Assembly (NCBI GenBank): GCA_019358935.1
Contig: JAHHIK010000098.1
Location: 1-29,506, forward strand
Direction of reading: 5' to 3'
Source: Tolypothrix carrinoi HA7290-LM1
Lineage (GTDB): Bacteria > Cyanobacteriota > Cyanobacteriia > Cyanobacteriales > Nostocaceae
DNA: 29,506 nucleotides
Part shown: positions 1 to 29,506 of the stretch, piece after piece
How the letters are laid out: each line of letters starts with the position of its first letter
How positions within the stretch are numbered: position 1 is the first letter of the stretch
Translations under genes and position numbers: made by a program
The notes under the pieces: generated by a model
The model's input: only the letters and a program-made list of their open reading frames with translations
Told to the model about the DNA's origin: nothing
Databases searched by the model: none

Positions 1-122
1 TAGCCAACCTCGAAACCGAGGAAGCGTAAGCACTAGGAAAGAACGCTTTCACTTACACCGTGGAGTGAGGTATGGACAAATTATCTAGCTAGTGGTAGTT
101 CTGTCCACACATTTAGAAGCGG
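1..122 (+). mobile_element. Probable 3'/right end of an IS607 (IS200/IS605-superfamily) tnpB element, omegaRNA region; remainder lies upstream of the window
   Basis: Stacked hairpins (GAAGCGT/ACGCTTTC; TCACT/AGTGA; TGGACA-AATTATC/GGTAGTT-C-TGTCCA) ending in ...ATTTAGAAGCGG, which resembles cyanobacterial IS607 ends as I recall them. The antiporter reading frame resumes immediately after the GG. Confidence 0.55.
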
Positions 123-2171
123 TTAATTCTGCCAAGTTTACAAAAGCAGATTTTTCCCCGGCTTCAGGCACAGTCAGATTTACTTTCGGTAGTCTCCTGG
201 TTGGGAGTGCTATTTTTGCTGGTTGTAACTGGATTGGAAACAGACTTAAACTTAATTGTCCGCAAAGGCAAAACCGCCCTACTGATTTCTTTAGGGGGGA
301 TTATTGTTCCCTTTGCCACAGGATTAGGATTGGGATGGTTGCTACCAGATAACTTTTTAGCGAACCCTAACGAACGGTTAATTTTCAGCTTGTTTATCGC
401 GACTGCGATGAGTATCTCAGCAGTTCCGGTAATTGCCAAGGTACTGATGGACTTAAAGTTGATTCGGCGCGACATAGGGCAAGTTACCTTAGCTGCGGGT
501 ATGACTGATGATACTCTTGGCTGGATTCTCCTTTCTGTTGTGTCGGGTTTAGCAACCAGTGGCAAATTCGATTTTTCAACGGTATTTAGGTCGGTTGCGG
601 GAGCGGTAATATTTTTGGCAGTTGCCTTTACTATCGGGCGATCGCTTATGGCTTGGGTGTTACGCTGGGTAGATGATTACATCGGCGGCGCTACGGCTAG
701 TTTATCAGCTTTGTTAGTTTTGGCGCTAGGTGCTGCCGCTTTCACCCACTACTTAGGCATTGAAGCCGCATTGGGAGCTTTTGTTACTGGAATTCTCGCC
801 GGACAATCGCCACGCTTTAGTCGAGAGGCAGGAATAACTTTAGAAGTGATTACGGGTGGGTTTCTGGCGCCGATTTTCTTTGCCACAGCCGGATTAAAGG
901 TAGATTTAGTGAAATTGCTGGCTCCGGAAACATTATTTATTGGTTTAATTGTGTTGGCGATCGCCTGTTTTGGCAAGTTTACCGGCGCTTACATCGGTTC
1001 TCGTGTCGGTGGCTTGACTCATTGGGAAGGTATCGCGATGGGTTCGGGGATGAATGCCCGTGGCGCAATGGAGATTATTGTCGCTACTATCGGCGTTTCT
1101 TTGGGCGTACTGAACCAGCAAATGTATTCGATTATTGTCATGGTGGCGATCGTTACTTCTTTAATGGCTCCCCCTTTGTTACGCTGGTCGTTATCGAAAG
1201 TAGAAATCGGTGAAGAAGAAGCTCAACGCTTGCAAAAAGAAGTACTCGCAAGCCGCAGTTTTATTAAGCGCATCCGCCGAATACTGCTACCCACTCAAGG
1301 CGGACCGAATGTAAGATTAGCCGCTCAGTTAGTCAGCCATCTCGCACACCAAAATACCCTAGAAGTCACGGCATTGTATGCTAAAAAAGATAAAAAAACC
1401 ATAGCTAAAACAGTAGATTTATTAAGTAAAGCTATAACAAATCATACGCCTGAGTCAGCGTTCGCCGCCGTAGCCGAGCAAATTCAACTGCCGGCGGGTG
1501 GTATGTTGAACACGAAAGTAGAATCGGGAAACGATATTGCTGACGTGATTGTTAAAGAAGCCAGCAAAGGATATGACTTGATTGTGATTGGTGCAACCGA
1601 AAGTCCGCGCAAAAGCGGTGCTTTGTTTAATGTGCTGGTCGATCGCGTCATTCAGGAAGCTCCTTGCGCCACAATGGTAGTGAAGTCGAATTTGCTCAAA
1701 GCGAAAGATTTGGGCGAAGCGATTAACTCTTACAAGATTAATCAGATTTTAGTGCCTACAAGTGGCGGCGATCGCAGCGAATATGCAGTTGAAGTTGCTA
1801 GCACAATCGCGGCTCAGATTGGCGCGACTGTAACATTAGTTAATGTTGTGAATCGGACTCAGCGCGAGTATATTTTGTTTGAAGAGCAGACAATGCGATC
1901 GATAACAGATATTGCCGAACAGATTGTGGAACAGCAAGCAGAACTGGGAAGGGGACTAGGTGCTGAGGTGAAAACAGCAATTCTGACGGGAATTCCCGAA
2001 TTAGAAATTCTCAACTTTGCCCGTTCTCAGCAAGTAGATTTAATTGTCATGGGTAGCACTATTCGGACGGTAACAAATCGGGTGTTTTTCGGACACCGCG
2101 CCGATGCTATCCTGAATAAGGCACCTTGTCCGGTGGCGGTGATTACCTTAAATGGTAATTCGTGGCGTTAA
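123..2171 (+). pseudogene. CPA2-family cation:proton antiporter with two C-terminal universal stress protein (USP) domains, missing its N-terminal helices
   Basis: Many TM helices, motifs GLETDL, SISAVPVIAKVL, DD, FLAPIFF, MNARG; two USP domains (..IGAT..DRVIQEAPC, ..MGS..ILNKAPCPV). Family-like sequence continues in frame upstream of the TTG at 201 (LILPSLQKQIFPRLQAQSDLLSVVSW) back to 123, with an in-frame TAG at 114-116. Confidence 0.8.
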
Positions 2172-2371
2172 GTGAAGTTGCGCTTTATTCACCAAAGCCC
2201 CTCCGGGGCGGGTTACAGGTTTGGGGTTGCAGGTTTCAGGGAAAACCGCCCTGGAGGATTGGTCAGTATTGACCCTTTTAAGGGGAAGAAAGAAAAAAAT
2301 GTACTCTTCGATACGTAGTACTCGCTCGTAAGCGCGTCCTTACTTGAACAGGACTCTTTTAAAGGAGGAGT

Positions 2372-2403
2372 CCCCACACCCCACACCCTATACCCCACAC
2401 CCT
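2372..2403 (+). repeat. Short tandem heptamer repeats (CCCCACA/CCCTATA), STRR-like
   Basis: ccccacaccccacaccctataccccacaccct. Confidence 0.7.
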
Positions 2404-2469
2404 GTTCATCCACACGCAAAAAGCCTGGGGGTTCAATTCAAGACCATTGCGATCGCGAGCAAGTATATA

Positions 2470-2615
2470 GTGGAGCTCAAATCTCGGATGGACATCACAC
2501 AGGTTTTTTGCGACCTAGACGACTTCTGTTTAGGATTTGAGTCTAGGTGGAAACAAGCACATCTGCCGCAAATGAATGGTGAAAAGTTAAGCCGTGTCGA
2601 ATGTGCGTGAGCGAT
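2470..2615 (+). pseudogene. IS982-family transposase N-terminal remnant
   Basis: MDITQVFCDLDDFCLGFESRW..LPQMNGEK..SR, then frameshifted RMCVS; resembles the IS982 N-terminus (FCxVDDFC...SRMxLSE). Ends at the HIP1 site 2611-2618. Confidence 0.7.
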
Positions 2616-3474
2616 CGCCATCTGTCTGTTGTGTCTGGTCGTGAAATAAAATTTGTCTGGTTGGGTAAGGCAAATCGATACCGTTTTCGACAAGCTTTTT
2701 CTTGATTGCAGAAATCACTTTATCCCGCGATTTCAAATCATCTGCCCGTCGTGGCGGATTAATCCACCAACGTGCGCGGATATTAACAGTACTTTCAGCT
2801 AAATCCATCACCAGCACATCGGGAGCGGGGTCTTTCAAAACCTCCGGAACGCTATGCATTGCTTCGAGCATTAACTGCTTTGCTCTGTCGATATCATCGC
2901 CGTAGCCAATACCAACATCGTACTGCAATCGGCGATTATCAAAAGCAGTATTTACAGTTACAGAATTGGTAAATAACTCAGAATTAGGAATGACAATCCG
3001 GCGACCATCATAGGTTCTGATTGTTGTAGCTCGTGTCTGGATATTTTCGACTGTTCCCTCAAAATTTTTAAACACAATCTGGTCATCAATTTGAAACGGT
3101 TCAGTCAATAGAATTAAAATGCCAGCTAAGAAGTTTTGCAAAATATCGCGGAAGGCAAAACCAATTGCCACACCACTAATTCCCAAAAGTCGTATTAAAT
3201 CACCTGCTTTGAATGTGGGAATTACTATTGACAAAGCCACAAATAGACCCACCAGAATTGTTGTACCTTGTGCCAACCTTCCCAGTACCATTCCCAAATT
3301 CCGAGCGTGACGATAATTACGGGTCAAGCGTTTGACGACTTTCTTAATTGTCCTAGCAGCGAAAAAGAAGATGGCAAAGACGATTAATGCCAGCACGATA
3401 TTAGGCAGCAGGACAATGAATCCGTTAATCATTCCTTGAATTTTGTCCACTACTGCGGATATCTCTGCGTTCAT
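2587..3474 (-). CDS. mscS: Small-conductance mechanosensitive channel (MscS family), C-terminal tail probably truncated
   Basis: AIGFAFRDILQNFLAGILIL..EPFQIDD, GTVENIQTRATTIRTYDGRRIVIPNS, GIDLPYPT. The last codons come from the antisense IS982 remnant. Confidence 0.9.
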   Translation of the reverse strand: MNAEISAVVDKIQGMINGFIVLLPNIVLALIVFAIFFFAARTIKKVVKRLTRNYRHARNLGMVLGRLAQGTTILVGLFVALSIVIPTFKAGDLIRLLGISGVAIGFAFRDILQNFLAGILILLTEPFQIDDQIVFKNFEGTVENIQTRATTIRTYDGRRIVIPNSELFTNSVTVNTAFDNRRLQYDVGIGYGDDIDRAKQLMLEAMHSVPEVLKDPAPDVLVMDLAESTVNIRARWWINPPRRADDLKSRDKVISAIKKKLVENGIDLPYPTRQILFHDQTQQTDGDRSRTFDTA

Positions 3475-3554
3475 GTTAATTGCTTACTTACCAGCACCGC
3501 TGATGATAGTAGAAAGTTAGAAAATTTAACTCTATCTGAAGGAGCGTTAATCAA

Positions 3555-4571
3555 TTAGCTTTTGTTGAATTCTTCCTTAGAGGTAGTTGGTCCGATGATT
3601 TCTTCAACTTGGCTGACTTCAAATATTAGCTTAAAAGGTCGTCCCATCTCTTTTGCCAAAAAAGCTTCTAACAACCTCACCTGCTTGGGGGTAATAGGTT
3701 CTTTTGCCCGCACGCTTAATCTAACTTGTGGAGGATTGGTTAGCCAGTTGGTATCGCTTTTAACTAAATTCAAGCGTTGAAAGGTCACGGTTCGGTTTAG
3801 CAGCACCTTTCTGAGACTACTTTCCAGCCGTGCTTGTCTGACTAACTCGCCAAAACTCACGCTCAAAGGAATCAGCAAGACACCTGTTAAAGTCAGTGTC
3901 CAAATTAACGGTGTTCGTGCCCTTTTCAGTGGAGAATAGCCGACAATGAAAAACGTCAGCATACACGCTAAAGTAATGCCTAAGAGGTTGGTGAGGTAGA
4001 GTAAAGTTGCTCCCTGACTGAGTGACCAGTTTGCTTGCGACAGTCCTAAACCGATGACACAAACCGGCGGCATCAGAGCGACTGCGATCGCAGTTCCTGC
4101 TAAACTAGCAGATATTTTCGGTTGCACCTTGGCGTAACCACTAATCGCACCAGCTACCACCGCGATACCCAAATCTAACAAAGTCGGTTTAGAACGAGAT
4201 AACACTTCACTGCCAAAGTTGGAAATGCCGACCAGCGAACCCAAACTATAGGCGATCGCCATTGCCATCAGGGTTCCTATTACTACCGCAATCAGACCGA
4301 GACGAAACAACCTAACATTACCTGCCAACGCACCAAAGGCTAACCCCCGAATTGGCAGCATCAACGGTGCAATAATCATTGCACCGATAATCACAGCAGC
4401 GCTATTGGTGAGTAACCCAAATGTAGCGATCGCACAGGAACTAACAATTAAAATCAGGTATGTTGCGTTCGGGGTAGATTCCTCTAGCAAGTCTGTTTTT
4501 AGCTGCTCTACCTGGGTTGGTTCTAAGCTACGTTGCCTAAAGTTTCGGAAGCGATCGCCAATATCAAGCAT
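3555..4571 (-). CDS. DUF389 / TIGR00341 family membrane protein
   Basis: IATFGLLTNSAAVIIGAMIIAPLMLPI and GTAIAVALMPP motifs. Confidence 0.9.
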   Translation of the reverse strand: MLDIGDRFRNFRQRSLEPTQVEQLKTDLLEESTPNATYLILIVSSCAIATFGLLTNSAAVIIGAMIIAPLMLPIRGLAFGALAGNVRLFRLGLIAVVIGTLMAMAIAYSLGSLVGISNFGSEVLSRSKPTLLDLGIAVVAGAISGYAKVQPKISASLAGTAIAVALMPPVCVIGLGLSQANWSLSQGATLLYLTNLLGITLACMLTFFIVGYSPLKRARTPLIWTLTLTGVLLIPLSVSFGELVRQARLESSLRKVLLNRTVTFQRLNLVKSDTNWLTNPPQVRLSVRAKEPITPKQVRLLEAFLAKEMGRPFKLIFEVSQVEEIIGPTTSKEEFNKS

Positions 4572-4693
4572 TGCACTTTCCTAAAATTCTTACTTTACCT
4601 TTAATCTTTAAATTACAATCTCGTCCCTTGGGAGGTTTTATATAACAATAATTTGATTAAAATGAGCGCAGAAGTGAGCGGGGTAATTTTAGC

Positions 4694-6232
4694 ATGGCGA
4701 TTGGAGAAGCTGCAATTGAAGAAAATCTCAAGCAATTTCTTCTGGTACTTTCGGTTTCTCTGAGTGTGGCAACGCTACCACAGATATTTAGCTGGTTTCG
4801 TCATATTCCCTACACCCTACTGTTAGTGATTGTCGGGTTAATGCTGGCACTGGTAGATGTCAGATTGGTGTACCTTTCCCCTGGCTTAATTTTGTCGATT
4901 TTTCTACCTCCCTTGTTGTTTGAAGCTGCTTGGAACTTGAAATGGGCAGACTTAAAGCGGGATTTAGTGCCAATTTGTTTGTATGCGGTAATTGGGGTAG
5001 TAATTTCCATTGCCGGAGTTGCGTTTGGGTTAAATCAATTTGCCGGAATTTCCCTGACAACTGCTTTGCTAATTGGAGCTTGTCTTTCTGCCACCGATCC
5101 GGTTTCAGTCACAGCATTATTTCGGGAATTGGGAACAGAAAAACGGCTCTCAACTTTAATGGAAGGCGAGAGTTTATTTAATGATGGCATGGCAGTGGTT
5201 GCCTTTGGCTTTTTAATCGCGCTGTCGTTGGGAACCGCTGAATGGGGATTCCAACCAATTTTGGTACAGTTTTTTACAGTTGTCGGTATCGGTGTAGCGG
5301 TGGGAGCCTTAATTGGGTTTGGCATCTCTTATTTAACTCAGCGCTTCGATTTGCCCTTGGTAGAGCAGTCATTAACCTTGGTTTCCGCTTACGGTACTTA
5401 TCTAATAACTGAGGATTTAGGCGGTTCTGGAGTGATTGGAGTCGTTACTTGTGGTTTAATTCTGGGTAACTTTGGCTCTCGCATTGGCATGAACCCGCGT
5501 ACACGAGTGATTGTAACTGAATTTTGGGAGTTTTTGGCATTTTTTGTCAATTCGATTGTGTTTTTGCTGATTGGCGACCAGATACAGTTTGCGATTTTGA
5601 GAGAAAACTTGGGTGCGATCGCCATCACAGTTGCAGCGATGATTTTGACACGAGCGATCGCTATCTACGCACTGGGCAATGCGTGCGATCGTCTCGCTAA
5701 CTCGGAAATCGGCTTATCAAAGCAAACAGTACTTTGGTGGGGTGGATTGCGGGGTGCTGTTTCCATTGCCTTGGCATTAAGCGTGTCAGCCAGTTTACCA
5801 AATCGAGAAGCATTGATTGCTACAGTCTTTGGCGGAGTATTGTTTACGCTGCTCGTACAAGGATTGACCATCCAACCTTTGTTAGAAAAGTTACAATTGC
5901 TGGGAGATGCACCCCTGCGGCAGCAATATTTAGAGATAATTGCCCGTCAAACTGCCCTCAATCGAGTACTGCAACACTTAGAAAAAGTTGAGCAGCGTCC
6001 TGGTATTGAGCCAGAGTTTTACGACTATCAAGAAGCGCTGATTAAAGGACTTGAGCGTCTGCAAGCAGAAATCGAGAAATTACAGGATGAGCATCCGAAT
6101 ATGCGGGACTTTACAGTTGAGCAGCTGCGCTCAGAACTGCTAGCAATTGAAGCAGATACATATGCTGAATTTGTTCGCTCAGGTCGATTGAATCGGGAAC
6201 TTGCACCCTCTCTGCAACAGTTTATCGATTGA
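4694..6232 (+). CDS. CPA1 (NhaP-type) Na+/H+ antiporter
   Basis: FLPPLLFEAA, SATDPVSV, EGESLFNDG, GLRGAVSIALAL motifs. Confidence 0.93.
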   Translation: MAIGEAAIEENLKQFLLVLSVSLSVATLPQIFSWFRHIPYTLLLVIVGLMLALVDVRLVYLSPGLILSIFLPPLLFEAAWNLKWADLKRDLVPICLYAVIGVVISIAGVAFGLNQFAGISLTTALLIGACLSATDPVSVTALFRELGTEKRLSTLMEGESLFNDGMAVVAFGFLIALSLGTAEWGFQPILVQFFTVVGIGVAVGALIGFGISYLTQRFDLPLVEQSLTLVSAYGTYLITEDLGGSGVIGVVTCGLILGNFGSRIGMNPRTRVIVTEFWEFLAFFVNSIVFLLIGDQIQFAILRENLGAIAITVAAMILTRAIAIYALGNACDRLANSEIGLSKQTVLWWGGLRGAVSIALALSVSASLPNREALIATVFGGVLFTLLVQGLTIQPLLEKLQLLGDAPLRQQYLEIIARQTALNRVLQHLEKVEQRPGIEPEFYDYQEALIKGLERLQAEIEKLQDEHPNMRDFTVEQLRSELLAIEADTYAEFVRSGRLNRELAPSLQQFID

Positions 6233-6303
6233 CACTCCTGTTTTACTGGGCAAAGTGGCGATCGCATAAAAAACTTCACCGTTGCTTACCTGCTTTTCTT
6301 ACA

Positions 6304-6927
6304 TCAGTCTAGTGCAGCGAGTCGTTGGAATGCCGACAGTGCTAGACCATCTGCGAGGTGCTGGCGTATCACCTCGGCACACGCAGCCGGACTTAACAAC
6401 GAGGTATCGACTTCAAGGTCATAGATGCCAGGGATGTGGACTTCACGTTGCCATAACTGAACCGGACGTGGCACCGGGGAGTCGGCTGCACTGACCACGT
6501 TCCACCCCGTGTTTTGTCGTCGTTCAATAATGATCTCGATGGGGCAGTGAACGCCTACGAACAAGACCGGCAATCCGTTCAAACGCCGGGCACTATCGGC
6601 TAGAATGCCCCGCTCCCTTGCGTATGCGTCATGGTGTCCGACATCAACCACGACATTCAGTCCCAAGCGGCTGTGGGCGGCGATGGACTCATACATGGCG
6701 CTGTACAGAATGGGAACGAGGGGTTCGATGTCCTGGCGTTCTCCCCCTGGTCGCAGACCGATCCCAGGCAGGTATCGTGCGGGAGTCATTTGCATAAACC
6801 TATCGACACCCAAGTTCATCCATAGGCCATCAAACGTCTCTTGGATCACTGCGACAATGCTCGACTTCCCTGATCGTGGGGTACCATTCAGGATGATAAT
6901 CTGTCCTAGCTCCTGTGTCTGTCCCAT
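6304..6927 (-). CDS. Chloramphenicol phosphotransferase-like (CPT family) P-loop kinase
   Basis: IIILNGTPRSGKSS Walker A, LGVD, VVVDV, GVHCP..R, YDLEVDTS. Confidence 0.85.
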   Translation of the reverse strand: MGQTQELGQIIILNGTPRSGKSSIVAVIQETFDGLWMNLGVDRFMQMTPARYLPGIGLRPGGERQDIEPLVPILYSAMYESIAAHSRLGLNVVVDVGHHDAYARERGILADSARRLNGLPVLFVGVHCPIEIIIERRQNTGWNVVSAADSPVPRPVQLWQREVHIPGIYDLEVDTSLLSPAACAEVIRQHLADGLALSAFQRLAALD

Positions 6928-7040
6928 GATCGCTCCTCGCGTTCTTAATATATTGCGTTCTTAATATATATAGTTAAAAGATGGTGGCTTGTCTGGTGGG
7001 ATAGGATTTTTATTACTCCTTATCTAGATGCTTGTTTTTG

Positions 7041-7069
7041 GTAGAGACGTGACGGTGGAACGTCTCTAC
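7041..7069. repeat. Palindromic small dispersed repeat (GTAGAGACG...CGTCTCTAC)
   Basis: gtagagacgtgacggtggaacgtctctac; second copy at 11448-11476. Confidence 0.75.
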
Positions 7070-7130
7070 AATAAATTAGGGATTTCATGCCTTAATTGAG
7101 CAATGCCGATTTTTTTTAACGACCTACTTA

Positions 7131-8246
7131 ATGACTAATCAAAAACGAGTTTACATTATTTTGGGTACTCGTCCGGAAGCAATTAAACTAGCCCCGGTGA
7201 TTCAGGTATTCCAACGCTCTTCAAGCTTCGACACGCAGATAATTTTGACTGGACAGCATCGCGAAATGGTAGAGCAAGTGATGCAACTGTTCAATTTGAA
7301 GGCAGATCGCGACTTAGAGATTATGCAGCCTCAACAATCTCTGAGTGACATTACCTGCCGTAGTTTACGAGGTTTAGAAACATTATTTCAAGCAAGCAAG
7401 CCAGATTTAGTATTAGTGCAGGGAGATACGACAACGGCTTTTGCCGCGACTTTGGCAGCTTTTTATCAAAAAATTGCTGTAGGTCATGTAGAAGCGGGTT
7501 TAAGAACTGATGAATTATTCAATCCCTATCCAGAAGAAGCTAATCGTCGGTTGATTTCGCAACTTACGCAGCTGCACTTTGCCCCAACTCCTTTGGCTGT
7601 GGAAAATTTGCAACGTTCTGGGGTTTTGGGTGAAATTCACCATACGGGTAATACGGTAATTGATGCATTGTTAAATGTGGCAAGTCGCAAACCAGCTTGT
7701 AATATACCTGGTTTAAATTGGGATTCACATCGCACACTGTTGGCTACAGTCCATCGTCGGGAAAATTGGGGAGAACCGTTACAAGGAATCGCGCAAGGAT
7801 TTTTACAGATTTTAGATAAGTTTCCGGATACAGCTTTATTGTTGCCATTACACCGCAATCCCACAGTGCGAGAACCGTTGCAAGCGCTTTTAGGAAATCA
7901 TCCGCGAATTTTCTTGACAGAAGCGCTAGATTATGCTGAGTTGGTGGGGGCAATTGGGCGATCGCATCTTCTCCTCACAGATTCTGGTGGTTTGCAAGAA
8001 GAAGCACCCAGTCTCGGCAAACCAGTATTAGTTCTGCGAGAAACTACCGAAAGACCAGAAGCAGTCGCTGCGGGTACAGCCAAACTTGTCGGAACCGCTA
8101 GCGAAGACATTTTTGCCGCTGCAAGTCAGTTGCTGAGTAACTCAACCGCTTATGAAGCAATGGCAAATGCGATTAATCCCTTTGGGGATGGTCATGCAGC
8201 AGAGCGCATCTTGCAAATTGTGCAAAATTATTTGAGTATCGGTTAA
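7131..8246 (+). CDS. wecB: UDP-N-acetylglucosamine 2-epimerase (non-hydrolysing)
   Basis: GTRPEAIK, TGQH, QGDTTT, HVEAGLRT, TDSGGLQEEAP, NPFGDG. Confidence 0.97.
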   Translation: MTNQKRVYIILGTRPEAIKLAPVIQVFQRSSSFDTQIILTGQHREMVEQVMQLFNLKADRDLEIMQPQQSLSDITCRSLRGLETLFQASKPDLVLVQGDTTTAFAATLAAFYQKIAVGHVEAGLRTDELFNPYPEEANRRLISQLTQLHFAPTPLAVENLQRSGVLGEIHHTGNTVIDALLNVASRKPACNIPGLNWDSHRTLLATVHRRENWGEPLQGIAQGFLQILDKFPDTALLLPLHRNPTVREPLQALLGNHPRIFLTEALDYAELVGAIGRSHLLLTDSGGLQEEAPSLGKPVLVLRETTERPEAVAAGTAKLVGTASEDIFAAASQLLSNSTAYEAMANAINPFGDGHAAERILQIVQNYLSIG

Positions 8247-8284
8247 GGAAAATTATCGCGTGATTTCGATATAAATAAACTTTT

Positions 8285-8310
8285 AAAACCGGGTTTTCCG
8301 GTTTTTTGTT
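8285..8310 (+). terminator. Intrinsic terminator after wecB
   Basis: AAAACCGG-GTTTT-CCGGTTTT followed by T tract. Confidence 0.7.
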
Positions 8311-8318
8311 TTTTCAAA

Positions 8319-8386
8319 CAGGACTTACGCACTCGTCATGAAAGAATGAACCGCAGAGGACGCAGAGAACGCAGAGAAATAAGAGA
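8319..8386. repeat. MITE-like repeat (CAGGACTTACGC end, CGCAGAG 9-mer core), partial copy
   Basis: Same family as 14668-14762 and 22575-22668, with the core in the opposite orientation. Confidence 0.7.
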
Positions 8387-8678
8387 TAGCTAGATATAGC
8401 GGTAGCCACAAAGTTTAGGACATTTTGAATAGTCCAAACAACGTAATATTAATCATAAACCTTCTGCCTTCAGCATAGCTGCCTTCTGCCTTCTGCTATA
8501 GCTAGTGGTGCGTTATAACGTACCGAGTAGCGCGGAACCCGTTCCGGCAGCGTCTCCGACAGGAGAAGGGTAGTTTAACGCACCATTAATGGTTCAAGGT
8601 GCCGTAATGAATGCGGCATTCCACCTGCTGGTGGTTTTATATTTAATTCAACCCACCTACTTAAGTGTTTTGCAACAA

Positions 8679-10118
8679 TTACTTAGAAGTAGCTACTGGC
8701 TCGTTTACGCTTGACTCCGGTTGTTGTGTAGGCTCATCTTCTTCTGGCAAGCCGTAAATTGACCTGTACAATTTAACGTACTGCTTCGCAGATTGATACC
8801 AACTGAAGTCTTCATTCATACCGCGTTTTTGTAGTTCCAGCCATTGCGGTTTATAGCGGTAGCCTTCCCAAGCACGAATCATGCAGGTAAATAAATCTAG
8901 CGCTTCATAGCGGTCAAAACAATAACCAGTGCCTGCCCCATTCGTGGGGTCGTGGTGGGTTACAGTGTCAACTAATCCCCCGGTGCGGCGGACAATTGGC
9001 ACGCAACCATAACGCAAGGCTAGCATTTGGCTAATTCCGCAAGGTTCAAAACGGCTTGGCATTAAGAAGGCATCAGACCCAGCATAGATGCGACGAGCTA
9101 AAGCATCGTTATAAAGTAGGTAAGTTGCCATGCGTCCGGGATAACGCGATGCCATTTGCCACATTTGAGTTTCATAATTGCGATCGCCTGTCCCCAACAA
9201 CACAAATTGTGCATCTGTATATGCCAAAAACCGATCCATAATTTGCAATGTTAAGTCAATGCCTTTTTGGTCTACTAATCGTGTCACCATCCCAATTAAA
9301 AAGGCATTGTTGTTAACTTCTAATCCCACTTCTTCCTGCAAAGCAATTTTATCAGCTTTGCGTTTTTCTAATGTGTCGGGAGTAAAAGTTTGGGCGATGT
9401 ATTTATCATCTGCTGGGTTGTAAATCTCGGTATCTACACCATTAATAATCCCAGATAACTTACCGCTAATAAAAGACAGCAAACCTTCTAAAGTTTCACC
9501 GTATTCAGGTGTCTTGATTTGCTCGGCATAAGTAGGAGAAACTGTATTTACCCTATCAGCGTACTGCACGGCTGCTGCCATTGTGTTGTGTCCTTGCATA
9601 TACCAAGGACACCAAGTAATTTTCTCTAAATACCAACGCCACGGACCTTGATAAGCCAAGTTATGAATTGTAAAAACGGTGGTAATATCAGGGTCTTGAT
9701 TCATCCACACCGGAATCATCCCCGTGTGCCAATCGTGACAGTGAACTATTTCTGGCTTCCAATAATTCCAGCAAAACTCGGCTGCACCGTTAGCAAACAA
9801 TGTAAACCGCCAATCTTCATCATCTCCAGAATAAATGCGGCGGGGCATGAATGCGGGATGTCCAAATAAATATAACGGAACATCAGTACCGGGCAGAATT
9901 GTTTCATAAACTGCAAAGTGCTGAAACATCGCATCTCCCCACCAAATCGGTTCTTTGGGGATTTCCATTTTGTCTGGCAACATGCCGTAGTATGGCATGA
10001 AGATTCGCACATCATGCCCCATTTGTCTGAGGAATTTGGGTAAAGCACCGACAACATCACCCATTCCGCCAACTTTCGCAATGGGAGCTGCCTCAGCTGC
10101 TACAAATAAAATCCGCAT
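8679..10118 (-). CDS. glgA: Glycogen synthase
   Basis: [34 protein letters not shown]. Confidence 0.98.
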
Positions 10119-10159
10119 GGTAGTTTCTGTTTCCCCGTGCCTACATCAGAATTCCACAT

Positions 10160-10184
10160 GTAGGGCAGGCATTGCCCACCCTAC
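10160..10184. repeat. Palindromic small dispersed repeat
   Basis: gtagggcaggcattgcccaccctac. Confidence 0.65.
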
Positions 10185-10237
10185 TTATTGACAATGGAAA
10201 TCTTTCTTCATCTAATCACATCTGCTTGTGCAACAGC

Positions 10238-11209
10238 TCAAGAACCGCGTTGAATCTCGGTGAATATTTTATCTAAAATTTCCTGCGCTCCGTGTTGCCG
10301 CAACAGTTGTGCCAGTTGGATGCCTAGTTGTTCGGCATTTGCAGCAGAACCTGTGACGGTATCTTTGACCAGATTTTTGCCATCGACGCTGGCAACTATG
10401 CCAGATAATGTTAAATTATCACCATTTAGCTCGGTATTTACACCAATAGGTACTTGACAACCGCCTTCTAATTCACGTAAGAAAGCGCGTTCGGCTAAAC
10501 AGCGATCGCGTGTTTGTGAATGCTCAATACCTTTAAGTAGCGAGATTAACTCACTATCATCAGCACGGCATTCGATACCTAATGCACCTTGTCCAACTGC
10601 GTGGAGAGAAATTTCTTTGGGGAGGATTTGATGAATGCGATCGCTCATTCCCAATCGCTCTAAACCTGCTACCGCCAGAATTATCGCATCATATTCACCC
10701 GCATCTAATTTTGCCATGCGTGTATTCAAGTTTCCTCGAATATCTTTAAATGTAAAGTGGGGAAAATGATGTCGCAATTGTGCCAGCCGGCGCAGCGAAG
10801 ATGTACCGATTACCGCACCCGATGGTAAAGTATCAATTTGCTTGTCTTTGTGCTTTTCATGCACCACCAAAGCATCTGCGGGGTTTTCCCGTTCTGTAAT
10901 TGCTGCCAGTGCTAACCCTTCTGGCAAGCGAGTCGGTAGATCCTTAAGAGAATGAACGGCAAAATCAATCTCCCGGTTAAGCATTCCTACTTCGAGTTCT
11001 TTGGTAAATAGTCCCTTGTCCCCAATCTTGGCTAATGCCACATCCAAGATTTTGTCTCCTTGAGTGGACATGGAATGAACTTCAAAAGTGATATCCGGAA
11101 AGAGTTTCTGAAGTTGTTCTTGTACCCAGTGAGTCTGAACCAGAGCAAGTTGGCTTTTGCGGGTACCGATGCGAATTGTGCGTGGAGGACTGGATACAGA
11201 TGATGTCAT
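10238..11209 (-). CDS. hemC: Hydroxymethylbilane synthase (porphobilinogen deaminase)
   Basis: [40 protein letters not shown]. Confidence 0.98.
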
Positions 11210-11447
11210 AAACGCAGTATGTTAAACCAGGCAATTAATTTACTCTCATCTAGACTACCGCAGTGAGTGACTTGACGTGTGGCTATTTCCTTGATTCGAG
11301 TTAAGTTTATTTTTTAGTTTTGTTACTAGGTTTGATGAACTTTTGTAAAGTAATTAGCCAGAAGTGGCAATTATTTTCTCACTTGAAATTTTTTGTCTTG
11401 ATGTTGTTTTGTTTGGAATTGAAAATTTTTACTTAAAACCCTCGTTG

Positions 11448-11476
11448 GTACAGACGTTCCGGTGGAACGTCTCTAC
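11448..11476. repeat. Palindromic small dispersed repeat, same family as 7041-7069
   Basis: gtacagacgttccggtggaacgtctctac. Confidence 0.75.
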
Positions 11477-11723
11477 GAGCAATGTTTTTTGTATTAATAT
11501 TGTTTTCTATTTTCTCAGTACAAAATACAGGGAAATGGTAATTTTGTATATTTATTTCAGATTTTCACATTTTTTTAGACTTGAGTTAACTGATAATTGT
11601 GACGATAAAGAAAACCCCAAATCAGAATCATGGGCAAACCTGCCGTGAGAGGGAAGTTTGCATTTTGCCAGAACGTTAGTAATAATTTGGATACTTATTA
11701 TTTAGAATCTGTTTTTCATTTTT

Positions 11724-12707
11724 ATGAATCGTTCCGCTTGTCTTATTTTTAATCCGGTTGCGGGTCAAGGCGATCCAGAACAAGAATTAGCACAAATTCA
11801 GGCAATATTACAGAAAGAAATTGACTTAGATATTTATTTAACTACTGAAGAAATCGGTGCTGACAAACTCGCACAGCAAGCAGTTGAGCGCGGGGTAGAT
11901 GCGATTATTGCTTCTGGGGGAGATGGCACCCTTTCGGCAGCTGCAACTGCGGTAATTGGTAGTAATATTCCTTTTGGCATTATTTCGCGGGGAACGGCAA
12001 ACGCTTTTGCTACTGCTTTGGGAATTCCTGATTCAATCGCCGCCGCTTGTGAGAATATTTTACAAGGAGGAACTCGAAGTGTAGACGTAGCTTATTGTAA
12101 CGATCGCCCGATGGTGTTGCTTGCAGGTATTGGTTTTGAAGCGGAAACAGTGGAACGCGCTGACCGAGATGCGAAAAATCGATTTGGCATTCTGGCGTAT
12201 ATCTTAGCAGGACTGCAAGAATTACGCAATTTAGAAACTTTTGATGTAGAAATCGAAACTGATGAGAAAATAATTAAAACTTCTGCTGTGGCGGTGACGG
12301 TAGCAAATGCTGCACCTGCTACTTCGGTTTTGGCTCAAGGACCGGCGGGAATTATTGTTGATGATGGGTTACTCGATTTAACTATAGTGGCTCCAGCGAA
12401 TAAGGCAGGAGCGATCGCTGCAACATTTCATCTGTTTCAAACCGCTTCTGCGGGTATCCCAGTCGAGCGCAATGACATCGGCTATCTGCGCTCTAAACAA
12501 TTCAAAATTACCACCGAACCACCGCAAAAGGTCGTCTTAGATGGTGAACTAGTTGGAACAACTCCGATTGAGATTAAGTGTGTTCCCGCAGGTTTGACCG
12601 TTTTTGTGCCGAAGAATGAAGAAGTTGTGCCTGTGGAAAAACTAGAGGGACTTCCTAACCTGGTAATTGAGATGAAAAACACGCAAGATACTCCATCTGA
12701 TACTTAA
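11724..12707 (+). CDS. YegS/BmrU diacylglycerol-kinase family lipid kinase
   Basis: NPVAG, GGDGT, GTANAFA, DDGLLD, LDGE. Confidence 0.95.
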   Translation: MNRSACLIFNPVAGQGDPEQELAQIQAILQKEIDLDIYLTTEEIGADKLAQQAVERGVDAIIASGGDGTLSAAATAVIGSNIPFGIISRGTANAFATALGIPDSIAAACENILQGGTRSVDVAYCNDRPMVLLAGIGFEAETVERADRDAKNRFGILAYILAGLQELRNLETFDVEIETDEKIIKTSAVAVTVANAAPATSVLAQGPAGIIVDDGLLDLTIVAPANKAGAIAATFHLFQTASAGIPVERNDIGYLRSKQFKITTEPPQKVVLDGELVGTTPIEIKCVPAGLTVFVPKNEEVVPVEKLEGLPNLVIEMKNTQDTPSDT

Positions 12708-13331
12708 TTTTAAGTCCTTAGCTGTAGTAATAAGGAAAGGGAAGAAAGCAATTATTAAGTTCTTTATACATCGGATTTTACTCTCGAAAAATCCTTAATT
12801 CAGCTTTGAATATTTGATTTTTTCCCTTTTTAGATGAAATTAGGAAAATTTTGCATATAAGTTGTATGCATTCTGCTTTTTTATGCCTGTTAAATAGCGA
12901 AACCCCGAATAAAGTAGGATTGCGCTACCACTTAACTATGCCAATTAATTATAAATTTACTGCTTTTAAGCAATTATAAGAGATTCTGATTTGTCACTTT
13001 CGGATTAATTTACCTCAACCTTAATGTAGATACAACTTTAACAACAGCTTAATAACATGGGAATAGTAATGTTACATCAAATTGTGATGTCTGCTACTTG
13101 TCTGCTGTAATAAATATTTTACAGATTAGCAGCAAAAGATTGTTTATCAAAGTTTGATTTGATACTCATCTCAACGTAATTTATGTAATACGACTAAAAC
13201 AAGAAAAAGCTAATTCGTTTATTGTTTGCCTTGGTAATTTAATTTTTTTTATAAAATACATAAGAAAAATTAATAATTAAATAAATTCCCCTTTTTACGT
13301 TCATTAATAAAAAAAATTAACAAGAGGCTTC

Positions 13332-14666
13332 ATGAATGCGAAAAATCCTAAACAAACATTTGACCTACAGCTAAAAGTTGCTCAACCGGGCAAACAATTG
13401 TCTAAGAGCTTTGTGGCATTGACCGGGCAACAATTACAGTTATTGAATGAAAGTCTGAAGATGTTTTGGGCAACATTACAAGAACAGCACGCGACAATAG
13501 AAGAATTGCGCTCTGCAAATGAGGCACTGATAGCGACTCGCAAGTATTTGGAAGAAGAACGTAACCGCTACCAAGAGTTGTTTGACTTTGCGCCGGATGG
13601 ATATTTAGTAACAGATATTAAGGGTACAATTTCCCAAGCAAATTATGCTGCTGCCAAGTTGCTTAACATCGACCAAAAGTATCTAGTAGGTAAAAAGCTG
13701 ATTAGCTTTATTCCAGAGGCAGATCGTCAAGCTTTTCGAGTTATGCTGACGCAACTTTATGGTATGAAGCGATTGCAAGAATGGGAAGTACGTTTGTGTA
13801 GACGAGACAATACGCTGATTGATGCGGCGATGACGATAGTGACTGTGTATGATGCAAATCATAAGGCGATCGCCTTACGTTGGCAACTGCGAGAAATCAC
13901 CGCACGCAAGCAAGCTGAAGAACAAATACGCGAACTGCAACTGCAAAATTTGCAATTAGTAGAAGCAGATCGTCTCAAATCACAATTTTTGTCAATAATG
14001 TCGCACGAGTTGCGTACTCCCTTAAACGCGATTCTAGGATTTTCTCATGTGCTGCTACGTCGATTTCGCCCGAATGTTGAGCAGCAACCATTAAACATGG
14101 TGGAAAATATATACAGCAATAGTAAGCACTTGCTGTCGTTAGTTGAAGATATTTTGGATTATACCAAGCTAAAAGCCAAACGTTTGGAATTGCAGTTAGA
14201 AACGTTTGACTTGGCTGACTTGGTAAAAACGACTGCTGAAGAAATGCGATCGCTCGCAAAGCACAAAAATCTCGATTTACAGGTTTATTTAGCTCAACCG
14301 AGCATTTCTGTAGTCAATGACCCCAGCAGAATGCACCAAATTATAGCTAACTTGCTGGATAATGCAATTAAATATACCGAATCCGGTAGCGTGGTTATAG
14401 AAGTTACCGAACTACCCGAAGAGAAATTAGCGATCGCTGTTGTCGATACTGGCATTGGCATCGGTGAAAAAGATTTAAAGTTGATTTTTCAAGAGTTTCG
14501 CCAAGCAAATCAGACTTTAGCTAGATGTCAAGGAGGGACAGGTTTAGGACTGGCTATTACTGATGCTTTAGTGCAATTAATGCAAGGAACCATCTTTGTA
14601 GAAAGCAGTTTAGGGCAGGGTTCTACCTTTCGGGTGGAATTACCCCGCACTTTGTCGGCAAAATAA
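13332..14666 (+). CDS. PAS-domain sensor histidine kinase (coiled coil-PAS-HisKA-HATPase), no adjacent response regulator
   Basis: SHELRTPLNAILG H-box, NLLDNAIKYT, DTGIGI, GTGLGL; PAS begins RYQELFDFAPDGY. Confidence 0.95.
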   Translation: MNAKNPKQTFDLQLKVAQPGKQLSKSFVALTGQQLQLLNESLKMFWATLQEQHATIEELRSANEALIATRKYLEEERNRYQELFDFAPDGYLVTDIKGTISQANYAAAKLLNIDQKYLVGKKLISFIPEADRQAFRVMLTQLYGMKRLQEWEVRLCRRDNTLIDAAMTIVTVYDANHKAIALRWQLREITARKQAEEQIRELQLQNLQLVEADRLKSQFLSIMSHELRTPLNAILGFSHVLLRRFRPNVEQQPLNMVENIYSNSKHLLSLVEDILDYTKLKAKRLELQLETFDLADLVKTTAEEMRSLAKHKNLDLQVYLAQPSISVVNDPSRMHQIIANLLDNAIKYTESGSVVIEVTELPEEKLAIAVVDTGIGIGEKDLKLIFQEFRQANQTLARCQGGTGLGLAITDALVQLMQGTIFVESSLGQGSTFRVELPRTLSAK

Positions 14667-14667
14667 A

Positions 14668-14762
14668 CAGGACTTACGCTGTTAGACCTCTCAAACCCTT
14701 ATTCCTCTGTTTCCTCTGCGTTCTCTGCGGTTCGTTTTTCCGTTATTGCTGTACAAGTCCTA
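14668..14762. repeat. MITE-like repeat with imperfect terminal inverted repeats
   Basis: CAGGACTTACG...CAAGTCCTA with internal CTCTGCG-type 9-mers. Confidence 0.75.
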
Positions 14763-14778
14763 ATAAAGAATATTGCGC

Positions 14779-15348
14779 TCACCCAAAAACAACTCCGCGA
14801 TAAATTTCTGCGATCGGCAATTCGATCCCAACTGACTCCAAGGGAATCGATCGCTCTAAATCGTTAAATTCAGTGAGCAACCAACCTTGAGTTTGTTTGC
14901 TATAGCGTTCGACAAAAAGTTCATCCTGCTCGATTAATAAATATTCGCGAAAACTCTTAATTGATCGATACATCCGAAATTTACTTTCGCGATCGTAATC
15001 TGCTGTAGAAGGAGATAGCACTTCAACAATCAAGATCGGATTCAAGACTTCATCTTGGCGATTGCCATTCAGTTGCGGTTCACCGTCAAAAACCATCACG
15101 TCTGGATATAACCCGCGTCGATAATCGGGAATCCACAGCCGCAAGTCGCTGTTAATTGGCTCAAATCGAGTATCGCGCATTATAGAGGTAAAATAGGTCA
15201 AAATATTCCGACCGATACGGCTGTGTTTGAGCGATCCTCCTGGCATGGGTACGATTTCTCCATCACGATATTCGCTGCGTCCTTCTGCTTTTTCTTCGAT
15301 CGCACGATATTCATCTAAATTGTAGCGGCGCTCGATGGTGGTAATCAT
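14779..15348 (-). CDS. Uma2-family (DUF820) PD-(D/E)XK endonuclease
   Basis: EYRDGEIVPM, YPDVMV, IVEVLSPST..YDR..KF..Y; ATG at 15348 preferred as start. Confidence 0.93.
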   Translation of the reverse strand: MITTIERRYNLDEYRAIEEKAEGRSEYRDGEIVPMPGGSLKHSRIGRNILTYFTSIMRDTRFEPINSDLRLWIPDYRRGLYPDVMVFDGEPQLNGNRQDEVLNPILIVEVLSPSTADYDRESKFRMYRSIKSFREYLLIEQDELFVERYSKQTQGWLLTEFNDLERSIPLESVGIELPIAEIYRGVVFG

Positions 15349-15417
15349 AAGTCGTAACCGATCGCATTGACTGTAGGGCAACAAAACTATTTTGTCACAG
15401 ATTTGGGCTTCAGGAAG

Positions 15418-15745
15418 AAGGGGAAAGGGGAAAGGATTTTTGAGGAGGGGAAAAGGTTAAAGGGGAAAGGGAAAAGGGAAGAAGCAATTTTAAACAAATA
15501 CAGTTGATTTTAAATAACTCCGCCCCTTTCCCCTTTTTTCCTTTCACGGCAGATGACGGCAGGTGCTTCACTTGGGGAGCCACTGCGTTGGACGGGTTTC
15601 CCGGCAGACGCGCAAGTGGCGATTTGCTCCCAAGACCGCACTGCCTCCTCCACTTGGGGAGCCACCCCCACAGGAAGGGTTTCCCGACAGCCACGGGAGT
15701 GGCGATTTGCTCCCAAGACCGCACTGCCTCCCCTTTCCCCCTCCC
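15418..15745. repeat. Composite repeat region: AAAGGGG-type STRR arms in inverted orientation plus two ~83-nt tandem units of nested small dispersed repeats
   Basis: CACTTGGGGAGCCAC at 15569 and 15651; AGTGGCGATTTGCTCCCAAGACCGCACTGCCTCC at 15615-15648 and 15698-15731. Confidence 0.8.
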
Positions 15746-15832
15746 AGATTGGTGAGTTGAGTCACGCGATCGCCGCATCTTAGATTATCTTAAAAGGTGC
15801 GTGCTTCATGAAAATTCAGGAGTAAAGTTGCT

Positions 15833-17386
15833 TTGAAACTTGTGTCCGATCCGGCGATCGCCGACAAAATTCGCAAGATGAATCAGCGGGTACGATGGCA
15901 AGATCCTGCAATTGTCGAGCGGGGCATTGACCAAACTCGCATGGTATTGGATGATAATCGCTTCACAGATCGAGAGTTCTCGTTTTTGGTTGTGGGTGAT
16001 AGCGGTTCCGGATCGCATCACGGACACAATCCTCAACGAAAGGTAGCTGAACTAATGCTGCCCCATCACGACGAAAGCCGTTTTCTGCTACATACCGGTG
16101 ACGTTATCTATTTAGTAGGGTCAAGCGAGTACTACCACCAAAACTTTATCAAGCCTTATAGCGAATTCCTCGTAGGTGGCGAGCATCCCAAGCGTATCGC
16201 TTATGACCAGATGGTCTTCAAGCTGCCGATTCTACCCATACCGGGAAATCACGATTACTATAACTTACCGATTGTCTTGGGCTTAGTGTCTTGGACAACA
16301 CTGCCAATCCGTCGTTTACTTAAGTCCAAATTAGATTTGAATGTGGGCTTGCATGGCTCAGGAAGAGGTGATGCTTACGCCAAAGCGTTTTTGGACTATC
16401 TGAAGGCGTTTAAGCTTCCGGGAGATTTAGGGCGTCATTTAGATGAACATTATACGGAAAAAACGGATACCGGGCGTTGTCTTAGCTACCAGCCAGGAAA
16501 ATTTACCCGCCTTCCGAATCGTTACTATACTTTCCGCTATGGGGGTATTGACTTTTTCGCTTTAGATTCTAATACATTTAACGATCCGCTGCCTCTAGCC
16601 TCGACTCGTGAAGGCGATGTCGATCGCCAAATATTGCGCGATCGCCGCGAGGATTTACAGCAAGAGAATCAGCAAATCATGGAAACCATAGCGAAACTCA
16701 ATCCGGATAATCCTAGCGAAGCCGATCAACTCGACGATTTGCACCAAAAGCTGACACAAATTGAAGAAATTATTGTTGATATTGACAAGCAATTAGCCGC
16801 CGATAAAACTACAACAGTAACTGATATCGAACAATTGGAATGGTTGAAGCGAAGATTAATTGAGTCTTGGAATACTAGCGAAGTGCGGGGAAGGGTAATT
16901 TATTTTCATCATCCTCCCTACGTAACTGAAGCGACAAAATGGCAACAGGGACAGACTTTTGCAATTCGTAGCCGTTTGCGTAATGTGTTGAATGCGGTAG
17001 CTAAGGCGGTAGGTGACGCTTCTCAAGGTCGTCCTTTGGTCGATTTGGTGTTAAATGGTCACGCACACTGTTTGGAACACATTGAGACAGTGGAAACCGG
17101 AGGTGCTGATTCTGGTGTTAACTGGATTATTTGTGGCGGAAGTGGGTATAGTCTGCGACGTCAGCGAACTGAGGGAGCCGATTTGGTGGAAGAGGATAAA
17201 TTGATTGCGCGATCGCATCTTTTCATCGGTCGCAACGGTCAAGGTTCTCAAAAGCGCAGACCTTACTCGTGTTTACGCATTGATGTTAAAGATGGTAATC
17301 CTCCTAAGTTTATTGTCCGTCCTTTGGTTGCGGAGTGGTATCAGCGACGCTGGGGACATCCGGAAATTGAGCCGTTTACGATTTGA
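15833..17386 (+). CDS. Calcineurin-like metallophosphoesterase (purple acid phosphatase-like)
   Basis: GDSG, HTGDVIY, PGNHDY, HHPPY, NGHAH motifs. Confidence 0.92.
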   Translation: MKLVSDPAIADKIRKMNQRVRWQDPAIVERGIDQTRMVLDDNRFTDREFSFLVVGDSGSGSHHGHNPQRKVAELMLPHHDESRFLLHTGDVIYLVGSSEYYHQNFIKPYSEFLVGGEHPKRIAYDQMVFKLPILPIPGNHDYYNLPIVLGLVSWTTLPIRRLLKSKLDLNVGLHGSGRGDAYAKAFLDYLKAFKLPGDLGRHLDEHYTEKTDTGRCLSYQPGKFTRLPNRYYTFRYGGIDFFALDSNTFNDPLPLASTREGDVDRQILRDRREDLQQENQQIMETIAKLNPDNPSEADQLDDLHQKLTQIEEIIVDIDKQLAADKTTTVTDIEQLEWLKRRLIESWNTSEVRGRVIYFHHPPYVTEATKWQQGQTFAIRSRLRNVLNAVAKAVGDASQGRPLVDLVLNGHAHCLEHIETVETGGADSGVNWIICGGSGYSLRRQRTEGADLVEEDKLIARSHLFIGRNGQGSQKRRPYSCLRIDVKDGNPPKFIVRPLVAEWYQRRWGHPEIEPFTI

Positions 17387-17500
17387 GCAAGTAGTCAGCG
17401 CTGTCTTTGCCCAAGCGCTAACTACGAAATATTTTACTTTTTATAATCAAGGTTTTTAATAATTAATAAACTTTGATGATTAATTGAAAATTTTACTAGG

Positions 17501-17544
17501 CGGAAGTGTTTTTGCCGGGTAGCTAATTTAGCATTAGCTAAATT
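17501..17544. promoter_or_regulatory. Palindromic candidate operators upstream of the WYL regulator
   Basis: CGGAAGTGTTTTTGCCG (imperfect) and AATTTAGC-ATTA-GCTAAATT (perfect arms, 17525-17544). Confidence 0.4.
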
Positions 17545-17559
17545 GTTCTTTAGAAATTT

Positions 17560-17935
17560 ATGTCCCGGCATTTAGAACGGCTACTGCAAATAGATTCATT
17601 GTTAAGAACGGCAACGCGACAAACAAACGTAAGCCTTGCTCAAGAATTAGAAGTCAGCGAACGAACGATTCGTAACGATCTGGCTTTTTTACGCGATCGC
17701 TTTGATGCACCTTTGGAGTATACCCCGAAATTAGGTCATCACTACACTGATTCAGAATGGCGATTGCCGAGTATTTCTTTAACTAAAGGTGAGTTGTTTG
17801 CTCTTACCGTGGGTGCGAGGATGTTAGAAGCGTATGCTGGTTTACCTTATGCGTTGCAGTTGCGGTCGGCGATCGCACAACGCACGCAAACGTTTACCTG
17901 AGAAAACCTGGGTGAATGTGCAACAGCTAGCATAG
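17560..17935 (+). pseudogene. HTH-WYL transcriptional regulator, frameshifted and truncated (WYL domain lost)
   Basis: MSRHLERLLQID..LAQELEVSERTIRNDLAFLRDR wHTH. After LRSAIAQ the family-like sequence KRLPEKTWVNVQQLA continues in another frame and stops at about 17935. Confidence 0.85.
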
Positions 17936-18183
17936 GTCAATAAACCCTTTGCAGTTAATATCTTGTTCGCTTAATATGGGTGATTGCTGACAAGTCAAGT
18001 TTGATTAACTACTTTATTTCAAATTTTACCAGCTACATCAACTTTAAAAGTTGGTGTAATAAAGGCTGGGAAAATACTGTGGCTGAGTTCACCCTTCGGG
18101 TACGTCCGTTTGAACTCGACGGGAACCGCTAAGACTTCTGAGCAAATTTAGCGAGACAATAAATCGTTTATTTTCGACTAGCA

Positions 18184-18855
18184 ATGGATAACGTTATTAA
18201 TTTGTCTTTTCGGGTAAATGGTACCGAATTACCAGCCGATCATAACCATCGACTTTTAGCTGCTATCTGCAAGTTATTACCGCAGATACACAAATTAGAC
18301 AAAATAGCGATTAACACTATTACGGGTATCCCAAACAAACAGGGAAAAATCACCCTTACGCACAAATCTCGATTACTTTTGAGATTACCTGTAGAAGCGA
18401 TCGCTCAAGTTTATCCCCTCGTCAATCAAACTCTAGATATAGGTGGTTGCAAAATCCTACTGGGTGACGCAGAACTGCAAACTCTAAAACCAGTAGATAT
18501 CCTCAAAGCCAGACTGGTAACTATCAAAGGCTATACCGAACCGGAGACATTTTTAGGTGCTGCTCATCGTCAATTACAAGAATTAAGTATCAACGCTAAT
18601 GTTGGTATTCCTGCGAATGAAAAGGGTGAACCCAAACGCTTGACGCTCAAAATTAGACATGAAGAAAAACAGCACATAATTGTTGGTTTCAGTGTAATTG
18701 TTTCTGACCTGAGTCCAGAAGATTCAATCAAACTGCAAATTCACGGGTTGGGTGGTAAGCGTCGTCTTGGTTGCGGCATTTTCTGCCCAAATATTTCGGT
18801 TTATCAAAGCAATAGAGGTAATTTCAGTGCTGAATCCGAAAAAATTACTAGCTAA
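18184..18855 (+). CDS. cas6: Cas6 endoribonuclease, type I-B/I-MYXAN (Cmx6)
   Basis: LPADH, LKARLVTIKG, C-terminal G-rich loop GLGGKRRLGCGIF. Confidence 0.93.
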   Translation: MDNVINLSFRVNGTELPADHNHRLLAAICKLLPQIHKLDKIAINTITGIPNKQGKITLTHKSRLLLRLPVEAIAQVYPLVNQTLDIGGCKILLGDAELQTLKPVDILKARLVTIKGYTEPETFLGAAHRQLQELSINANVGIPANEKGEPKRLTLKIRHEEKQHIIVGFSVIVSDLSPEDSIKLQIHGLGGKRRLGCGIFCPNISVYQSNRGNFSAESEKITS

Positions 18856-19402
18856 AAGTCCTAAAGCAGATGGTGCAGAACTTACTCTTAATCAGCATTT
18901 AATTGATACTGATAACGCAGCACAGGCTATTTTCAGAGGAAGAATTTTAGATAACTGGTGTCGATTTTTTAAAGTTAAGGATGCTAGTAAATTTTTATAT
19001 CATTTACGAATAGCATCGCTTTTTCATGATATTGGCAAAGCAAATTCAGAGTTTTTAACAGGACTGAAAAGCAAGAAATACAAACAAAGTTTACGTCATG
19101 AATGGTTGAGTGCAATGATTTTGCATTTACCAAGCGTGAGGAAGTGGTTAGAGCCAAGTAAACTAGATTTGGAAGTTATTACGGCGGCTGTAAATTCTCA
19201 TCACCTCAAATCTCATCCAAAATGTTGGGGGATACCAAGAACACTTGTAAAGGAGTTTGAACTTTACATTAAAGAACCAGAAGTTATTAATATTCTGGAG
19301 AAAATAGGAAAAATTGCCGATGTTAATGGACTTCCAGAATTACCAGAGAGTTGGGTTGCAAGTGATAGGTTTTGGCAGCAAGTTTATCAACTTGACTTAT
19401 AA
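18827..19402 (+). pseudogene. cas3: Cas3 N-terminal HD nuclease fragment; helicase deleted
   Basis: RBS GAGGT plus GTG at 18827; LLAKS..TLNQHLIDT, LFHDIGKAN, RHEWLS, SHH; no helicase motifs. Confidence 0.88.
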
Positions 19403-20831
19403 AGCTTTTGCGGAAGAAAGATATACGGAGAAAAGGATAAACAATTATGACCGGGAAGAAACAGTTGAACTAACTGACAAAAATGGTAAAACTAAACAGG
19501 TTCAACGTTACTACTATACTGTTACAGTTCCAGAAGGTGCGTTTTTACCTGATTGGGATAAATCTAATGATGACCCGAATCATGGTATTTGGGTTAAATT
19601 ATGGCGGGATATGTTGTGGCAAATTGTTCGAGGTGTTCCAGCAACGCGCAACCCTTTTAATTTTCGAGTAAATGGTGCATCGTATTCACAAGATGTAGAA
19701 GCAATTTGGGCAGCATTACAACAGCCAGAAAAAATAATCGGACAGTCGGGTAATTATTACTTGGGTGCAACGGCAATAAATCCTGAAAATATACCAGTAA
19801 AAGATAAGGCAATATATCAATTTCTCTTACATTTTTGGGTTTTTGTCACGCAAGTGTATTCTCCCACAATTCTTGATAAAGATGGTCTGCGCGAGTTTGC
19901 TGGTTATGCTCTCGCAATTCCGGATGTCGCAAATCTGCGTAGATTTTGTAGTATTTTTCAGCAGGTACTAGCAGCACGCGAATCAGATAAATGGCGGCAT
20001 CTTCCACGGGAAGCTATTATTGATTTACCCGAAGAAGGTGCATTAGACCTACTATTACTTTTAGAAGACCGCATTAAACGTGAAATTGGCGGTCAACAAT
20101 TACGGCGTTTAATTTTAGGAATTGAACTCATCCATGCCGAAAAAGTAGGTAATAATATTAAAATTCGCTCGGTTAGTTATGTGGAACCAGTTACAAAACT
20201 AATTGATGATTACCGCACAATTAAAAAAATGTACTGGTGTCCTTGGTTCCGCAAGCAGCGATTAATTAATTTATTAAAGAATAAATCAGAGTCAGATGAG
20301 CAAGAAAATAATTTACCCCAGATTCAGCCGTGGAGTGATTTTGATGCTGTTTTAAGCCGGATTCCTCGAAAGTGGTTGCAAGACTCGTTATTTAGACATG
20401 ATGCTCGTGAATTCTTTAAACATGAAGTAAAAATTGATATGAAAAAAGAAATTCGTGATGATGCAAGAATTATTTATGATGTTTGCCAGCATTATGTTTT
20501 GAGTAAACTGGAATCAAAGTATGATTTGAAATGGGATAAATGCAAAGGTAATCCGAAAAAAGAAGAAGAGTAGAACGAAAAAAAATATAAGATTGCTAAT
20601 GAAGCATTTTTAGCAGTGCGATCGCGAACCGAAAAACAGGCTTTTATAGATTATTTTGTATCTACTCTCTACCCCTTTGTAAAAGAAAATGAATTCGTTG
20701 AATTTGCTAATACACTATTTAACAAATTTGATGAAATTCGTCCGCTAACACTTTTAGCGCTTTCCAGTCAGTATCCTCTAAACAAAAAGCCTGACGATAA
20801 AAGTTCTGAAACTACAGTAGAAGCAACATAA
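19392..20831 (+). pseudogene. cas8: Cas8 (Cmx8/Cas8a1-like, I-MYXAN) lacking its N-terminus, with an internal amber stop at 20571-20573
   Basis: P.GAFL, W.KLWRDMLWQI.RGVPATR.PF, QFLLHFW, GYALAIPDV. The frame continues through the TAG (EEE*NEKKYKIANEAFLAVRSRT..FIDYF..LTLLALS). Confidence 0.88.
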
Positions 20832-20886
20832 CCAAAAATTACCTTTGATTGCCTTTAGGCGTATAGTTGTTAAAAGGAAAATCGCC

Positions 20887-21807
20887 ATGAAAAAGAATTT
20901 GAATTTATTTGCCACAGTTTTGACTTATCCTGCACCATCAAGTAACTATCGGGGTGAATCTGAAGAAAATCGCACAGTTTTGCAAAAAATTTCCAAAAAT
21001 GGTCAAAAGTATGCTGTAGTTAGTCCGGAATCGTTGCGAAATGCATTGCGAGAAACTTTGATTTTAATGGAACAACCGCATAACCGCACGCGGATACATG
21101 ATGCAGACCAATTAGCTGTAGAATTTAAAGAATTTCCCAACGCTAGCAAGTATGCAGATGATTACTTGTTTGGCTTCATGGTGGCAAAACCAGAAGACGC
21201 AAAGAAAAATAAACCTTTACCACCAAAACGAGACAGCATTTTTCGCTGCAATATGGCAGTTGCATTAAGTCCTTACAAATATGATGCGGTGTTTCATCAA
21301 TCACCACTGAATGCCAAAACTAAAAATAATGAAAAGACCTATTGGAATAATGCCGGCACATCAGCACTGTTGCACCGTGAAGTCACGCATACCGCATTTC
21401 AGTATCCTTTTGCCTTATCTGGAAGGGATTGTCAGCAACATCCAGAATGGGTGCGGACATTATTGCAAGCGATCGCTCAACTTAATCGGGTTGCAGGTGG
21501 TCATGCTCGTGCTTATTATGAATTTGCACCCCGCTCTGTAGTAGCAAGGCTTACACCTAAGCTTGTGGCTGGTTACAACACTTATGGATTTAATGATGAT
21601 GGTGATTTCCCTGAGTTACTGCAAAGATTAGGGAAAGCCAACACAGAAAACTGTGACCTACCAGGAAATGAATTTTGGTTGGGTGGAGAAATCGTCCGCA
21701 ATTTAAATGAAGACACGAAAAAACGCTTGGAAGATGCGGGAGTAAATCTTTATGCTAACCCTGAGCATTTATTTGATGCATTGGCTAACCAGTTTTTAGA
21801 AGGTTGA
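20887..21807 (+). CDS. cas7: Cas7 / DevR backbone subunit
   Basis: SNYRGESEENRTVLQK, SPESLRNALRE, FHQSP, LLHREVTHTAFQYPF, VAGGHAR; RBS AAAGGA before ATG 20887. Confidence 0.93.
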   Translation: MKKNLNLFATVLTYPAPSSNYRGESEENRTVLQKISKNGQKYAVVSPESLRNALRETLILMEQPHNRTRIHDADQLAVEFKEFPNASKYADDYLFGFMVAKPEDAKKNKPLPPKRDSIFRCNMAVALSPYKYDAVFHQSPLNAKTKNNEKTYWNNAGTSALLHREVTHTAFQYPFALSGRDCQQHPEWVRTLLQAIAQLNRVAGGHARAYYEFAPRSVVARLTPKLVAGYNTYGFNDDGDFPELLQRLGKANTENCDLPGNEFWLGGEIVRNLNEDTKKRLEDAGVNLYANPEHLFDALANQFLEG

Positions 21808-21811
21808 GAGC

Positions 21812-22570
21812 ATGGCTAATCCTCATTCAGAATTAGTTGAGCTATTTTTACATCTGAAAGCACCATTTGCTGCATTTCGACCCTTTCAATCTGGTTCTTA
21901 TCGTTCGACAACAGCAGTACCATCACCTTCAACTGTGTATGGCTTAATACTCAATTTAGCCGGGATTGAACAGCGGAAAGAATTAGCTGCTCCTGTGACG
22001 CTTATCAAAGAAGATTTGCCAGAAATAGAAATTGCAATCGGGCAAGTTTCCCAGCCAGAAATAGCATTTCTTTCTCAGCAATTACATCAATATCCAGTCG
22101 GTGCATCCGGTGCAGAATTGGCGCAAAAGACATACGGTGCAAAGTATTGGATAGCTCCAGTGCGACGAGCAGTGTTAGTGAATCTAGATTTAATTGTGGG
22201 TGTACGGGCAGAAAAATGGTTGTGCGATCGCCTCGATTGGGTTCGGGTTCCAGACCTGACATATGTATCCTACAATCGTCTTGCTGTGGATTGGTTTGCA
22301 GATGAGGCTTGTCCTGTAATACCCGAATTAGCCATCGAAATTATTTCCCCTGGTCAAACTTTTGGCGAGATGACCGAAAAAGCAACTAACTATCTTAAAG
22401 CTGGTGTCTCTCGTGTTTGGGTTGTGGATACTAAAGCCAAGACTATCACGATTTTCTATCCCGATGCCCCACCTCAAACCAAACGAGGTGAAGATTCTTT
22501 AGAAGATTCGCTGTTTGAAAAGTTGCAAATTACACCCCAAGCAATCTTTCAACAAGCAGGAATTCCTTAA
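21812..22570 (+). CDS. cas5: Chimeric ORF: Cas5/DevS N-terminal ~140 aa fused in frame to the C-terminal part of a Uma2 endonuclease
   Basis: APFAAFRPFQSGSYRST..PSPSTVYGLILNLAG, QQLH.YPVG, K..IAPVRR (Cas5), then VPDLTYV..PELAIEIISP..KATNYLKAGVSRVWVVD (Uma2); junction at HIP1 22224-22231. Confidence 0.85.
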   Translation: MANPHSELVELFLHLKAPFAAFRPFQSGSYRSTTAVPSPSTVYGLILNLAGIEQRKELAAPVTLIKEDLPEIEIAIGQVSQPEIAFLSQQLHQYPVGASGAELAQKTYGAKYWIAPVRRAVLVNLDLIVGVRAEKWLCDRLDWVRVPDLTYVSYNRLAVDWFADEACPVIPELAIEIISPGQTFGEMTEKATNYLKAGVSRVWVVDTKAKTITIFYPDAPPQTKRGEDSLEDSLFEKLQITPQAIFQQAGIP

Positions 22571-22574
22571 AATA

Positions 22575-22668
22575 CAGGACTTACGCAAAAATTCTCTCTC
22601 TTCCTCATTCCTCTGTGAACTCTGCGTTCTCTGCGGTTCGTTTTTCCATGACAAGTGCGTAAGTCCTA
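22575..22668. repeat. MITE-like repeat with terminal inverted repeats
   Basis: CAGGACTTACGCA...TGCGTAAGTCCTA. Confidence 0.8.
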
Positions 22669-22670
22669 AA

Positions 22671-22706
22671 ATAGTATTTCCTCTGATGTCGTAAGGCGTA
22701 AAAATT
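22671..22706 (+). CRISPR. Single degenerate type I-B (I-MYXAN)-like CRISPR repeat; no array
   Basis: TGATGTCGTAAGGCGT (22684-22699) matches the remembered core TGATGCCGTAAGGCGT(TGAGCAC) at 15/16 positions; the 3' handle is missing; it lies just downstream of the cas genes in the same orientation. Confidence 0.6.
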
Positions 22707-22721
22707 ACAACTTCACTCTAG

Positions 22722-22922
22722 TTACTCCGTTCTCTTGTCCCGTTGAGTTGGATCTACTAAGTTGGCTTTTTTAACTTCTGGCTCGTAACCGCAGTTAACG
22801 CAGTGGAACAAGCGAACCCGCACTTCTTCTAAGTTGGCACGTAAGATCCAATACGGGAATAGTCCGTAAGCGTTACAGCCACAATTAGGGCAAGTGGAAA
22901 AAGAATCGTTTCTGTTAGTCAC
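22722..22922 (-). CDS. Small zinc-ribbon protein
   Basis: CPNC..CVNC; GTG start overlaps the recombinase stop (GTGA). Confidence 0.6.
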   Translation of the reverse strand: MTNRNDSFSTCPNCGCNAYGLFPYWILRANLEEVRVRLFHCVNCGYEPEVKKANLVDPTQRDKRTE

Positions 22923-24119
22923 TGTACAATTGCTTTTACCAATTCCTTAAATAGTAACTTTGCAGCTTTGGCACTAATGCGCGATCGCACTAATCGAACC
23001 GGACGACCGGCAGTTTTTTCAGCATCCAACTGAGAACCCAGAATTGCACCAATCTCATTATCAAGGCGGCAGCGCTTAACCTCGATGCGGGTGAAAACCC
23101 ATTGCCAGAAAGCAATACGGCACAAATCAGAACCACCGACAATTTTAATTTTAGTTTTATCGCCTGATGCTTCTAGGGAAGGTGCAAGCCCCAAGGACTT
23201 CTGAAAGCGGCGTAGTGACAGGTAGCGTTTTGTGGGCTTTCCAGACTTTCGACCCTTGCTAATTCTTACCTCTGGCTTACCGTCAGCACCAAAGTAATTT
23301 TCTAACGGGTAAATTTGACTGAGGATAATTGCCTCTAATCGCAACCCGAAACCAAAGGTTTTAAATACCTGGCGATAAGCCGTAAATTTCGGAGCGGTCA
23401 AAAGCTGCTGTAGTTCGACCTCAATACTGTGTTCTTCTCGCTGTAAGTCACATAAACGTCTTGCGTGATGCCGAACTGTTTCAGTAATGTCCAATCCAGC
23501 AGAGCGATCTAATATCGCGTCGTATCGTTTGATGAATGCGTTCCCCACACAACCACCCCCACAATAAGGGCACGTCACCATCAATTGCCCGTCGAGAATT
23601 TACGTGTGCGACTTCTGGGAATTGCCAAGCTAAGTCTTGACGCAAACGATTGATAATTGGCGATTGCACCCGGTTGAGGTGAGCAAGTCGCAACACCAAT
23701 TCTCTAATGCGGGTTGTGGTGAAATCGCGAATTTGTACAAAGCGCCTGGGGGAATCGAAATAGTCAAAGTAGTAACAGGCGAGTGCTAGTGCGTCGGCAT
23801 CGTCATCTTTGTCGGGCAGACTTAATTGGTGTTCCCGGTAATTTCTCAACTCTTTGTGTCCCACAAGTCTGACCTCGACCCCGGTACGAGCCAAGTGTGT
23901 TCCCCAAAGTTTTGAGTAATTTACACCAGTCGGCTCCATGAGTGCAATATCAGGATGCAGCGCCAGCAGTGCTTTTATTCCCTCGCTGTTGGCGCTAAAC
24001 GACATGAACGGACATTCATAGTAAAATTGACGAGGATCGCTTGGCTTGCTTTCGAGCAAGCACGCTCTAACTGAGGACTTGCTAATATCAAGCCCCAAAA
24101 TTCTTTTATTCTCTTGCAT
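22919..24119 (-). pseudogene. IS110-family (DEDD RuvC + Ser-containing Tnp domain) recombinase, single frameshift near 23530-23545
   Basis: GLDISK, MEPTG, KDDDADA (DEDD), NRLRQDLAWQFPE coiled coil; second frame has FGFGL and LGLAPSLEASG (catalytic-Ser motif). Confidence 0.88.
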
Positions 24120-24155
24120 TGGGTGTGGTTGTTGGTTATTAACCCCGTATAAAAA

Positions 24156-24352
24156 GCCTGCGAATCACCCAAAAGCACGTAGCCTAACTCACTCTTAAGG
24201 CTGCGTCAAAACGGGACCTTGACGCTACGAGGCAAGCTGTAGAAAGTGCAGTAACCGAGCTTGTGAAAAGGTAAAAGCAGTAATGCTTGATTCGTCCTGA
24301 AAGCCCTAAGTTGCTGCACTGTTTACAGGCGAATGATTTGGACTCGATCCGC
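24156..24352 (-). ncRNA. Structured ncRNA upstream of the IS110 recombinase, bridge-RNA-like
   Basis: Minus-strand stems AGTGCAGCAAC/GTTACTGCACT, GGGCTT/AAGCTC, AAGC/GCTT enclosing a 12x12 internal loop; CGTAGC/GCTACG, GCGTCAA/TTGACGC; closing AATCATTC/GGGTGATT. Confidence 0.65.
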
Positions 24353-24412
24353 GACTCCCCAGTGTGGGGAGTTTCGCCGGTGAGTTAGTCCGGCTCGTCA
24401 GGCCTAAAAATC
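24335..24412 (-). ncRNA. Hammerhead ribozyme (type I topology)
   Basis: CUGACGA (24401-24395), stem II GCCGG/CCGGC, GAAA (24375-24372), stem III CUCCCC/GGGGAG, GUC cleavage triplet (24355-24353); stem I is 2 bp plus an internal loop plus GAUUU/AAAUC. Confidence 0.88.
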
Positions 24413-24808
24413 GTCATCATCGTCATCATCGTCATCGTCATCGTCATCCTCTTCTGTGATGACCTCGGACTGTACAGTTACAGCAGTTAGCAAGTTCCGA
24501 AACTGAGGCATTGATGGCGCTTCTGGGTTTAGTCCTTGGGCTTTTAAGAAGTCGGCTGTCGCGTCCCACTCCTTACGTAGCTTGTCTAATTTTTCTTCTA
24601 AACGTTCGCATTCGCGGGCATGTTTTCTTGCATTGTCGTAAAATTCCTGTGCTGTTGGTCCGACGATGCTTTTTGCTTTTTCTCTCAATCGGACGACCAC
24701 AGATTCAACTGTTTCTTTTTCATCCAATTCAACAGAAAAACCGATTCTTTCGTTGTTGTAGCTACCAGTTGAAATTAGAAAATGTGCGTGTAGGCGTTTA
24801 ATTTTCAT
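24404..24808 (-). CDS. Hypothetical coiled-coil protein with poly-Asp C-terminal tail
   Basis: ATG at 24808 (MKIKRLHAHF..); the upstream extension in the ORF track overlaps the ATPase gene and a structured spacer. Confidence 0.7.
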   Translation of the reverse strand: MKIKRLHAHFLISTGSYNNERIGFSVELDEKETVESVVVRLREKAKSIVGPTAQEFYDNARKHARECERLEEKLDKLRKEWDATADFLKAQGLNPEAPSMPQFRNLLTAVTVQSEVITEEDDDDDDDDDDDDDF

Positions 24809-24911
24809 GGTGGTGATAAAATACTTCCGTCTGAGTTGTCGGAAGCGATGCCGAGTACGGCAACGTTTCGCGATCGCGCTCTGTGTGTGCAGAGTGCGAT
24901 CGCACTCCTCA

Positions 24912-26072
24912 TTATCCAAGCTTGCGCCGCAACTTCTCCAGCACGGTTTTACCTTCTGAGTAGCGTTTCCCGGTGAAACCGAGAATCTCAGTGACAATAT
25001 CGCTATCGGACTTTTCGGCTCCAAATCGCTGGATCATCCGCCAAAGTAGCTTGTCAGCGTCGGAACAATTTTCCTCCAAATCCGCCTCGGAAGCGGTTTT
25101 TAGGGCATTTTCTGGAGCATTTTGGGGCTGGATCGCGTTGTCACTACTTGGTGCTAGCATGGTTGAACCATGCCGGGATGATGCTGTCTTCATTTCCCTG
25201 TAACTTGGGAGTTTACAAGGACTATCGTCGAGCAGACAGTGCGACCGGTCTTGTTTTAACCAGTCAACAAGGTCGTTATTTTTCAAGGATTTGGCGTGGA
25301 TGAGCGCTTTTTTCCCCAGTCTTATGCGGTAAAAAGCGTCTGCCAAATCTGATTTACCCTCAAGTCCCCAAGCCGCTACTCGGTCATACTGCGAGAGTAA
25401 AACTGTAAACCGCCGCGCTTTACGACCTCTGCGGGCGTGACGCTCCAGCCATTCCCCAGACGAGGGGACTTTAGAAACCAGTTCCGGGTACTCCTCAACG
25501 ATAATTACCCGTTCTGTACCGTCTAACGCGCTGTCACCGCGCTCATTACGGGTTTTCATTTGTTTGGATAAATCCTCCAAATCTGACAACATTCCGCGCT
25601 CGATAGCCGCCCAATCCTCGCCTTTACCAACTACTTCAAGTCCCAGCCAGTCAGTAGGTGTACCCTCGCATTCGTATACCTTGACACGTCCGCCAACGGT
25701 GTAAGCTAGGTACTGAGCAATGGTTGACTTGCCTGTCCCCATCTCCCCAATCACCATTACTTGTTTGCCTTCAGTGGCGGCAACGAGATCGGTGATGATG
25801 TCGAGCGGTTCAGTGACGGTCGTTGCAGCGACATCGATGATGTTTTGCACTTCGGCACCCATATAGGGAAGCTGATCGTAAACTTTAAGCAGGTGCAAGG
25901 TGGTTTGACGTGTCATTTCGCACACGCCGATAGTCACTTTGCAGGCGATCGTAATGCCATGCAACCCAAATAACCATCCAGATAACATTACTCTCCCAGT
26001 TCCCCAAAGTGCGTATTTGGCAATTTCTTTGGGGCTTGGGAGGCGCATCGGTACCCAGTAATTATCTGCCAT
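24912..26072 (-). CDS. P-loop ATPase with N-terminal hydrophobic segment (FtsK/HerA/coupling-protein-like)
   Basis: Walker A GEMGTGKS, Walker B VIIVEE, RRGRK, LLSQ. Confidence 0.75.
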   Translation of the reverse strand: MADNYWVPMRLPSPKEIAKYALWGTGRVMLSGWLFGLHGITIACKVTIGVCEMTRQTTLHLLKVYDQLPYMGAEVQNIIDVAATTVTEPLDIITDLVAATEGKQVMVIGEMGTGKSTIAQYLAYTVGGRVKVYECEGTPTDWLGLEVVGKGEDWAAIERGMLSDLEDLSKQMKTRNERGDSALDGTERVIIVEEYPELVSKVPSSGEWLERHARRGRKARRFTVLLSQYDRVAAWGLEGKSDLADAFYRIRLGKKALIHAKSLKNNDLVDWLKQDRSHCLLDDSPCKLPSYREMKTASSRHGSTMLAPSSDNAIQPQNAPENALKTASEADLEENCSDADKLLWRMIQRFGAEKSDSDIVTEILGFTGKRYSEGKTVLEKLRRKLG

Positions 26073-26217
26073 AAAGTACCCCCTCTTTAAATGCCCGAAA
26101 ATCAGAGTTACATTGCGAAAGTGCTATTTGTAACTCAGCATTTTTGATGTGCAGCCAGATGGCGACGCCGAGCGCCGCCACTCCTAAAAATATGGGTGTA
26201 GCGTCGCTTTCTTTCAT
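26062..26217 (-). CDS. Small membrane protein, 51 aa (not in ORF track)
   Basis: MKESDATPIFLGVAALGVAIWLHIKNAELQ..GVLYGR; ATGA overlap upstream; contains GAGGGG RBS for the ATPase. Confidence 0.65.
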   Translation of the reverse strand: MKESDATPIFLGVAALGVAIWLHIKNAELQIALSQCNSDFRAFKEGVLYGR

Positions 26218-26390
26218 TCGTCGTTGACTTGCCCCTCAAGCCGAATTCTGGTTACTTCAACTTCAATGATTTCGGTGAGTTGCTCCAAGCCGATTTGCAA
26301 GTTTTCACGGGTGCTATCGTCAATGACGATCGGCGTGATTCCCATTGCTTCCCAAAAAGTTAGCTCTAGTGGATTTTTTTCTGGTTTCAT
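26214..26390 (-). CDS. Hypothetical protein, 58 aa (not in ORF track)
   Basis: MKPEKNPLELTFWEAMG..GQVNDE; ATGA overlaps at both ends. Confidence 0.65.
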   Translation of the reverse strand: MKPEKNPLELTFWEAMGITPIVIDDSTRENLQIGLEQLTEIIEVEVTRIRLEGQVNDE

Positions 26391-26593
26391 TCGTCGTTGC
26401 CTCTAGATTGGAGATATGGCAGCACTTGATTGATGATTTCCTGGTCTTGGGGTGTACGTCCCAAGTTAGGCGCTCCGGCTTCATCGGTGGCGATGATGGC
26501 AGCAGCTTTATATGTCAAGTCTTCGGGTACACCGCTTTCTTCACAGGCTCTTACAGTTGCACCCCAAAGGTTTGGGTCAAAAGATTTACTCAT
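26387..26593 (-). CDS. Hypothetical protein
   Basis: ATGA-coupled to both neighbours. Confidence 0.7.
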   Translation of the reverse strand: MSKSFDPNLWGATVRACEESGVPEDLTYKAAAIIATDEAGAPNLGRTPQDQEIINQVLPYLQSRGNDE

Positions 26594-26799
26594 CCGCCAA
26601 TCCTCCGATATATAAAAGTATTAGAGGCTGTAGATTCAGTAACTTTAATGTCCGCTTCATCCATGCTGGCGATAATGTCTGCCGTGCCGGTTGTGTCGTG
26701 CCGAATACTTTTTTCAATCATTGCGCCTAAACCGGGACGTGCAGCGTCAAATACCTCAATTACTTTTTGCTCTTTACTTGTAAGCGGTTTTTCTGACAT
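26590..26799 (-). CDS. Hypothetical protein
   Basis: Strong RBS TAAGGAG upstream; coupled downstream. Confidence 0.72.
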   Translation of the reverse strand: MSEKPLTSKEQKVIEVFDAARPGLGAMIEKSIRHDTTGTADIIASMDEADIKVTESTASNTFIYRRIGG

Positions 26800-26909
26800 T
26801 ATTGAATTGCTCCTTATTTTTATTTGGGGTCGAAACTTAGTATCCCCGTTACGGTTACTGAGTTTCGGGTTTTTACACTTTGAGAAAGCGATCGCACGGA
26901 AAGCGTAAT

Positions 26910-27164
26910 CTAAGCGATCGCTTTTTCATTGATGGTCAAATCTTCCAAAATATAAGTGGCAACAGTGGTTGCTAATTCCAGCAAGCCTGCGTCATCCATT
27001 TCGCAGTCAAGAATTGTTTGATGGGGAATATCGTTAAAGCCCCACTCCTTCCACTGATACTCAATTGTGGTTTTTTCGCGGATGGCTAAGAAAATTAAAC
27101 AGCCCAATCCGGTTAACTGGACGTGGTTTAGCTCGGTGAGGATTTCTTCGTGTTCTTCATTCAT
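26910..27164 (-). CDS. Hypothetical acidic protein
   Basis: ATG at 27164 overlaps the upstream stop (ATGA). Confidence 0.65.
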   Translation of the reverse strand: MNEEHEEILTELNHVQLTGLGCLIFLAIREKTTIEYQWKEWGFNDIPHQTILDCEMDDAGLLELATTVATYILEDLTINEKAIA

Positions 27165-27508
27165 GGTGCTGGTGTGTAGTGGTTTGAAAGTGAAACTCGG
27201 TAGCAACGTCCGCCGCCAACCATCAAAACCTCTCGGTCAGATAATCGCACAGCTTTCGAGCGAGAAACTTTCATCATGGGAAAGGAGCCATCGGGAGAGA
27301 GGCTGAAAAGTTCGTAGTTTTTTAAAAAGCTCCATTCGACAGGGGTTTTATCTGAAAGTCCGCTATAAGCCACAACTGTCATCTCAGTGGCAGATGTTGC
27401 GCTGGGTAAAGAGGGCAAATGACGGCGCTGTTTAGTGTCTTTGGTGGCTTTATTCCCAGGTTGTGACTGGGTTTTAGTGCCATTACTGTTGGTTTCTAGT
27501 GCTTCCAT
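27161..27508 (-). CDS. Hypothetical protein
   Basis: ATG-initiated 115-aa ORF co-oriented in the operon. Confidence 0.7.
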   Translation of the reverse strand: MEALETNSNGTKTQSQPGNKATKDTKQRRHLPSLPSATSATEMTVVAYSGLSDKTPVEWSFLKNYELFSLSPDGSFPMMKVSRSKAVRLSDREVLMVGGGRCYRVSLSNHYTPAP

Positions 27509-27543
27509 AGTTGGGTTTTAATCCCCTATTAAGGGCGATAAAA

Positions 27544-27822
27544 TTATTCTGTTTTAAGAGGCAGTAATGTCTGAAAGTGCCCAACGGTGGACTGTTCAGC
27601 CTCGTGAATCAGGGTGTTGATTATCAATTGCACAAGTTTTAGGCGCTCGTAATCAGTCAATGTTCCCAGGTAGTCCAACACTTCATCGTCAAGGTAGAAA
27701 AATAGCTCGTCTGACAATCCCTGAAAGTCATCGTCTGGAAACATCAAGCTACGGGAGAGTAGCTCTACAACTGACAATAAGTGGTCACGATTAAGCGTTC
27801 TTATTAGTTCTTGGTTGTTCAT
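27544..27822 (-). CDS. Hypothetical protein
   Basis: ATG at 27822 (MNNQELIRT..), acidic helical composition. Confidence 0.6.
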   Translation of the reverse strand: MNNQELIRTLNRDHLLSVVELLSRSLMFPDDDFQGLSDELFFYLDDEVLDYLGTLTDYERLKLVQLIINTLIHEAEQSTVGHFQTLLPLKTE

Positions 27823-27967
27823 CGCTAGATTCTGGTACTGCTTGTTGGGCTTCAAGTTCTGGCTCTTCTTCGTAGCATTTAGGGTTGCAAGCCTCCTGTA
27901 TGTGACCAATCTCTTGGAGATAACAAATATCGCATTCAAAGCAAATTCCCTTGGAGCTACTCATCAT
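27791..27967 (-). CDS. Small Cys-rich protein, 58 aa (not in ORF track)
   Basis: MMSSSKGICFECDICYLQEIGHIQEACNPKCYEEEPE..; GAGGA immediately upstream. Confidence 0.45.
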   Translation of the reverse strand: MMSSSKGICFECDICYLQEIGHIQEACNPKCYEEEPELEAQQAVPESSDEQPRTNKNA

Positions 27968-28164
27968 TCCTCAAGTTGGTTGGGTTGTTGGGGCGCAAAT
28001 CTCACTCGTTCAACTGCTAGCAGGTCTTTTACTTGCACTACTTGGCTTGCAGGCTGCTATCTCTGCTTGGTTTGCAGTTGGGGGAGTGTGGTAATGAAAA
28101 ATTAAATAAGGGCAGGCATCTTCACGGCGTCACTGTTTTGATGCCTGTTTTTTAGTTCCATCTG

Positions 28165-28213
28165 CTAGGCAATATAACTAGTATTTTTACTAGGAAATTT
28201 GCTTAGTTATAAT
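28165..28213. promoter_or_regulatory. Divergent promoter/operator region
   Basis: CTAG at 28165, 28178, 28190 and TTAG at 28203 (12-13 nt period); CTAGTA-TTTT-TACTAG palindrome; TATAAT at 28208-28213. Confidence 0.55.
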
Positions 28214-28216
28214 GCT

Positions 28217-28465
28217 ATGGTAAGAAAGAGAAAGAGTCAACCCCATTTACCTGAGGAAAACGTGGTGCCGCTAAAGGCTTTGCGTGAGGAGCTTAACATG
28301 ACCCAAGCTGAGTTTGCTGTAACTATCGGCATTGATCCATCTACGGTAAGCCGTTGCGAAAGAGGGATTGCCGAGCCAACTTTTACAGTCTTACAAATGA
28401 AGAAGCTGTGCAAGCTCACTGGGAAAGATGTTTTGGATTTTCCCGATCACCTAGGTAAATCCTAA
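28217..28465 (+). CDS. XRE-family HTH transcriptional regulator
   Basis: LKALREELNMTQAEFAVTIGIDPSTVSRCERGIAEP. Confidence 0.92.
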   Translation: MVRKRKSQPHLPEENVVPLKALREELNMTQAEFAVTIGIDPSTVSRCERGIAEPTFTVLQMKKLCKLTGKDVLDFPDHLGKS

Positions 28466-28470
28466 ATAAC

Positions 28471-28506
28471 AAGCCGTCCCCGCCTTGCGGTAGGGACGGC
28501 TTTTTG
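28471..28506 (+). terminator. Intrinsic terminator after xre
   Basis: AAGCCGTCCC..GGGACGGCTTTTTT. Confidence 0.8.
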
Positions 28507-28569
28507 ATGGGTGCGATCGCAGTGAAGTGCGATCGCGTCCAATGACTAATGCCCATTTAACCAAAACCT

Positions 28570-28821
28570 ATGAAACGAAACAGAAGAAGCGCACTTACAG
28601 AAGCTGCCCGGTCAAGCCCACTTTTCCAAGCAACAGAAACAGCGGGAGTCGAACTAACTAAACTTATCGACTTTATCGAATATCACAACCCGGACATAGA
28701 CAGAGCCACCGCCACGTTGACGGCTGCATTTGCCTTGCATGAGCTACGCGCTGCTTTCTTAGAGGAACCAGAGATGATGCAGCAGTTAAGGGCGATCGCA
28801 CTCTGGTTTTCTCAAAGATAA
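28570..28821 (+). CDS. Hypothetical protein
   Basis: 83-aa ATG ORF between two terminator-like hairpins. Confidence 0.65.
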   Translation: MKRNRRSALTEAARSSPLFQATETAGVELTKLIDFIEYHNPDIDRATATLTAAFALHELRAAFLEEPEMMQQLRAIALWFSQR

Positions 28822-29012
28822 AAAATTAAAAAGCCCCCCAGAACTTTAGCAAAGACGGGCGGCTTTTATTAAGTTGATTGAACTATAGGTACTTACGTAT
28901 CTGCTTAATCCGCTCACAAACCGCTTTCAATCACGCTCTTAATCGCTTTTATAAGAAGAATGCAAACTTCTGCAATCACGCACTTACTTTGTACAATCAT
29001 GCACTTACAATT

Positions 29013-29506
29013 ATGCCACAAAATCAATTAGTTTCTTTCCCCAATCGTGAAAATAAAGTTTCAGTAAAGTACAACAAACCTCATTGCATTATCCCCATAT
29101 CAGACATTACATGGATAACGCAACAAGTAAAAGCAGTTCAGACATTGTGGAATGAATGTTGGGTATCAGACCCATTTGGCAGTCGATGGGAGAAGCTATC
29201 AACCAACCTCACAGAAACAGCATTTAGGTTAGCTAGAAAGATTTTATACGCAGCTGGGCTATTTGAATTTAAGCGCGATACCTGCATACATGACAGTCGA
29301 AAAACAGCGGGCTGGTTGGTAATTAATCTTCATGGCGCTAGAAGAATTAAAGACTTTTGGTGCAGCGAAGAAACTGAAACGACATCCGACATAAACACGG
29401 CGACATCCGACATAAACACGGCGACATCCGACATAAACACGGCGATATCCGACACAAAATCAACGGTGGAAATTGTTGAAACCCCTGAATTTTCAAGCGT
29501 TTCAGA
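29013..29506 (+). CDS. Partial ORF (runs off the window), putative winged-helix replication initiator-like protein
   Basis: Open from ATG 29013 to the end: MPQNQLVSF..SDPFGSRW..AFRLARKILYAAGLFEF.. followed by (TSDINTA)n. Function is inferred from architecture only. Confidence 0.55.
   Translation, partial: MPQNQLVSFPNRENKVSVKYNKPHCIIPISDITWITQQVKAVQTLWNECWVSDPFGSRWEKLSTNLTETAFRLARKILYAAGLFEFKRDTCIHDSRKTAGWLVINLHGARRIKDFWCSEETETTSDINTATSDINTATSDINTAISDTKSTVEIVETPEFSSVS
29380..29460 (+). repeat. 21-nt tandem repeats, iteron-like
   Basis: CGACATCCGACATAAACACGG x3 perfect plus one degenerate copy. Confidence 0.9.

What the first reader, a model, noticed from the sequence alone, without database searches (positions are those of the whole stretch)
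22722..24412. Candidate new system: hammerhead ribozyme -> bridge-like RNA -> operon-embedded IS110 recombinase -> Zn-ribbon gene
Seen (minus strand): operon ORF stop at 24406-24404; 2 nt later a complete hammerhead core; its 3' cleavage product begins a ~200-nt multi-stem RNA; then an IS110-family DEDD/Ser recombinase whose stop overlaps the start of a CxxC..CxxC gene. There is no room for a conventional IS end between the recombinase and that gene, and the ribozyme abuts the preceding stop codon. Established: IS110 recombinases use bridge/seek RNAs from non-coding ends, typically expressed from a promoter formed on circularisation. Inference: here the guide RNA is instead cut out of the element's polycistronic mRNA by self-cleavage, and the recombinase has been domesticated by the mobile element (as integrase/excisionase, invertase or RNA-guided effector). 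I do not know of a description of this arrangement, but I cannot verify novelty. This copy is frameshifted.
Basis: partly seen in the sequence, partly recalled or inferred. Interest (0 to 1): 0.93.

Follow-up and report, generated by a model that had tools for sequence, protein, structure and literature searches.

The report
Hammerhead-fronted bridge RNA in giant IS110 element
A self-cleaving hammerhead RNA motif sits directly in front of the guide ("bridge") RNA and recombinase gene at the right end of an 8-19 kb mobile element of filamentous cyanobacteria, and the guide matches the insertion site of the whole large element, so the ribozyme probably cuts the guide out of a long operon transcript.

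Summary
Two bases after the stop codon at 24406-24404 (minus strand) lies a full hammerhead consensus core with closed stems II and III. The predicted cut falls between 24353 and 24352.

The motif is conserved in front of IS110-type recombinase genes across cyanobacterial orders. Stems II and III covary, and loop II pairs with the 3' product. No Rfam hammerhead model reaches its threshold.

The about 200-nt RNA behind the cut is a true two-loop bridge RNA. Its target guides are hypervariable around an invariant GAA core. The right guide matches the flank after the right end perfectly in 8 of 13 loci, against 0 of 154 mismatched pairs. The left guide plus GAA recurs 6.4-17.2 kb upstream, directly abutting a TCCCC... 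left terminus, in 10 of 12 loci.

So the mobile unit is the whole cargo-bearing element, not the 1.5 kb module. The recombinase acts as its RNA-guided integrase. The Zn-ribbon ORF lies inside the right end but is optional.

Self-cleavage and co-transcription are inferred, not shown. Some relatives have lost the catalytic box yet keep an open recombinase frame. The window's own copy is decayed.

I rate this a new variant of a known kind, with high interest.

The parts
24404..24793 (-). Last cargo ORF of the minus-strand operon (129 aa, poly-Asp C-terminal tail). Its stop codon TAG is at 24406-24404, 2 nt before the hammerhead.
   Evidence: Homologous poly-Asp-tailed ORFs precede the motif in other genomes. 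In 20 of 24 loci examined, an open frame of 50 codons or more ends within 40 nt of the core, most often 4-5 nt away. No Pfam or PHROG family matches.
24349..24403 (-). Type-I hammerhead motif. Stem I is GC (24403-24402) paired with GC of GCGG (24352-24349). Core CUGACGA is at 24401-24395. Stem II is at 24394-24376 and GAA at 24375-24373. Stem III is at 24372-24354 and C17 at 24353. The predicted cut is between 24353 and 24352. Loop II ACUC (24385-24382) can pair with GAGU (24345-24342).
   Evidence: Sequence. Model R1 scores it 82.3 bits. Core columns are invariant in 21 sequences. Covariation in stems II and III and the pseudoknot. Stems II and III appear in the minimum-energy fold, z = -2.35. 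In this copy stem I is only 2 bp, against 3-4 bp in most relatives.
24151..24352 (-). Bridge RNA: a 5' hairpin, a target-binding loop and a donor-binding loop. Left target guide plus core, CAGGAC-GAA, is at 24299-24291. Right target guide plus core, ACCTT-TTC, is at 24272-24265. Left donor guide AGAGT-GAG is at 24195-24188. Right donor guide GGGTGA-TTC is at 24170-24162. A spacer runs on to the ATG at 24119.
   Evidence: Two stem-loops with internal loops in the RNAalifold consensus of 17 sequences. Guides are hypervariable between conserved frames. Guide-to-flank matches.
22919..24119 (-). IS110-family (bridge) recombinase gene, broken by a one-base frameshift near 23537 into ORFs 24119-23481 and 23584-22919.
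   Evidence: Pfam. The intact 399-aa paralogue on contig C12 is P0001. D11, E62, D106, D109 and S318-G319 are invariant in 10 relatives. The profile matches the ISCro4 transposase, PDB 9t56, at E=7.2e-5. The same frameshift is present in the 97%-identical copy on contig C127.
22722..22922 (-). Small Zn-ribbon ORF (66 aa, CxxC...CxxC). Its GTG start overlaps the recombinase stop. It lies inside the element, between the recombinase and the right terminus.
   Evidence: Only weak Pfam matches, below cut-offs (Cas12f1-like TNB, Zn_ribbon_IS1595). By tblastn it occurs only in C98 and C12 among 124 loci and the own genome. Analogous CxxC ORFs occupy the same slot in two other genomes, and one less clear case in a third.
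22712..22721 (-). Right terminus of the element, CTAGAGT (22721-22715), plus the core GAA (22714-22712). The flank GTTGTAATTT follows.
   Evidence: The same ...CTAGAGT GAA end occurs in other loci. It matches the left donor guide, and the two covary (AGACT in three loci, GGAGT in one). The window's flank does not match its own right target guide (2 of 5 positions).
24794..29506 (.). Cargo of the large element, as far as the contig reaches. The minus-strand operon runs 27939-24912 and includes a HerA/FtsK-like AAA ATPase at 26072-24912. Divergent plus-strand genes include an XRE-type HTH at 28199-28465. The left terminus lies beyond the contig end.
   Evidence: ORFs. Pfam and PHROGs. ATPase lead. 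By analogy with complete elements in other genomes, the left terminus lies 6.4-17.2 kb upstream of the target-binding loop. Only 5.2 kb are available here.

Best explanation
The window holds the right-hand 6.8 kb of a large mobile element of filamentous cyanobacteria; complete relatives measure about 8-19 kb. An IS110-family bridge recombinase inserts this element.

The element's last genes are transcribed rightwards as an operon. Directly behind the last cargo ORF comes a type-I hammerhead ribozyme. Then come a two-loop bridge RNA, the recombinase gene, in some copies a small Zn-ribbon ORF, and the right terminus ...CTAGAGT next to the core GAA.

Shown by comparison:
- The RNA's target loop specifies the chromosomal site (5-6 nt, GAA, 5 nt).
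- Its donor loop specifies the junction of the right terminus with a left terminus (GAA-TCCCCAG...) that lies many kilobases upstream.
- So the whole element is the unit that moves.

Inferred:
- The bridge RNA has no junction promoter next to it, so it is made as the tail of the operon transcript.
- The hammerhead cuts after C24353 and frees the bridge RNA with a defined 5'-OH end at G24352.
- After the cut, those first bases refold into the RNA's 5' hairpin.
- Expression of guide and recombinase would then follow the element's internal, repressor-controlled promoter, rather than circle formation as in IS621.

The window's own copy is a decayed, mosaic member. Its recombinase is frameshifted, stem I is reduced to 2 bp, and its guide does not fit its present flank.
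For: Hammerhead:
- Every consensus core position is present, and the core is invariant in 21 aligned relatives.
- In alignment A1, stems II and III are 100% paired, and 5 of 7 stem III pairs show double changes. The loop II pseudoknot is 77.5% paired, with one pair present as U-A in 9 sequences, C-G in 7 and A-U in 1.
- In a second set, chosen by recombinase homology, 96% of cells are paired.
- All 4 model hits in the own genome sit in front of such modules.
- 30 of 33 loci with a recombinase N-terminus have a hit.
- 12 of 150 other cyanobacterial genomes sampled have a hit. Of 11 loci fetched from them, 9 have an IS110-like ORF 220-300 nt downstream on the same strand.

Bridge RNA:
- It has a two-loop consensus structure, and its guides are hypervariable between invariant frames.
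- Right guide against right flank: mean 4.3 of 5 positions, perfect in 8 of 13 loci. In 154 cross pairs the mean is 1.7 and none is perfect.
- The left donor guide covaries with the right terminus.

Large unit:
- An empty site in one relative (...GGAC GAA ACGGTTC...) is split in this genome between the end of contig C59 and contig C127, with GAA at both junctions.
- The left guide plus GAA abuts TCCCC... 6.4-17.2 kb upstream in 10 of 12 loci that have enough DNA. It also does so at the two contig-end left termini, C59 and C47, which fit the guides of C127 and C12.

Operon context:
- An ORF of 50 codons or more ends within 40 nt of the core in 20 of 24 loci.
- No sigma-70-like site lies on the minus strand between 24911 and the RNA.
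Against: - Cleavage has not been demonstrated.
- No Rfam hammerhead model reaches its threshold.
- Stem I is only 3-4 bp (2 bp in the window) and is absent from minimum-energy folds. In those folds the GCGG is taken up by the downstream hairpin.
- Of the 33 model hits in recombinase-selected loci, only 19 are canonical.
  - 5 carry a 33-35-nt insertion between A9 and stem II.
  - 4 have C3 or U4 substituted.
  - 4 lack the CUGAUGA box.
  - 1 is degenerate.
- 7 of the 9 box-less loci keep an open frame of 370 aa or more. The ribozyme is therefore not indispensable for keeping the gene open.
- Loop II has lost pseudoknot complementarity in C127, C12 and one relative.
- A related copy on contig C49 lacks the 5' half of the motif.
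- 3 of 33 loci have no motif at all.
- The left-guide match was not found in 2 of 12 loci.
- The window's own right flank matches its guide at only 2 of 5 positions.
Confidence: 0.7

Rival explanations
1. Ordinary small IS110. On this view the 1.48-kb stretch from hammerhead to recombinase stop is itself the insertion sequence, and it repeatedly lands behind a preferred site in larger elements.
For: The copy on contig C127 is 97% identical to the window over exactly 24403-22928, with unrelated flanking DNA on the left. Many relatives' DNA similarity also starts exactly at 24403.
Against: The RNA's guides do not match the bases next to the hammerhead. They match a left terminus 6-17 kb away and the chromosomal flanks of the whole element. 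The filled/empty comparison gives a single insertion bounded by GAA. In the window the true right terminus lies beyond the Zn-ribbon ORF. The sharp 97% block is better read as exchange of the module between related elements: the window's flanks are 84% identical to C12.
Confidence: 0.03
2. The ribozyme is real, but its job is mRNA management rather than guide maturation. It would separate cargo mRNA from recombinase mRNA. That would leave the cargo message with a structured 3' end, give the recombinase message a 5'-OH end, and so set their stabilities or translation independently. The bridge RNA 5' end would not need to be exact.
For: The motif abuts the stop codon of the last cargo ORF in most loci. 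Stems II and III would stay on the 3' end of the upstream fragment. Loci that have lost the catalytic box still keep open recombinase frames.
Against: The cut falls exactly at the first base of the conserved 5' hairpin of the bridge RNA in all aligned loci. The pseudoknot ties loop II to the first 12 nt of that RNA. This rival and the main reading are not mutually exclusive.
Confidence: 0.17
3. The motif no longer cleaves, or never did. It would be a conserved structured leader, for instance a protein-binding or folding element of the bridge RNA precursor, that merely keeps hammerhead-like sequence.
For: Stem I is short. No Rfam model accepts the motif. 14 of 33 hits are non-canonical.
Against: All consensus core nucleotides are kept across recombinases as little as 31-36% identical. 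Meanwhile the stems change by compensatory substitutions. That is the pattern expected for a catalytic core, and hard to explain otherwise.
Confidence: 0.08

Closest known systems
IS621 / IS110-family bridge recombinase systems (Durrant et al. 2024, PMC11208160, passages read; ISCro4 structure PDB 9t56)
   Same: The recombinase has a DEDD RuvC-like N-terminal domain and a C-terminal domain with a conserved Ser-Gly. The non-coding RNA upstream of the gene has two internal loops. Each loop carries a left guide in the sense of the top strand and a right guide complementary to it, and both include the core. The core is repeated at both element borders.
   Different: The element is about 8-19 kb, with genes between the left terminus and the RNA, rather than about 1.5 kb. 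The invariant core in the guides is GAA/TTC, where IS621's core is a dinucleotide (a 'dinucleotide core'; that it is CT is recalled). The RNA is not next to the right-end/left-end junction, where IS621 rebuilds its promoter. Instead it lies behind an operon and a hammerhead. The Transposase_20 Pfam match is below its cut-off.
Hammerhead ribozyme, type I topology (Rfam RF00163 and clan CL00010)
   Same: The core C3-U4-G5-A6-N7-G8-A9, G12-A13-A14, the A15.1-U16.1 pair and H17 are all present. Helices II and III are closed and helix I is open. There is a tertiary contact between loop II and the stem I side.
   Different: Stem I is only 3-4 bp. The tertiary contact is a 4-5-bp Watson-Crick pseudoknot to bases 8-12 of the 3' product. 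No Rfam model reaches gathering score. Some sub-lineages have an extra U after A9, or CUGAAUGA.
R2 retrotransposon 5' HDV-like ribozyme (recalled, not looked up here)
   Same: A mobile element frees the 5' end of its functional RNA from a longer co-transcript by self-cleavage.
   Different: That case is a eukaryotic retroelement with a different ribozyme class. The released RNA is an mRNA and template, not a guide.
Engineered ribozyme-flanked guide RNAs. An HDV ribozyme was placed behind the bridge RNA in the IS621 plasmids. Hammerhead-gRNA-HDV cassettes are recalled, not looked up.
   Same: A self-cleaving ribozyme defines the end of a guide RNA that is expressed inside a longer transcript.
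   Different: Those are synthetic. This would be a natural counterpart, with the ribozyme at the 5' side.
IStrons: a group I intron combined with the TnpB guide RNA in one transposon (PMC13521648, search listing only)
   Same: A transposon combines a ribozyme with a guide RNA in one transcript.
   Different: There the ribozyme is a self-splicing intron that removes the element from host mRNA. The effector is a nuclease, not a recombinase.

Membership tests
IS110 family / bridge recombinase system | N-terminal DEDD (RuvC-like) domain | tested here: met
   PF01548 scores 33.3 bits against a cut-off of 29 on the window fragment, and 31.5 bits on the intact paralogue. D11, E62, D106 and D109 are invariant in 10 relatives. 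The profile matches the ISCro4 transposase 9t56 at E=7.2e-5 over residues 3-209. The single sequence alone found no PDB match.
IS110 family / bridge recombinase system | C-terminal Tnp domain with catalytic serine | tested here: inconclusive
   PF02371 scores 16.9-17.1 bits, below its cut-off of 21.3. S318-G319 are invariant. They align with the ...ESGSS... stretch of ISCro4 only in a non-significant second stretch.
IS110 family / bridge recombinase system | Adjacent two-loop RNA whose loops pair with target and donor around a shared core | tested here: met
   Structure. Right target guide against flank: perfect in 8 of 13 loci, against 0 of 154 cross pairs. Left target guide: 10 of 12 loci. 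The left donor guide covaries with the right terminus. The right donor guide fits the left terminus GAA-TCCCCA with one mismatch or bulge.
IS110 family / bridge recombinase system | Compact element (about 1.2-1.6 kb): one gene between short non-coding ends, with the promoter rebuilt at the circle junction next to the RNA | tested here: not met
   The left terminus lies 6.4-17.2 kb upstream of the target loop, with many ORFs between. The RNA is preceded by an ORF stop within a few bases.
Hammerhead ribozyme | Conserved catalytic core nucleotides and a non-G at the cleavage site | tested here: met
   They are present in the window and invariant in alignment A1. The core is mutated or missing in 9 of 33 hits of the second set, and 5 more carry an insertion.
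Hammerhead ribozyme | Three helices around the core, supported by covariation | tested here: met
   Stems II and III. Stem I is only 3-4 bp: two pairs are invariant, a third is paired in 33 of 33, and a fourth in 25 of 33. In the window stem I is 2 bp.
Hammerhead ribozyme | Reaches the curated score of an Rfam hammerhead model | tested here: not met
   There are 0 matches at gathering thresholds. The best match is Hammerhead_II at 16.7 bits against a cut-off of 37, and it uses another permutation.
Hammerhead ribozyme | Site-specific self-cleavage giving 2',3'-cyclic phosphate and 5'-OH ends | not testable with these tools
   The RNA-seq attempt gave only sparse metatranscriptome contigs.

The most novel reading that the evidence does not exclude
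Filamentous cyanobacteria harbour a widespread family of 8-19-kb integrative elements, possibly small temperate viruses or integrative plasmids. The lead for that is their XRE-type switch, HerA/FtsK-like ATPase and collagen-repeat protein.

Their integrase would be a bridge recombinase. Each copy carries its own re-programmed guide for a different chromosomal site. The guide is matured from the element's operon transcript by a dedicated hammerhead ribozyme.

That would be the first natural ribozyme-processed guide RNA of an RNA-guided recombinase, and a concrete biological job for a bacterial hammerhead.
Probability: 0.5. Interest if true: 0.9.

Novelty: new variant of a known kind. Interest (0 to 1): 0.82.

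Why it matters
- **A job for a bacterial hammerhead.** As far as I recall, the biological role of most bacterial hammerhead ribozymes is unknown. Here one class has a fixed partner and an obvious task.
- **Expression logic.** IS621-type elements express their bridge RNA from a promoter rebuilt on the excised circle. An operon-embedded, ribozyme-released guide would be a second, different expression logic. It would tie recombination to the element's own regulatory switch.
- **Natural cargo size.** The same loci show that natural bridge recombinases move cargo of 6-17 kb, and that guides are re-programmed from copy to copy. Both points matter for the use of these enzymes in genome engineering.
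- **Why surveys may miss them.** Pipelines that look for IS110 borders within 1 kb of the gene (method passage read) would not delimit such elements. That may be why they have gone unnoticed.
- **Literature check.** My searches for hammerhead + IS110, bridge RNA + ribozyme, self-cleaving + IS110, bridge recombinase + cargo, IS110 + passenger genes, and hammerhead ribozyme + cyanobacteria + transposase found no description of this arrangement. One preprint reports a divergent hammerhead cluster of 152 loci below Rfam cut-offs, without stating its context in the passages I read. I cannot exclude that it is this motif.

Tried and rejected
- **Rfam.** At gathering thresholds there was nothing in the window. 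In E-value mode on 24050-24500 there was only chance-level matches.
- **Small-IS reading.** Rejected after the guide and empty-site tests.
- **Stem I from the right terminus.** I looked by eye at whether stem I could be completed by the right terminus in a circle junction. I found no complementarity.
- **Expression data.** One search with a relative's locus (L063:2600-3100) returned 4 runs, each holding only a small share of the words. Laying them gave mostly unrelated poly-Asp-coding low-complexity matches. A few depth-2 contigs came from relatives, one spanning the predicted cut site. This says nothing either way.
- **PDB.** The single recombinase sequence found no match. Only the profile reached ISCro4.
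- **Cargo.** Pfam and PHROGs left almost all cargo ORFs unnamed. The protein-atlas look-up of the ATPase gave leads only.
- **Earlier notes of this scan.** Three look-ups found nothing on this locus or motif.
- **Promoter and terminator scan.** Counts were near the shuffled expectation. There was no minus-strand promoter-like site between 24911 and the RNA, and no conserved terminator after the donor loop.
- **Window's left terminus.** Not found; the contig ends first.
- **Source of the window's guide mismatch.** A module swap is suggested by 97% identity to C127 against 84% identity of the flanks to C12. It could not be proven.
- **Not used.** I did not use structure prediction or complex prediction.
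Full report
**1. What is in the window**

All positions are on the minus strand. An ORF with a poly-Asp tail ends with TAG at 24406-24404. Two bases later the sequence reads C-CUGACGA-G-CCGG-[ACUAACUCA]-CCGG-C-GAA-A-CUCCCC-[ACACU]-GGGGAG-U-C.

That is every consensus position of a hammerhead: C3-A9, G12-A14, the A15.1-U16.1 pair, and a C at position 17. Stems II and III are closed by loops and stem I is open, which is type I topology. The predicted cut lies between C24353 and G24352.

Rfam does not recognise it. There are no matches at gathering thresholds in the whole window. E-value mode gives only a 16.7-bit Hammerhead_II match that uses a different, non-canonical box.

Downstream features:
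- 233 nt of RNA-like sequence follow, up to the ATG at 24119.
- The recombinase gene matches DEDD_Tnp_IS110 above its cut-off and Transposase_20 below it.
- A one-base frameshift near 23537 breaks the gene.
- The stop codon overlaps the GTG start of a 66-aa CxxC...CxxC ORF at 22922-22722.

**2. Copies in the same genome**

The window is a whole contig of a 7.96-Mb assembly.
- A copy on contig C127 is 97% identical over exactly 24403-22928, with different DNA on the left. It shares the frameshift.
- A copy on C12 is 84% identical, and the similarity includes both flanks. It has an intact 399-aa gene.
- A copy on C49 is 79% identical. It starts only inside stem III and is multiply broken.
- Several contigs carry right-end fragments.

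At first this looked like an ordinary 1.48-kb IS whose left end is the hammerhead. That reading did not survive (section 5).

**3. The hammerhead is a conserved, covarying motif**

A search with the left 311 bases in 200 genomes of the family hit 39 of them. Most matches began exactly at 24403.

A simple descriptor found the motif in 21 distinct sequences. In their alignment the core columns are invariant. Pair counts:
- Stems II and III are 100% paired.
- 5 of 7 stem III pairs and 2 of 5 stem II pairs show changes on both sides.

These sequences were chosen by a descriptor that demands those stems, so I give that count little weight. Two features were not preselected:
- A 3-4-bp stem I (CCGC/GCGG), 87% paired.
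- A pseudoknot between loop II and bases 8-12 of the 3' product, 77.5% paired. One pair occurs as U-A in 9 sequences, C-G in 7 and A-U in 1.

A covariance model (R1) then served as an independent probe.
- In the own genome it finds four sites. All lie in front of such modules, including a diverged one on C102.
- Among 51 loci collected by recombinase homology from named Tolypothrix, Scytonema, Nostoc, Hassallia, Pelatocladus, Plectonema and Calothrix records, it finds 33 sites.
- All 33 are on the gene's strand, about 230-330 nt upstream.
- Of the 33 loci that hold the gene's N-terminus with enough upstream DNA, 30 have a match. The three misses stayed negative with filters off.
- Pair counts on that set: 96% paired, with 5 of 7 and 3 of 5 pairs showing double changes. 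That alignment is fitted to the model.
- In an even sample of the phylum, 12 of 150 other genomes have a hit, including three from other orders.
- 9 of 11 fetched loci carry an IS110-like ORF 220-300 nt downstream, 31-74% identical to the C12 protein.

**4. The RNA behind it is a bridge RNA**

Seventeen aligned RNAs fold into a 5' hairpin followed by two stem-loops with internal loops.

Target loop:
- In the first loop a conserved frame, TTAGGGCTT-[5-7 nt]-GAA-NCAAGC...GCTTT-[5-6 nt]-TTC-NNAAGCTC, encloses two hypervariable blocks.
- Read as in IS621, the 5' block plus GAA gives the left target. The reverse complement of TTC plus the 3' block gives the right target.
- The predicted right target equals the five bases that follow the right terminus (...CTAGAGT GAA) in 8 of 13 loci. 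The mean is 4.3 of 5.
- Guides paired with other loci's flanks give a mean of 1.7, and 0 of 154 are perfect.

Donor loop:
- It carries (G/A)AGAGT-GA(A/G) and GGGTGA-TTC.
- The first block follows the right terminus when that varies. It reads AGACT in three loci and GGAGT in one.

**5. The mobile unit is the large element**

Filled/empty site comparison:
- The right flank of the C127 copy has orthologues without any insertion in two genomes of the genus...TTTAATGAGTAGGAC GAA ACGGTTCACC....
- The left half of that site lies in this genome at the end of contig C59. There it is followed, after the same GAA, by TCCCCAGACTTC....
- So one insertion, bounded by GAA, begins with TCCCCAG and ends with the recombinase module.
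- The C127 and window RNA carry exactly this target: AGGAC-GAA in the left guide and the complement of GAA-AAGGT in the right guide.

The same test on other loci:
- In a complete 7.8-kb element and in another of 12.9 kb or more, the left guide plus GAA recurs once upstream, directly followed by TCCCCAG.
- The second left terminus of this genome (C47) is preceded by TCAGTG-GAA, which is the guide of the C12 copy.
- I fetched up to 19.5 kb upstream of 20 more modules. Of 12 loci with 6.9 kb or more of upstream DNA, 10 show left guide, GAA and TCCCC 6.4-17.2 kb upstream of the target loop. One of them has a single mismatch.
- Two loci show none. Five were too short and five had RNAs my pattern could not parse.
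- A given 14-mer is expected about 7e-5 times in 19 kb.

The right donor guide, GGGTGA-TTC, fits GAA-TCCCCA with one mismatch or bulge.

The elements therefore measure about 8-19 kb. The recombinase and bridge RNA act as their integrase.

**6. The window's copy**

- Its true right terminus is CTAGAGT at 22721-22715, followed by GAA at 22714-22712. The Zn-ribbon ORF therefore lies inside the element.
- Its left terminus lies beyond the contig end, since only 5.2 kb are available upstream of the target loop.
- Its module is 97% identical to C127, but its flanks and Zn-ribbon ORF are 84% identical to C12. Its right flank (GTTGT) matches its own guide (AAGGT) at only 2 of 5 positions. I read this as a module swapped between resident elements after insertion. 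That is an inference.
- With a frameshifted gene and a stem I reduced to 2 bp, this copy is probably inert.

**7. Context of the motif**

- In 20 of 24 loci an open frame of 50 codons or more ends within 40 nt of the core, most often 4-5 nt before C3.
- The upstream ORF differs between element lineages: a poly-Asp-tailed protein here and in several genomes, and other small proteins on C127 and C102.
- Complete elements have two divergent gene blocks. The module closes the rightward one.
- In the window the switch region lies at about 27967-28199, next to an XRE-type HTH gene.
- Cargo proteins are mostly unnamed. Recognisable ones are a HerA/FtsK-like ATPase (lead only), a 193-aa tyrosine recombinase, and a collagen-repeat protein.
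- What kind of element this is remains open.

**8. Mechanism**

Shown by comparison: the anatomy, the conservation of the ribozyme core, the guide-to-site relationships, and the size of the unit.

Inferred:
- The RNA is transcribed as the tail of the operon. There is no room for a promoter between the stop codon and the motif, and no promoter-like site on that strand for about 500 nt upstream.
- The hammerhead cleaves, giving the bridge RNA a 5'-OH at the first base of its 5' hairpin.
- The bases that form stem I and the pseudoknot before cleavage then refold into that hairpin. In minimum-energy folds the hairpin wins. This suggests that cleavage must happen co-transcriptionally.

**9. Evidence against**

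- Of the 33 model hits in recombinase-selected loci, only 19 are canonical.
  - Five, all from Nostoc records, carry a 33-35-nt palindrome-rich insertion between A9 and stem II.
  - Four have C3 or U4 substituted.
  - Four lack the CUGAUGA box.
  - One is degenerate.
- 7 of the 9 loci without the box still have an open frame of 370 aa or more.
- Among the 29 family loci, 23 keep CUGANGA. Five of those have an extra U after A9.
- Of the other six, two read CUGAAUGA, three have a substituted core and one has no recognisable core.

The ribozyme is thus repeatedly lost and cannot be strictly essential for keeping the gene open. Whether such copies still move is unknown.

**10. Comparison with what is known**

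- The recombinase and the RNA belong to the IS110/bridge family by their defining features, except compactness and the location of the promoter.
- The motif meets the definition of a hammerhead except for the curated Rfam scores and the untested cleavage.
- I found no paper describing a natural ribozyme in front of a bridge RNA, or multi-kb natural IS110-type elements (searches; passages read).
- A 2026 preprint reports an unplaced divergent hammerhead cluster. It also uses a border search limited to 1 kb on each side of the gene, which would miss these elements.

**Verdict**

This is a new variant of known kinds, of high interest. The decisive experiments are self-cleavage and RNA end-mapping.

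Noticed in passing
window 22600-22668: A short element of about 65-70 nt with inverted ends (AGGACTTACGCA...TGCGTAAGTCCT) lies just outside the element's right flank. It has about 30 related copies across the genome, including two more in this window near 8320-8383 and 14697-14741. It looks like a miniature repeat.
   Followed up: no
window 19314-22570: A type I-B cas gene row ends in a chimeric ORF. The row is Cas8b at 19314-20573, then an unnamed 320-aa ORF at 20845-21807 that I took for Cas7. In the last ORF, 21812-22570, residues 11-86 match Cas5d and residues 141-241 match a Uma2-family endonuclease. The cas operon appears truncated next to the element's insertion site.
   Followed up: partly
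L051 (a relative's contig), about 590-860: This is the same chromosomal site that the C127 copy occupies. Here a genome of the genus carries only a scar: the first 8 bases of the hammerhead region (CGCCTGAC) joined directly to the last 15 bases of the right end (ATTATCTAGAGTGAA), with unrelated DNA to the left. It looks like an internal-deletion remnant.
   Followed up: no
own genome contigs C21:45871-47546, C145:5098-6420, C55:50105-54014: These are short derivatives of 1.3-3.9 kb that keep left-arm and right-end sequence of the element family but lack most of the interior. They may be decayed or non-autonomous copies.
   Followed up: no
L029, L031, L034, L035, L038; L017, L019: Two sub-families of the motif have unusual cores. 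One has an extra U between A9 and stem II (CUGAUGA-U-GGCU...). The other reads CUGAAUGA. Each occurs in more than one genome. Whether these cleave is unknown.
   Followed up: no
L011, L013, L016 (between recombinase stop and right terminus): Small ORFs with CxxC...CxxC sit in the same slot as the window's Zn-ribbon ORF. BLAST does not detect them as its relatives. They share the pattern C-x2-C-G-C ... aromatic-P-Y ... C-V-x-C in two cases. This may be a fast-evolving accessory protein.
   Followed up: partly
L135:5709-6287, L131:5615-6193, fragment in L060:4330-4704: A 193-aa tyrosine recombinase (PF00589, E=2e-16 to 3e-18) is conserved in the cargo of complete elements. It could resolve multimers of a circular form, or it could be a second integrase.
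   Followed up: no
L070, L071, L074, L079, L104: A 33-35-nt insertion containing GCGATCGC palindromes splits the hammerhead between A9 and stem II. It is found with recombinases as different as 36% and 75% identical to the C12 protein.
   Followed up: no

Follow-up and report, generated by a model that had tools for sequence, protein, structure and literature searches.

On the minus strand, positions 22713..29506 of the window (the whole stretch of 29,506 nucleotides analysed here) hold the right part of an IS110-bounded integrative element, 6.8 kb of which are present before it runs off the contig. An Xre/Cro-type HTH regulator (28199..28465, plus strand; family F14, of which the homologue at L093 was scanned) is divergent from a block of minus-strand genes. 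The block includes a 386-aa P-loop ATPase of the element (24912..26072; family F13) and a 134-aa gene with a poly-Asp tail (24404..24807; family F9, present in 5 of 14 element stretches). The stop codon of the latter ends 2 nt before the core of a type I hammerhead ribozyme (24351..24403, minus strand). Further along the same strand lie a bridge RNA, its IS110-family bridge recombinase gene (22919..24119) and a 66-aa ORF with two CxxC motifs (22722..22922), the last one within the element. The right end itself (22713..22720, minus strand) consists of the left-donor sequence and a GA core (22714-22713).

The two strands of the hammerhead core are CUGACGA (24401-24395) and GAAA (24375-24372). 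Between them lies stem II (24394-24376), with 5 bp and a 9-nt loop; stem III (24371-24355) has 6 bp. Stems II and III are closed; stem I, open as in type I hammerheads, is reduced to 2 bp. The cleavage triplet is GUC, for a predicted cut between 24353 and 24352. An earlier note on this DNA had reported all the conserved core bases and the same cut, and we find both as described, the triplet being always GUC or GUA in homologues. Its statement that cutting splits the mRNA and leaves a downstream RNA with a 5′-OH is accepted on established hammerhead chemistry. The label "canonical" suits the core; it does not suit stem I, one pair below most homologues, nor the Rfam models, which miss this hammerhead. 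Among 71 distinct homologues, 67 have a stem I of 3 bp, and two-sided changes are absent from this stem; its third position is C-G in 62 of the 71 and G:G in one, the window copy. The extension of stem I proposed in the same note, with GAUUU in the poly-Asp codons pairing to AAAUC, has to be abandoned: at least five pairs form in 3 of 74 cases, and the mean of 2.50 pairs compares with 2.56 in shuffled sequences.

Loop II bases ACUC (24382..24385, minus strand) can pair with GAGU (24345-24342) in a pseudoknot that joins stem II to the 3′ side of stem I. At least four such pairs are found in 40 of 61 homologues (shuffles: mean 20.6, maximum 30), with compensatory swaps; the pseudoknot is missing in about a third of these 61. 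In an alignment of 46 sequences, 88% of the cells of this helix are paired and three of its five pairs change on both sides. The bases paired by loop II lie 7-14 nt past the cut. This contact had been correctly anticipated, but the GAGU was misplaced in an internal loop of stem I: it sits in a conserved hairpin just 3′ of the cut. That 24-nt hairpin (24329..24352, minus strand) would form the 5′ end of the cleavage product, as an alternative pairing that takes the bases of the 3′ strand of stem I. Its outer two pairs are present in 46/46 and 44/46 aligned sequences, and the first product base keeps both of its pairing options, which exclude each other, in all 46.

The core CUGANGA/GAAA is intact in 64 of 71 distinct homologues, with the triplet GUC in 61 and GUA in 10. 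The first pair of stem III is C-G in 71/71, pairs 2-5 alternate between G-C, U-A, C-G and A-U, and stems II and III covary. Across the 46-sequence alignment 89% of the cells pair and 11 of 19 pairs show two-sided change; the covariation score, inflated by the relatedness of the sequences, is matched by none of 500 shuffles. The comparison with Rfam hammerhead models suggested in the earlier note returned nothing above threshold: the search of the whole window gave no match, and in a local scan Hammerhead_II matched only partially, scoring 16.7 bits where the cut-off is 37. The RNA of the window thus falls within the definition of the hammerhead motif and below the Rfam gathering thresholds (RF00163 or its clan). 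The minimum-energy fold of the region differs from the hammerhead (z −1.36). In a model without the pseudoknot, the fold in which stem I is lost to the downstream hairpin reaches −27.8 kcal/mol against −21.9 for the active fold, about 6 lower. Altogether, comparison of homologous sequences confirms that the hammerhead is real, beyond chance.

Two structural variants of the ribozyme were observed. Nostoc hammerheads L027, L029, L031-L033, L038-L040, L043, L045-L050, L054 and L067 carry an extra hairpin between the CUGAUGA core strand and stem II, a four-way variant. Those at L127, L244 and L246 have a one-base insertion in the core.

The 233 nt between the cut site and the recombinase start codon hold the bridge RNA. 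It begins with the 24-nt hairpin, continues with a long stem whose internal loop contains two variable segments, and ends in a second domain with two conserved segments. We parse it as a target-binding loop (24237..24328, minus strand; left target guide 24300-24292, right target guide 24273-24265) and a donor-binding domain (24143..24232, minus strand; left donor guide 24197-24189, right donor guide 24171-24162). Read by the rules of IS621, the guide segments give a GA core. The earlier note had rightly placed the ribozyme at a gene junction and had overlooked both this RNA and the IS110 recombinase gene behind it.

The guides agree with the DNA around the elements. The target loop could be parsed in 71 of 85 loci, with the right end found 3′ of the gene in 63, of which 62 are distinct. 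In 38 of these 62 the right target guide fits the right flank at all five variable positions (10,000 shuffles: mean 0.8, maximum 5). A metagenome set gave matches between right guide and flank in 18 of 36 cases, or 14 of 27 for previously unseen guides. For the left guide, 14 of 20 extended loci have a left-end-like site, and the guide fits the five bases before that site in 11 of the 14 (shuffles: maximum 5). The donor guides were compared over 121 rows, including 22 mis-parses and 17 true variants, 10 of them without an evaluable end: with variant donor guides the element ends deviate identically in 7/7 evaluable cases, and standard donor guides match in 42/48. We rejected the plain complement of the right donor guide as the left end: it was not found near the elements. 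The real left end lacks one base, hence the right donor guide pairs discontinuously. The genome of the window has four distinct guides; a candidate left junction could be assigned to every one, in three cases near contig ends. On the strength of these matches, we identify the RNA downstream of the hammerhead as a bridge RNA.

The recombinase gene of the window is frameshifted near 23536 and split into two ORFs of 212 and 221 aa. It matches DEDD_Tnp_IS110 at 33.3 bits (cut-off 29) and Transposase_20 weakly, and the intact homologue L081 passes both Pfam cut-offs. Among 15 recombinase homologues, residues D11, E62, D106 and D109 are invariant and S317 nearly so. A single recombinase sequence finds no match in the PDB; a profile of homologues matches ISCro4 and IS621 (E 1e-8 and 1e-6, respectively). 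Recombinase homologues of the Microcoleus type (L118, L257, L262) have an N-terminal extension, and a bridge RNA is absent directly upstream of them.

How closely is the ribozyme tied to this pair? A strict descriptor, run on both strands of the 7.96-Mb genome, returned eight matches. Four are clean hammerheads (contigs C12, C98, which is the window, C102 and C127), all of them directly 5′ of copies of one recombinase gene. The same descriptor gave no match in 1.27 Mb of other DNA from 80 related loci. Our genome set counts 85 loci, 80 from genomes and 5 copies in the genome of the window; seven are without a bridge RNA. A hammerhead is present in 74 of the 78 bridge-bearing loci, 67 with an intact core and 7 with a one-base variant, and absent from 4. 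From the 80 loci of the metagenome set, 11 with too little upstream DNA were left out; the other 69 yield 54 intact hammerheads and 2 variants, some of these contigs coming from the same organisms as the genome set. The same finder made no call in 195 control windows. By eye, the 13 uncalled metagenome loci comprise about five with insertion or stem I variants or lying outside the stretch inspected, two decayed, four core-less and two without a bridge RNA. Core variants or decay also occur at metagenome loci L213 and L219.

The association extends to recombinases only 32-41% identical to the query (L114, L119, L121, L122, L137, L140, L142, L144 and L146-L148); two distant ones, L120 and L141, have no hammerhead. 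Overall, 138 of 155 recombinases, and 12 of 13 clusters at 45% identity, are accompanied by a hammerhead, counts biased upward by the inclusion of loci chosen with the RNA model. Of 301 genomes drawn from across the phylum, 30 contain the family. A covariance-model search of 151 genomes produced 35 matches in 20 genomes; the model, R1, is biased towards this hammerhead type by its inclusion of the downstream hairpin. Among the 30 matches fetched, 25 have the recombinase directly 3′, one precedes a bridge-like region at a contig end, one is decayed, one is due to chance and two stand before unrelated genes. In 625 kb from 61 sources, whole elements included, the 46 model matches at E < 1e-5 never fall twice in one source. 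As side observations, two hammerheads stand in tandem at L055 of the first locus set, and L162 and L165 have a hammerhead of this type, downstream hairpin included, before unrelated small genes.

Spacing is equally constrained. The distance from the cut to the target loop is 42-51 nt in 71 of 73 loci. Upstream, an ORF end was found in 44 of 74 loci examined; in 38 of the 44 the stop codon lies within 12 nt of the hammerhead core, and the gene it closes varies between elements. The loci are related, so that the linkage counts are of non-independent events; with that limit, sequence comparison establishes a fixed linkage and spacing of ribozyme and bridge RNA.

Some lineages depart from this arrangement. 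At L056, L058, L135, L254, L255, L258 and L261 the bridge RNA is kept and a core-less hairpin takes the place of the ribozyme; it may be a non-catalytic stand-in or an unrecognised ribozyme. The hammerhead is lost at L019 and at G000:C49. An IS110 copy of more classical type on contig C96 of the window's genome is without a hammerhead, and viral contigs and a phage collection contained no relative detectable with the query used. We also observed that the core-less lineage has the downstream loop motif as well, and inspection by eye suggests that a comparable alternative pairing is retained. At G000 C49, near 57000, the 5′ half of the hammerhead is gone and a terminator-like hairpin stands upstream, with a guide that still matches its own right flank.

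The element can be followed beyond the contig. A left junction matching it is found on contig C119 together with 8.2 kb of element, for a total of at least 15 kb. A relative (G024:C71) has the empty site, where the match begins at the core, and its left flank is also present on C119 beside the left end. Twelve elements could be delimited by their ends. They are 7.8-17.2 kb long, and the target loop of the bridge RNA lies 6.5-15.8 kb from the left end. None of the 12 has the compact layout of IS621-type elements (left end with bridge RNA, recombinase gene, right end). Intact examples are found in AP025018.1 (L060/L082) and CP150887.1 (L263).

A gene block on the opposite strand is common cargo, encoding a 272-aa protein, small proteins and a low-complexity protein of 800-1000 aa. 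A tyrosine recombinase occurs in 10 of 14 element stretches, besides the HTH regulator, the ATPase and sometimes an amidase. Representatives of 26 cargo families gave matches to an integrase, HTH, amidase, oxygenase, weakly to an ATPase, and a single weak one to a tail protein; neither these representatives nor a fold search revealed a coat, Zot or capsid gene in the elements. The 272-aa protein (L093:14968-15786; G000 C119:2891-3709) has 306 homologues, many of them on contigs of 14-18 kb, about one element length. Its model is confident (pLDDT 84.5), and the fold has no match in PDB or BFVD at E 0.001. Among the Atlas neighbours, which are unnamed, many are viral. We treat "phage-like" as a lead only. 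Scans for promoters and terminators gave counts at chance level and nothing between the upstream gene and the bridge RNA, sigma-70 scans being weak for cyanobacteria. At G000 C33:4520-4794, C101:26778-26854 and C21:45805-47551, left-end and right-end words lie close together, possibly as mini or decayed derivatives movable in trans. An additional left-end word accompanies many left ends, 66-138 bases further inside.

The copy in the window is damaged. Its guides fit the site at C59/C127 and not its own, at which agreement is limited to two of five positions on the right flank and, judged by eye from the empty site, two of the last six on the left. The recombinase of C127 is frameshifted like that of the window (C98), and the two copies are identical bar one indel over about 1 kb, a tract that takes in the frameshift and the two guide loops; beyond it they diverge on either side. 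A recent conversion between them would be the simplest reading. We rejected assembly collapse as the origin of the common guide: in unitigs of run X1, the tract 23235-24343 has about double the depth of its neighbours and hardly any alternative letters, which indicates two near-identical copies. X1 may be the source sample, and short reads leave the pairing of upstream part and right end (phasing) of C98 and C127 uncertain. The recombinase frame is intact at C12 and could act in trans on the copy of the window.

We now propose a role for the ribozyme. A GA-core IS110 recombinase and its two-loop bridge RNA would insert cyanobacterial elements of 8-17 kb with phage-like cargo. In IS621, a junction promoter stands directly before the bridge RNA (PMC11208160). 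Here the bridge RNA lies 6.5-15.8 kb from the left end, and therefore such a promoter could not start it directly. Since kilobases of cargo separate the two, bridge RNA and recombinase would instead be transcribed at the end of a polycistronic mRNA. The ribozyme, a few bases past the upstream stop codon, would fold through its 2-3 bp stem I and the loop II pseudoknot and cut after GUC. Once freed, the 5′ bases of the product may join the downstream strand in the first hairpin of the bridge RNA, so releasing the product and disfavouring re-ligation. The predicted outcome is an RNA with a defined 5′-OH end and both guide loops that continues into the recombinase gene. A 5′-OH end resists the 5′-monophosphate-dependent decay carried out by RNase E and RNase J. 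Stability of that end, escape from the decay of the upstream mRNA and better activity are candidate benefits. We conclude that the 5′ end of the transcript for bridge RNA and recombinase is probably the work of the ribozyme. Such trimming may be dispensable, because IS621 bridge RNAs extended 5′, 3′ or both still recombine, about two-fold less with both ends extended (PMC13626964). The core-less lineage, and the inactive fold about 6 kcal/mol lower in the pseudoknot-free model, likewise argue against a strict need for the ribozyme.

Hammerheads are found near integrase genes and flanking genes in prophages (Perreault et al., PMC3088659), and the one described here could be a generic member of that group: a linked passenger without function for the guide RNA, acting instead on the operon by dividing it or on the mRNA of the upstream gene by trimming its 3′ end. 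Its start right at the stop codon agrees with this, as do the hammerheads of the same type before other genes at L162 and L165, the ribozyme-less lineages that keep a bridge RNA and the function of extended bridge RNAs in IS621 (PMC13626964). However, there is one hammerhead per element, at the recombinase junction and not at the many other gene junctions, and it is the upstream gene that changes, the partner on the downstream side and the spacing of 42-51 nt staying constant. The linkage moreover spans recombinases of 32% identity with quite different bridge RNA sequences, which makes a mere passenger unlikely. That the ribozyme is a catalytically dead relic, or a purely structural leader of the bridge RNA, appears highly improbable. 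The core is intact in 64 of 71 homologues, the triplet is always GUC or GUA and the stems vary freely with compensatory changes, and this combination is the pattern of selection on catalysis, against which stand the lack of a significant Rfam score, a stem I of merely 2-3 bp and the core variants or decay at 7 of 78 genome loci and at L213 and L219.

The strand swap could also serve regulation. The downstream hairpin would then hold the ribozyme off, and cleavage, conditional on ribosomes ending at the adjacent stop codon, on pausing or on binding of the recombinase, would gate or dampen excision instead of maturing the guide constitutively. A point in favour is that in IS621, excision rises about 100-fold on expression of the bridge RNA with the wild-type guide (PMC13626964). 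The mutually exclusive pairings kept in 46/46 sequences and the lower energy of the inactive fold (by about 6 kcal/mol, in the model without the pseudoknot) are compatible with such a switch, as is the proximity of the stop codon, found at 38 of 44 loci within a distance of 1-12 nt of the core. The core-less lineage appears by eye to retain a similar strand swap. Release of the product explains the swap equally well, though, and fast natural hammerheads commonly combine short stems with pseudoknots (PMC3088659); no effector-binding feature was identified. A regulated switch is, in our estimate, decidedly unlikely, and we retain the formation of the transcript's 5′ end as the preferred reading. 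A wider scenario is possible and put forward tentatively: a cyanobacterial phage-like clade may have domesticated an IS110 bridge recombinase as the integrase of 8-17 kb genomes, with the bridge RNA moved off the junction promoter and the hammerhead recruited as a required, possibly translation-coupled, maturation switch. If true, this would be a natural self-processing cassette of ribozyme, guide and recombinase, in which RNA catalysis licenses RNA-guided integration and excision.

The system shares its main parts with IS621 and ISCro4 (Durrant et al. 2024, PMC11208160; Hiraizumi et al. 2026, PMC13626964; PDB 8wt6, 9t56). As described there, a DEDD RuvC-like domain is followed by a C-terminal domain with a conserved serine, and a non-coding RNA 5′ of the gene comprises a 5′ stem-loop, a target loop and a donor loop. 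Four guides overlap at a dinucleotide core, right-donor pairing is discontinuous, and the ends read LT-core-RD and LD-core-RT. In contrast to these, the cyanobacterial core is GA instead of CT, and the recombinase, of about 400-430 aa, is too distant for a single-sequence match in the PDB. The elements reach 8-17 kb, with the bridge RNA far from the left end and a natural hammerhead at its 5′ end. The ribozyme in the IS621 work is an engineered HDV at the 3′ end, the only one in the parts consulted (PMC11208160). The words "ribozyme" and "hammerhead" have no occurrence in the supplementary files of Durrant et al. that were searched and are absent from a 2026 review (PMC13604230), and the examined parts of PMC13626964 make no mention of a ribozyme.

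As to the hammerhead, its consensus core, topology, stem I-stem II pseudoknot and short stem are those of the type I prophage hammerheads of RF00163 described by Perreault et al. 2011 (PMC3088659), which are likewise intergenic in prophage-like DNA near a recombinase gene. Unlike those presented in that work, ours are below the Rfam thresholds, single in each element and set at a fixed distance from one non-coding partner. They also have a stem I strand that switches into a downstream hairpin, and a Nostoc sub-family with an inserted hairpin. The role of bacterial hammerheads has been described as an open question (PMC6155905, in the part consulted).

Natural hammerheads placed to cut out the guides of an RNA-guided DNA-recognition system are also found in VIPR guide arrays, where processing is reported as checked by small-RNA sequencing (bioRxiv 10.64898/2026.04.26.720920, from the portion available). 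The protein and guide of VIPR are unrelated to ours, and its arrays of many guides differ from a single bispecific bridge RNA fused to the recombinase message. Filamentous phages, namely Neisseria Nf, Thermus phiOH16, Zuza8 and Zuza27, and Acinetobacter Af1, are likewise multi-gene elements with a terminal IS110 gene as their integrase (PMC11437467, PMC11209303). Af1, of about 7 kb, has recognisable inovirus genes, whereas the cyanobacterial elements are larger, often with a second (tyrosine) recombinase and sometimes an amidase; the passages of these two papers that we consulted mention neither a bridge RNA nor a ribozyme. Bridge RNAs and a divergent hammerhead cluster are treated separately, the latter without gene context, in the consulted part of a preprint (10.64898/2026.10.21.760802), whose supplements or database could hold this motif. 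No natural link between a ribozyme and a bridge RNA was found in the literature searched, with most subscription papers outside it. A 2010 paper in RNA by de la Pena and Garcia-Robles, which predates bridge RNAs, reportedly lists some bacterial hammerheads, possibly cyanobacterial ones.

A ribozyme, a bridge RNA and an IS110 recombinase at the end of 8-17 kb cyanobacterial elements thus appear as parts of known kinds in a new combination. The hammerhead has here a fixed partner and a scorable phenotype, the rates of insertion and excision with a live or a dead ribozyme. It suggests how a bridge RNA buried in an operon, far from a junction promoter, may be made. The locus also exposes a divergent clade of bridge recombinases with a GA core and about 5+2+5 programmable target bases that naturally moves 8-17 kb in cyanobacteria. 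With more than 100 natural guide-target examples and a predicted built-in, self-processing guide cassette, it is of interest for genome engineering.

The surroundings of the element deserve a short description. A short dispersed repeat at 22576-22670 of the window, missing in the empty-site allele of the relative, has dozens of copies in this and related genomes. Positions 17560-22570 encode a Type I-B cas operon with an HTH gene, cas6, a Cas3 HD, cas8b, a 320-aa ORF in the cas7 position and cas5. The frame of cas5 runs into a fragment of a Uma2 endonuclease, and some 140 bases separate the end of the operon from the element's right end.

Follow-up and report, generated by a model that had tools for sequence, protein, structure and literature searches.

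A bridge RNA encoded upstream of an IS110-family recombinase gene in Tolypothrix carrinoi HA7290-LM1 appears to direct the insertion of a whole phage-like element, and a hammerhead motif on its 5' side suggests that the guide is released from an operon transcript by a ribozyme. We consider it probable that these three readings, namely the bridge RNA, insertion of the whole element, and ribozyme release, hold jointly. The DNA analyzed (the window) is a stretch of 29,506 nucleotides, contig C98 of an assembly (G000) in 184 contigs, in which the target-loop hairpin lies 120 to 210 nt upstream of the IS110 gene (PF01548). Comparison with homologous loci showed that the left strand of the target loop corresponds to the 5 to 6 bases left of a GA core and the right strand complements the 6 bases to its right; that a second loop matches AGAGT-GA-ATCCCCA, the ends of the element itself; and that, judged from those ends, the whole phage-like element is apparently inserted by the recombinase, its target being changed by ~11 loop bases per lineage.

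Guide loops of the bridge RNA

The initial annotation had proposed that a symmetric 12 × 12 internal loop predicts a DNA recognition site, as in the binding loops of bridge RNAs. The parts of the RNA, in window coordinates, are as follows.

24237–24328, minus strand: target-binding stem-loop (TBL) of the bridge RNA (fold z = −3.28; covariation)
24289–24300, minus strand: left target guide, reading AGGAC and core GA (4.6/5 left-flank match in 15 loci; junction AGGAC-GA-ATCCCC on contig C59)
24263–24274, minus strand: right target guide, the complement of GA-AAAGGT followed by 2 nt at the handshake-guide position (flank match; junction on contig C127)
24202–24226, minus strand: spacer hairpin between the two loops (predicted fold; variable or absent in homologues)
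24156–24201, minus strand: donor-binding loop (scaffold common to 39 loci; guide variants track end variants; tandem-copy junction)
24186–24197, minus strand: donor left guide, reading AGAGT-GA
24160–24172, minus strand: donor right guide, reading GA-ATCCCCA with one bulged U

The stems, the cap, and both 12-nt loop strands are present in the sequence as claimed. For the 95-nt stretch, the predicted fold leaves both loops open and has an energy of −28.0 kcal/mol, a stability that 0 of 200 shuffles equaled (z = −3.28). The expectation that the stems would covary was borne out in an alignment of 36 copies, from which three paralogues of the same genome were left out: 9 of the 20 consensus pairs have two-sided changes, and both loops are unpaired in the homologue consensus. 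Among 39 distinct RNAs parsed for loop statistics, the GAA and UUC triplets are nearly invariant (2.0 and 1.83 bits), and the six positions 5' of GAA (0.04 to 0.5 bits) and the five 5' of UUC (0.07 to 0.25 bits) are variable. Of the core initially proposed (GA/AA), GA stood, but the core is GA alone, 2 nt long; GA is found at both element ends, and since the base after it differs between the two ends in L023/L049, the core is fixed at 2 nt in this one case. By comparison of homologues, the 12 × 12 loop (minus strand, 24263 to 24300) is confirmed as the target-binding loop of an IS110 bridge RNA. No consistent rule for the handshake dinucleotides emerged by eye. A second recombinase clade (L129 to L163 and contig C102 of G000; 31 to 43% identity) has the same hammerhead, and its target loop was not parsed by the pattern used; C102, a distant copy of the IS110 unit, carries the same right-end motif as the family.

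Across homologues, the loops vary with the flanking DNA, as had been anticipated. The right end AGAGT-GA was located downstream in 34 of the 39 loci, and there the complement of the right guide matched the right flank at a mean of 4.09 of 5 variable positions, against 1.49 for shuffled pairs (maximum, 2.24 in 10,000), a comparison that, like the other shuffle tests, overstates independence because kin share sequence. The match was perfect in 19 of the 34 loci and at least 4/5 in 26 (L023 was shifted one base by hand), with matching in 25 to 33 of 34 at positions +1 to +6 and in 10 to 12 of 34 beyond. For 21 guide/flank pairs not used before, the mean was 3.67/5 versus 1.42 shuffled. Counting against the best explanation, the right flank was matched at no more than 3/5 positions in 8 of the 34 loci, the window copy included. 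Of 31 larger loci, 15 yielded the left end, GA-ATCCCC, and 15 of the 16 misses had less than 13.3 kb of upstream DNA. The left guide fitted the bases before the left end at a mean of 4.6/5, perfectly in 13 of the 15, against 1.62 shuffled (maximum, 3.2); the better of two sites was used in L043, and L041 and L042 share one guide.

With respect to the site itself, 13 of the 17 bases predicted by the initial annotation were right, the functional site being AGGAC-GA-AAAGGT rather than all 17. The halves that it expected at element ends occur in G000 as one left junction, AGGAC-GA-ATCCCC on C59, and one right junction, AGAGT-GA-AAAGGT on C127, and the intact site was recovered as TAGGAC-GA-AAAGGT at the orthologous empty locus in two further genomes (G183 and G203); the orthologous locus is one base off in G168 and occupied in G195. 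The 17-mer is absent from the window, as had been read by eye, even with up to 3 mismatches allowed. The bare 13-mer was present in 3 of 11 genomes of the genus versus 9 control hits, so that this pattern alone is no evidence, and its match in G025 is one without demonstrated orthology. In G000, C127 holds a further copy with the same loops as the window, and the copies on C12 and C49 have the same stems but different loops, with guides that match left junctions on C47 and C120. On contig C1 of G042 (L013/L038 and L039), the left flank of one element fits the left guide of the other, and in L013 the right end is followed by left-end-like sequence; L013/L038 and L039 possibly reflect recombination between two elements.

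The second binding loop, which had been placed with less clarity at 24176 to 24230, does exist, at 24156 to 24201. Taken alone, the donor loop of the window copy does not fold above chance (z = −0.20). A donor guide variant, AGACTGA, is paired with an AGACTGA end in L022, L025, L028, and L059, as is GGAGTGA in L021; these ends were searched with the guide's own 7-mer and were found 1.24 to 1.42 kb downstream, followed by a guide-matching flank. The right donor strand has one extra base, and its pairing with GA-ATCCCCA requires one bulged U; read without the bulge, it led to no left end. Because this guide is invariant, it provides a match but no covariation. In G037 (contig C10), two identical 15.4-kb copies lying head to tail show the joined element ends, i.e., the donor junction. 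By eye and uncounted, several ends in L035 to L054 have a 2- to 3-bp inverted flank (ACT/CT before AGAGT, AG/AGT after ATCCCC), resembling the short subterminal repeats noted for IS110.

A hammerhead motif at the 5' side of the guide

The initial annotation, whose bridge-RNA reading is supported overall, noted neither the size of the element nor the motif that precedes the RNA, and it had no means of seeing that the guide in the window misfits its own insertion site.

24349–24403, minus strand: type I hammerhead motif (one of 4 genome-wide descriptor hits)
24395–24401, minus strand: hammerhead core CUGACGA
24376–24394, minus strand: stem II, 5 bp
24372–24375, minus strand: hammerhead GAAA
24355–24371, minus strand: stem III, 7 bp
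24353, minus strand: predicted cut, 3' of the C of GUC
24329–24352, minus strand: hairpin at the predicted new 5' end after cleavage, competing with hammerhead stem I (predicted folds, 36 loci)

The order after the upstream stop codon is CUGACGA, hairpin, GAAA, hairpin, GUC, and GCGG. A descriptor located the motif directly 5' of the bridge RNA in 36 of the 39 loci; of the loci missed, L010 has the motif with a long stem II insert, L015 (= L111) has a long stem III, and in C49 a deletion has removed the 5' half. A stricter genome-wide scan gave 4 hits in 7.96 Mb, 4/4 of them before this IS110 family. Stem III positions 2 to 5 are paired in 34 to 36 of 36 loci with 3 to 6 pair types, and stem I pairs 1 and 2 are invariant and thus lend no covariation support. 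In a wider set of 89 loci, which includes some members of the first 39, the strict motif matched 52 (32 of the 49 close loci and 20 of the 40 distant ones) versus 0 of 78 control windows, and a looser motif matched 32 of the other 37 versus 2 of 82 controls (the L112 match looks spurious by eye). Since 5 of the 89 loci are without the motif, the hammerhead is dispensable in some lineages. The hammerhead core is absent from L127, L128, and L180, in which a conserved GUCCAAA hairpin region and the target-loop scaffold are kept; these loci form natural controls for the role of the ribozyme. L010, L098, L016, L017, L042, and L118 retain the core and have long inserts in stem II or III; these inserts are possible regulatory modules. 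Loop II is complementary to the 3' strand over a mean run of 4.47 versus 3.65 shuffled (0 of 5,000), a modest effect among nonindependent kin, and over only 3 nt in C12 and C127. Rfam gave no hammerhead match for window positions 22000 to 26500 (E up to 1) or for 10 homologous loci (E up to 5). Across loci, a predicted hammerhead with covarying stems is shown to be tied to the 5' side of the bridge RNA, and it probably cuts the guide out of the operon transcript.

One rival explanation accepts the bridge RNA and takes the hammerhead for an ordinary prophage mRNA-processing ribozyme that separates the recombinase message from the upstream operon and is of minor importance for the guide. We regard it as somewhat unlikely. 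The loci that lack the motif speak for it, as do parts of the literature in which bacterial hammerheads often neighbor integrase genes and lie between genes of prophages (PMC3088659) and extended IS621 RNAs stay active (PMC13626964). Weighing against it are the near-fixed distance of 151 to 192 nt between cut site and donor guide (36 loci), the double role of the 3' stem I strand, which is also the first strand of the predicted 5' hairpin, and the retention of the motif with recombinases down to ~31% identity together with its absence elsewhere in the genome. A hammerhead-like motif that is catalytically dead and acts as a structural or regulatory leader seems quite improbable: the first two core bases vary in 5 of 36 loci, a one-base insertion is present in 2 of 36, stem I is short, and Rfam gave no match, but the core is canonical in 29 of 36 loci, and the sole change in the cut triplet is from GUC (32 loci) to GUA (4 loci), which the NUH rule allows (passages of PMC3088659). 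The window copy has a canonical core, a stem I of 2 pairs, and a lowest-energy fold that is not the hammerhead, which counts against activity in this copy.

If the hammerhead releases the guide, the guide would be transcribed within the co-oriented operon, the hammerhead would cleave after GUC, and the freed end would refold as a 5' hairpin. The product would be a ~200-nt RNA arranged as in IS621, with a 5' hairpin followed by the target loop and then the donor loop, and it would initially remain attached to the recombinase mRNA. Loading of the RNA onto the recombinase would be followed by excision and insertion as for IS621, from which circle formation and strand exchange at GA are assumed. 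As described in parts of PMC13626964, weak read-through and a junction promoter supply the bridge RNA of IS621, and a 5' extension leaves IS621 bridge RNAs functional, with activity about two-fold lower when both ends are extended. Here, the end junction, the place of the promoter in IS621, is 10 to 16 kb from the RNA, and we thus infer that the RNA is made inside the operon transcript. Because extended IS621 RNAs work, the hammerhead may improve or time guide production, or may mainly process the recombinase mRNA, and the guide may work without cutting. Promoter and terminator scans gave chance-level results.

The recombinase, the 11- to 17-kb element, and the window copy

The remaining features run from the right end of the element through the recombinase gene and, beyond the bridge RNA, into the cargo.

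22707–22712, minus strand: host right flank AGTTGT, a misfit to the window guide (2/5 variable positions)
22713–22721, minus strand: element right end, CTAGAGT and core GA (empty site in G025)
22722–22922, minus strand: small Cys-rich ORF in the variable slot that separates recombinase and right end (PF07282 below the cut-off)
22919–23584, minus strand: IS110 recombinase, C-terminal part carrying the serine motif, in the other frame (83% identity with the intact paralogue on C12)
23481–24119, minus strand: IS110 recombinase, N-terminal DEDD part (Pfam PF01548, E 4.9e-08; alignment)
24404–27939, minus strand: co-oriented cargo operon with a 135-aa ORF (stop abutting the hammerhead), a 386-aa P-loop protein, and small ORFs (homologues inside complete elements)
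28199–29506, no strand assigned: XRE-type HTH gene, small ORF, 21-bp direct repeats (29398–29439), and a cut ORF

The recombinase frame is broken near 23530 in the window, a break shared by the C127 copy. PF01548 and PF02371 were above the cut-off in the intact homologues L052 and L043, and four motifs that we take to hold the catalytic residues (DEDD of the RuvC-like domain and the serine of the Tnp domain) are present in 33, 33, 32, and 33 of 33 intact recombinases. A PDB sequence search at E up to 1 gave no match, a point of difference from the IS621 system. DNA matches to the family were found in 71 of 201 genomes of the host's taxonomic family and protein matches at E 1e-20 in 28 of 301 genomes sampled from the phylum; named records with related loci include Nostoc, Tolypothrix, Calothrix, and Microcoleus. 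A plasmid search yielded 2 records with related loci, and the viral contigs and GenBank phages searched yielded none. Decayed recombinase remnants are many in G000 (C21, C30, C33, C45, C49, C55, C145, C146, C147, and C178), the right-end motif still terminating most of them, so that the IS110 family appears to have struck this genome repeatedly.

Element length is 11,087 to 17,116 bp (13 of 14 elements, both ends in view), and the bridge RNA is 9.6 to 15.9 kb from the left end (14 elements). Gene order is conserved. A short tyrosine recombinase of 192 to 195 aa is carried by 14/14 elements, which counts against the best explanation; a long protein family, split in pieces in some, is present in 13 of the 14, families of ~280, 150, and 110 aa in 10, 9, and 10, an amidase in 3, and the P-loop protein in only 4 plus the window. 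Cargo proteins, most of them taken from L052, L043, and L035, were compared with Pfam (44 proteins) and PHROGs (33 proteins), which gave amidase/endolysin, one tail-fiber match, and integrase-family and excisionase-like matches, and none to capsid, portal, terminase, coat, or Zot proteins. Two core cargo proteins were folded (pLDDT 89.5 and 82.8); for neither did a viral match reach E 0.001, and their best structural matches had Z values of 3.8 and 5.1, with atlas hits below 0.9. Since no capsid or packaging gene was identified and the two folds gave no match, the element is called phage-like rather than phage; with ends 11 to 17 kb apart around conserved phage-like genes, the recombinase would serve as its integrase. 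The C-terminal domain of the ~280-aa core cargo protein (L043, 5674 to 6519) is weakly like 2H phosphoesterases (Z ~5, within background). CRISPR spacers of G000 did not match the elements, the single hit being a non-CRISPR repeat. By their guide-matched ends, these elements appear to form a common class in filamentous cyanobacteria, with genes without an assigned family.

Alternatively, the IS110 unit could be a passenger, or an insertion sequence that has progressively expanded, with the tyrosine recombinase or no dedicated enzyme moving the larger unit. Although the tyrosine recombinase is in every element and cargo-adding IS110 loci have been described (parts of bioRxiv 10.64898/2026.08.14.744561), we consider this highly improbable. 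Both outer boundaries fit the guides (left ends 5/5 in 13 of 15), full donor half-sites are present at both ends where passages of that preprint report mostly single matches, and the mid-element tyrosine recombinase is part of a conserved gene order.

The window copy sits at TGTAAG-GA-AGTTGT, a site that is empty in G025. This copy runs past the contig end: C98 holds 6.8 kb of it and C119 another 8.2 kb; its left half (C119, 1 to 8232) includes the left junction and has homologues of five shared genes. Its guide matches its own insertion site at 1/5 left and 2/5 right positions and fits instead the site of the sister element on C59/C127. A patch of ~1,000 nt that starts at the guide and reaches into the gene, the frameshift included, is the same as in C127 save for one indel, and outside this patch the flanking parts resemble C12. 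Gene conversion, in which the guide was overwritten from the C127 sister, is the simplest reading and probably the correct one, with mobilization in trans as an alternative. The mismatch might also be produced by assembly collapse with the C127 copy, given the near-identity of ~1,000 nt, frameshift and all, in an assembly of 184 contigs; this seems improbable because copy-specific differences at 24310 to 24322 lie 10 to 22 nt from the left guide and the one indel, at 24216, is within the shared patch. The window copy is degraded: its recombinase is frameshifted, its hammerhead has a stem I of just 2 bp, and its guide misfits its own site. It is probably inactive.

Several observations concern the surrounding sequence. 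The 21-bp direct repeats at 29398 to 29439, inside the cut ORF at the contig end, also occur upstream of the C49 remnant and are a possible replication origin of the element. Window positions 17560 to 22570 hold Type I-B cas genes (HTH, cas6, Cas3 HD part only, cas8b, cas7, and cas5); cas7 was identified by reading, without a Pfam hit, and the shortened cas5 continues in frame into a Uma2 nuclease domain. The element (22713; C119, 8232 to 8897) directly precedes a cas4-cas1-like start codon (family read from translation). In G000, the match to G025 on that side extends over just 165 nt, after which comes a 7-repeat CRISPR array, so that the adaptation gene looks deleted. A ~95-nt dispersed repeat with many genome-wide copies occupies 22575 to 22670 and is absent from the orthologous place in G025.

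Relation to known systems and implications

The system resembles IS621 as presented in passages of Durrant et al. 2024 (PMC11208160): a DEDD plus Transposase_20 recombinase, an RNA upstream of the gene, the order of 5' hairpin, target loop, and donor loop, four guides that all read a 2-nt core, and discontiguous right donor pairing. It differs in its core, which is GA here and CT in IS621, in having ~5 to 6 left and 6 right target bases beside that core, and in an RNA 10 to 16 kb inside the element, whereas that of IS621 lies in the short left end by the junction promoter. The internal position separates these units from compact IS621-type elements, not from bridge systems. A natural hammerhead motif precedes the RNA here, whereas the ribozyme passages of PMC11208160 concern an engineered HDV ribozyme.

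An end-placed IS110-family gene, thought to be an integrase, is also described for filamentous proviruses (Neisseria Nf and Thermus Zuza8/Zuza27/phiOH16, PMC11437467; Acinetobacter Af1, PMC11209303), and the passages on them in these papers describe no guide RNA. Those proviruses are inoviruses (Af1 is 7.2 kb, with Zot and coat genes), whereas the scanned cargo here has no Zot, coat, capsid, or terminase match; against the inovirus pattern of ~5 to 12 kb with a Zot/pI ATPase and small coat genes, the present elements are 11 to 17 kb with no Zot match. Expanded IS110 loci, in parts of bioRxiv 10.64898/2026.08.14.744561, likewise far exceed 1.5 kb, with whole-unit mobility mostly below 20 kb, but their cargo is largely plasmid derived and added stepwise and their ends half match, in contrast to the conserved order and two matching ends found here; the terms "cyanobacter," "prophage," and "ribozyme" have 0 occurrences in the main text of that preprint.

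Like the pseudoknotted bacterial and prophage hammerheads in passages of Perreault et al. 2011 (PMC3088659), the motif has a canonical core and three stems and lies between mobile-element genes; a loop-to-tail pseudoknot may be a further likeness, the complementarity here being modest. Unlike them, its downstream product would be a DNA-guiding RNA, and it matches no Rfam model; "transposase," "cyanobacter," and "Nostoc" have 0 occurrences in the main text of that paper. A preprint (10.64898/2026.10.21.760802) clusters bridge RNAs and reports a hammerhead cluster below Rfam level, which could be the family described here. A literature search, with subscription papers mostly outside its scope, found no link between hammerheads and bridge RNAs or IS110. 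Bridge RNAs, large IS110 units, IS110 provirus integrases, and prophage hammerheads are each already known; in the literature searched, neither all four together nor a bridge RNA with a natural ribozyme was encountered.

With respect to how a bridge RNA is made before circularization, for which the published answer in IS621 is weak read-through (PMC13626964), this family suggests self-cleavage from an operon transcript as another route. Intact orthologues are numerous in this family, with GA as their core and natural cargo of 11 to 17 kb, and a self-processing guide could be expressed from any mRNA. More tentatively, and with slightly less than even confidence, we propose that these elements are widespread, undescribed small temperate viruses or satellites of cyanobacteria in which a bridge recombinase is the integrase and the guide is self-cleaved from the element's own operon transcript. 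If so, a fold switch between the hammerhead and the 5' hairpin would set when the guide is produced, and changes in ~11 guide bases would give each lineage a new attachment site.
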